In this document: positions 1-64,000 of the stretch, in pieces
Numbering within the stretch: the stretch's first letter is position 1
Layout of the letters: every line of letters starts with the position of its first letter
Assembly: GCA_023515725.1 (NCBI GenBank)
Contig: JALDTO010000247.1
Location: 186,001 to 250,000 of the forward strand
DNA: 64,000 nt
Direction: 5' to 3'
From: Amoeboaphelidium protococcarum X5
Taxonomy: Eukaryota; Fungi; Aphelidiomycota
Made by a program: the position numbers and the translations under genes
The notes under the pieces: model-generated
What the model was told of the DNA's origin: nothing
Databases searched by the model: none
What the model saw: the letters and a program-made list of their open reading frames with translations, nothing else

Positions 1-1545
1 AAGATTAGAGATATATTTCAACATGCCAAGAGCATAGCACCGTGTTTGATTTTTATTGATGAAATCGATGCCATCACACCTAAACGTGAGAATGCTCAGA
101 GAGAGATGGAGCGACGTATAGTGGCATAATTGATTAGCTGTATGGATGAGTTGTATTAGGAGGAGTTGAGTGATAAGCCGGTCATAGTGATCGGTGCAAC
201 GAACAGAGTAGAATCGCTCGATCCATCTCTGCGTAGAAATGGTAGATTTGATAGAGAAATTTGTATTGGCGTACCTGATAAAGATGCCAGGCGTGAGATT
301 CTTGAAATAATGTGCTCACGGCTGCGTCTTGGATCTGAAGTTGATCTAAACTGGTTGTCTCTCAACACTCCCGGCTATGTCGGAGCAGATTTAAAGTCTT
401 TGTGCACAGCTGCTGGAATGAACGCTGCTAAGAGAATATACATCAGACTCGGTCGTACTATTAATTCTGAAGACGCCGGAGACAATATGCAGACTGATCA
501 CCCGTAGTTATAGGTGTAGTCACATAATCCAGACATTGACACGTAACATTTGTACGCTTTCTTAACTGAGAATCGATAACAGTTGTAGCAAGATGTGTTG
601 GAGACATTATATATAGAGATGAACGATTTTTAATAGGCTCTAAAGACGGTATAACCATCTTCTAAGCGTGAAGGATTTGCCACCGTGCCAGATGTGACTT
701 GGCGAGATATTGGAGCTCTGTCACACGTTCGCCAGGAATTGAGACTGAGTGTAATTGAGCCCATTAAACACCCAGAGTTGTTCAAACGCGTCGGTATTAA
801 GAGATCGGGAGGTGTGTTGTTATATGGCTGCCCCGGAAATGGTAAGACCCTGCTGGCCAAGGCTGTCGCCAATGAGAGTCATTGTAATTTCATATCTGTA
901 AAAGGACCAGAACTGTTGAACAAGTACGTGGGAGAGAGTGAGAAAGGTATTAGGTAGGTATTTGCCAGAGCTCGCCAATCGTCACCTTGCATCATATTCT
1001 TTGATGAACTGGATGCGTTGTGCCCTCGTAGAGGTACCGGTTCTGATTCTTAGACATCTGAGCGTATTGTCAATTAGTTATTAACAGAGATGGATGGTCT
1101 GGAGGAGAGGAAAGATGTCTATATAATAGCAGCTAGTAATCGACCTGACATTTTGGATAGAGCCATTCTTAGACCGGGACGATTTGATAAATTGCTCTAT
1201 GTCGGTCTGCCTTCGGTTGATGAACGCGCTGATATCTTGCGAACTCTATCCAAAAGCATTCCATTCCATGAGAATGTGGACCTTAAAGCTATAGCAGCCA
1301 TGAAGGAGTGTGACAGATTTAGTGGTGCTGATCTGAGTGCTTTATTGAGAGAAGCTGGATTTAATGCACTGAAGAAGGCCCTTACAATGTTCGATAATGG
1401 ACACTCCACTGTTGATACGGAAATGTCCTCCTCAATAACAGTGTGCATGTAAGATTTTGTAAAAGCATTCTAATCTGTGCGACCATCCGTCTCCATGAAG
1501 GATTTGGAGAACTATGAGAGAATCCACTAGCAGTTGAGTAAATGA
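1..1545 (+). CDS. NVL: Rix7/NVL-type double AAA+ ATPase (5' partial)
   Basis: One continuous frame when TAR=Gln: IFIDEIDAI...[46 protein letters not shown]; ends TGA 1543-1545. Confidence 0.9.
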
Positions 1546-1587
1546 AACTGAAATAGATCGTACTGTAAACGAGATAGGATAGGGTGT

Positions 1588-3876
1588 TTATTGCATTTTA
1601 CAAGTCTTATCGCCATCTTCTCTCGCCATAAAATTAGGAGGCTTGGAACGTCCAATAATACTAAAACCACTAGATTGTCTCTTGTGGCTATTGCCCTGCA
1701 ACATTTTCGCAGCTATATTGCTACTGTTATTGTTAGCTACTGGAGCCTGCTCACTACTACCAGTATTAGTACTACCAAAACTATTACCGCTGTTGGCAGA
1801 GTGCTATCTCGACAACCGTCTAAGGAAGCGTTCAGCAATCGGCGCCTTCTCAATCTATTTAGATGGAACCGGCTTTCTCTCACGCTTGGCCAATTCCACC
1901 ACGGAACTTCTTCTAAACTTGTGAGGCATATCTTCAAACATCTACTCTAAATACGGAATCAGTGTGGTATCGTACGCGAAATCAGGGTTGCTAATCTCTC
2001 CACTTCTATACTACGTCTTTCCAGTGGATGATTTACTGAATTTAGTAGCCTAAGATGGTGAAGTAATTATATCTCCAGATGAACGTCCCACAGCTCCAGT
2101 TAGATCCTCATCTTCTTCCTCAGGTATTGTATTCTTTGACATTAATCTCGATTGCTGATGGCCATCCTGATCCAACGAAAAATCATCACTCCTTTGAAGC
2201 GGGACAACTGGAACTTCATTCTGAGATTTCTTCAGCTTATTACAAGTCCAAGGGTGAGAAAGTATTTGATCCACACCAAATCTACTATCAGGATCTATGC
2301 ACAGGATATTCCTGATAAGATCAGAGAGAATCTCATCTGCTTCCTCTGGTATTGTGTACTCACAACGGCCAATGTTCTCAAACAATTAATATATAGAATC
2401 ACCATCAAATGGATATTTGCCACTGATGATATGGTACAATGTGACTCCAGCTGCCCATATATCAACCTTGGAGCCAGAGAAACTATCTTTACCAAGCGCA
2501 ACTTCAGGTGGTTGAAATGCTGGTGATCCAGAACTTGTGGTGAGATTATCATTCGGACTGTAACGAGAAACTTCTTCAGCCACTCCAAAGTCTGAGATCT
2601 TGATAGTATCATCAATGGTTACGAGTAGATTTCCGGGCTTAATGTCTCTATGAATGACAGAGTTGGCATGCAAATACCTCAAGCCTTTCATCATCTGCTT
2701 GAAATAACGTTAACTCTGACTTAGTGGTAGCTTCCCTTCCGAAGATCGCCCAATAATCTCAGACAGGGTTGTGGCACAATACTCAAATACAACATAAATC
2801 TTCTGCTTCTCCTTCTTCACAATAACATCCATCAACTCAACGACATTCTTGTGTCTCAGTCTCTTCAAGACATTGATCTCACGCCGCACATTTAACTCAC
2901 CGTTAGGAATCTTTTTCAACCTCGCCTACTTCATAATCTTGATGGCAGTACGCCGCAACGTTTCGATGCAATAGCCTTCTTTAACCTTTCCATAGGAGCC
3001 TTCACCAAGTACATCACCCATAACATATCTTCCTATCAACTTTGGGGCTTTCTACCTTGGCTCGTACTGTATGTCTTGAGAAGTGTACTAAATGAATTGA
3101 TTATCATCCAAAACGCTCGGCATATCATTAAATTGCTAATAATCATATGCCCCTCCTTAGTCACCATTAACGGTAGCACTAGGCATCAGATCATCAATAT
3201 CGTCAGGCTAGAATCTAGATACAGGACGAGACAATGATTAGTTCCCAGACTCTTCGTTCAAAATACTAAGACGATGCTGAGCATTTAATTGACGGCTATT
3301 GGGCTCCAACTAAGGCTTCGCCGCTGCTACAGCAGCTCCAGTGGCAGCAGCCGACTACTTTAAAATCTGATCCAGGCTATCAGTGTAACTGGTGGTGACA
3401 TAACGATCAGGGATGCGGCCAGATTCGCCATGAGAACTATTAATACTTCCACTATTACTAGCAGAAGCACCTCTATGGGAATTCGATCCACCGGCTGATA
3501 TTTTCAACTTGTTACGCAACAATTGTTTCATAGCTTCAGATTGAGGGGAACTGGTTGGAGCACCATCGATTCTCACCTGAATCAGCTTGTCATAGGTGAA
3601 CGTTCGAGGAGCAGACTGATAATGCTTCTACTTCTTCTGATAACTATTCAAAATCATTTCTCTATATACTGCCGTGGTCAATGCTGTATCTGAAGCAATA
3701 CCAGGTTTCCTACTCTTCTTCTGAGATGGCAGAGTCAGAAACTGACCACCGCTGTCATGCCCATCCTCATCTCCATCATTTTCATTATCAAAGCCATAAA
3801 CCTTGTGACTGTTTTTATTACTATTCAACGCATTCATAGACTTGGTCACGTACTTGACATCAAACTACTTGTTCAT
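1588..3876 (-). CDS. STK11: LKB1/STK11-like Ser/Thr kinase with long low-complexity N- and C-terminal regions
   Basis: [61 protein letters not shown]; ends ...KTCKMQ then TAA at 1588-1590; next in-frame TGA is at 1432-1434, so the end is uncertain. Confidence 0.88.
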
Positions 3877-4037
3877 AATTATTTCGTTGTATACGGATAC
3901 TCTAATCGATTCTGTAGTTGTTTAGATTGTTTAGATTTTATACTCATCAGAAAGGAAAGAGAGTGAAACAAACTGGAAAGAGTTTCAGCTGAAACAATTC
4001 AAAATCGTCGTCCGCCTGCTCCGTTGCCATCAGAGAG

Positions 4038-4348
4038 ATGAAGATCCGAAGTACGAAAGGTGACTCATCCGTCAACGTTATATTTTATTTGATTGTCCTA
4101 TACTAGTAAAGAGTACTTTGAGCGCCTATTACCTCTTTGTGAAATGCATTCTTTACTTTTTAACTGAACATCAAAGATATTTTAAATTTCAACGAGCTGC
4201 CGCAAATCTTTTTGTATGTGATATTCGTACGGTTGATTGGCACCACATGAAGATTTTGATACATTTAATACTATAGATCAACGATGCAGCGTATTCGGTC
4301 ATTTTGGTGAATTAATCCAGATGCCAGATAAAGAACGACGCTAAATGA
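4038..4348 (+). CDS. Possible small hypothetical protein with two introns
   Basis: ATG to TGA stays in frame across two GT-AG introns of the size seen elsewhere here; no recognisable motif. Confidence 0.25.
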
Positions 4349-4714
4349 ACATTTACGGCTACATTTATTTGCTTTACATTGAGTTTCAAATTATGTTGAC
4401 AATATCTTTGGCGGAAAGAGTCGAACGCGTGACATCAACAGTGTAGTTATAAGTCAAGTAAAGGAGTGACGCGCAAATGCTGACTGTTTCAGAGCCGTTT
4501 GTGTAAGGCAATGTTGATTGAATGATTGATCGACGCTCCACCAAAACGGAACGGTCGACCTGTTTCAAATCTTTGTCGTCTCTTTCAATCTTGTTAGTCT
4601 GCTTAGCATTCATTATATCATATATTGACTTTGTAGTTCATTGTTTCAGTTCAATACAATTATATTATTCGGTTCTGAAGTAGTTAAAGTTCTTATAATT
4701 GAGCTGTTAAAGTA

Positions 4715-6862
4715 ATGAGGGATAAGGTGCACAAATATTATGCGTCAGTGTGGCATCGTTAGTATTTTATGCTGAGTCTAATGGTCACTATATTCCTGTT
4801 GCTTCCTCTGCTGATGATTTTGTCGTTCAAGTCATCCACCACTGCCAGAATTTAAATTACTCGCACTCTTGAAACTTATTCCAAATATGCTTATGTGACT
4901 CTACTCTCCTCGGAACTATTCCTGCCTGGTGCTGTGGCTCTAATAAAATCTCTGCAACTTACCAGGACCAGGTATGATATTGTGGTTCTTACTCTTGATC
5001 ATCTGCACCCTGAGTCGCTGGATGTTCTATGTTAGTTAAATGTTCATGTAGTAAAAGTAGACTATATCGACAATCCATATATTGATGCAATGGTGAGTAG
5101 CAGGTAGTTGCATAACTTCGCTAAATTACGCGCCTGGTAGTTGGTCAAATATGACCGAATTGTTGTGCTGGATAGCGATATGCTCATACTTTAGAATGTG
5201 GATCATTTGTTCAAGTCCAAGGCCGAGTTTGCTGCTGTATTGAATTATGAGTCTCCATTTTCAAAGTTTTAGTATCAAGCTAATAACATTAGTCTGTCGT
5301 AAACTTTTAATACAGGGCTCATGGTAATTGAGCCATCTCTGGACACCTTCACTCAGATGGTCGGTATGTTTGGCTCCGTCTCTTCCTACAATGGCGGTGA
5401 TCAAGGATTTATAAATGCATATCTGTAGTCTCTTTAGTAACACAGTAATACTTCATCTCTAATTACGAAAGTGCTCCCTCTAGAGTATAATGTCAATAAA
5501 ATGATGGCCAAGTATAATAGATCAAGAATGCCTCCAATTGGATCAATTTTTGGACTTCACTTTGTAAGATAGAAGCCATGGTATGACGTTGTGGATTAAT
5601 GGCAATTTCATCAAGAAAAAGATTTACTCGATTCTCCCTCAGATTATGAAAGTTTGAACAGGCTCTGGAGGACCGTGTTGCTGTATGATGAGTTGACATA
5701 AAGCGACTTTGAAATTATAGGTGAATAGCAGTGCTTCACAGTTGCTCCAACAAAAGAGTACTCTCTTAATGAACTATGCGTCCATGTAATTCCTCATTTC
5801 GGGCCTCAACATCTTATGCAGCTCTACCGACAATCTCACCACGAGTCTGCAATTAAATCGGAGAATGAAGTTACTTTGGTCACGTAAATAAGTATTAACC
5901 GACTGGAGCGATTAATTGAGTTATGCAGCGAATGGACGGGTCCTATAAGCGTTGCATTATGGATATCTGGCGAGGATGGTTGGGAGTAATCTATACGGCA
6001 GATATTGCTTGCCAACATTCCATGGAATAGAGTTTCAATTCATTTGGTAGTTCAAACGTAATCACATCCATATCCGATAAATTTTTTGCGAAATCTTGCT
6101 GCTAAGTATTCTCCATCAGATTTGATATTTATCAGCGATGCAGATTTTATGCTTAGCGATTAACTGTATCAGCATCTGACACATTACAAGCACGCTAGTC
6201 ATATCCGGACTGGAAGTCTCAACAACCATGTCTATGTAGTGCATGCGTTTGAATATGTGCGTTAGCCGACCTGTCTGAAAGATGTAATTGAAAGATCGAA
6301 TCGAACCACTGATATGGATTGGCTGTTTGCAACGAATAAGTGCCAGTGGAGTATGATGCATCTCGATAAGGAACAACTGCGGTAAATGAATGACTAACAA
6401 ATAGTGACGCCTTTCCATGTGAAGGGGAAAGGGCATCGTGCCACGAATACTGCTAGGTGGTGGAATGCTACGTCACCATATTACATTCAGTGGGAAGAGT
6501 GGTATGAGCCATATTTAATTTTGCGAAAAAGTCAAGTTAAGGACTTTGTCATGTTTGATGAACGGTTTGTGGATAGAGGTAGAAATAAGTTAATGCTTGC
6601 ATTGTAGCTGCATATTCGTGGATTTCGATATATCGTCTTGCCAGAAGCCTTCATAATTCACCGGTATGAGTCTAAAGAGCAAGAATAAGGTACTAGACTT
6701 GGATATCTTCCATCAAGGCACTAATTGTATCAGGAAATCGACTCATCAATTCGGTAATAATTCAACTGCTCGGCTGAAGTAGAGCGCGCGTAAATTGGAT
6801 TCTGCAATCTGCATCTCACAAAATAGATCAGTGCCTATGACGACTACGTTCCTATAGAGTGA
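4715..6862 (+). CDS. Type II membrane bifunctional glycosyltransferase, GT8 (glycogenin-like) + GT49 (LARGE C-terminal-like)
   Basis: N-terminal TM; AYVTLL, KLRAWQLVKYDRIVVLDSDMLILQNVDHLF, FNTGLMVIEP, GGDQGFIN (GT8); VTLVTQ, WTGPISVA, YPINFLRN, SDADF, YEPYLI, FDERFVDRGRNK, VLPEAFIIH (GT49); TGA end. Confidence 0.85.
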
Positions 6863-6993
6863 TTTTTTGCAATGAAACTTTGGTTAATATGGTGTTAAAC
6901 TTGATTATTGTGCAATAGAAAATATGTAAAACAAGACGCACTTGAAACATCTACTGTAATTAACTGAAATGTATTTCAATAAAAGATTATTAA

Positions 6994-7330
6994 ATCAAAT
7001 TTTGAGAACAGGTCCCAGATGGATGCCAAAGTTGTCAGGAGTCAGAGAGAAGGAGTCGCCGAATATCTGGCCAAGAAGGTCGTTCAGAGGATCCAGCACC
7101 TATGGAGAGGAGGATTCAGCATTAGGCACAGGCTTCGTGTGATAGTTCATTCCGGGCTGCAATCTGACTCCACCGGCATCAATCGCCTGATCAGTGCCAT
7201 CCAGTACGATAACGTGACCTGCGAGTGGCTGTCCACCGAAAATGCTACTGAACAGGTTGTCCAAATCCTGCAGAGAATCATTAATATCTGAATGCTCAGC
7301 ATTAGCAGCTCTTACCGAAATAATCGAATG
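6994..7330 (-). pseudogene. Protein-like reading frame with no start codon, next to the satellite
   Basis: Minus frame SDINDSLQDLDNLFSSIFGG...GIHLGPVLKI-TGA has host-like codons but an upstream in-frame TGA and no ATG; the plus-strand ORF 7019-7291 may be its antisense shadow. Confidence 0.3.
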
Positions 7331-7483
7331 ACTAGCATGACTTTTTCAAGATCCGAACAACTTCGTATCTGTGACTTTTAGCACATCACCATGCACATCT
7401 AAATGATTTAAAACGATCAGATTTACAATAGAACGTAAAAAAAACGATTTCCACAATCGATAAAAAGCGATTCGGTACAACTA

Positions 7484-10400
7484 CTCTCACCGCGCTGACA
7501 TGGGATCTGTTGCTTTCAACAGGTTCTCAGTCAAAAACGGTAATTTCAACAGATCACCCTGAGATTCTTGGAAAGGAGCGGTAATACAGTTCCAGTTTGA
7601 TAATATGTTTACGCACTCTATTCGCTTACTGCTGAATTTTATTGCAGCTCAATACAATCACTCTTACCGCGCTGACATGAGATCTGTTGTTTTCAACAGG
7701 TTTTGAGCTAAAAACGGTATTTTTCAACAGATCACCCTGAGATTCTTGGAAAGGAGCGGTAAATCAATTTCAGGTGGAAATTATCTTGAGGGACTCTATT
7801 CGCTTACTGCTGAACTTTATTGCAGCTCAATACAGTTACTCTTACCGCGATGACATGAGATCTGTTGTTTTCAACAGGTTCTCAGTCAAAACCGGTATTT
7901 TTCAACAGATCACCCTGAGATTCTTGGAAAGGAGCGGTAATATAGTTCCAGTTGGATAATATGTTTACGCACTCTATTCGCTTACTGCTGAACTTTATTG
8001 CAGCTCAGTAGAGTCACTCTTACCGCGCTGACATGAGATCTGTTGTTTTCAACAGGTTCTCAGTCAAAACCGGTATTTTTCAACAGATCACCCTGAGATT
8101 CTTGGAAAGGAGCGGTAATACAGTTCCAGTTGGATAATATGTTTACGCACTCTATTCGCTTACTGCTGAACTTTATTGCAGCTCAATTCAGTCACTCTTA
8201 CCGTGCTGACAAGGGATCTGTTGTATTCAACAGGTTTTGAGCAAAAAACGGTATTTTTCAACAGATCACCCTGAGATTCTTGGAAAGGAGCGGCATATCA
8301 ATTTCAGGTGGAAATTATCTTGAGGGGCTCTATTCTCCTACTGTGGAATTTTATTGCAGCTCAATACAGTCACTCTTACCGTGCTGACATGGGATCTGTT
8401 GTTTTCAACAGGTTTTGAGCAAAAAACGGTATTTTTCAACAGATCACCCTGAGATTCTTGGAAAGGAGCGTTATATCAATTTTAGGTGGAAATTATCTTG
8501 AGGGACTCTATTCGCTTACTGCTGAACCTTATTGCAGCTCAGTACAATCAATCTTACCGCGCTGACATGAGATCTGTTGTTTTCAACAGGTTCTCAATCA
8601 AAACCGGTATTTTTCAACAGATCACCCTGAGATTCTTGGAAAAGAGCGGTATATCAATTTCAGGTGGAAATTATCTTGAGGGGCTCTATTCTCCTACTGT
8701 GGAATTTTATTGCAGCTCAATACAGTCACTCTTACCGTGCTGACATGGGATCTGTTGTTTTCAACAGGTTTTGAGCTAAAACCGGTATTTTTCAACAGAT
8801 CACCCTGAGATTCTTGGAAAGGAGCGGTAATATAGTTCCAGTTGGATAATATGTTTACGCACTCTATTCGCTTACTGGTGAACTTTATTGCAGCTCAGTA
8901 GAGTCACTCTTACCGCGCTGACATGAGATCTGTTGTTTTCAACAGGTTCTCAGTCAAAAACGGTAATTTCAACAGATCACCCTGAGATTCTTGGAAAGGA
9001 GCGGTAATACAGTTCCAGTTGGATAATATGTTTACGCACTCTATTCGCTTACTGCTGAACTTTATTGCAGCTCAATTCAGTCACTCTTACCGTGCTGACA
9101 AGGGATCTGTTGTTTTCAACAGGTTCTCAGTCAAAACCGGTATTTTTCAACAGATCACCCTGAGATTCTTGGAAAGGAGCGGTAATACAGTTCCAGTTGG
9201 ATAATATGTTTACGCACTCTATTCGCTTACTGCTGAACTTTATTGCAGCTCAGTAGAGTCACTCTTACCGCGCTGACATGAGATCTGTTGTTTTCAACAG
9301 GTTTTGAGCAAAAAACGGTAATTTCAACAGATCACCCTGAGATCTTTGAAGTAGAGCGGTAAATCAATTTCAGGTGGAAATTATCTTGAGGGACTCTATT
9401 CGCTTACTGCTGAACTTTATTGCAGCTCAATACAGTCACTCTTACCGCGCTGACATGAGATCTGTTGTTTTCAACAGGTTCTCAGTCAAAACCGGCATTT
9501 TTCAACAGATCACCCTGAGATTCTTGGAAAGGAGCGGTAATACAGTTCCAGTTGGATAATATGTTTACGATTTCTATTCGCTTACTGCTGAACCTTATTG
9601 CAGCTCAGTACAATCAATCTTACCGCGCTGACATGAGATCTGTTGTTTTCAACAGGTTTTGAGCAAAAAACGGTAATTTCAACAGATCACCCTGAGATCT
9701 TTGAAGTAGAGCTATAATTCAGTTCCAGTTGGATAATATGTTTACGCACTCTATTCGCTTACTGCTGAACTTTATTGCAGCTCAATACAACCACAATCAC
9801 CGTGCTGACAAGGGATCTGTTGTTTTCAACAGGTTCTCAGTCAAAACCGGTATTTTTCAACAGATCACCCTGAGATTCTTGGAAAGGAGCGGTATATCAA
9901 TTTCAGGTGAAAATTATCTTGAGGGGCTCTATTCGCTTACTGCTGAACTTTATTGCAGCTCAGTACAACCACAATCACCGCGCTGACATGGGATCTGTTG
10001 TTTTCAACAGGTTCTCAATCAAGACCGGTATTTTTCAACAGATCACCCTGAGATCTTTGAAGTAGAGCTATAATTCAGTTCCAGTTGGATAATATGTTTA
10101 CGCACTCTATTCGCTTACTGGTGAACTTTAATGCAGCTCAATACAACCACAATCACCGTGCTGACATGAGATCTGTTGTTTTCAACAGGTTCTCAATCAA
10201 AACCGGTATTTTTCAACAGATCACCCTGAGATTCTTGGAAAGGAGCGATATATCAATTTCAGGTGGAAATTATCTTGAGGGGCTCTATTTTCCTACTGTG
10301 GAATTTTATTGCAGCTCAATACAGTCACTCTTACCGTGCTGACATGGGATCTGTTGTTTTCAACAGGTTTTGAGCAAAAAACGGTAATTTCAACAGATCA

Positions 10401-11090
10401 CCCTGAGATCTTTGAAGTAGAGCTATAATTCAGTTCCAGTTGGATAATATGTTTACGCACTCTATTCGCTTACTGGTGAACTTTAATGCAGCTCAATACA
10501 ACCACAATCACCGTGCTGACATGAGATCTGTTGTTTTCAACAGGTTCTCAATCAAAACCGGTATTTTTCAACAGATCACCCTGAGATTCTTGGAAAGGAG
10601 CGGTATATCAATTTCAGGTGGAAATTATCTTGAGGGGCTCTATTCTCCTACTGTGGAATTTTATTGCAGCTCAATACAGTCAATCTTACCGCGCTGACAT
10701 GAGATCTGTTGTTTTCAACAGGTTCTCAGTCAAAACCGGTATTTTTCAACAGATCACCCTGAGATTCTTGGAAAGGAGCGGTAATACAGTTCCAGTTGGA
10801 TAATATGTTTACGCACTCTATTCGCTTACTGCTGAACTTTATTGCAGCTCAGTAGAGTCACTCTTACCGCGCTGACATGAGATCTGTTGTTTTCAACAGG
10901 TTCTCAGTCAAAACCGGCATTTTTCAACAGATCACCCTGAGATTCTTGGAAAGGAGCGGTAATGCAGTTCCAGGTGGTAAATATGCCTTAACACTCTATT
11001 CGCTTACTGCTGAACTTTATTGCAGTTCAGAAGAGTAACTCTCGGCGCGTTGGTATGGGATCTGTGGTTTTCGACAGGATCTCCAACGTA
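7484..11090. repeat. Tandem satellite, ~20 copies of a 177-178 bp monomer
   Basis: AGATCACCCTGAG recurs at 7551, 7729, 7907, 8085 and onward (178-bp period); terminal copies are degenerate; period is not a multiple of 3. Confidence 0.97.
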
Positions 11091-11153
11091 AAACGCGGCA
11101 CTTTGCTTTCCTTTCAGCAGAAACAACACACAGTTCCACTCTACTATTTAATC

Positions 11154-11552
11154 ATGACTATTGACACGGAGATTAAGCGTAAGACAGGCATACTGAAGAG
11201 GTAACTAGCCGTGGTTCTAGTAAAGAAATGTTTTATTTAATACTATGTTTGTAGATACAAGAAAGATTTGCAATATTATGAGACAGAGTTGAAGCAGCAT
11301 CAAGATAAAATAGATAAACTACGCAGTTGTGGAGAGGTTGACAATGTTGGAGAGCAGAACGACTTTCTGGTGAGAAAAGCCACGGAATTGTTGCTTGAAA
11401 CGGAGAAATTGATTCCGGACATCAGAAACCGCCTTAACGTGACGTATCAAGAGTTGTACGATCTCTGTCACGCTGATAGTGTCAATAAAAATGGTCAAGA
11501 GTACAAAGATGCAATGAACTTGCTTCAAGACACTGAACCTCGTCAACAATGA
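11154..11552 (+). CDS. TBCA: Tubulin-folding cofactor A (Rbl2)
   Basis: IKRKTGILKR|YKKDLQYYETE...LLETEKLIPDIRNRL; GT-AG intron 11201-11254. Confidence 0.88.
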
Positions 11553-11615
11553 AAGAACTGACTGAATTTTATACATTTCCCTAAAACCAAACATTTATAC
11601 TATTCCACATATCTA

Positions 11616-12428
11616 TCATTGCCTCTCTATCAATCCTTCTTTACCAGGTCCGCTTTCTGCAATATTATTATTACTGTTGACGCGCAAATCTGTCTTGCTG
11701 CCAACTTTGGAGCTTCCCAAATATTCATTTACCAGCTGCTACATCCAGCCTTGTGGCACTGTGGCCTCGAAATCAAATTACAAAATATCTCGACCAAAGA
11801 GCACGAAATGACTGAAAACAGTATTGAGATAACCTTCCATGGAGACGTTCAACATATCCTCGTAGTGAGCATAGTAAATGTGTAAAAATACACGCAGAAG
11901 TTGTTTGTAGATCCTCTCAGATACTATAGATTTAAATTGAGGACTGAAATCGGTTGCGCCATTACTAAGTGACGATAGTGATGACGTAGGAAATATCTAG
12001 CCATCTTCCAACACTGACTGAATGGTAGACATTGACAGATCAATGTACTGCGAGGCTGATACTTTTGTATTCTTCTTATTACTATCCAGCCATAGGACTT
12101 CATTGGCGGCACCTTAAGAACTAGGGTCGTACTTGGTCATCCACAAGCATCCTTCCCTGCCAACAGTCATTGTGGGACAGCTCTGCCCAGTGCAAAACTC
12201 ATTTATACAAGAGTACAAATGACCAGTGAGAATAAAGAAATCAGACATCATTGTAGCCACCCATTCATCCTCATATTTAACGAGATGTGACGGCAGACTA
12301 ATGATATTGTTCATTGAGCCAGATACAATAGTCTGCCTAACGTATGGATCATTCAGAAACAATGGTTTCGTCAACTTGGCCTTCAACTAGGCAGCCAAAT
12401 TATCATTGCTCTTCTTGCTCTTGGTCAT
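11616..12428 (-). CDS. MOB kinase activator (Mob2-like)
   Basis: IISLP..EDEWVA...DFF, CTGQSCPTMT, VSASQYID, IFPT, LLRVFLHIYYAHY, LNTVFSHF. Confidence 0.85.
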
Positions 12429-12740
12429 CAACTTGCTACATTTAAAAAGATGGATTTCTGTTATTACTGCTGAATGTTCAAGTTAAATCATACCTGAAAA
12501 AAGTAGTCATTATGGCCAACTTTCACAATTTATGGTGATTTTACTAACTTCTATTTGCTTACTTATCACAGTTGTGGCAAATGAAACAACAATGGTAGAA
12601 AATGAATCTGGTTGCGACAGTGAAAGTGTCTCTTTATCGCAGAAAATTACGCTGTCAAAGGCACAAACTTCTCGCTGTGATAAAAGATCTCTCATTTTTC
12701 GTATCGCTGATTTTAATAATAATAATACCAATATATAGTG

Positions 12741-13142
12741 ATGGTTAATTGGGGAAAACGTCCTGAATTCAATCCTGGAAATACGCTGCCTAGGTGGCGA
12801 ACGCGTCTAGATACCGCAATGGTGTTTACTGGCGCCATACTGGTAGGAATCAATGTGTTATATGTGACTTTGGGAATCTACACTGGACAGTTGAATGTGG
12901 AAGAATACCGAAAGTAGCAGCTAGAAAAGATTACTGGCCTTGATAAGAAGATTTACTCGTATATAAACTCAAAAGTCACCGGCGGTGGTGGTTAGATAAA
13001 TAACAGGCCATCTTAACACGCTGATAACACTTAATTCAACTCCACGGTGGAGACTTAGAAACCATCAATCATAGAACTGGCGGCGTAGATTCGACAAAAG
13101 TAAAAAGCTTTAGATTAGAGAAAAGGCTAGACTAAGTAATGA
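12741..13142 (+). CDS. Hypothetical 133-aa single-TM protein
   Basis: ATG to TGA open under TAR=Gln; hydrophobic segment AMVFTGAILVGINVLYVTLGIY. Confidence 0.5.
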
Positions 13143-13199
13143 TTGCTTTAATAAAAAAATTTGTATTGTAATTATGACCGTTATGAAGAACTAATACTT

Positions 13200-14180
13200 T
13201 CATTCAATTTTCGACGTGTCAGTTACAGTCTTATATCCACCTTGTTTGGCCCATTGTTTAATCTCAATATCACAGATCCATCCAAACGCGTAGAATATAA
13301 AAAAGCCCACAAATGCTAGTACTCTATCAAGAAATCCAGCATTGTGCTTCTGAATACCACCACCCACACATCTTGCAACATCTGTAATCCAGTCAGATGT
13401 AATCTCTTGCTAATCTTTCTCCAGTCCAGAGAGTAGATACTTGGCTATAACTTCAGGTATCTGGGCATCGTCGCCTTCGATTTTCCTCGTTATATCCGGC
13501 TTGATTTTGTTCTCCTCCTCAAAGCCAGGACTGAGAATCCCTCCAGGCGCCATTAGATGTACACCTATATTGAGCGGTTTAAGTTCCTATCTAATACTTT
13601 CGGTAAATCCACGCAATGCAAACTTGGCCGGACTGTAACTTGAGTAACCAATCAGTCCGAAGTATGTAAGAGTGGACGCAATTACGACGACATGAGCATC
13701 TTGAATCTTGTCATCCACCATTTATTGTACGCATGGCTGGATGAGATTGACCGCGCCCATGTAATTCAACCTTATTGACTGCTCGTACACGGCAAGATCA
13801 GAGTTGAGAAACAGTCCAGGCTATGCTCTACCGGCACAAGCGAAAACCAGAGATGGAACACCTGCGGGAGACTACGAGATCTTGTTACGAACAAGTTCCG
13901 CTAATTTCAAACCATCAGTCACATCGACGCTAAATGATTATATGACTTGACTTGAAGGCGATTCACCAATACTAGACTTGACTTCGTCTACCGCCAATGT
14001 CAAATCCTTCTGGTTACGTGCAAGTATGGTAACATTGGCCCCTCTTTTAGCACATTCTAGCGCAACAGCTTTGCCCAAACCTTTAGATCCTCCACTAATA
14101 AGAACATGTCTCCCGGTTAAATCACGCCATACCTTACCGTTGTCTTTAGTCAGTCCCAACCATACGCCAATCTAGTTCAT
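13200..14180 (-). CDS. KDSR: 3-ketodihydrosphingosine reductase (Tsc10/KDSR, SDR family)
   Basis: ISGGSKGLGKAVA..CAKRGANVTILARN, YSQYSPAKFALRG, SPGFEEENKIKPDIT, C-terminal hydrophobic tail. Confidence 0.85.
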
Positions 14181-14315
14181 TTCGCGTTAACTTTGTATTC
14201 GGTGCTGTATTTAAGAACGTTTCTATTACAGTCAATTTATTCAATAAATCAGCGAAATTTTTTTCCATCTGTCGTTCCTTCAGATAGAGATATCAGAATT
14301 AACCTGAAATTTGAG

Positions 14316-14909
14316 ATGATTAAATTAACAAGCTTATTTAGACAAAATCTGCAGATATCAAGCACTATTTTTAAAAGTAATAGTAAAAGATGCTTAAGTA
14401 CAACTAGTGCTTTGTACGCGTCGAAAAGGCCATAAAAGTTTAGTCTCCACACGCACAAGTATTAGACGGAGACCTTCATGCCAACGCTGATGAATGTGAA
14501 GACTTCAGTGTATGAGAATAGTAGCGCTGGTAGAAAATCTCTGCTCCATTTTATGGATAAATCTGATATTAATCTGGTGTCGCGAAAGTAATGGAAACTG
14601 TATTAGAAACACGTATTGCAACCGCATCAGAAGAAGACTCAGGTTCATAATCAATCAGTGTTCTACCAGATGGAGGCGATGCAGAGATACATTCCTACAT
14701 CTAGCCACTTGGCAGGCAGGTAGAATTTTAAGCGAATGAGCTCCAATTCGACGCACAAAGTTGGTAAGAAGTCGCGCGTCAGACGTCAGCGCATCAAACG
14801 CGTCCGATATGCTACGCGTTCCCAAGTGAAGAAGTTGCGCAGGGTGTTCAACAATGGCTTTGGCAAACATCGTGGCTCTAATAGACTATTTGGTATCAAT
14901 GAACAATGA
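14316..14909 (+). CDS. Basic mitochondrial protein, probably ribosomal bL35m
   Basis: Mitochondrial presequence (MIKLTSLFRQ...KRCLSTTS); C-terminal FKR..STHKVGKKSRVRRQRIKRVRYATRSQVKKLRR resembles bL35. Confidence 0.55.
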
Positions 14910-15026
14910 AATTATTACATCATATGATAATTTGTTTACTGTCATTTAAATATTTTTTAGCATGTGATCTCTTAATAAAATTGAGTTTAAAGATTTAAGA
15001 ATTCAGCTAATGCCATTTGATGTAAG

Positions 15027-15630
15027 GCTCAGGACTTGAGACAAGGTGTTCTTGCCCATAATTGCGTCCACATTCAAGTTTGTAGCTCTACCAAGAATTG
15101 AAATCTCTGATGCAAATATGGATGTCACTTTCGACAATATTGTCATTTCATTGGAAAGCGCCTTGCCTAATTTGGTTGAAGTCAACTTTACGAATAACAT
15201 TCAAATGTCTCCCCGCCCCAATCTGCCTAGTGCCTTTTACATCAGCGCCGTGGATGTCAATGTGTACCAGATCCAGGCTGATTTGCGCAATGTGGAGTTT
15301 TCAATCAACAAGCGAGGATTTCCGCCTCTGCGCGACGCTGGACTTGCTGACATTTTCTTAAGTGGAAATGGACTGAGTATCACAACGAAGACTGGCATTG
15401 ACACCAATCTGTGGTACACCACCTTGGTTCCTGTGGACATTAAGGTGAACATTGACGCGTTGCGCATAAATCTGCACGACTCGAGCCACGACTTTGCTTT
15501 CAGATTATTGGGCACATCTCTGGTCAATCAGTTGAAAAAGAGAATCTGTCGTTCACTGGAAGAGCAAATCTTCCTTGCCATCTGCCGTCTTGACTCTCTC
15601 GTAACTCAGACTTTCAAGTCTCAGCAGTGA
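15027..15630 (+). pseudogene. Orphan C-terminal third of a fungal DUF4449/DUF5923-type protein
   Basis: VFLPII..FKFVALPRIEISD..MDVTFDN....LPN, QIQADLRNVEF...GFPPLRDAGLADIFLSGNGL; no 5' part; in-frame TGA at 15037-15039. Confidence 0.7.
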
Positions 15631-16264
15631 TGGTATATTGTGTATTGCTATTATTTTTAATTGATTGCATTTTAGAATGAATTTTATGTACAAATATATT
15701 GTTTGCATAGCACTGATTATTTATAATGTTTCATCACTTCATACACTTGTTAGCTCTGTGGATCAATCATCGAAGGGAGTCGAAACATTGACACATACAG
15801 TACGTTTAGACACTCTCCAAATCGCGTAGATGTCTATATGTACGGTATATAAACGACGTCTTTATATTCTTCCAATTATAAGTTCATATCTTCAAAGTGC
15901 GAGTCGTTAAAGAGATCTTGCATTCACCTCAACTGAAAAGTACTTCTGATCAGTTTAGTTCCCTGGATAGTGCTTAAGCGCGACATCAGTTTCCTGTAAG
16001 ATTGCGATGAACTGACTCCCCAACAACTTGAGTCCTTTATCTAAGATATTATTAAAGGCAATTAAGAGCCGCAAACGCGAGTCGATTATTAATAAATTTT
16101 AATCCGTTACTCCTAATACTTTTAGTCCTCCGGTGTGAATATGGTTTTCACCCTTTGCGCCAGTTGTGCAATCATACTTACCGACATTATCAATTCAACC
16201 TCTTTCACCAAAATTGATAAAAAATCTATTTCAAATCAATTGCATAATCTTATAGAGGGAAAAA

Positions 16265-16429
16265 ATGATATCAGATTTGATCGCTAAAACCAAAGGATCA
16301 TCCTCCTACCCTTCCATGATTAATCTCAATTCTACGTGGGTTAATAGTAAAGGCGCGTGGTCTATAAACGCGCTGGTCATCCTGATACTCCGAATTGCAT
16401 TTGGCATCATTCCATCATCTGCGAAGTGA
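16265..16429 (+). pseudogene. Truncated ORM1/ORMDL gene (N-terminal ~54 aa only)
   Basis: NLNSTWVNSKGAWSINALVILILRIAFGIIP matches the ORM N-terminal motif, then an early TGA; the downstream WTLTN/FH..KG.PF part was not found. Confidence 0.65.
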
Positions 16430-16629
16430 GGGGAGATATGAAACACTTCACCTGCTAGAAAGATACGTGCTGAGTCGCTGCGTTGTTAGAAGGAGTCGAG
16501 TTGGCCAAATGGTTTAGAATATCTTTGCAAATTAAGAGACTGCTCTTTATGAGCGGGAACTTATGTAACTGACGACTATATACGATCCTTCGCTATCATT
16601 TAAATATAGCAGAAAATAATAGCGCGACT

Positions 16630-16890
16630 CTCTGGGAAAATACTCATACCACACAAGGTGTGATGTACTTTAGCAAAACGCATCACAAGGTGTGAGACAT
16701 TGCCAAACCGCGATAAAATAAGATTTGGCTGCTTTTAATCACACTTTTCTAGTATATTCGAGTCTCCTCTTTCATTTAAAAGTAACCGCAAATGTAGAAC
16801 ACTGCTCGCCGAAAAGTTACCCATACCACACAAGGTGTGATACACTTTAGCGAAACACATCACAAGGTGTGATGCATTGTCAAACCGCGT
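16630..16890. repeat. Two-copy diverged direct repeat containing CACAAGGTGTGA dyads
   Basis: CATACCACACAAGGTGTGAT...TTTAGC.AAAC.CATCACAAGGTGTGA..CATTG.CAAACCGCG at 16645 and 16822 (177 bp apart). Confidence 0.85.
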
Positions 16891-17266
16891 TTGCATTGTT
16901 ACAAAAAAGTTATTCTTGCTCCGGCTTTGCGCTGGCTATCATAATTATAGTCATCAGCGGCCAGCGAGTCTTATTTTGAGGTGCCAGAATGATAATTGAC
17001 TATTTGGTCGATGAATAACACTGTTACTGGGGGCTCGTTCGATGACGTCATTTATCCAGTCACTCACACGTCTCAACATGGGCTTGTTTATTTGCTTTAA
17101 CAATGTAGCATGTGTGAGAAAAAAAAGGATGGCACACTTTACTTATGATTATCAGGGATGGTTTATCAACAGTATCTTTCTAGATGAAAGATTTAATTAA
17201 ATATGAACCTCTTGTAACACATTATCAATTTAAAATTACATATAGTTTATTTTGTAACAAGAAGAA

Positions 17267-18022
17267 TCATAATATCTTGATAACGATCGACTTGAAATCG
17301 TCACAGGTGGAGAGAGAGGTAAAGTCGTGAACTAGAGAACCATCATCCATCATTTATGCCAACTGCGGATTAATCGAAATCTTGCCTAGCAGCGGAATAT
17401 TATACTTTTAAGATAGCGATTATCCACCACCAGAGCTGAATATATCCGTACAATCTGAGCAATGTGGGCACTTGTATCCACTCATATTCTCAATGACTCC
17501 GAGCACAGGGATTCCGACAGTTTTGCAAAAATTGAATTCTTTACGAACATCTGCCACTGCTACTTACTACGGAGTAGTGACCAAGATTGCGCCATCTAAT
17601 GCATATTAATCCTGATTACTCCTTATTGCATCCAGTACAGCTAAATGCTCATCGGATGTTCCAGGTGGCGTGTCTATGAGCAGGTAATCGAGATGACCCC
17701 AATCTACATTGCGGATAAACTGAGAGATCATTGCAGTCTTTTTAGGACCACGCCACACTACAGCAGTGTCTTTGTCTTGGAGTAGGAAATTGATAGACAT
17801 AAGATATAGGCCATCTGCCACCTGAGCAGGCACCCAGCCATTCGATGATTATTCTATTGATGCTTCAGGTACGCCAAATACCAGTGGCATTGATGGACCG
17901 CAAAGATCCACATCAAGTACTCCCACTCTTAGACCGCGGCTGTGTAATGCTAACGCCAATTATCCACATACTGAAGATTTACCAACACCGCCCTTTCCAC
18001 TTAATACTAGCAGCGTCTTCAT
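17267..18022 (-). CDS. NUBP2: Cytosolic Fe-S assembly factor Cfd1/NUBP2
   Basis: [51 protein letters not shown]; lacks the N-terminal Cys cluster of Nbp35. Confidence 0.9.
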
Positions 18023-18463
18023 ATTGTAATTCGGATTTTATTATATCTATCCGCTGATGATAATAGAAAAACGAAGCAAAATGTCTCTGATTATTGAAAT
18101 AAATCTTAAGAGGCGCGTCTTCTCTCACTTTGTTAGGCAGAGTTACTTTAGTGTGTCAAATATTGTATGTAGAGTTGCTTTAGTGTATTGGACTGAACAA
18201 TTTTACAAATAAGCAGTAAATATTTATTTAACATGGAAATTATCTAATAGTATCTACTAATCTTTATTTGAAACACATGGATAGTTATGGACTCACTTGA
18301 TGACTGATGTGGCGGTCATCCCTGAGTTAGAAGTGTTCATGCAAAGTTGGTGGTGTTATATCATGATATCATAAAATGGATACTGGCTTTACCTATTTTC
18401 AGTCTGAATTATCTGTAATCCTATTCAATTGGTCCTATTAAAATACATTATCAGCAAGAAGGT

Positions 18464-20290
18464 ATGGATAATCAGTGGAAAGCGCAAGAAACTGCTCCAA
18501 GGACAGAAGAAAACGTGTAAGAGCAACTGCTTAGGGCGCGCAACATTACTGAACACCCCCAGCCAGGATATCAAGGATATGGGGTGATGCCCCAAAAAGG
18601 CGCCGGTAAAGGTCCCAAAATTGCCCTCATGCCTCGCCGCAAAGAGGAGCAATCACAGACAGCGTAGGTTCAGTTGAATAGGGAAGTGAAGACGCATACG
18701 GCAGCGTTCAATCCGGGTCCTATGCAGAGACCGTATCCATTTATGATGCCCTATTACGCAAGCAAACTTGGCATGGCACCGCAAGCTTATCCTAGTAACT
18801 TTGTGTAAACTTATGGAATTGGTCCGTACAGCGATCACTACTACTATGGATTCACACCCAAGGATGTGTTGCTCTCGATTGCCAATTCTCCCCGCGGAAG
18901 ACGTCATTCGCCGTATACCAATCCTGCATATGGCAAACTATCTTTAATGAGATAACGCGAGATTTAGGACTCCAGAAGATTCATGATGCAAGTATAGGAA
19001 ATCTTTATGCAGGGACGTATTCCAACCAACCAGTTTTTGCACGAGCTTATCGGAAGGCTAAACTTTTGTATCAATCGCTCCATGTATGGTGGGAATTTGT
19101 CACCAGCATCAGCGGAAGTATTGATCAATGTGCAGTAATTCATCCAGGTATTGGGACAGGTGCTGCAGGAGAAGAATTATGATGAAAAGTTGCAGAGTTT
19201 CTTGCAGCACGCGTATCTATCTTCAATGTTTACGGCTCAGGTGAAGTAACGCATATCTCAGTATGGAATGCCTGATTAGTAGTTTGGTAGAGGTGGCCAG
19301 TAGCAGCATGTCATGAAAATTCTAATGTAGTTGGGAAAGTTGTTGAAATCCGGCACTGAAGTTAGCGGTCTGCTGGAGATGATTGGCAATTCATAGTAAT
19401 CCCAATCTCCGATGCCTGAGCCTTAGCAATAACGTCCAATGTAATCTTAGGCTGCGTCAATGAGAAATGGTGGCGGTGGAACGACGGTGGGCGGAGAGCA
19501 GATGTATGTGCGAGTCGATCAGAATGCTCCAAGTCCCCAGCAGTTCTAAGCACCTTCTGCGTAACCAATGATGAGAGATTATGCATCAGCTTTACGCACA
19601 CCATTAACAGCTGATCAAGCGGCCCTAGTTGCCGAGTCTCTACGCAGTATCCTGTAATCGCTGCAGTAAAGTCCAGAGTTGCTGCAAGCTGTGATTCTGA
19701 TTGCTCGTATGGCTGCGGAACTTGGTGCAGTGACTGGTAGGGAGTATCACAGGATGCATCGTACTATTCCTCTGTCGTACTATGAAGCGAATAGGCCTGC
19801 TATGCTTGAAGATCTTAAGCAGTTGGTGTAAAGATTTGCAAATGGATATTCCTTGGATGGTCTGATACGCGTCATTGATTAGTTTTAATTGTTCATTACA
19901 CAGGATTGGGAGACTAGGGACTATTTGGACTCTCTGCAGTATTTTTCTAGTCGTTGTATGGATGATCCCGGCTACTTGAATGGTCCAGAATACACTCTGA
20001 AGTCTATCCGCCTGATTGAGGATGGTAGAAAGCTGTTTGGTACCAAGATTCCTCAGTTGATCAACAGCTTTGTGTTTGAATTGTAAAATATTCTGAATGG
20101 CCTGCAGTCCGATCGTGCATTGAATGCAATCTACTAATCTGGATGGTAGTTGGTTCAGTCTATCCTGATGGATCCTCAATCAGGCTAGGTGACTTTGAAG
20201 TAGGATCTGATCTTTGAGAACTATATCCATTCACAGTTGTTTTATTGCCTATATTACAAGGATGTTGCAGATGTGGGTGTAAAGTCTTGA
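18464..20290 (+). CDS. N-terminal two-thirds of a DUF4449/DUF5923-type protein, truncated and ending in an unrelated tail
   Basis: Open frame of ~608 aa: GRIPTNQ, LSPASAEVL...QEKNYDEKLQSF, LVQRFANGYSLD, DPGYL, DPQSGQVTLKQDL; similarity stops near 20212. Confidence 0.75.
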
Positions 20291-20460
20291 AAACAAATAC
20301 AGTAGGACGTTATATAACATCAATTTTTAATAATTGTCAAGTCGCCATTATCTACCTCTCATTACTGCGGTATCAATTCATCGCTGTACTGTCGTTCTCG
20401 CGTCGCCACCGTTTCACTTTCACCAATACTACTGATCTTCATAGCTATTTAGGAGTTTTC

Positions 20461-20560
20461 TCTCTCTATCTCTCTCTCTCTCTCTTTCTGTTTTCTATCT
20501 CCCTTCTGCTTTCTTTAGACCGATCTTTGTCTGTGTGTGTGTGTCTGTGTGTGTGTGTGT
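20461..20560. repeat. (CT)n and (GT)n microsatellites
   Basis: Directly visible. Confidence 0.9.
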
Positions 20561-20667
20561 GCTTTTCTTTTAACGAATTATCATCTGAACAGTCAAAATA
20601 CTGCTAGTTATTATACCCTCTTGATTTCTACTTATTATTAATTACTAAATTAGACTGTAAATTGAAA

Positions 20668-21959
20668 ATGGATGTAGAGAAATAGAACAAGATCTAAGCG
20701 CTGGTTGAAGTTAGTGGATTGGGTCCCACCGAGGCTGAACATTTGTTAGAGGCACATTAGTGGAATGTTGATGAAGCAGTAACGACTCATTATGACACTG
20801 GACTAAAGTAGCCACAGATTGCATCGACTGTCCAAAGGGGTAGCAGCGGTCAGTCTTAAGCTTCCGTGCCAGACAGGTAAATCTTATATACTAAAATATT
20901 GTCTTTAAATTTATTGTTATATTATGTTACTCTATTTGTAGTACAGGTAGAAGGGGAATTGCAACTTTTAGTGATCTAAAGCAATCTGGTGCTGGCCAGG
21001 GATAGGGTGATAAAGATGACAAGGAAAAGTAGACTTACTTTACCGGTGGTGAGAAGAGTGGAATGCTGGTGGAAGGTCCACCTTAAGATATGGGATCCGG
21101 ATCAAATGATGTTGTTCAGCAACTCTTGAAAAAGGCTCAGTAGATGGCTGGCTTTGGACCTTCTGAGGGTGATGATGATGACAATGATGATGGTTCATAT
21201 TAGTCTAGAATGCCCCAGCAGTCCGCTTCATCCAGGCCAGTGTTTAAAGGCACGGGATACAAGTTGGGTGGGGAAGATGTGCAGAGTGAAGTCATTCCAG
21301 ATCCTAGTTATCCTCAAGTGCCTGGTCAATCCGCTCTGAATTAGCATCAGCAGTAACAAGGGCACGAATTGCCAGAGGTGGAGAGACGTATCACCTTCTG
21401 GAAAGATGGATTTACTATTGGTGAAGATGGAGAGTTGCTAAAGTATGATGATCCAAAGAATAAACAAATACTTGAGTTGATTTTGAGTGGACGTGCGCCT
21501 CTGCATCTGTTCAATGTCCAGCCTGGTCAGAGAGCTGTGGTGAAAGTTGAAGAGAGGCGTGACTAGATGTATGTTCCGCCTAAGCGTAGTGTGAAGGCTT
21601 TCTCTGGTACTGGAAATAGATTGGGAAGTGTAGTGCCTCAGGACTCTTCATCACCATCATCATCGTAGTAGAAACCTCCGGCGCAACAATAATCATCATC
21701 GTTCACACTAAAGATTGATGACTCTAAGCCTGTAACTTCAATTCAAATCCGTTTAGCTGACGGTACTAGAATGGTGGCACGCTTTAATTTGACGCATACT
21801 GTGGCTGATGTTAGAAATTTCATCAACAACTCCAGGCCTGGTCAAGGAGGGAAAAGTTACACTCTGTAGACTCAGTTCCCCACCAAAGTGTTGGACGATA
21901 TGTAATCTCTCGGTGATGCTGGATTAAATAATGCAGTAATATTCCAAAAGATGTAGTGA
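20668..21959 (+). CDS. NSFL1C: p47/Shp1 UBA-SEP-UBX cofactor of p97
   Basis: [59 protein letters not shown]; intron 20877-20941. Confidence 0.9.
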
Positions 21960-22077
21960 TTTTGATCATTGAGTAAAAGCTTCATTAGCAGAATACTTGT
22001 AATAAAATTGTTAGTATAGGATTTACCTATTACGAGAAGATTTCACTTTATTTCACCCTCATTGCTTATTACTTTCT

Positions 22078-25000
22078 TCAATGTTGGAGACTAGAGCGAA
22101 GGTTAGCAGTTTAAGCAGAGCCGCCAGATGGAGCATTTTAGATGATCAATCGCCTTAGACGGACAGCTGCTATGACGGCGTTGGCGGCACATTTAAACAA
22201 CAGACGACCTCGCACCCTGAGATGGATAGGACTTTGAGGACGGGCAGATATCAAATGGCACAGACTGTCAAAATGTTGAGCACGAGACAGCACAATCAAC
22301 AAGATGGACTTTTAGTAAATCAGATCCTATTTGTGACCAAGGTCTTTGTGATATGACACCCGAATCTGTTACAGCTCTTTCATCATTACTTGGCAATGCT
22401 TATTATGCTTCTCACGCTCGTAATTTAGGAGGGCATTCAGCTTGTTAGAAGTCAATAGTAAGCCAGAGCTGTCTAAATGATGTTGTGATGAATTCACCGA
22501 CATTCGTCCATACTCTGACGCACTCAGATTATTCTTAATATATTCCGCAAGCTCTCTTTACTACTCTTTTAAAGCACTCAATTCTGCAGCCAACTATTGG
22601 GAAACAAGATCATCACGAGACGATGAAGGACTCCTTCTACTCACGGAAGAGACAGCCCTATGTTAATCTCGCTCTTCTCTTAGCCGGGTGATAATCTCGG
22701 TCTACTTTCTATTGACGGCTTCAAGTTCATTCAACTTATCTTTGAAAGATGTGACGAGCTGCTACCTCTCGGTTGACATATCTGACTACAATAGTTCAAA
22801 CTGAGCAGACTACTGCTTCAATTTACCAATTACATCTTTCAACTGTCGTTCAAAAGCAAGCTTCTCCATCATCACACGTTCATACTCCAGCTTGAGCTCT
22901 TCAATGACTTTATCTCGCTTACGAACAGCCTTCTTTAGACGGGCGTAATCCTGTGACGGAATATCGGATGCCTGGCCACTGATTGCCGAAAGTGGAACTC
23001 TATCTTCGGTCATTGTAAGTTCCAACTGATCAATTCTCTTCATGAGCTTATCCACCATCAACATCTCGCCATCATTTTCATCGGCAGTTGGAGTTAATTA
23101 CTACATGGAATTCTCGGACCTACCCAAAATCTGTTGAGAACCTTACACCGCAATTGGAGAGATTTACTCTAAAAACTTTTGACGCAGCTCCACCAAAATT
23201 CCCTTTAAAATACCATTAGCCTCCATCTCATGCTCCCAGACACGTCTCAACTAGTCCACTTAGGCATGCAATAAGATCTAAGCAGCGTCCATATTGTCAT
23301 CAGCCTCTGATTACACTTTGGTAATCTCTATTAGCGCTCTTCTTAACTACTTGACCTCTTCCTACAAAATACGATTCTCTGGATTGTATAAACTGACAGT
23401 ATTATTCTATGCCACTTCCGAGTGACTTTACTTAAACTGCGCAGATCGAGTCAACTTGACCAATTGATCAATGGCAGATAATGTCTCTCCCGTCTGACTG
23501 AACATTTCATAAAACTTCTTCTAATCTCCATCCTGATAGTCAGCATCATTTCCATTTAAAGATGAAAATATTTAATCATCAGCATTCTATGAAAACTCTA
23601 CATGGTTTTCCCTATTCTACAACGGCAGAACTCGGGACTGAATTTCCACTTGCTACTTTTACATCGCCGTCATTCGAGTCCCTGCAACTCTTAGCTATTC
23701 TTTCATCTCATTGGCTTACTAAGTCTTCACCATAATCTCAGATTTAAACTCACTCACTTGACTCTCCAACTAACTGATATGCAAATTTTTGGTTCCATGC
23801 GCCAATTTCAGCTCTTGCAGTTGCTATTCCAGCTGCTGAATCTGCGTTTAGCTGTCATTAGTCATATTAGGGGAGCTTTTTTGAGAGTACAGCTTTGACA
23901 ATTACGACTCAAGATCTGCAATGCACTAATCTCTGAACTTCAATTACTCGTCAAAACTATTCTAAGCCTCAGAGAGCGCAATCTCCAAATCTTAACATCG
24001 ACTCTGAGTAGACTTTAGATCCGTCTCCATCTACTATAGCGCATCACCATTACCAGCTTTGTTATTATCCAAAGTCACTTTAGAGTCTAACTCAGCAGAC
24101 AACTCCTTCAACTCTTGTCGAAGCGAAAGAGCAGTGCTTGACAATGTTGAATCTGACAATTTAGCAAAAATATTGTTCAAACAATCAAGCCACTCAGCGG
24201 CATCCAATAGCTCATCTTTATCTCCAATGACACCATTCAAGATGGATTCAAATTCAACATGCTGATGACAAAAGCTTTGAATTGCAGTAGCATATTACAG
24301 CAATAAATCTCTACTCCGATCAAATTAAACTTCTAATTGGATCGACTTATCATTCAAAAGGCGAAAGTTATTCTCCACCTAAGTCAGAGTTGCTTTAGTC
24401 TGCCTCAATTAATCCTGAGCCTCCTCATACGAATCTACAGAGATAACTTTTTGAGATCTCACACTATCCAAATCGTACTCCAAGTCGGCGATAATGGCAA
24501 GCTTTTATTATACGTCCTGCTTAGAGATGTCCAAATCGTGCTCCTTCTGGGATAAAAGGTCAGATAAATGTCTCGACTAATCTTTCAAAACTTGATTTTC
24601 ACCAGCCAGCTCTGCAACTTACTCTTACAATTACGTAACTTCATTCTTCAATCTATTCGCAAACTCGTTCAGTCTTAAACCAAGGGGAAAGTCTAACTTA
24701 ACACTGTCGCTATCAACGCCATCGCCACTTTAAATCTCCAAGTATTCCGTAAGCATCTGGTTATTATTCTAAATCTACTCAAAATCAGCTTTCACTTTCT
24801 ACAGCGATGATTCCTGTTCACTAACTGTGCATTAAAGCATTAACTTCTCAGACTACAGTTGATCATAGGACTGAACTTTTTGACGGATAATCGACGCTTA
24901 ATCACCCTCAAATTGTTCAAATAGAGATACAAGGCGCTCAGATATGTTCTCCTCATTAAGCACTTCATCATCATTTGCATAATTAATCACATCCTTGCCA

Positions 25001-26202
25001 GAAATCTAGCTAATAAACAATTGAAGCTATTTGTACACAGGGATGATCAATCGCAAATTCTCTGCAGTTGTCCCATTGGCATCTTTCAATTTATCATAAT
25101 CCACCAACTTCTCTTCAAGATTCTTTAATAGCACGAGTTAAGTCGACACTTCAGCTTCATGATCACTTCGCAAAGACTGCGTTTCTTTATGCAGTCTGTC
25201 AATTTCACTCTAAAGCTTTTAACAAGACTCTATTTACAGATCTCTATCATGCAAAGCTTATTCAACATCTGAACTTGAATCTTTCAACTTCTTTGAGTCT
25301 TTATAAAGTTCATGCACTTTGTTCAATAAAGAATCACTATCCAAATCTCCTTCTTGGTCAAAATCAATCAGCTTTGCCAAGTCTTTGAAAACTGAATCCC
25401 GGTGAGCAAGTTCCACCTCTAATTTCTATTATAACTCCTGCTAATCTTCCAGCTCATTATGCTTCTGATTAAGGACATCATTACTAGCTTTCAAATCTTC
25501 CAATTCACTTAGACTCCCCGATAAAGACAGTTGCTTTTGATTTAATTACACTTCATACTCTTCATTCTTCAATTTAACAATCTGTAACTCTTCCTCTAAA
25601 GCTTTAAATCTATCTTTTTACTCTTAGTCAACCACTTTACTCTATTTTAGCTAATCATTGGTCGTATGTAACTCTTACTAAAGCTTTGACACTTGTTTAC
25701 TCAAATTGGCATGTCCGTCCTTACTCGTTCTGAGCTGCGTCTGCAAATCTATAATCTCTTATGACTATGCGTCCACATCCTTCTTCAGTTTAGAGTTTTC
25801 AGCTTCCAGTAATTGAATTCTGTCCAATAATTGAGATGAATTACGTCTGCTATAAGATGGAGGCGGTACATATTCCAGAGTGGGAGGAGATGGCTCAGAT
25901 GGACTGATATTCGATTCAAAAGACGCAGGAGGCTGCTCCTAACCAATATCCAGATCTTAATCCCTCATAGATTCAGATTATTACGGTAGAGATAATGTAT
26001 TTTCAGACTAAGTCTTATCATCCTAACTTTTCACTTCATCTGCAGCATCTTCATACAGACTCGTAGTAGATTGTTAGGCAGCAACGTCCACTGCTTGTTC
26101 ACCACCATCAATGCCCTCCAGAGAAGACTGAGAAGAAGACTTTTTGCTCTAAAACTTATTAAGCCTCTTCCTAGCCAGAGCCAACTTTTCTTCTCTATTC
26201 AT
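22078..26202 (-). CDS. Large coiled-coil protein with C-terminal PACT domain (pericentrin/Pcp1-like)
   Basis: MNREEKLALARKRLNKFQ start; ~1370 aa rich in Q/E/L; DLIYQKSILL...FKCAANAVIAAVRLRRL. Confidence 0.75.
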
Positions 26203-26566
26203 TAAAATGATTAATTGTATGACCACTATGCCACTGCAGAGTTATAAATTAAAATACAATACAATGAGACAGATGAAATCAACACGATTTTGAAAGATTG
26301 AAACGGGAAAAGATTGAGCGACGCGTCGTTGGGAGTGACGCGAGAAATGGTCTCTCTCTCTAAGCCGGCCTGCCGACCTGGGTAGCATTAACTGTAGAGG
26401 GTGGCAGTGGCAGCCTCATATCATACGGAGAAGGGATAAAGTAAAAAAATGCTCTTAAAGCCTGCAAGCCAAAGTCAAAATTTAAAGTTTACAACAATCT
26501 GAAGTCAGATATAGACCACAAAAATTTTATCTTGCCTCACTAAGATTAAATTTCACAAACGACAAA

Positions 26567-28591
26567 TCAGCGACGTACCTTAACAGCGCGGTATAGACCA
26601 ATATAGGCGAAAATGAGCAACGCGACGAGTAATCCAGTTAGAATTAGCAGATCCAGATCAACAGTGCGAGCATCATCCAATCCTAGTTTCGACAACGCCT
26701 GTTCGCCAGTAATCAAAGTATTCCCCGCCTCATCTTGGTACTTCCAACCAATGTACTCATTCTTCATCAGAGCGTGGAATCCGTACTTCATTGGAGACAA
26801 GTATTCTATCCAGATGAAATACACAGGCACCGAGGAAGTATTTACAAATAAGCCAGCAAAAGTCATGGCCGGCATCAAGATAATTGGTACAATGGCAAGG
26901 GCAACGTTGATGTCATTGAAAGCACAAGCTGCGAATATGCCAATTGTCTGTCCGACATTAGCCAGAATGATGAGGGTCAGAGCAAATATGAAGAACCTTT
27001 AAACATCAGCACAATCCCAGAACACTGTGAAGTACATCAGCACAGCCTACAGCAAAGGGAAGAAGATTTAAAATGGGAGATCAACCAAAATCTTACTCAA
27101 AAAGTACGCAGGTAAGGAGTAGTACCTATTGCTAAACTCCCGATAGAAAACCAACTTCTCATTACTAAAGATGGTGAGGATACCAAAGGCGTACATCATG
27201 ATCATATTCGCCACGATAAAGAAGAGGGCACCAGGACGATTCTGCAACTGCTAGTCCAATGTTCTAGTGTCTATGCGCCAGTAAATGCTGCCAAGCAGGA
27301 GAGATATGAACAAAACTTGAACCAGCTTAACATTAAATAGAAGAGGATTCCTCATGACATTCAGAAATGCTCTCTTGAACAGAAACTTGAATTGGGTAAA
27401 GAATGAAGTTGCAAACTTGTTGCCCTTGACCGCCTCAGCCAACGTATCACTGGATTACGCACTAGAGTCATAATCTCCGTCATCATCCACTCTTGAGCCA
27501 ATCGAATTAAATCGCATCTCCTTAGTGCGACCTTGAGATTAAGAACTCTAAGACTTGACATGCTTCTTCCAAGAATCCAGCAAAAATTGCTTCCTCTCTC
27601 CTACAGTCTTAAACTGAGGCAACTTGTCATCATATTGCCGCTTATCGTTCAGCACTTGCATGAATATGAAATCAGCAGGATTGACGTACTTTGGACACGT
27701 ATAGCCCAGATTCTCAAAATAGTCCACCACCTTATTCACAGGACCGTCATATACCACGCGACCTTCTTCCAGCAAAAACAGATCATCGAATAGCATAAAT
27801 ATGTCAGAATTAGGCTAATGAATCGTGGTGATGATGGTACGATCTTTGGCGAGCAACTTTAACTGCTCCACGACATTAAAAGCGGTGAAGCTATCCAGAC
27901 CGCTGGTGGGCTCATCGATGAACAATACCTGTGGATTGATAACTAGCTCCATAGCCAGAGCTGTGCGCTTAGACTCTCCACCAGATATATTCTTGATCTT
28001 GGTATTGGCGGTATGAGTAAGATTCAGCATGGACAAGACATCATCCACAATACGCTCCTTCTCCCCTATGCCGACAGATTCGGGTAGACGCAGCTGAGCA
28101 CTCATCAGCACTGCCTCCCTGACCGTCTGAGTCTCCATCATAAGATCATTCTAATATACGTAGCCAGCCAACTTTCTCAGATCGCCACTACTCGTTTTCT
28201 GGCCATTGATCAGAACGTGTCCACCAGTCTTTGCGCCACTAACGTTAATTTCATCAGCGAGAACGTTCAACAATGACGTTTTGCCGCTACCAGATGGGCC
28301 CATCACAGCCACCAGTCTGGAGTGCCGGAATCGGCCACTAACATTGCTCAAGATCTGCTTGTCAATTTTCACCTTTTTGTTCTATTTCATTCTAGCAATG
28401 AAGCCAGTGTCGAAAGACTCAGATACACCACCACCATTCTATTCGACATCCTTCAAGAACTTATTGTCTGGCGCGACATCCTTTGCTTTCACCTTGACTG
28501 GTATCGTTAAATTGATATCGCGGAACGTCAGATCAATCGGGTTCTTCTACTTACACTATTAGCCACCTAGTAAAGGTTCAGTGTCCTGCAT
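26567..28591 (-). CDS. ABCG (white-family) half transporter
   Basis: MGPSGSGKTSLLN, ISGGESKR, FIDEPTSGLDS, TIHQP, NPADF, C-terminal TM domain. Confidence 0.93.
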
Positions 28592-28831
28592 TTTATTTTA
28601 AAGTTTTATGAATAATAATTACTCAGGATATCCCCGCTGCAATAAAGAAAGAGGTGAGCATCCACAAAATGCGGCAATTTAGATGGAGGGATTCAAAGTG
28701 AAGATTGCGTAATACCGCGTGATTCCGCGTGCTTTTCTGCGATTGTTTGTTTGATTTTCAAAAAGAATGACGCGCGCTGTGTCGTTGCTTGTTAATTAGA
28801 GGCTGCAATAGAAAAAAATAGTGAATTAGTC

Positions 28832-29863
28832 ATGTCGGATCTGATATTTAAAAAGTCTGGCATTCTAGCGGTGTATAAACCGAAAAGTATTCTTTCTGGA
28901 GATGTAGTTAATTTTGTAAAGTAGATTCTGACTCACCTTAGGTAAAAGCATGAGTAAACAGACAATTAGTTGCAGGATAATGCGCGGAACAAGTATGGTT
29001 ATAATAGAAAGAGAAAAAGAGCAGATCAATAGTTTGATATGCCCACTGTGGAAAGCCTTCAACAATTTGACGCTTCGCCGGAATCTTCAACTGTCGCCGT
29101 GTAGAAGAAGAGAGTATATTGGCCTTATGGTGATCTGAAAGTGGGACATGGTGGCACTCTTGACCCGATGGCATGTGGCGTTCTGATTGTGGGTATCAAT
29201 AAAGGAACTAAGCTTTTAAATTAATTTCTGAATGGCGACGCGTGTAAAAAGACTTATATTGCTGATATAAAGTTTGGAACTGCGACTGATACGTATGATA
29301 GCTCAGGATCTACTACAGAAACTAAATCATTCGATCATATCACAAAGGATGCTATTGAATCTGCTCTTAAGAAACACTTTGCTGGTGATATTATGTAGAA
29401 GCCACCTATATACTCATCATTGAAAGTGGACGGCAAGAGGATGCATGCAATCGCTCGTGATCAGTCCACAGAAGAATCTAAGCGACTGATTTAGGATACA
29501 CTAGATTCAATATTAGCGCGACCTGTGCACATCTTTTAGTCCAAGCTGCTATCTTTTGATTCTGAATATGGCACTTGCAAGATTGAAGTCGAATGTGGCG
29601 GTGGTACTTATATTCGATCTATAGTGCACGATCTCGGTCATTTGCTTGATTCATGTGCGCATATGACAGGATTAGAGAGAACGTAACAAGGTCCTTTTAA
29701 CACGTCTGGCGATTCTGTGCTCAGATTGGAAGACTTGTTAGATTTGGCCAAATTTGATCTTTACATGTCTGATGAAAGTATTCAAGAGAAAGTTGGTGAG
29801 TACTTTGAGACGCTACGTATTACGTCTGATAAGAACCCCAGCGAAGAGGTCAAGTCAGAATGA
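28832..29863 (+). CDS. PUS4: tRNA pseudouridine-55 synthase (TruB/Pus4)
   Basis: [56 protein letters not shown]. Confidence 0.92.
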
Positions 29864-30164
29864 TTAAAATAAAACTAGTACATTCCGTTTCTTTATCGCT
29901 CCATGTGTTAGTTTCGCATGTTTTGTGAAACTTTTTCCACTCAATCGTTGTTCTTGACGGGCGCCATGGCAACGGGAACTCCTGCTTAAAGAACGAGCGG
30001 CCCGTTTCATGACGATCGCTAGAATTGTTGAAACGCATGCTGTCTCCTTCCATAGTAGCTAAAGCATTCACAGTTCTAACAGTCACTTTGAATATCTCCA
30101 AATTTATCATCATTTGTTCTCAGTGTGTTTTGGCTCTGCTATATCTTTATTCGAATACCTAATT

Positions 30165-33100
30165 ATGACTGATTAGTAGAATACTTTTACATTGAAACGT
30201 AAGCCAGTCCAAGTTCATAGAAAGCCCGTAGCTGAAGTTTGGAGCGATGGTAAATCCTCAGCTGATAGAGCGTAGAATGGTGATGATATCTTATCATCCA
30301 ATGTATCCATCAAAGGGGCTTAAACTAGTACATCAGTATCAATGATGAATAGAGTTAAATCATTGAGACGGCATAGATAGAAAAGTTCAGTTGATACGTA
30401 GAATAGTCTTGTCAAGTCCAGCTCTGAATCGGTGAAATCTTAGTCCGCATCATCTCAACAAAGCGGGAAACCGCCATCGTCTATTGTCAGACATGCTCCT
30501 GTAAGTGGATAGTATTAAACTCAGAATAAGAATATGCTGTTGTGTAATGAGTAATAGATGGATGAATTGCTTGATGAGATGCTTTGTGATATGGCCATTA
30601 CTGATCAGAATCACATCAAGAAAGTCAAAGCCATGTCAAAAGACTCTAAATGGCTTCTGCTTCAATAGCATCATTAGAAAGGATAGCAAATTTAATAGCA
30701 ATTGTAATAACAATAAGTTAATCCTATGAGATCGGCGAAGAAGAGCAATTCCGATATCAACTCTATTGGTTATAATTTGCAAGATTTGTCTCATGGATTA
30801 GTAGACTCCATCATGAAGTTTGGCACGTTGAAGCAGCAGAGTAAAGTGGATAAGAGTACTCCAGAATATTACGCGTAAAGCCTTTAGCGTTATGTCAGCC
30901 TACAATCGCGAGCCACTGACAGTTCATTCACTTCGTTGTTGGTATCTCTAAAGATTGATATAGGATCATAGCCATTAAATTGGCTGTCTTCATTTCTTGC
31001 GTTGAATGGATTAAGGTTATTGCATCAAGTCTCATTACAGAGTGGTGATCAATCTGCCTAAATTGAAGCAGTAAAATGCATGAAGGCTCTAGTCAACAGC
31101 CAATAAGGCATTTAAGAGCTATCTCAATAATGGTGCTTCGACAACTTTGTGGGTATGTTACTGCGGTCATGTCTCTCTGTAAGGAGAATTGTTACCGAGA
31201 TTTTGACTGTGTTGATTTACGCGTACAATGATGATGGAGACTCCAATGTAAAGTTATTCCTCAGTGCGTGTAAGACGTTGATGATATCGCTGAAGGCTCA
31301 ATTTCTATTTGGACCTTGGATCGGGAGCCTCATGTCTATTGTGCAGAATGTCAGTGGTCGTCAGCTATAGGTAAAGCAGTCACTGGTGGCTGGTGTTGGC
31401 TGGATCGGCGAGAACAAGGTGACTGAGCGTGAAGTATAAGATTTTCTTACGTGTAATATGCTTCTCATCAATGGTATAATGAATAATTTGCTGACTGCCT
31501 CTGAGAGAGTATACATAAGGTAGTAGTTTTCTATGGCTCAGCTTAATTAGGTGCTGGTGTAGTTGCATAGTATGGCCATGTCTCACGAAATACTTAGAAG
31601 GTAGTTGGAGCTCTATGATGGCCTTGCTGCAGATGATTTTGAAACCCTTCGTTAGGATTTATTCGGAAATTCTAGCCATGGTGAGACTTCTTTATAACAG
31701 TCACTTGCTTTATTAGCGGAGACTGTGAAAGACGATAATGTAAGTTTGAAGCATTTAGAGAGTATAGTGCTTCTTTTAAAACTAGCTGCTGACGGGGAAC
31801 AAGAGCGGCAGCCAATTTATTAAATGTTAAATTATGTCATATAGCAAGTGGTATTTTGCGGTAAAGGTGTGCAGACCAATTGGTCGAATATGGACATGCA
31901 GTTCAATATGGAGATTGTGATGAAAGAGTTCTAGGCTCAGAGTGATGTTAACAAGTACAAATTTGAGAATGCTCGACTGAAAGCTAAAATTGAGTAGCTC
32001 AAAGGAGAAAAGGTTCTCGTTGTTGCTGGTGCAATAAGGCCTTAAGCCAAGTTGTAGATTAATCAACTGGAGAAGAACCTGTGCGAGATACACTCATTAC
32101 TCCAAATTGATAAGTCTGCTAACGGTGTTGGAAAAGAGTAAAGCCATAACTCGGAAGAGGAAGAATTAGTGGCGAATTATAGGTAAGAGTCTGAAGTTAA
32201 TGCAGTCGTCAAAAGAGACTCTGGTATCGATTCTTTAAAAGGCAGTCAAGGCTATGCGGCAGGACTTTGCAGCACAGACGTGGTAGATGACAACAATACT
32301 ACAACTGACAACGTGGCGACTAATGACAGTCCAGTGCTGGATGCTTTGATGAGTTACATTCCTCCTCCGCCGGTTGCGCCACCATTTGTGCAGAAGCCTC
32401 CAAAGAAGCCACTCTACCTAACCAAGTTGAAGATGAAGTAACTTTAGTGGGAAAAGGTTCCAGCACACGAACTCGATCAGACTCTGTGGAATAATTTGGA
32501 TTCTGCAGGGGAAGACGATATTTGTCGCATACTGACTGAAAACAATTTATTCTAGTATTTGGAGTCTGAATTCGCACAAGTTTCTGGTAAAAGCGCATAA
32601 TTAATATCTTCAGATGAGTCTTTGTTGTCTTAGCGTCAAGATCTAGACGAATTAGAGTCAAAAGTGGCAAAGTCACCAGCCAAGTCACTGTTAGATCCTA
32701 AAAAGTCTTACAATCTTACTATTCTACTCAAGAGGATCAAAGATGTCGATTAATTATTGCTTGCGATAGATATAGTGGATGCAGCGGTAATATCAGAGGT
32801 TTGTGTCAATCAGATTCTGCAATTTCTGCCTTCTAGTGATGAGATTGCCCTCATATCGTCTGTTTAATTGACACACATAAACTCTCTGCCAATAGCTGAT
32901 CAGTTCATGGTTCAGCTTCTTGGTATTTAGAATTATGAGTTAAAGTTGCGAATTATACAACTTAAATTTAGTAATGAGGAATCATTGATGGACATTCAGA
33001 GTGGCCTGGAGATAGTTTAGAGTTCCTTGAAGGAGATTAAAGAGTCGCAATCTTTGAAGCAATTTCTGCAGCTTGTGCTCTCTATCGGCAATGTGATGAA

Positions 33101-33980
33101 TGTGAACAGTTTCCGAGGTGGCGCTTATGGCTTTAAAATTTCTGCGCTTTAATCTCTATTGCACACATAGTCGATTAGATCCAATGACTGGACTATGTTG
33201 CATTTCATACTGGATATTGCTAGTCGTCATTACCCTTCTGCATTGGAATTTTTGAATCAGCTGGATAGCTTACATGAGGCCTGTAGGATATCAGTGTCAG
33301 TGATTGTACAGAATTTCAAGTCTATGTATCAGAGCGTGTCAATGCTTCATTCTCAATGTAGTAAACTGGTAAACAGTAATTGCCTCGACTCTGGACAGGA
33401 TGACGAGGTTTTGCATCGGTAACTATAGTTTCTCTCTGACATTGAGTCTCAGCTTAGTTCTATCAAGCCAGAGTATGATAGTCTCGAGTAGACGATTAGT
33501 CAATTCCTTACGTGGCTAGGAGAGGATCCGAGAAATTGCACATGGGAATCTGTTGCAAAAGAGTTGTCAACCTTTGTGCTAACAGCCAAAAGAGTTCTTT
33601 AATCTGTACAAGATAAGTAGCAGTCATAATAAGTGCAAAAGTTATCCGCATCCTCTGATGATGATGTAGTTTCCACTACTAAATACAATAGACTTGGAAA
33701 TGAAGAGCTTTCTGCATAATTCAGTAGTCTCAAGTAGTAGTTGCCTGTTAGAGAACGCCAGCAGTCTGTGAATTTAATGGACAGTATTCTGGAGCAGCTG
33801 AAACTCGGTCTCGATCCTTCATCTCTCATACCTGGACAACAGAAGGACATGCCTCAGCTACAACGGCGGCCAATCGGACAATCAGTCTAGTACGATTCTT
33901 CAAGTGAGCGGCGTAGAATATCCGTAAGTTAACACGCTCTCTAGGCAGCAGAGTTATTATCTCAACTAGATGCCATCTGA
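30165..33980 (+). CDS. Diaphanous-related formin (GBD/FH3, minimal FH1, FH2, DAD)
   Basis: KMKQLQWEKV, LLDPKKSYNLTILL, LSIGNVMN..FRGGAYGFKIS, LGEDP, LMDSILEQLK. Confidence 0.88.
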
Positions 33981-34090
33981 TAAAGATGATGATGATATAT
34001 TCAAAAGTCATTCTTGTATGAAAGTTGAAAACATTAAAATATAAATCTCCTTTAGTAAAAAAGTATTCCACAATAGTCAAATTCAAAAGT

Positions 34091-35425
34091 TCACTTTCCA
34101 AAGATACCAGTCTTCTTTAGCTTAATCTTTCCACCGCTGTCCTAGGTGGTCGAGTTTCCTATTGCCGCAGCTCCTCTGCCAGCCTCCAATCTTCTCTTCT
34201 TCTCCTCCAGCTCGGCGCGCTTTCTCTCAATAGCCTCACGACTCTCGCGGTGCTTCGTATACAACTCTTCTTCATTGGCACGCATCTTGGCTTCCTTCTC
34301 CGCCACTTTAGCCTCAAACACCTGCTTCATCTCAGCCTCCAACTTGGCAATCTTGGCCTCATGCGCAGCACGCTCCTCCTCAAACTTCAACATTGGATTC
34401 ACCTAACCTTGAGCATTAAATGTGCCATTAGAACCCGTCTGACTCAATTTTTAGGTTCTATACTGCTCATACAACACGGAACTGGTCACCTCTTTCATCT
34501 CCTCCATGTGGCTTCTGATCAGCATCTGACGCAGCTTCACAAAATCATTGTGCTTCTCATTATCCACCTCAACCACTCCCCATGGATATTATCGACCGCG
34601 AACCTTCTTGCCATTCACATCAATCTCTTTCGTGCTTCCCACAACGGCAAACGGGATTCTACTGACCAAGTCCTTAACCTCAGCCTGAGTCTCAGCGTCA
34701 TCATACGGACCAACTGTGGGCGTGTAAATTTAAATACCATTCTCATTAATTCCATCCATGATGCTCTACTTGAACTAGCTCAACTCTTCATCATTCATAA
34801 TGTCAGACTTGGCAATCACGGGAATCAGATTAACTCTCTAATGCAAAGCTTTCATGCACTCAATATCCAGAGGCTTCAAACTATGGCCACTGGGAGCAAT
34901 AAAGTAGAGGCAAGCATGAATACGATTATCCACAATCTTCTTTCTGTTCACTCGCATCTCCTACTCCAGATACGAGTCGAAGCGTTGCTCAATGTTTTAC
35001 ACAATAGGCACCCAGCACTAGTCATTATTCATATAGTCACCATAGCCAGGAGTATCAATCACAGTCAGCGTTAAGTTCACACTAGCCTCAGTCAAAGTCG
35101 CACTCACAGCCTATATATTAACCGTCTTTGGTATCTCTGCAGACAGTTCCTACTGCTCCTTTTGGGGATACATGTTTGCATTGAACAGAGTATTCACCAG
35201 CGTAGACTTTCCCAGCCCGCTCTCACCAACAACCATCATGGTAAAGTAGAATCCCTTCTTCACAGACTTTCTGTGCACCTAATTTGGAAGATTAGCAAAT
35301 CCAACAAAGCCTTTCAATGCCTTCTTCACAATTGGCTATTAAGAGTCAGAGTCATCATTACCAATGCTAAAACTATTCTACTACTACTACTACTACTAAC
35401 TTGGACTAACGTTTTCTCTATCCAT
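34091..35425 (-). CDS. Septin (Cdc3/SEPT7-like)
   Basis: [49 protein letters not shown]; C-terminal coiled coil; N-terminal poly-Q encoded by TAG repeats. Confidence 0.93.
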
Positions 35426-36208
35426 ACTTGCACTCTTAATTAATATAAGTGTAGACTAAATATTTCCTTAAACAATTTAATATTAAAAAAAGAGAATCCG
35501 ATAATTCCACAAGTAAACGACAATACAAGCTTCAACCTTACTGATGTTTGGCACCAAAGGGAAGAAGAAGAAGTTGAAGAGGTTAATAAAAGGATAGGAA
35601 AGCTGTCAATTTTGAAACTGAATTTCGTCCGCTCGTTGGGACAAGGAAAGAAAAGATTTGTCGAGAGAGGAAACTCAAATAAGGCGATCTGTCTGAATGA
35701 ACAATGCGCCTGGAAAGATTGTGCCGTGATTCGGATCCATTTATTATCGTGTAGTATTTCTATAAAGTATTCCTCATGTATATTGTTTGATTAAAAGTAG
35801 ACGAAATTTGACGTAATCTTTAGATATTTAACCATGGTTAATCTCGCATAAACCATAATGTAAATTACGCTCTGGACTTTTCCTTCTCTTATCACTATTA
35901 ACGTTAAATTTGAAGCCTTTCAAATGATAGTATCGCATTAACTATTATGCTTTGACCTTAATGTACATAGAAAGATGGAAATGTTTCCAAGTACTTCAAA
36001 ATCCTGATTTGTTTCACGCGCGGATCCCGATGAAAGTTTTCTCGTTTCTAAACTGAACGGGAACTACACTGAAGAAACAGAGATCGGCTCAACGAATCTT
36101 TTCTATTCCTTCTTCATTCATCATTTATCTGTAGTATCTCTCTTTGAATTGAGTCGAAGCTTTCCACCTTTATCAATTCAAGTTCTATATATATAATATA
36201 TATAAAGT

Positions 36209-37517
<1,309 letters not shown>

Positions 37518-37636
37518 AGGCTCTTTTAATTCTATAGTGTCTTGACTAATTGATTTAAACACGATCAATAATATTACTGAGAAAAGCATCTCGTTTAACT
37601 TTCACTTGTACTATTGATGAAGGCCTTTCAATTTAT

Positions 37637-39637
37637 TCATACTTCATCCAGAATAGTGTAAGCATATCTAAGGTCAGCATGTTCGTTAAAGTACTCCACC
37701 ATCTCCTTCATGAACTTATCATTGGAGACAGTTTCCGCATCACATATGAGGACTGCTTGATACTTGGCTCGAGTTATGGCCACATTCAAACGTCTCTTTT
37801 CCACCAGGAAGCCGACTTGCTTTTAATCATTACTCCGCACAAGAGACAATATTACAACATCCTTCTCACGGCCTTGGTAGCTGTCAATGGATCCAATCTC
37901 AATCTGAGGATAATCTTGCAACAGCATCCGTTTAAGAAGATGAACCTGAGCATTGTATGGAGAGATGACAGCAATCTACGCCGGATCAACGCCAGCCTCA
38001 GTCAACAACTGTATATGATGAAGCACCAACATGGACTCTCCTTCATTGTACTTGGACTCGCCACCTCCTTTACCACCACTATCATCATCATCAATGCTCT
38101 CATACAAGTGACAATTACTGGTATCATACATTACCAGCGGCGCATTAGTATCTTCATTATCTTGAACTGACTCCAAATCGCATAAAAGCCGTTCCTTTAC
38201 TGAATCATGAGAGATTAATCTACCACCATACATTGAATTAGAACTCCAATCACTAATCACTTGATTCATTCTGTACTAGACATTCAGCATATGCTGGATA
38301 GATTCACCATGTAGCCGGTACAAACGATCATAGATGGTGGTCTCAAGTCCTTCACGAGCCGCTTTTGGACACAAAACAGTCGGTGGTAATTAGTGTGGAT
38401 CACCAGCGAGTATAGCCTTGTCTCCTTTCAACAGAGCTATCCAACACTCTGGCTCCAAGGATTGACTCACTTCATCAATAATCACAAAATCAAACTTTTA
38501 TTACTAAAGCATTTTACTGCCTGCGCCACTCAGTGTGCTGAATACTATCTGACACTGATCCAGGACTGTGGATATCAATTTAGGTTCCCTCTGTCGCAAG
38601 TCTTTACGCAGTGATCTAATCTCATTCTGGATCACCTTTTTATCAGCGTATGACTTCGCTTTAGCTTTCTACTTGAATGCTTTCTCTATATCGACTCTAA
38701 TGTCTTGTACTAATTACCCGCTGTCAGACGTCTTGATAACAGTATCCAGCGCGTATGGTTAAGCATCAGGCAACATTCGACTAGGATGACCGATGCGAAC
38801 AAATTTCAACGTCTTGCCATACTCCCAACTAGCCATGCGCTCCACCAGATTATCAACAGCAACATTAGATGGAGCACAAACCAATAATCTACATTAGGAG
38901 CGAACGACCAGCTGTTTAATAATCTCCAATACAGTTGTAGTTTTGCCCGATCCTGGAGGTCCTAGTATGAGAGCGATTGATTGCGCAGTCAGTGCAAACT
39001 AGATGGCCTCTTTCTAACTTTCATTTAGATTCGAATTAATATATTCAACTGTATTATTATTACTCTATGAGGAAGTAAATAGCGGCTTCTATCCTTCTAT
39101 ACTGAACGCGACTCTAATCAAATCCGAGATTTACTATGTTTGAGACTACTTGAGTATAGATTCCAGAGATTAGAGAGCCTTCTACATTCTGGCATATGAC
39201 ACATCATCAACCAGCTTATTGATGCGATACTTGTTCCCATTGATCTAATCTGATTCTATTTCTCGATCCAATATTAAAGTGATAGATTAGCTATTAACGC
39301 GATGAACCACAGCTCTAAGAGAAGTGGGTTATTTATCGGCTCTCTTCTAACCAGCTCCATCATTACGCGCACTATCTCGATCTAGAAGCTCAACTCTATC
39401 GCCAGGCCTAAATTAATTCTAAGGAAGTTCATGACCAACCATATGATGTTCAAAGTCTATTGTCAACTTTCCACCGAGACCAATACGCTAATTCACAGGC
39501 CGCATGTTCAACAGAGAGATTCCCTTCTTCTATGCTGACTGCGCATCCAACTAATTTAAGTCTTATTACACTTGACTAATCGCATACTCTCGCTCCATTT
39601 CAATTAGCTTCATCATTTTATGCACCACATCCGTCAT
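37637..39637 (-). CDS. IGHMBP2: SF1 helicase IGHMBP2/Hcs1
   Basis: [61 protein letters not shown]. Confidence 0.9.
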
Positions 39638-39791
39638 CTTTTGCAATGCGCTACTTTAGCTCTTACTACTTACTACTAAACTATAACGAAATGAGAAAGT
39701 TGAAGGTTAAGACGAATTCGATCAGTTTGAAGATTAAAGAAAGCCAGCGATATCAAAGTGGACCTGAGATAAAGGGAAAAATAGCAATGTG

Positions 39792-40805
39792 TCATGAATG
39801 TATAATTTAGTGGCTATTTTAGTTCATGTATAAAGTTAAAACCTTTTGGAGCAGTAGAACAACGCGATTATGAGCATCAAAAGTGATCCATTCGTCAGTA
39901 GGGAGTCGCATCCTGTTGATAGCCACCACAGCTCGGCTTGTAGAGGTCAGGAAACACGCATCCCAATCACCACTGCTCTAACGCCAATTCAAGAGTTCAT
40001 ATGTCCACTGGAGAGAGTGTAGTAACTCCATCTCAGGATCAGATAACTGTTGTGATAACTTCACCTAATTACCACCACCATTAGTCTTTTAGTCGTGAGA
40101 ACTGACCGCCTTGAACAGTAAATCTTGCATAGTACCTGGTAGGACGACATCGAGAGGACTAGTAATTATGCGATTACCCAAAATGGCAAAGAAATTACTA
40201 GTTGAGCCTTCGTATACATAATCACCATCATAGAGCAGTATCTCATGACTTGACTGCTCACGACGTACCATCAACTTGTCGCGGTCCTTAATCCATTGGG
40301 TATCTTTCTGTGTGGCATGACTCCTAACTGGACCGCCGACTTCAACTTGAACACCATCAGGAGCACTAACTGTATGCAATTCACTCAAATGAACATGAAG
40401 CTACTATACTTGTTCTGCTGATTACTTTGCTTTAGTAGAGCTCTACATAAACGTAAAGACGGCAATCTTGCACTCGATTTTACGACAATGATAAGGCATA
40501 AGATGAACTTTCAAAATGTCCTCTAAAATTTTAGCTATTTGGGATCTCTGGAATTGACTCTGGTCCAACAGCAGTCTGTCTACATGCATATCCCATTGCA
40601 GAACTCTTTTGGCCTAATCCACGGTCCTCATCACTGTGTACAAGCCGCGGGGAAGTTCCATTGCATAATGCTTAGGATCGTGAGAAGTCCAAATTTCGCT
40701 GCATTCATTAGTATTCGAATTATATGCCAGCACTTGATACTACTTTGATTAGTCATCAATACCAGTAGTAGCACCAGTTGTAGAAACGGCGGAGTTGTTG
40801 CTCAT
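39792..40805 (-). CDS. Aminotransferase class IV-like (PLP fold IV) protein
   Basis: GLYTVMRT, HVDRL, KDTQWIKDR, EGSTSNFF, VLPGT, FLTSTSR. Confidence 0.8.
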
Positions 40806-40937
40806 TGTTAATCTTGCAACTCTATGAGTGACGACACGAGTTGACGCGCAATATCTTCTCACTTATAACGATAATAGTCGAAATTTAAGGAGAGGAGCGG
40901 CAGTACTGAAAGCCACTAATTGACGCCATCCACTGCA

Positions 40938-41578
40938 ATGTTTAGGATAAATGGAATAGCTCATGTGCTCTATGAATAAGTTGATTTCAATGTAGATGTA
41001 GATGATTACTTTGACTCTGAATCTGAACTTTAGCTTCAACATCAACTGCATGGAATAGTGATACATCTACCGTCGCGTCGAATTTACACGTTACATGGTA
41101 CGCGTAAGATTTATTTAAATTGTTGTAATACTTATATTTGAGTAATATCATATTATTGTTATCTACATATGTAGTCGTTAAACCTCCTAAGGATTATGAG
41201 TTGAATTGGTGCACTTTGCATAAGCACTAGAATCAGTTCTGTAATGGCAAAGGCAGTGGCTGTGAAACGCGACAAGTTGATTGCCCATTATTTTACCACA
41301 TGTCTGTCCTTCTACAGGATGGTTCATTACTGGCTGCTATTGACAATGTTGAAAGAGAATCTCTGGTAAATGATGCAATTAGTTTATCATCATCATAATC
41401 TAGTAAGTGTGTCTCATAAGAGTTCAAGTTTATTACTCAGTATATGAAAGTGAATTTGGAAGCAAAGAATCTAGTCTAGAAGTACTTTTCTCATTTAAAG
41501 CCCATGGCTAATCCAATTGTCTGCGTTGGGCAGATTGAAATTAACATCCCAAATGTGAATAATGATAAAGTTAAATGA
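40938..41578 (+). CDS. Hypothetical protein, one intron
   Basis: Frame is preserved across GT-AG intron 41098-41174 and ends in TGA. Confidence 0.45.
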
Positions 41579-41710
41579 ATAAATGTTTAATATTGTACCA
41601 TTTTATCTATCTATATCATCTCATGTGTATATATTCTCTCTTCATGTCAAAACTAATCATCTGGTAAAGTACTAAGGCGGCGTTACATCCCAGCTGTATG
41701 GCAACGGAAT

Positions 41711-42223
41711 TCAAAAAGCCATCATGGATTGGCGCGCACCTGCCATAGATCCAGAGCGAGAGGCACTGCTCTTCTAATGAGGACCACGAACGCCAGGTAT
41801 ATGCTTCCTCATAGCGCCACCGTGGGTCCAGCTTGGGCGTTGAGAAGGATAAACAGGCATGGGCTTATAAGATTTCTAATCTATCGTTTCTTAAGCATTT
41901 CTCCATGCAGAGTCAAACTTCATTGCTACAGGATCCAACTTTTTGTACTGAGAGTACGCGTCCATTGCGCGCGCGTGCAAATCTGCATCATCAGGATTAC
42001 TCAGAGCCTCTTGGTATGCATCATAATACTTGCGATTAGCGCGCATTGCCTTGTGCATCAGATTAGCATTATAGCCGTCGGGCATTGACTCCATGCTAAC
42101 ATCATCATTCTCAGTTTAAGGCAAAGCAAAATCTTCAATATCAGATTCAGGGAAATCGTTTCCAAAAGGTGCAGCGAATGCAAGAGAAATCAAAGACACT
42201 ACAGACAGGAATTAAAGTTTCAT
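41711..42223 (-). CDS. Secreted 170-aa hypothetical protein
   Basis: Signal peptide MKLQFLSVVSLISLAFA-AP; open to TGA. Confidence 0.7.
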
Positions 42224-42505
42224 AATTGTTATTGTTCTTGGTATTATGATCGCTTGATTTAGTCTTATTGATCCACAAGTGCAAAATAGAAAAACTGCTG
42301 ATCACCGTGGGAAATTTATCGATTTTGATACCCCTCCCTGTTCACGGAGTATTACAGTAACACGCGACTAACGAGATCACGTGCTGTCTGGTCGTCGAGT
42401 TCCGAAACAGTTGTCAAAAATTAAGTCACTTATAAAACTACTTTACTATTAAAAATGATACTACCATTACTTTTGTATATACAATGACTAATCATTCAAC
42501 CATGA

Positions 42506-43135
42506 TCATTGTAGCTGACTCAACTGCTTTTCAATCAGCAGCTTTCCCCAAATAGAAAAAGCGCTATTCACAGTTCCGCAATAGAACATCACATCACCTA
42601 CAAGATCACAGTCAGAGAGATTCATTAGAATTAAGTACAAGCGCGTCTAGAGTAAAACTTACTTGGATTGTCAGACCAGCCACGAGCAGAAATGTTCATC
42701 TCAGATTCTTGAACGTTGAGCCAAGATCCACCATCATCGGAGAATAAGAATAAATTCTGGAAGTAACGCTCAGCCTCAGCCTAGTTGTTTGAGTACACAA
42801 CAACGGTGAGAGAGTCCAGCAACTGAACCGTGATACAAAAGTTCTTCAGCGGCTCAAATTTCCTAATAAACAATTACTCGCTCTACACAAAATATACGGA
42901 TTATAAAGGTTTACGTCATACTCAAAAATCTTACTGAATGGCGCATTCTGTCCAGCTTGTGGTCCCAGCCTTGCTCCATCAGCCATTTCATGTTAATGTC
43001 AATAGGGACAACACTTGGTTGACACTTAATGACAAAGACTTGGTTTGCCATCGTACTCTCCTGGCTCATTGAATCGTTTGACAATCGGTAATCCTTAAGT
43101 GGCAAGGAGGATATTGGGGTATTTTGCACAGTCAT
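42506..43135 (-). CDS. Hypothetical protein, two introns
   Basis: Frame is preserved across two GTAAG...TAG introns and ends in TGA. Confidence 0.45.
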
Positions 43136-43298
43136 TTCTCTCTTGACAACTTCTTACTTAAATTAATAAATTTTGTAATTTTTAATGGTATATTGCACGT
43201 ATGAAATAGAGGCTATTGAAGTGGCAATGCGTCCACGCGAAAAGCAGAGACGACGCGAAGGCGCTTAGATCACAGCTGACGCTTATGATAGTGCCCGC

Positions 43299-43302
<4 letters not shown>

Positions 43303-43331
<29 letters not shown>
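43303..43331. repeat. (GA)n microsatellite
   Basis: Directly visible. Confidence 0.9.
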
Positions 43332-43336
<5 letters not shown>

Positions 43337-43454
43337 AAGTAGAAATGCGGATACAAAGTAACATTAACAATAATGTTGTAACATTAGAATTCTGATCAAT
43401 CTCATCTCCAACAAGCTATGCCAACATGACAATCAGTATAACAGAGGAGGAGTT

Positions 43455-46033
<2,579 letters not shown>

Positions 46034-46628
46034 ATTGGGTTAGCAGAGTTCTAATTTAGGACGAAAGTGCTGCACTGTAAAACTATTCCACTTTCGAAAC
46101 AGAAAGCGCGTTTAGGAATGGAGGGCGATTTGGTAAAACGTGAAAAGCGCACTCGTTTTACAATTCACTTGCGCTTTCCTTCTCTTGAGAGGAGAAGAGA
46201 GTTGTGGCGAGTTCTGAAACAGTTGACGGTAGGCTTAAAGACTGGCTATAGAGCAGGAAAACGTTACCGGTACAGTGTTTGACGCGGTTAAAGTCTATAT
46301 CGTGTTCTGAGTATGGGTGCCTATTTTATCTTGTTTCAGATTCATCATGCACTTGTCAGAGTTCCGAGCTGAATCAATTAAAATTAATAACGCAAGTGAA
46401 ATTTTATTATTTCATAAAGAGCTCGCGTAACGTTTTGAATTCCGTCTTCATAATGCCTAATAACGACGATCAATGAGCTCAGTCCATTGGACGCGTTACG
46501 TTTGGCTTGCCGTTGTGAGATTTCTTCATCCGTTCGTTCTTTCGTTCATGCCGACACTCCCGACATTCATCTTCTTCCTCTTCTACTGATAATACTCGAC
46601 AGTCTAATAAACTTTATATTTAATTAAT

Positions 46629-47951
46629 ATGGAATCTTAGAGAATTAATTTGGTTCATAGCCATTTGGAAGCTGCGGCTGGAAAGTTTGCCAAGAAGAGT
46701 CCGGATGATGTAGTTATTGTAGCGTAAATATTTCATACTGCTTCGGTTTTTTATAGATGACCACCTATGAATGTTACACACGTTCACTTTACATCTATGT
46801 GTAGTGCTGTGAGAACTCCTTTGACTCGTGCTCGCAAGGGTGGCTTTAAAGATACACTGCAGGAGGAGATTTTGGCATTTGCTCTGAAAGGTATCCTGGA
46901 CAAGACTGGTATTGACCCTGCTCTGGTGGAAGATATCCAAGTTGGTAATGTTCTGCCTCCTGGTGGTGGCGCGACATTGGCCAGAATGTCCATGCTGTAT
47001 GCTGGCTACCCAGACACTTCAAGTGTGAGTACTGTGAATCGCCAATGTTCTAGTGGATTGTAGGCTTGTGCTAGCATCGTGGCTGCTATTCAGACTGGTG
47101 TTATTGAAGTCGGTATCGGTGCCGGTGTGGAGTCAATGACTAGCAACTATGGTCCTAATGCTGTACCATCTCAGATGAGTGATAAAGTGCTGAGCAATAA
47201 GCAGGCTGCAGATTCTTTGATTCCTATGGGATAGACGTCGGAGAATGTTGCCTCCTAGTTTGGAGTGTCGCGTGAAGTGCAGGATAAGTTCGCCGTGGCC
47301 AGCCATGAGAAGGCTAGCATTGCAACGAAGAATGGCTGGTTCAAGGAGGAGATTGTGCCGTGCCAAGTCACTGTCACTGGTAAAGATGGTGCTGAGAAGA
47401 CTGTCACTTTGACGCAAGACGATGGTATTCGCGCAGGAACTACTTTTGAGACGCTGAGCAAGCTGAGACCTGCATTTAAGGAAAATGGTACCACCACCGC
47501 TGGTAATGCTAGTCAAGTTACGGATGGTGCAGCTGCTGTATTGCTGATGAAGCGCTCCAAGGCTTAGCAATTGGGTCTGCCTATTGTTGGTAAGTGGATC
47601 AGTTTTGCCGTTGCTGGTGTACCTCCTCATATTATGGGCATTGGACCAGCTTTTGCTATTCCAAAGGCTCTGAAGAAGGCTGGCCTGGGCGTGAATGACA
47701 TTGATATTTACGAAATCAATGAGGCTTTTGCATCCCAGTGCGTCTACAGCATCAAGACTTTGAACATCCCATTTGAGAAGGTGAATCCAAAGGGTGGTGC
47801 TATTGCTTTGGGTCATCCTCTGGGTGCTACTGGTGCAAGATAGATTGCCACTATATTGCCTGAATTGAAGCGTACTGGAAAGAAGTTGGGTGTCGTGAGT
47901 ATGTGTATCGGAACTGGAATGGGTGCAGCTGCTGTTATTCAAGCCGAATGA
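46629..47951 (+). CDS. ACAA1: Peroxisomal 3-ketoacyl-CoA thiolase with PTS2
   Basis: N-terminal RINLVHSHL fits the PTS2 consensus; thiolase motifs; intron 46724-46804. Confidence 0.92.
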
Positions 47952-48018
47952 TTTGTTGAATGAAAAGTCTCTAAAGATTCAACTTTTAAGAATGAGAGGA
48001 AATATATATTAGTGTTAT

Positions 48019-50358
48019 TCATGGACGATCTCGTACATTTTTCGACTGTGGTGACCATTATGCTTTCTTGGCAGCAGGATTCAGAGATCTTATTGGAATG
48101 GGCGCACGCAATGTTGTATCATTAGGTACGTCAAACTTTGGACTGAACGCAGACTGAGGACTATCCAATTCAACCTACCTGTTGTTGGCAATCACAGCAG
48201 GAGTCACGGGTGACATTGCATTCGGGGACATTGGCGACATTTTACCAGGACCATTATCATCTTTTAACTGGCGCAGCCTTTGTGAGTGAGCAGGGATTTA
48301 CAGTCGTGGTGGCGGCGTCACAGCAACATCGTACACACTGGTCAGACGCTTGTGCTTAAACGGACTGGTAACTAACCTTTTCCTACCATCTTCCACAATA
48401 ATGTTACGCGCTACAGGACTCGCAGGTCCAGAGCTGATATCTGCCAAGTGTGGCAATTATCGCTGAGGTATAGGACTTTCCACCTCAGACAATCTTGCCT
48501 ATTCCTTATTCTGCATTGGCTTTTTGACCGCCTGCTTTTGCACTTGATCGTGCAATTGTTGAGCGGCTTATTGTAGCATAAGTTATTGTCTAGGAGACAG
48601 ACTACGTCTGGGAGGTGACCGAGAATTAGGAGACTTCTTAACGACTGGCGGTTCTTCATCTTACGTACGACCTCTATCCAAAGCTGCAGGGACTTCATCT
48701 CCTTAAACTCGCAGAGATGCCTGCCTCATATCGATGAATAGAGGGGGATTTTCCACCATCAAATCCTCAGGCTGCAACTGCTTCTATAATGACTTTCGCT
48801 AAGAAGCGCGTCTATCCTAATTCTCAAATGGCTGAGCTGCTAATTTCTAGTTCTTCCTCTTCAGCTATTGCTGCTACCTTCTGCGTCGATTACAGAACCA
48901 CACCAGAATCAAGACAACGGTAAAAGCCACTACAGATCCCACAACAGCATATATGATCGTTTGAGTGACATCCGGCTTGTTAGTGCCTCTCAAAACGGAC
49001 TCAATATATCCTGGCGGAGCAAGTTTAACAAACTGTTCCCTAGCACCAGGAGAATTAGGCTCTGGGATGCTGAAAGATTTTAGCAACCTATTAGGACTAC
49101 TTTATGCATTTCTCACGACATTCATCTGAGCAGCGCTAATGAGAGCATTTTTTACATCTTCCGGAGACGCGTTGGGATTTCTCTGCAAAAATAATGCTGC
49201 GACTCCAGCAGCGAAGGGAGTTGCCTGACTTGTACCATCTCTAGATAGATATTAGTTGCCTGGTGCTGTACTTACAATTCCTTATCCAGGAGCAAAGAGT
49301 GACACGCAGGATCCATAATTGGAAAATGAAGCTCTCCTGTCACTAGAGTCGGTAGCACCAACAGTGAATACATTTGGGGTTCCAGCAGGAGTACCGTCAC
49401 ACCCATCTAGATTATCATTTCCAGACGCTGCAAACACTGGAATTCCAAGATTGATCACTCTACCAATTGCTGCATCCAAAGGCTAACTACGCGGATACTG
49501 ACCTTGCGCATTCTTAATTGGACCAAGACTCATGTTAATCAGAGCTGGCTTAACATAGTTCTATGTGACATACTCAAGAGCAGCGACAATATCGGAATTG
49601 GACGCGCGATCAGCGCAGTCAAAAACTTACAGCGAAAACATATTAGCCTGCTTCGCCACTCCAGTATTCACGCCACCAATGATACCTGCAACGTGTGTAC
49701 CATGTCCCGAGCAGTCTCCACCACGAGCCTAGCCTTCTTAGGTGCTAAATACTATTTTAGATCGACCAGTAAATTCTGGGTGAACAGTATCCATTCCACT
49801 ATCGATAATGTAGACATTTACACCATTTCCCGTTAGATCAAATGTATACTACCGATCAAGTGGTAACATAGCCTAATCGATCCTGTCAAGGCCCCATAAA
49901 TTGCTATCGCACTACTGTACTTACGTCAGAGAGTGAGTAAAATCCTGCTCAATGTACTCGATATAAGGAATCCGTCGAATAATATCTAGCGGTATTTCAG
50001 CAGGAAATTGTACAGAGAATCCATTCAAAGTCTTTGTGTACCGATGTCCAACAGAGCCATCAAGCAGAAGCATTATCTCATTGATGACGTCAATAGCACT
50101 CTTTGGCGTGGAATCCTTCAACTTTATAATGTATTTATTATCTATACGTGAGCTATTAGAGGCAAGTATAAGAGGTATATTCAACACCTCTCTTGAAAGT
50201 GTACCATCACTGATCAATCGTTAGAAAGTTGAGACAATGGACGCGTTACTTCTTACCAGAGGGCCCAACATATCCACCAATTGCAGCTGTGCTCGGAATT
50301 ATACAATACATGAAAGAAATAGAATACATAAATAAATACAACCATGTGATATGAGCAT
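48019..50358 (-). CDS. Subtilisin S8A (proteinase K-like) with I9 propeptide, TM anchor and long C-terminal tail
   Basis: [48 protein letters not shown]; [23 protein letters not shown] followed by RRRQ. Confidence 0.9.
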
Positions 50359-50740
50359 TATATATATCTGAATGTTTACAATCTGTGTTAGGTTGGAATT
50401 TTAAACTAAAAGAATCAATCAATGAGGATCACAGAGCTTGGCTGCAAGAGATTGTTACAATCTAGAGTCAAGATCATACCAATCACAAGCTAACCGTTCT
50501 CTTGATCAAGACTTCTGATTGGCTCAGAGCTGGTATTTCTTTTAATAAGTGCTATTCCTTTGCTCTAACTATTATCCTTAAATCTTAGTCTAATTTCTGC
50601 TTGACTGTGATAATTAGGTGAAGCGGATCACCCGTTTCAACCGTTGCCAAGTCGGGAAATTCCCGTTGTTTTATCTCCTGAAATCAGATGATCATCCATC
50701 AATTCAGTAGTAATATTTGCTCTAGACCGAATATATTTAC

Positions 50741-51397
50741 ATGACTGCTGGTTCAGATAAAGATCCTTAAGATTCAAATTCTTCACTAGGCCATCCTCCT
50801 AATGCGGTTCATGCTGTTAGACGGAAATTTAAAGATCTCACCAAAAGTATTTTGAACTCCAGGGATGACAATGTCAACACCTTTACAGCTAATGACAATA
50901 GTAAAGGAAAAGGCGATAATGGAGGAACATCAATTGGTCGAATCTAACCAGAAGAGCTAAAAAGGATCAAACAGTATGGAAAGTGGGATGAACTATGTCT
51001 TGGTGTCTGGAAATAGAACTAAATTGGTCGCAAGTATAGATTTCCTGGGCAGTGCCGAGGAGTCCAGGTGATCAGATCTAACAATACAGCCGAGATCAAA
51101 ACGGGCCGTTTCAGCGACGGGAATTTTACGATTGTGCTCCCAAAGAGAAGAGTTGGAAATGCGGCGCGTTCTTCAACCGTCCCGTAATAACAAAGCACTG
51201 GGGACCGGCTCATTAGTTTTTTGGAAAGGCAAAAGGCTGTCTCCCTGAAATTGTTCAATAACGTATGGGATTAGGATAAGCTGTATCAAGGCTTTCATAA
51301 GCTAATTGATATGTCATCAAAAGTGTTATATCTCAATCTTAAATTCATGGATGCGACTTTAAATAGGATACTGAATATAAAACCCAAAGATGTTTGA
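50741..51397 (+). CDS. Hypothetical protein
   Basis: 218-codon ATG to TGA frame under TAR=Gln. Confidence 0.5.
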
Positions 51398-51467
51398 ATA
51401 GACTGATGGATGAATAGATTTGTTTTGCGATTTTCTGTTTTCAAAATTTGCATAATCTGAGTTTATA

Positions 51468-51774
51468 ATGTTCACTGATAAATAGCGGCTGCTGCACAAA
51501 GGCGCGTATTTCTCGAGGTTCTTTTAATTTAAAAGTAGACGTAACTACCTCATACTGAGTTCCCTACTGCTTGCCAATGCCACTCTTAACGGTATCATTC
51601 TGTACAAGTACTTTCAGGCTCCTGATGAATTTACGGTATGATCACATTGATGGTATCGTTCTTTATTGGATCTGAATTTAATTTCATATGTAGGAGTATA
51701 TCGCGTCTTTATGGAATATGAATGGTACATTACAGCAGAAGTCTGATCAATCAGATGATATATCGCAGAAATGA
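51468..51774 (+). CDS. Small hypothetical membrane protein, one intron
   Basis: In frame across intron 51636-51693; hydrophobic YLILSSLLLANATLNGIILY. Confidence 0.4.
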
Positions 51775-51864
51775 GCAAGTAAATAAATTATTTAAAATTG
51801 CGCCTTTCTTACTGAGATTTTATTGTCTGTTCCTTACTACAGCACAGTACATAAGCAGAGAGGG

Positions 51865-52336
51865 ATGGGCAAGAGCAGTCAATAAAAGGGATCCAACAAA
51901 GCTGATGGGTACTTTATATTAAGTATAGACAATGAATGTTTTGATATATTTCCGTGTAGACAGTCTTTGAAGCCTGCCAATAGCATCAAGGTGCGACATA
52001 TCCTTTGCGAGGTATTACAATTCAATTCGATGGCGCTTTCTACTATCAACTTTACGCGTAATCATTCATTGATTGTAGAAACTTGGCAAGTGTATGGAGG
52101 CATTAGAACAAGTTAAAGCTGGAAAACCATTTGACAAAGTTGCAGAACAGTATTCAGAAGATAAAGCACGAAATGGGGGCAGTCTGGGCTATATGAACAG
52201 AGGGAGTATGGTTGGTCCTTTCCAAGAGGCCGCGTTTGAACTTCAAGTGTCAACAGTCTCTAAACCAATATTCACTGACCCTCCTGTGAAGACCAAGTTT
52301 GGTTACCATATCATAATGGTTGAAGACAGAAAATGA
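51865..52336 (+). CDS. PIN4: Parvulin Par14/PIN4 peptidyl-prolyl isomerase
   Basis: [39 protein letters not shown]; introns ~51909-51959 and ~52012-52078. Confidence 0.92.
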
Positions 52337-52401
52337 TAAATTAATGTTTAATTATTCAATATTCAACCACCTCTTTATACTGAGTTGCTAATTTAACGCT
52401 C

Positions 52402-54201
52402 TCAATTTATTTAAAGATACTCGTCATAACGCGAAGTAAACGGCCACCAACTGTAACTAAATAAAGAGAGATTATAGTCAAATCTCCAATCCACCCGCTA
52501 AAAAGGTCGATACGCAATATCTTTAGGCACAGAGTATCCATCAGAATTTCTACAGAATGTTCTACTGTTAGGGGTCTACACTTTACTACTGCTGTTGTTA
52601 GAACTGATGAATTGATCTTTGATCAGCTTCCAAGCATCGAGTCTAGTCTAATGCACAATCTTTCTATTCTGAATAATGTTTTTGAACAGATGCACACTTG
52701 GCCTCTCCTGTCTACCAAATCCGGCGTCTACACTCTCATTACGCAATACTTTATACAAGCCAAACTTTGGACAATAACCATCAGCCCATTCAATATTGTC
52801 ACTCAGAGTCCAATGATGATATCCAACGATTGGCACACCCTCATCCAGCAACCGGCGTAACACAAGCAGATGTTCAATGATATAAGCAGGTCGCAGAATA
52901 TCCGTGTCATCGCTTATACCGTTCTCAGTTATCATGATCGGCAAGTTGCGCCCCATGGCAACATTGTACTCTTAATGCACGGTCTAGATAGTCTTGTAAA
53001 ATCCGTACGGAGATATGGCACGTCCAGCTTCAGAGTACTCGACACCATTTCTGATTGTCAATCCTAAGGGACCAACAAACTCTTTTCCATAATAGTTGAT
53101 GCCGATGAAATCAAGCTCCGTGGCAACTAGATCCATAAAATGCCGATTCATTATAAAGTCCATAAAATTGCGTAGAGGAGTAGATATCATCTTTGGTTAA
53201 ATAGCGACATAGTAAGCCATGTTTTTTGCGATTCCAACCACAGCAGGTCGACTATCAGAAGTTGTGTGCTCCCCAACTTCGTCATCAAAATGGTGAATCA
53301 GTTCATATGCCATAGAATGCGCCTTGGCCATATTACGCATAGCTTTAACAACATTACCTTCATACTTGCCAATTTTCCAATACGCATTCGGATCCACGCC
53401 TTTATTGATTCTACCAGGCCACATTCCGATTCCATACACAGCATTGGCAAACCATGCAGGTTCATTCAGTACAACATATCGATCAACTACGTGCTTCACA
53501 TGCGGGACAACATCGTGCACAAAAGCCGCAAAGTAGTCAGGCATCTTATCACTGGTCCACCCTTTGTTAGCCAACTGATCACTCCACTTCGGGAGAGAGT
53601 GATGGAAAAATGTGAGCATAACATTGATACCTTGCTGCTTGATCTCATTAATGATTTTGACATATCGTCGCAAAGCTTTAATATCTTGCACGCCCTCGCG
53701 GCAAGGATGCTTCTTGCTAAGCCAAGATTTATTACTGAAATCAGAGTCAGCAGAATTATGGTGGGATGACTGGGATGATGATTACTTCTCTTGGACGTAA
53801 CCATACCTATTGCAATTCAAAGAGCCAGGCATATGCGGCACAACGCGACCCCAATCTATTCCAACACGGACGGAATTAACGCCAAGATCTTTCATCAAAC
53901 CGATCTCCACCTCAGGCCTGGTCCAGAACTGCAGACGCTTCTCGGGATGAGGCACATTGTAGAAGTGAGGTATCTTGCTTTCATTCGCTGGACGCGTCCA
54001 CTCCATCCACAGATCATCAGCTTCATCCTCAACGTGAGCAGGTGCACTGGCAATACCAAAATCAAAGTCTTGAGGGAAAGTGGCGATTACCTTTTTACTG
54101 TAGAAGATGCTCTTGAACAGATGATCACACTTTAAGAACACCTAAACACTAATCCACACACAGAGTAGTATAATGAAAACAGATTGGAAAGACAGCGCCA
54201 T
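52402..54201 (-). CDS. SFR2: GH1 protein of the SFR2 (galactolipid:galactolipid galactosyltransferase) type
   Basis: FGIASAPAHVED, NVPHPEKRLQFW, MLTFFHHSLP, LNEP, GINYYG, EYSEAGR, TENGISD, DNIEWADGYCPKFGL, RPF..DWRF; N-terminal hydrophobic anchor. Confidence 0.85.
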
Positions 54202-54626
54202 TAAATATACTGTATTTTTCTAATGCGATATTATGATTACGACTATTAAATACGATAGGAAATATAGATTCCATTCAAGGAGACTGAGAACGACGATTTG
54301 CTAATCAGCATTCGCTAAGCCTCAAATTGAAATGAAAGCACATTGTTTTCTATTTAAGTTCAATTACAAGGAGGGGAATTTAGTTTAAGGATGTATGTCG
54401 ATTGGAGTCAAGAATTTGTTGTTATTTAATATTGAATGAATATAAAGAGCGTTTCTCCAGTTAAGACTCATTAGACAAGTTGTATTCACCGCCATACAGT
54501 AGAGTTAGTTGCTTTCTCCTTAAACTTTTCTTCTGTATTCCTGCCATCTTCATTTAGATTTTCTACTGTAGAATTGTATTATTTTAAATCTAGTCTGATA
54601 TAAAGTACACTAGAATATAATAGAAA

Positions 54627-55151
54627 ATGTCTTATTAGAATAGAGTTCCTCCGTATAATGATCCTCCTGAATTTCAAGGATTGAGTTAGTAGTAGGATGA
54701 TGATGATGATGTAGAAGCACAGTCGCCTTAATAACAATACAACTCTCTTAGTCAGTAGTAGTAGTAGTAGTAGTAACAATAACAGCCTATAACATCTAAA
54801 TATGAGACTGCCTTACCGATTAGAATAGATATTGAAGCTGCACTGTGTTATGCTCTTGGGGTGTTCACTGGAATTCTATTTCTAGTCTTTGAATACAAGA
54901 ATGCATATGTGAGATTTCATGCATATTAGTCGAGTCTGGTTTTTGTCATTATGCTGCTATTTCATCTTATATTCACTCTAGCCTCATTGAGTTTTACATG
55001 GCTATTATATCTCGTGGATGTGGGTCTCATAGTATGGTTAATGTATAAGGCTTACATCAATGGGTAGACTCTGGTTAGGTACAGATTGCCATTCTTTGGA
55101 GACTTGGCTGATCGCTGGACCGAGAGTGACTATGGAGTCACATTGGATTGA
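54627..55151 (+). CDS. UPF0132/DUF4870-like small membrane protein
   Basis: YETALPIRIDIEAALCY, FEYKNAYVRFHAYQS, YRLPFFGDLA; poly-Q encoded by TAG/TAA runs. Confidence 0.75.
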
Positions 55152-55428
55152 TGAGTTCTCCTAATGATTCTACCTTTTGAAAATTCTTTGACGTAATAAA
55201 GTTTCTTCTTTCTAAAAGAATAATTATTTTATTCATTGGTACCATCTGGGATGAAATTTTATAATTATATCTTACATACACTTTGCCCCAGTGATAACGT
55301 TTAAACCTATCACGCTTTGATGAGTTTCTCTTATTCATTTCACTCGCCGACGCGTTCTGCTTGTTGAAGTTTAACCACCCGCTGTTGCTTAATCTGTATT
55401 TAAAGAAACTCGTATCATTATATGCAAT

Positions 55429-55953
55429 ATGACTGGCATAGAGGACATTTAATTGCCTAGAGCATCGCTCATAAAACTGGTAAAGAGAAATCTACCGCCT
55501 AATGTATTCCTGAGTAAAGATGCAGCCACGGCGATTCTGAAAGCAACCACAATGTTCACGACGTATCTCACCGTAACAGCTGCTGATGTAGATGGCAAGA
55601 AGCAGTTGACTAGTGAGGATGTATTCAAGGCTATGGACGATCTAGATATGGAGGAACTGCTGCCTAGATCCATTGAGTTGTTTAAGTCATTCCGTAAATT
55701 GTAAAAGATGAGAAGAGACTCTTGGAGGAGTAACACGCTAAGCAGAAAGATGGAGCAATAATAGTAGAGTCAAGATATTGGTAGTGGAAGCGTCCCCGCT
55801 CAAGATGAAGATAATTTTGTGCAAGTGTCTCTTTCGCAGTAGGCAGATTATGACGATGAGGACATGGATTAAGAGGATGACGAGGATATTGACGATGAAG
55901 TTTCTAATGATTCTGCTTCTGACAATGAAGAAGGCCAGAACGCTGGGCAATGA
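55429..55953 (+). CDS. POLE3: Histone-fold protein POLE3/Dpb4 with acidic tail
   Basis: IEDIQLPRASLIKLVK..LP....SKDAATAILKATTMFTTYLT. Confidence 0.8.
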
Positions 55954-56680
55954 ATACTATGGTCTCAATACCGTAATTGTATGCAAGTAGTTTATTGATT
56001 ATATCTATTTTTCCTCCTACGACACTTGGTGGCTCATTATTTGAGCATCCTAAGAGTGTTATTGTTTTTGTTTGGATATTACCTCAAGCTTCAATATTGT
56101 ATGACCGTAGTCTCCATCTCTCTTTTAGATGATTGACTGTTGTTATGGCTGATCACTGATAAGCGACTCTTTCCATTAATGCCGCGCTTATTTGGGCCTT
56201 GACGCTCTCTGTTGCAACGAGCACTCACCTGGTAAAGCCGGGCTGAACGCATTTATTACACCACTTAAGTTCTTAATAATAACAGAGCTCATTATTATAA
56301 AAGTATCAATAACTTCACTTCACTTCTCATCATCATCTACAGAGTCCGTAATCTCGTCATCGTTAAACCCCGACAGCATCGCATGATGCCTTCAAATGTG
56401 AACAAATTCCCACGTTAATTTCTACTTTACACGCTGCGAATATATATATGCGCGCCTCTCATGAAGAATTATTTCTTCCACTTAACGTGTTGATAGAGTA
56501 TTTTTCTTGTCATCTTTTTTTATCTGTTGTGCGACTCATATGAAACGAAAACTTCATCTGTCACAGGTGTGAGATTAGTGACTCAAGTGTGAGCTGTTGT
56601 TGAGCATAAAAGGTTGGTTTGATGTGTAAATATTCAATTCTGGATAAGGAATTGTGATTGTGAATTAGCGTTGCAATATA

Positions 56681-57807
56681 ATGAGTTAAAATAATAATAA
56701 TACTTCTCTTTCGGATGTCCCTATGGAGCCTAGCTTACACATCTTTTTGTGAAAAGTGCCATGACAAATACGCGACAGTTCGATTGTTGTAAGATTTGAC
56801 TGTCGATGACGTACTGTAATCAAGTAGAGTTGAGTGAAGCATTAACACGCGTCTCCACCTCTCTTCTCTCAGGGGCCACTTGACTTTGACAGATTTGAAG
56901 TCTGAACTATGAATTATTAGTCGTTTTACTGGAAACAGTTGTTTTCCCTTTAGCCAGTGGGCTTCTTACGATAGATATCCTTCTGATGTCCTCACAAGTC
57001 AGTTGCGTAGTGAACCCTGCGCTAACTATTCTGCTATAAAGCGCATTCGATGACTTGGTTAGATAGATTGGCTTTTCATGGGGTATTCTCGTCACTAGAG
57101 TGTATTCTAGTCCTTTTCTGGTAGGTGCCCTGTTTGCAGATCCCACCTATGATGTCCGTGGTTAATCCGACACTATATTGAAAGGTTTATCTGGTAGTCC
57201 CTTGTTAGCGACTGAAGCCAAGAGAGCTACTGACTTTCCAGTCTCTAAATTATGGCACCATGGCTCTCGCGGGATATAAACGCTTTGCCCTTAAATCTTA
57301 CTGGGTGTCCGACAATACTTAACTCGTAGAAATGCTTCAAAGTATTCGTTGAGAAAGAAAACCGATACTGTATGCTATATTTACCTGGCCTTTAAATAGT
57401 GACAATGCCAATTAAGATGATGAGCTTTACTCTAGACATATGGTGGCGCATTCTTACACTCTCCAAGCCATGTCCTCTGTCATTATGCAAGTTATTACGA
57501 TATGCGTGCTGGCTGGTGGAGAGGACGATATGATCTCTTCCTTGATGCTGGTGGCTGTGCAAACTACTACTTTGAAGAGTATCCAGGCATCTTCGACTGG
57601 CGCATTTACGTTCGAGAAGGAGTAAGGTCGGAAGAGGAAGAGGAAGACGACGCTTCGTCGAAGAAATAGGCTCGCTCTGGTTCTCTTAGAAAGATAGTTC
57701 CCTAATACATTTCAGGATATAGAGATGATGGGTAACCTATATACACCAAGATACGCGTAATGAATGAGTCGCAGCTTGAAGAACTGGAAGAAATATTAGA
57801 AGAGTGA
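56681..57807 (+). pseudogene. Frameshifted remnant of a PD-(D/E)xK-like hypothetical gene
   Basis: GQSDTIL...LATEAKR..FP...WHHGSRGIQTL continues in another frame as GCPTIL..KCFKVFVE; several TGA and frame breaks. Confidence 0.4.
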
Positions 57808-57979
57808 AGTTGTTCACTCCCGTTTGTTTATTAGGTGGCACCAACTGCAATGAGAGAACGCGTTAAATACAGATTGTTTTGTTTCAGACATGGCGCGCTA
57901 GTTCGGCTTCAAACATATTCTTTATTTTCACTGCGACAGATCATTGTGACACAACCGATAAAAATAAATCACTATACGA

Positions 57980-58648
57980 ATGGCTGAAGAACGATAGCCC
58001 GTGAGGTATACCTTTGGAATTCCTGGAATTCAAGTTGAAAACGAGAATATGGCTGCAGATGTTGAAGCAGATCAAGAGATCAATCCGGAACATGCAATTT
58101 AAGCTCGCAATGATTCGGATTTACTTACCGCCAAGCGTGCCAGGAACGAAGTTGATGATTAGACGACAGTGCGCGCCAGAGTGAGACTGTCTCTGGTTGA
58201 ACAGCAGATGGTTCCGTTATTGTTTCCTGGTATTGGTGCTTTAGCTGATGCGCCGCTGTGGGCTTAACAGATGGCAGCTGGTGTCAACCGTTTAGCAATT
58301 GATGTCAACCGTTTAGCAATTGATGTCAACCGTAATTCTGAAATGATGCGCGGGATCGAATACATAATGCTCACTGAAAAGAACAATCGCCGTGGTGACG
58401 GCTCTCTGCAGCCATACGTTGAAATACCACGTTACATTAATGGAATTCGTGTCGTTCCCTCCACCCGTCGCTTAATCAGAGAGGAACTTCCAAATTTAAT
58501 TCCTTTGAATACTCTGGCTGCCGTCAATGCACTGACAAGATAATAATTAGACCTGTATTTTGAGTTTTATGGTATAGTGGCACCAGACTTGTTACAGGAC
58601 AAAAAACAGGTTCTTCTAAACCACATCGGAAGTTCTGTTACACTTTGA
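57980..58648 (+). CDS. Mug135/DUF1773-like protein with heptad tandem repeat
   Basis: APLWAQQ, 21-bp repeat encoding VNRLAID, C-terminal PLNTLAAVNALTRQQLDLYFEFYG..KKQVLLNHIG. Confidence 0.65.
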
Positions 58649-58821
58649 GTTGAATGAACTATGATTGCATTAAGAATATACTAAAATATTGTTGCAATGA
58701 TCTATTCTTCCCTTGAAAATTTCAGATAATTGATTCCAATAAATTAATCTTTTGTTCAAAAAGTCGGTCGGTTGTCGCCCTCTTTCAGCAAAAGTGTGTT
58801 TGTACTGTATGTCAACGTCAC

Positions 58822-60420
58822 ATGGATATACAAAGTGAGGCTAATATAGACGAGGTGCTCCAAGTAGAAGATGTGCCTATGGTTCATCCCTACCCCAAGA
58901 CGCAGAGAGATTATTATGTGCGTCCAACTTATAGGTTGACATTCGCGAAAATATGTCATTTGTTATATGAATCTGCGGAAAATATTGATTATATATCGAT
59001 ATCAGGCACTCCTGGAATTGGCAAGTCGGTATTCTACATGTATGCCTTTCGCAAAATGCGCGATAAATATCCTGATACTACCATAATCATGGCGTCATTC
59101 GCAGCTGGCGATCTGGAGGAAGCGTCACTGTTCTCTCCTCATACGACAGAGCCGCAGTCGTTGGACTTGAAGCAGCTTGAACAGGCAGATCGTGATCATC
59201 CTGGTGCCTTACATTTGTATGACGGCGCTCCTAGAAAAATACCCAAAAAGAACAACGCTAAAATGATTGTATTCACGAGTCCGAATGAAAAGTGGTTTAA
59301 CATTGTCCGGAAGTATTAAAACCATTGCAAATTGTATATGGACGTCTGGAGTTTGAATGAGCTGAACAATGCCGACCGTTTTTTGAAGCTGTAAATTGGA
59401 TAAGCGGAATTGCAGGAACGGTTCAATACCGTTGGAGGTGTCGCGCGACACTGCTTGACTACAGATCGAGTATTCCGAAATGCTATTAAGCATATCGATG
59501 ATGCTATTGGTAAGTTAACTTCGATTCGCGAACTCTGCATGTGCATAACTGGTGTTTCTGTGCACACTATTGTTTCGCATAGATTATTGCATTTTCGTCC
59601 TATAGCTGGCGATTAGTCGGATTATGAAGTGGAATTTGGGTCCAGCCGCATTAAAGGGAAACTCGCCTCAAGGTTTCGTGACGTTGTGCGGACAGAACGC
59701 GGCGGATTAATCAATACCCTAGAATTCGTGCCCAAAGGATCACCAATGCGTGGGTGGTTGTTTGAAAGCTGTGTTCATGATTAATTGTCTGTCGGTGGTG
59801 AATTTGAGTTGAAACCACTTTCGGGCCCGGTCTTGCCAAAAACGATAGTAATAAATCCTAATGTGGATTAGTTGATTTTAGAGTTCAATTACTGGTTTGA
59901 TGACGGCACGTACTTTATACCGTCGAAAGACAATAATGAATCGATTGATTCTTGGTACCTGTCGTCCACGAAAAAGCAACTGATTCTATTCTAAGCCACC
60001 GTTTCAACTCACCATTCGATCAAGGCACGTGGAGTTTGGTTTTTACTCAAAGGAAAGTTGGATATGTTAGACTTATTTATGCAGGGCATCTTGGAGGTCA
60101 TTTTAGTATTCATCGTACCAAAAGGACTGGCGAATTCTTTTATAGAGCAAGAAATTACGATGGAGCCTGTTTCGATATTAGCTTATTTGAAGTCCCTGTC
60201 ACTGACAGACATTGCTGGTATTGGGAAAAAGAAAGCTGATAGACTAAAAGAAAGTGGGGTGTTGACTGGTGAACAGTTGTAAAATATTGTGGACAAGAAT
60301 TCCGATAATGAGTGGATCGAATCCGTCAAGAAATATAGCGTGGAATCTCATGAGCTTGGACCAGTTCTAGAAAAAATATGCCACATTGATCAGTTTGTCT
60401 TGGGATTGGACACGAAATAA
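58822..60420 (+). CDS. Crinkler/RHS-like P-loop NTPase + REase-like + helix-hairpin-helix protein
   Basis: ISGTPGIGKSVF, LYDG, FTSPN, GGVARHCL, GWLFE, SIDSW..LFQATV...H, LVFIVP, IAGIGKKKADRL; ends QFVLGLDTK-TAA, next TGA at 60565-60567. Confidence 0.8.
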
Positions 60421-61125
60421 AACTTTATTTACTCAAAGCTTTCGTGTTTGACTCATCATCGTTATGGTTTATGGTTATACTTTATCCTTTAGGCGTTTCA
60501 CCATTACATGCTTCACCTTAATCCTTAATTAAAGCATTCAGCTTAACAAAATAGTAGTAGAGTTTGATGTTTCAATAATTTCATAGAGTACAAGATCACT
60601 GTTCAATCCATGGCTGGCCATTTCACCATTGTATACGTTCTAGGCTCTCGAGTGTGCCACATTTCCCAGACTCTATGCTAAGCCACACATAGATTCTCAC
60701 AGTCTAGTGTGATCATATTCTGATACAGCTCTTCAATTCATTTAAAGGTTGTAACTTTTCAAGAGGACGAGAGTGCTCAGCTCCATATAATGCATCTAGA
60801 ACGGAGAATAATTGGTAACCGCATGAGTATGTACGCGAATACCATAAACAGTTTGATTGATTCAAATACTAATCCCATCTTTCCGGCTATCCCTGCCCGA
60901 ACGTTGTAATTATATTATTTAATGGAGAGTGCATTCGATAGTCCAAGCCGTTTATCGATCAAGTGCTCATTCATTAAATGCTTCACTTCTCTTTTCTCTC
61001 TTTCGGCCGTGTTTGCACACTTTATTGCTTGAACGAAATTGAACTATTCACTCTGTGCATAATTACATTTATATTTTCGAAAGTTCTTAAAAAGCTTTTT
61101 TTAATTAGTACTGCACTAAATAGTA

Positions 61126-63591
61126 ATGAAGCTTCCTATAGTTGTAATTGATAGAGTGATTCTACCTGGTGGCACTATTAGACTGTCGGTAAGCGATGAC
61201 GTGTCAGCTATCGATGGTCTAGACAGTATAGTTATTGAGTTTCGCATGTCTGGTGAAGAGATTAATCAAGTGGGAGTGTTGGCCAAGATTATAGGGACCG
61301 TGTCGTTGAATGAAAAGATGTTTATCATGGCTAGAGCTGCGCAGAGAGTCAGAATTTTGAATACTGACGGCGATTCCGTTGCCGAGGTTGAACTACTAAA
61401 AGTCGCTGAAGCAGAATCGGCTCAATTTGCTGACAGATTAAATTAGATCCGCAAGTCTATTTTGGACATTTTTCGTGGTACCAATTATTATGGTCTCTTA
61501 AAGTAGCTGCAGACGCTGGATATCTGTGATAAATTTGTAAACTTGTTGGGTGATGGTGTCGATAACACAGTTCGGCTCTCAGTGCTGAATGCTTTAAAGA
61601 TTGAGGATCGTCTTACACTTACTGAAAATATTATTGAATCTCATGGCTCAAAATTTCCCTTAAGAAATACTCATAATTAACGGGCTATTATTGATTCTAA
61701 ACTTGCGTAATCTGGATAAAGATAAAATGGGAGGCGAAATTTTAGTAAAAGCGATAGTGGTGACGATACTATGGATGATTAGGACGAATTACGTCAATTG
61801 ATAAAGAGAATTTAGGATGCTTAATTACCTGAATCTATTCACTCTCAAGTTATGAAGGAGTTTAAGAGATTGAGTAAGATGCAGAATGTTCAGGCAGAGT
61901 TTTCAGTATTACGAACGTGGATTGAGACTGTTTTAGATCTGCCGTGGAATCAAGATAAGGATGATCATTTGCAAGATATTGATATCGCTGCTGCATAATA
62001 AGTATTAGACCGCGACCATTATGGATTAGATTAGGTAAAGAGGCGTATTCTGGAGTATTTAGCTGTCCGAAAGTTGAACAAATCTGTGAAAGGTCCGATT
62101 ATATGTCTTGTCGGATCACCCGGTGTAGGAAAAACTTCTCTCGGTAAAAGTATTGCTGCGGCTTTGAATCGCAAATTTCATCGAATATCGCTTGGTGGTG
62201 TTCGTGATGTGGCTGAAATTAAAGGACATAGACGAACATACGTCGGAGCTCTTCCTGGTCTCATTATACAGGCATTGAAGTAGTGCAAGTCCAAAAATCC
62301 AGTTATTCTACTGGATGAAATAGAAAAGATGGGTCGAGATGCTTTCCGAGGTGATCCAGTCAGTGCCATGCTGGAGGTTTTGGATTACGAGCAGAATAAT
62401 ACGTTTACTGACTTGTATCTTGGACTTCCATTTGATTTGAGCCAGGTTATTTTTATCTGTACGGCGAATACGTTAGACTCTGTCCCAGCACCATTGCTAG
62501 ATCGTATGGAAGTTGTGCGGATAGCTGGATACTCTCTGGACGAAAAATTGCACATTGCTCAACAGTACTTACTTCCAAAGTAATTGCTAGCTAATGGATT
62601 GTTAAAAGAAGATGTTGAAATGTCTTAATCTACATTGCAGGATTTGTGTGTAAATTACACTGCAGAAGCTGGTGTGAGAAACTTGGAGCGAAAGATTGCA
62701 GCTATTTGTCGTCATGTAGCAATGAAAAAGGCCGGCAGTGGTAGTAATATAGATTCCAAATTTGCTTCTATCAATATCACGCCGTAAATGCTGATTGATA
62801 TTCTTGGTCCAGGTAGAGCTGAATAGGATATAAGTAGTCGATTGTAAGTGGCCGGTGTATCTGCTGGTCTTGCTTATACTTTGGATGGATCAGGTGCATT
62901 GTTATTTATTGAGTGCACTGCTTACCGGTCGAGTGGTCCGTCTGCGCAGCTCCTTCTTACCGGCAAACTTGGAGATGTGATGAAAGAATCTGCTCAAGCT
63001 GCATTATCCTGGGTGAGATCAAATATCGATTCCATTAAATTAAGCGAATAGTTTTCTTCAATTGCTCACAGTCGCAGTTCCCTGTTGAACCTACCATAGC
63101 CGGATCATGTTGATATAGGTTCTATGCTTTAGGCGAACCCGCATGGAAGCAATAGTTCTGGACAAATCAAATATCCCTTGGATGTACATATACATTTCCC
63201 TGCGGCCGCTGTCTCGAAAGATGGTCCTAGTGCAGGAGTCGCAATTGCGGTTGCTCTGGTTTCCCTCTTCTCTGGACGTGTATGTCGTCCTGACACGGCG
63301 ATGACTGGAGAGATCACATTACATGGCCAAGTGCTACCCGTAGGTGGAATCAAGGAGAAGCTCATAGCCGCGCACCGCTGTGGAGTTAAAAGAGTTATCA
63401 TTCCGGATTAGAATAGTCGTGATGTTGTACATGATGTTCCTGACCGTGTCAAAGCTGGACTGGATATTGTGTATGCAAAGTAAATCTTGGATGTAATCAA
63501 AGCTGCCTTCCCTGTATCAGATTCTCCTGTAATTATGAATGATACCTCTGATCAGTCATCATAGACTTCCCTATAGCGTAGTAAATTGTGA
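61126..63591 (+). CDS. LONP2: Peroxisomal Lon protease
   Basis: [35 protein letters not shown]; C-terminal SKL (PTS1) then TGA. Confidence 0.95.
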
Positions 63592-63796
63592 ATTACTGGA
63601 GTATATGGAATCCATTCAGTTCTTTAATACATTGATTGATTACCGTTAATTCTCATTTATGGTGGGTTGTATACCGACGTTGACCGTTTAAGGGGCTCCA
63701 AAAATGGAACACTTTGGTTCATTAAATATTCGTATTTTAAATCAATGCACTTTGAATTACTCGGCCTCTTATAGATATCAAATTTTATATTGAATA

Positions 63797-64000
63797 ATGT
63801 CGTTCATTTCACCACTAAGAGTATTTCTATTTGTAGGTACTGTTGGATCTGCTATCGGGGCATTGCTGGGCCTGTTGGTGCTGTTGAACGATGAAGTGCG
63901 CGCCAAATTGATGGCGGACGATATGGTCAAACCGGTGCTGATGGGTGCATGGAGATAGCCAGGCACTTTTGAACCTCATTACACCGTATTTAATAGAATG
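63797..64000 (+). CDS. Hypothetical membrane-anchored protein (3' partial)
   Basis: ATG, N-terminal hydrophobic helix, open to the window end. Confidence 0.5.

Follow-up and report, generated by a model that had tools for sequence, protein, structure and literature searches.

A gene in two halves between two host genes

The stretch of DNA analysed here, referred to as the window, comprises 64,000 nucleotides of an assembly of Amoeboaphelidium protococcarum, a relative of fungi that parasitises algae (contig C245, positions 186001-250000). Most regions of this assembly are present in two copies, with the sister copy ~90% identical, and genome-wide duplications have been reported for the species (PMC10608142). 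A. protococcarum has also been reported to use a genetic code in which TAA and TAG specify glutamine (PMC11687900), and this assignment (code 6) is the only reading that yields long open frames in the window.

A block of ~5.2 kb at positions 15029-20211 lies between two genes on the forward strand. The host gene on its left is represented by its 3′ part (14736-14909) and is termed bL35m-like, a name without Pfam support, as a Pfam search of this interval returned no match; as far as the junction it is collinear with C205, the sister contig. The host gene on the right (20669-21959) encodes a p47-type protein with a Pfam SEP domain and is likewise collinear with C205. At the left junction (15028/15029) host AAGGC meets block TCAGG without microhomology, and at the right junction (20211/20212) block CTGAT meets host CTTTG. 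The original prediction had recognised a permuted block of this size and had set its limits slightly wider, at 15027-20212.

The two ends of the block carry the two halves of a single gene (geneX) in swapped order, as had been proposed. The 5′ half (18464-20211, forward strand) encodes residues 1-582/583 and is 98.6-99.3% identical to a copy on contig C98, and the 3′ half (15029-15630, forward strand) encodes the last ~200 codons and is 99.2% identical to the same copy. In searches made with each protein piece individually, never with a joined spliced model, the Pfam profile HAM1_N aligned over positions 27-148 and 366-502 to the downstream half and over 506-622 to the upstream half. Both matches are above the cut-off and together give contiguous coverage without overlap; the upstream half additionally matches HAM1_C (27.9 bits, cut-off 27). 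The two halves thus belong to one HAM1-like protein, of a family formerly named DUF4449. A reading of the halves as separate paralogs was rejected, since both are 99% identical to a single donor; a true paralog family is found on C155 and C264.

Intact geneX encodes 782 amino acids on C98 (97% DNA identity to the window block), and its sister gene on C142 encodes 795. The halves had originally been joined from 20212 to 15031 at a shared TC, leaving a single TGA as the only lesion. Neither detail survives comparison with the donor, which reads GATTCAGG and places the join at 20211/15029 (GAT/TCAGG). The lesion is instead one additional A at 15043-44, a +1 frameshift five codons past the join, and the true reading continues ...KQDLIQDLRQVFLP. 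If rejoined, the window copy would be frameshifted and would stop at codon 607 of 783; as it stands, the frame of the 5′ half continues for 26 codons into the host flank, to a TGA at 20288-20290. Along the branch leading to the window copy, 8 changes replace an amino acid and 6 are synonymous, whereas the intact branches have 22 replacement and 139 synonymous changes (P=0.0004), a pattern of relaxed selection. The split gene is most likely a dead copy without a new function. The suggestion that the block might recircularise and so restore geneX is countered by this pattern and by the two intact copies elsewhere, and recircularising would not yield a working gene because the window copy is frameshifted.

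Between the two halves the block codes for host genes only. The 3′ half is followed by donor intergenic DNA leading from geneX to ORMDL (15631-16264; 96% identical to C98 and 98% to C235), and then by the first 51 codons of ORMDL (16265-16417, forward strand; Pfam ORMDL 1-31), which is present as a full gene on C98 and C142. This gene had been correctly described as truncated, with the cut placed after ~54 amino acids rather than at 16417. At 16417/16418 it is joined, at a 2-bp CA microhomology, to a 472-bp piece of a multicopy element (16418-16889, forward strand) consisting of a lead-in and ~1.8 units of a 177-bp satellite, here called A. A circle junction had been expected near 16.4 kb, and 16417/16418 agrees with this, but there is a second junction at 16889/16890, so that the 472-bp satellite element is enclosed between the two. 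The second junction joins satellite A to an unrelated satellite, B, with the motif GCATTGT on both sides, and was found only in the window copy. Satellite B, which has a 178-bp unit, contributes 0.8 unit to the block (16890-17035, forward strand); it is the satellite that lies downstream of NUBP2 in the donor, where 3.9 units are present. The remaining gene, on the reverse strand (17267-18022), encodes a NUBP2/Cfd1-like P-loop NTPase (Pfam ParA/NUBPL) and is the third genomic copy. Its frame and motifs are kept, with omega ~0.23 and fewer replacement changes than expected under neutrality (P=0.001).

Donor, empty site and relatives of the block

The whole of 15029-20211 (5183 bp) is an exact circular permutation of a locus on C98, where the order NUBP2, geneX, ORMDL predicted for a donor is intact and the sequence is 97% identical. 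The two ends of the block are adjacent in this donor, and position 20211 is directly joined to 15029 in all four other copies, with 0 bp lost or gained. The donor's outer ends are linked by the new internal junctions 16417/16418 and 16889/16890. This combination of a permuted order, meeting ends and an intact donor is that of a circle-mediated duplication; a random linear piece would have ends that meet exactly with a chance of ~1/5183. As the donor on C98 is still intact, the event was a duplication and not the simple excision of NUBP2-geneX-ORMDL that had been envisaged. No terminal repeats were found at the block ends and no target-site duplication, as would mark a cut-and-paste or LTR element.

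The expected empty site, with the bL35m-like gene beside the p47 gene, was found on C205, where the two flanking host genes are adjacent. The window without the block aligns to C205 with no gap at the join and no visible target duplication. The intergenic stretch at this site is only moderately conserved, and a loss of a few target bases could therefore escape notice. Each of the two break sites is centred in a short palindrome (window 15025-15033; rejoined flank 15024-15028/20212-20214).

Short-read contigs support these joins in part. The left edge and the additional A are reproduced with 0 differences in contigs covering 14843-15073 and 14717-15073 (two runs of one sample). Over 20216-20600 depth is 0 among the contigs listed for all four runs (the listing is filtered, with some records left out, and contigs drop variants), and the right edge therefore rests on the assembly; the A-to-B junction is likewise absent from the listed contigs. 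The contigs listed for two further samples contain the geneX join only in its intact form, which is not proof that the split form is absent there. The ORMDL-to-A junction is present in contigs of two other samples as well as on C235 and C142, and therefore predates the insertion in the window.

Two further loci carry parts of the block. On C142, a single strand reads geneX 3′ part, ORMDL 5′ part, satellite A, remains of a 517-aa orphan gene, satellite B, NUBP2, whole geneX and whole ORMDL. Judging from this order, it is a relic tandem duplication in which the order of the window block is embedded. The additional geneX copy groups with C142's own gene, and both geneX halves of the window and the C235 copy group with C98, not with C142. 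The relic is part of a 6.8-kb insert adjoining NUBP2 (C142:552671-559476, L024), which has a 97-bp direct repeat at each end and also contains what by eye appears to be a remnant of a MULE-like transposase. In a second dispersed copy, on C235 (120564-128244, L025-L026), the 3′ part of geneX from 19605 is accompanied by the 5′ part of ORMDL, ten units of satellite A and a Copia-like retrotransposon that is truncated; C179, the sister of C235, is without this copy. The C235 copy has nine intergenic variants in common with the window but no full permutation, and its structure suggests the capture of a linear or trimmed piece.

Origin of the block

Taken together, the sequence comparisons argue for a single event of segmental duplication that passed through a DNA circle, without an element-encoded enzyme, a reading to which we give a probability of about 80%. 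In an old first step, the NUBP2-geneX-ORMDL locus would have gained a tandem duplicate whose junction carried a piece of satellite A, an order kept on C142. A unit of the C98 lineage, shortened by the A-to-B join, would then have become a circle of 5183 bp, for example by popping out between tandem copies and leaving a single intact donor. These two steps could have occurred in either order, as the circle may be older and C142 could represent a re-integration at the donor. The circle was then presumably opened by a single break within geneX, and a blunt join placed it into a second break, in the DNA that separates the bL35m-like gene from the p47 gene; end-joining repair is the most likely route. 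Only the product of this third step is seen directly, and the donor on C98, the empty site on C205 and the complementary ends (0 bp) favour the reopening and insertion as originally proposed. In the last step the split geneX decayed, as its frameshift and relaxed selection show, with the NUBP2 copy keeping its frame.

Among the alternatives, all of them unlikely, a Helitron-like rolling-circle capture fares best. An HUH enzyme would here nick two tandem copies at identical positions, thereby moving exactly one unit. The block resembles Helitrons in its TC start, the CTGA near its end and its gene fragments beside tandem repeats; Rep domains are present in the genome, a tandem precursor exists on C142, and in the three moved copies the donor breaks come after AT. 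The 3′ end reads CTGAT, one base beyond the CTGA that would fit the expected CTRR. However, the target lies between C and C and not between A and T, and neither end has a hairpin (z -0.11 and -0.32), including the subterminal 3′ hairpin of Helitrons. Furthermore, break positions differ among the other copies and arrays rather than being fixed, and the block has no DNA similarity to the single Helitron locus examined, on C179. At that locus (L037:2238-6707) a Helitron Rep domain lies in an open stretch of 1490 codons, which has no similarity to the satellites.

An error of assembly, whether at the right edge or within the block, is slightly less probable still. It would fit the lack of coverage over 20216-20600 among the listed contigs, several window-specific letters that are absent from read contigs, and the existence of near-identical copies in the genome. 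Against it, read contigs contain the left edge, which the check for misassembly thereby bore out, and the additional A; the block differs by 1-4% from C98 with a pattern of relaxed selection, and the flanks rejoin into the empty site of C205. Misassembly would concern only the right edge, which none of the listed contigs covers, and the A-to-B junction.

We regard enzyme-directed integration as equally improbable. A tyrosine recombinase or topoisomerase would act at dyad sites, with the satellite unit as a replicating episome. Both breaks are found no more than 1 bp from the midpoint of a short palindrome (CTGA-T-TCAG and AAGGCCTT; joint chance ~7e-4, computed post hoc), the joins are made with zero loss, and the A unit occurs in many copies that the assembly has collapsed. 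The circle and its target, however, have no common core of the kind seen with Crypton-like elements, the palindrome pattern is missing at other junctions, and the 517-aa protein of the A unit matches no recombinase or Rep family. Least probable is the capture at a break of a linear fragment of a tandem duplicate, or of a later-collapsed concatemer, with ends that match by chance: the block order is present linearly on C142 and C235 is apparently a captured linear or trimmed fragment, but an exact end match is expected only about once in 5000.

The preferred reading, circle-mediated segmental duplication, is a known mechanism, and the resemblance to circle-mediated translocations that had been noted is borne out by a yeast case and by vertebrate cases that work alike. 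Region B of wine yeasts is a circularly permuted block with genes broken at insertion and little or no homology at its breakpoints, for which end-joining was inferred (Galeote et al., 2011, PMC3053389). The window block is likewise permuted, has a gene broken in two and shows little or no breakpoint homology. Region B differs in that its circle was acquired horizontally, measures 17 kb, has a replication origin that has been tested and is known in eight forms, whereas the window circle would be of 5.2 kb and same-genome origin, carries satellite pieces and was found as one full permutation. In Drosophila, reintegration of eccDNA produces satellite arrays in which the partial units at the two ends add up to one complete monomer (Sproul et al., 2020, PMC7403614). 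Complementary ends and the joining of one satellite to another are found here too; that study sequenced eccDNA directly and did not focus on host genes, whereas the evidence here is genomic and the putative circle carries host genes. The circle translocations reported for cattle KIT (Durkin et al., 2012) and tilapia vasa (summarised in bioRxiv 10.1101/2022.06.22.497135) are blocks whose order is swapped and which show both the junction of a circle and the break made at integration; tilapia vasa, of 28 kb, is a duplication with the donor retained. The window block shares the swapped order and both kinds of join; the vertebrate cases are larger, and the present one is in an aphelid. A literature search, with most subscription papers outside its scope, found no circle-mediated case in aphelids.

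Few cases resolved to the base bear on how often circular DNA permanently marks eukaryotic genomes. Owing to the duplicated state of the genome, a single assembly here contains the donor, the relic tandem precursor, the empty site and the product. What the locus adds to the known mechanism is an apparent recurrence in this genome and a link to 177-bp satellites.

Satellite arrays and an inside-out transposon

Integration of a satellite circle predicts a whole number of units together with complementary ends, a signature taken from the Drosophila work (PMC7403614). Six A arrays have both ends visible, and five of these hold whole numbers of units at different phases (12.01, 10.03, 4.00, 2.99 and about 3), the exception being an array of 8.80 units. 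One B array, of 5.02 units, is also whole-number with complementary ends. Altogether six of the seven stand-alone arrays are whole-number (P about 1e-5; at a chance of 11/177 each, ~2e-5 even at five of seven), in a test that is post hoc with n=7 and in which short-read-style assembly may collapse unit counts, leaving end phases unaffected. At the 4.00-unit array, comparison with the sister contig shows that the site lost 1 bp, without duplication.

A related arrangement is found at C98:184630-192698 (L028), where a Tc1/mariner-like element is turned inside out, with its transposase halves in swapped order around a 6.4-kb A unit. The DDE_3 match is below the cut-off, and the halves were judged from the translation. 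The empty site of this insert is on C142, and its TA site is uninterrupted on C206 and C240. A 1376-aa 'ORF' on C206 proved to be a run of N and was discarded. The 6.4-kb unit (L028:2524-8914; also L029 and L046) consists of a 1.9-kb spacer, an A array and the 517-aa orphan gene, for whose protein family and relative searches returned relatives from the same species only and no family. It is multicopy and collapsed into small contigs, and the read depth of the A repeat is hundreds of times that of single-copy DNA.

These sequences suggest that circles with satellite DNA have been inserted into this genome repeatedly and along the same route. Several satellite arrays and the Tc1 element carry the same footprint, and the rate of such events is therefore measurable by comparing the two subgenomes. 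A broader proposal, that 177-bp satellites routinely form circles which capture neighbouring genes or transposons and re-integrate near-losslessly, as one of the main ways in which genes are duplicated and satellites spread here, and possibly with the satellite as origin or nick site, is speculative, and we consider it rather doubtful.

The window also contains a satellite of its own, with a 178-bp unit and 20.3 units (7483-11083). Satellites A, B and this one have no mutual similarity beyond short motifs; the three unrelated satellites have a common period of 177-178 bp. On C205 the sister array ends at the same point on the right but is only 2.5 units long, and the window array has therefore expanded or shrunk in place. 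Elsewhere in the window, the segments 36387-37498 and 46800-47938 are paralogous and 81% identical over 1.1 kb. Beside the 6.4-kb unit on C98, L028:1631-2094 is a 465-bp repeat with ~8 full genomic copies and longer relatives of ~1 kb.
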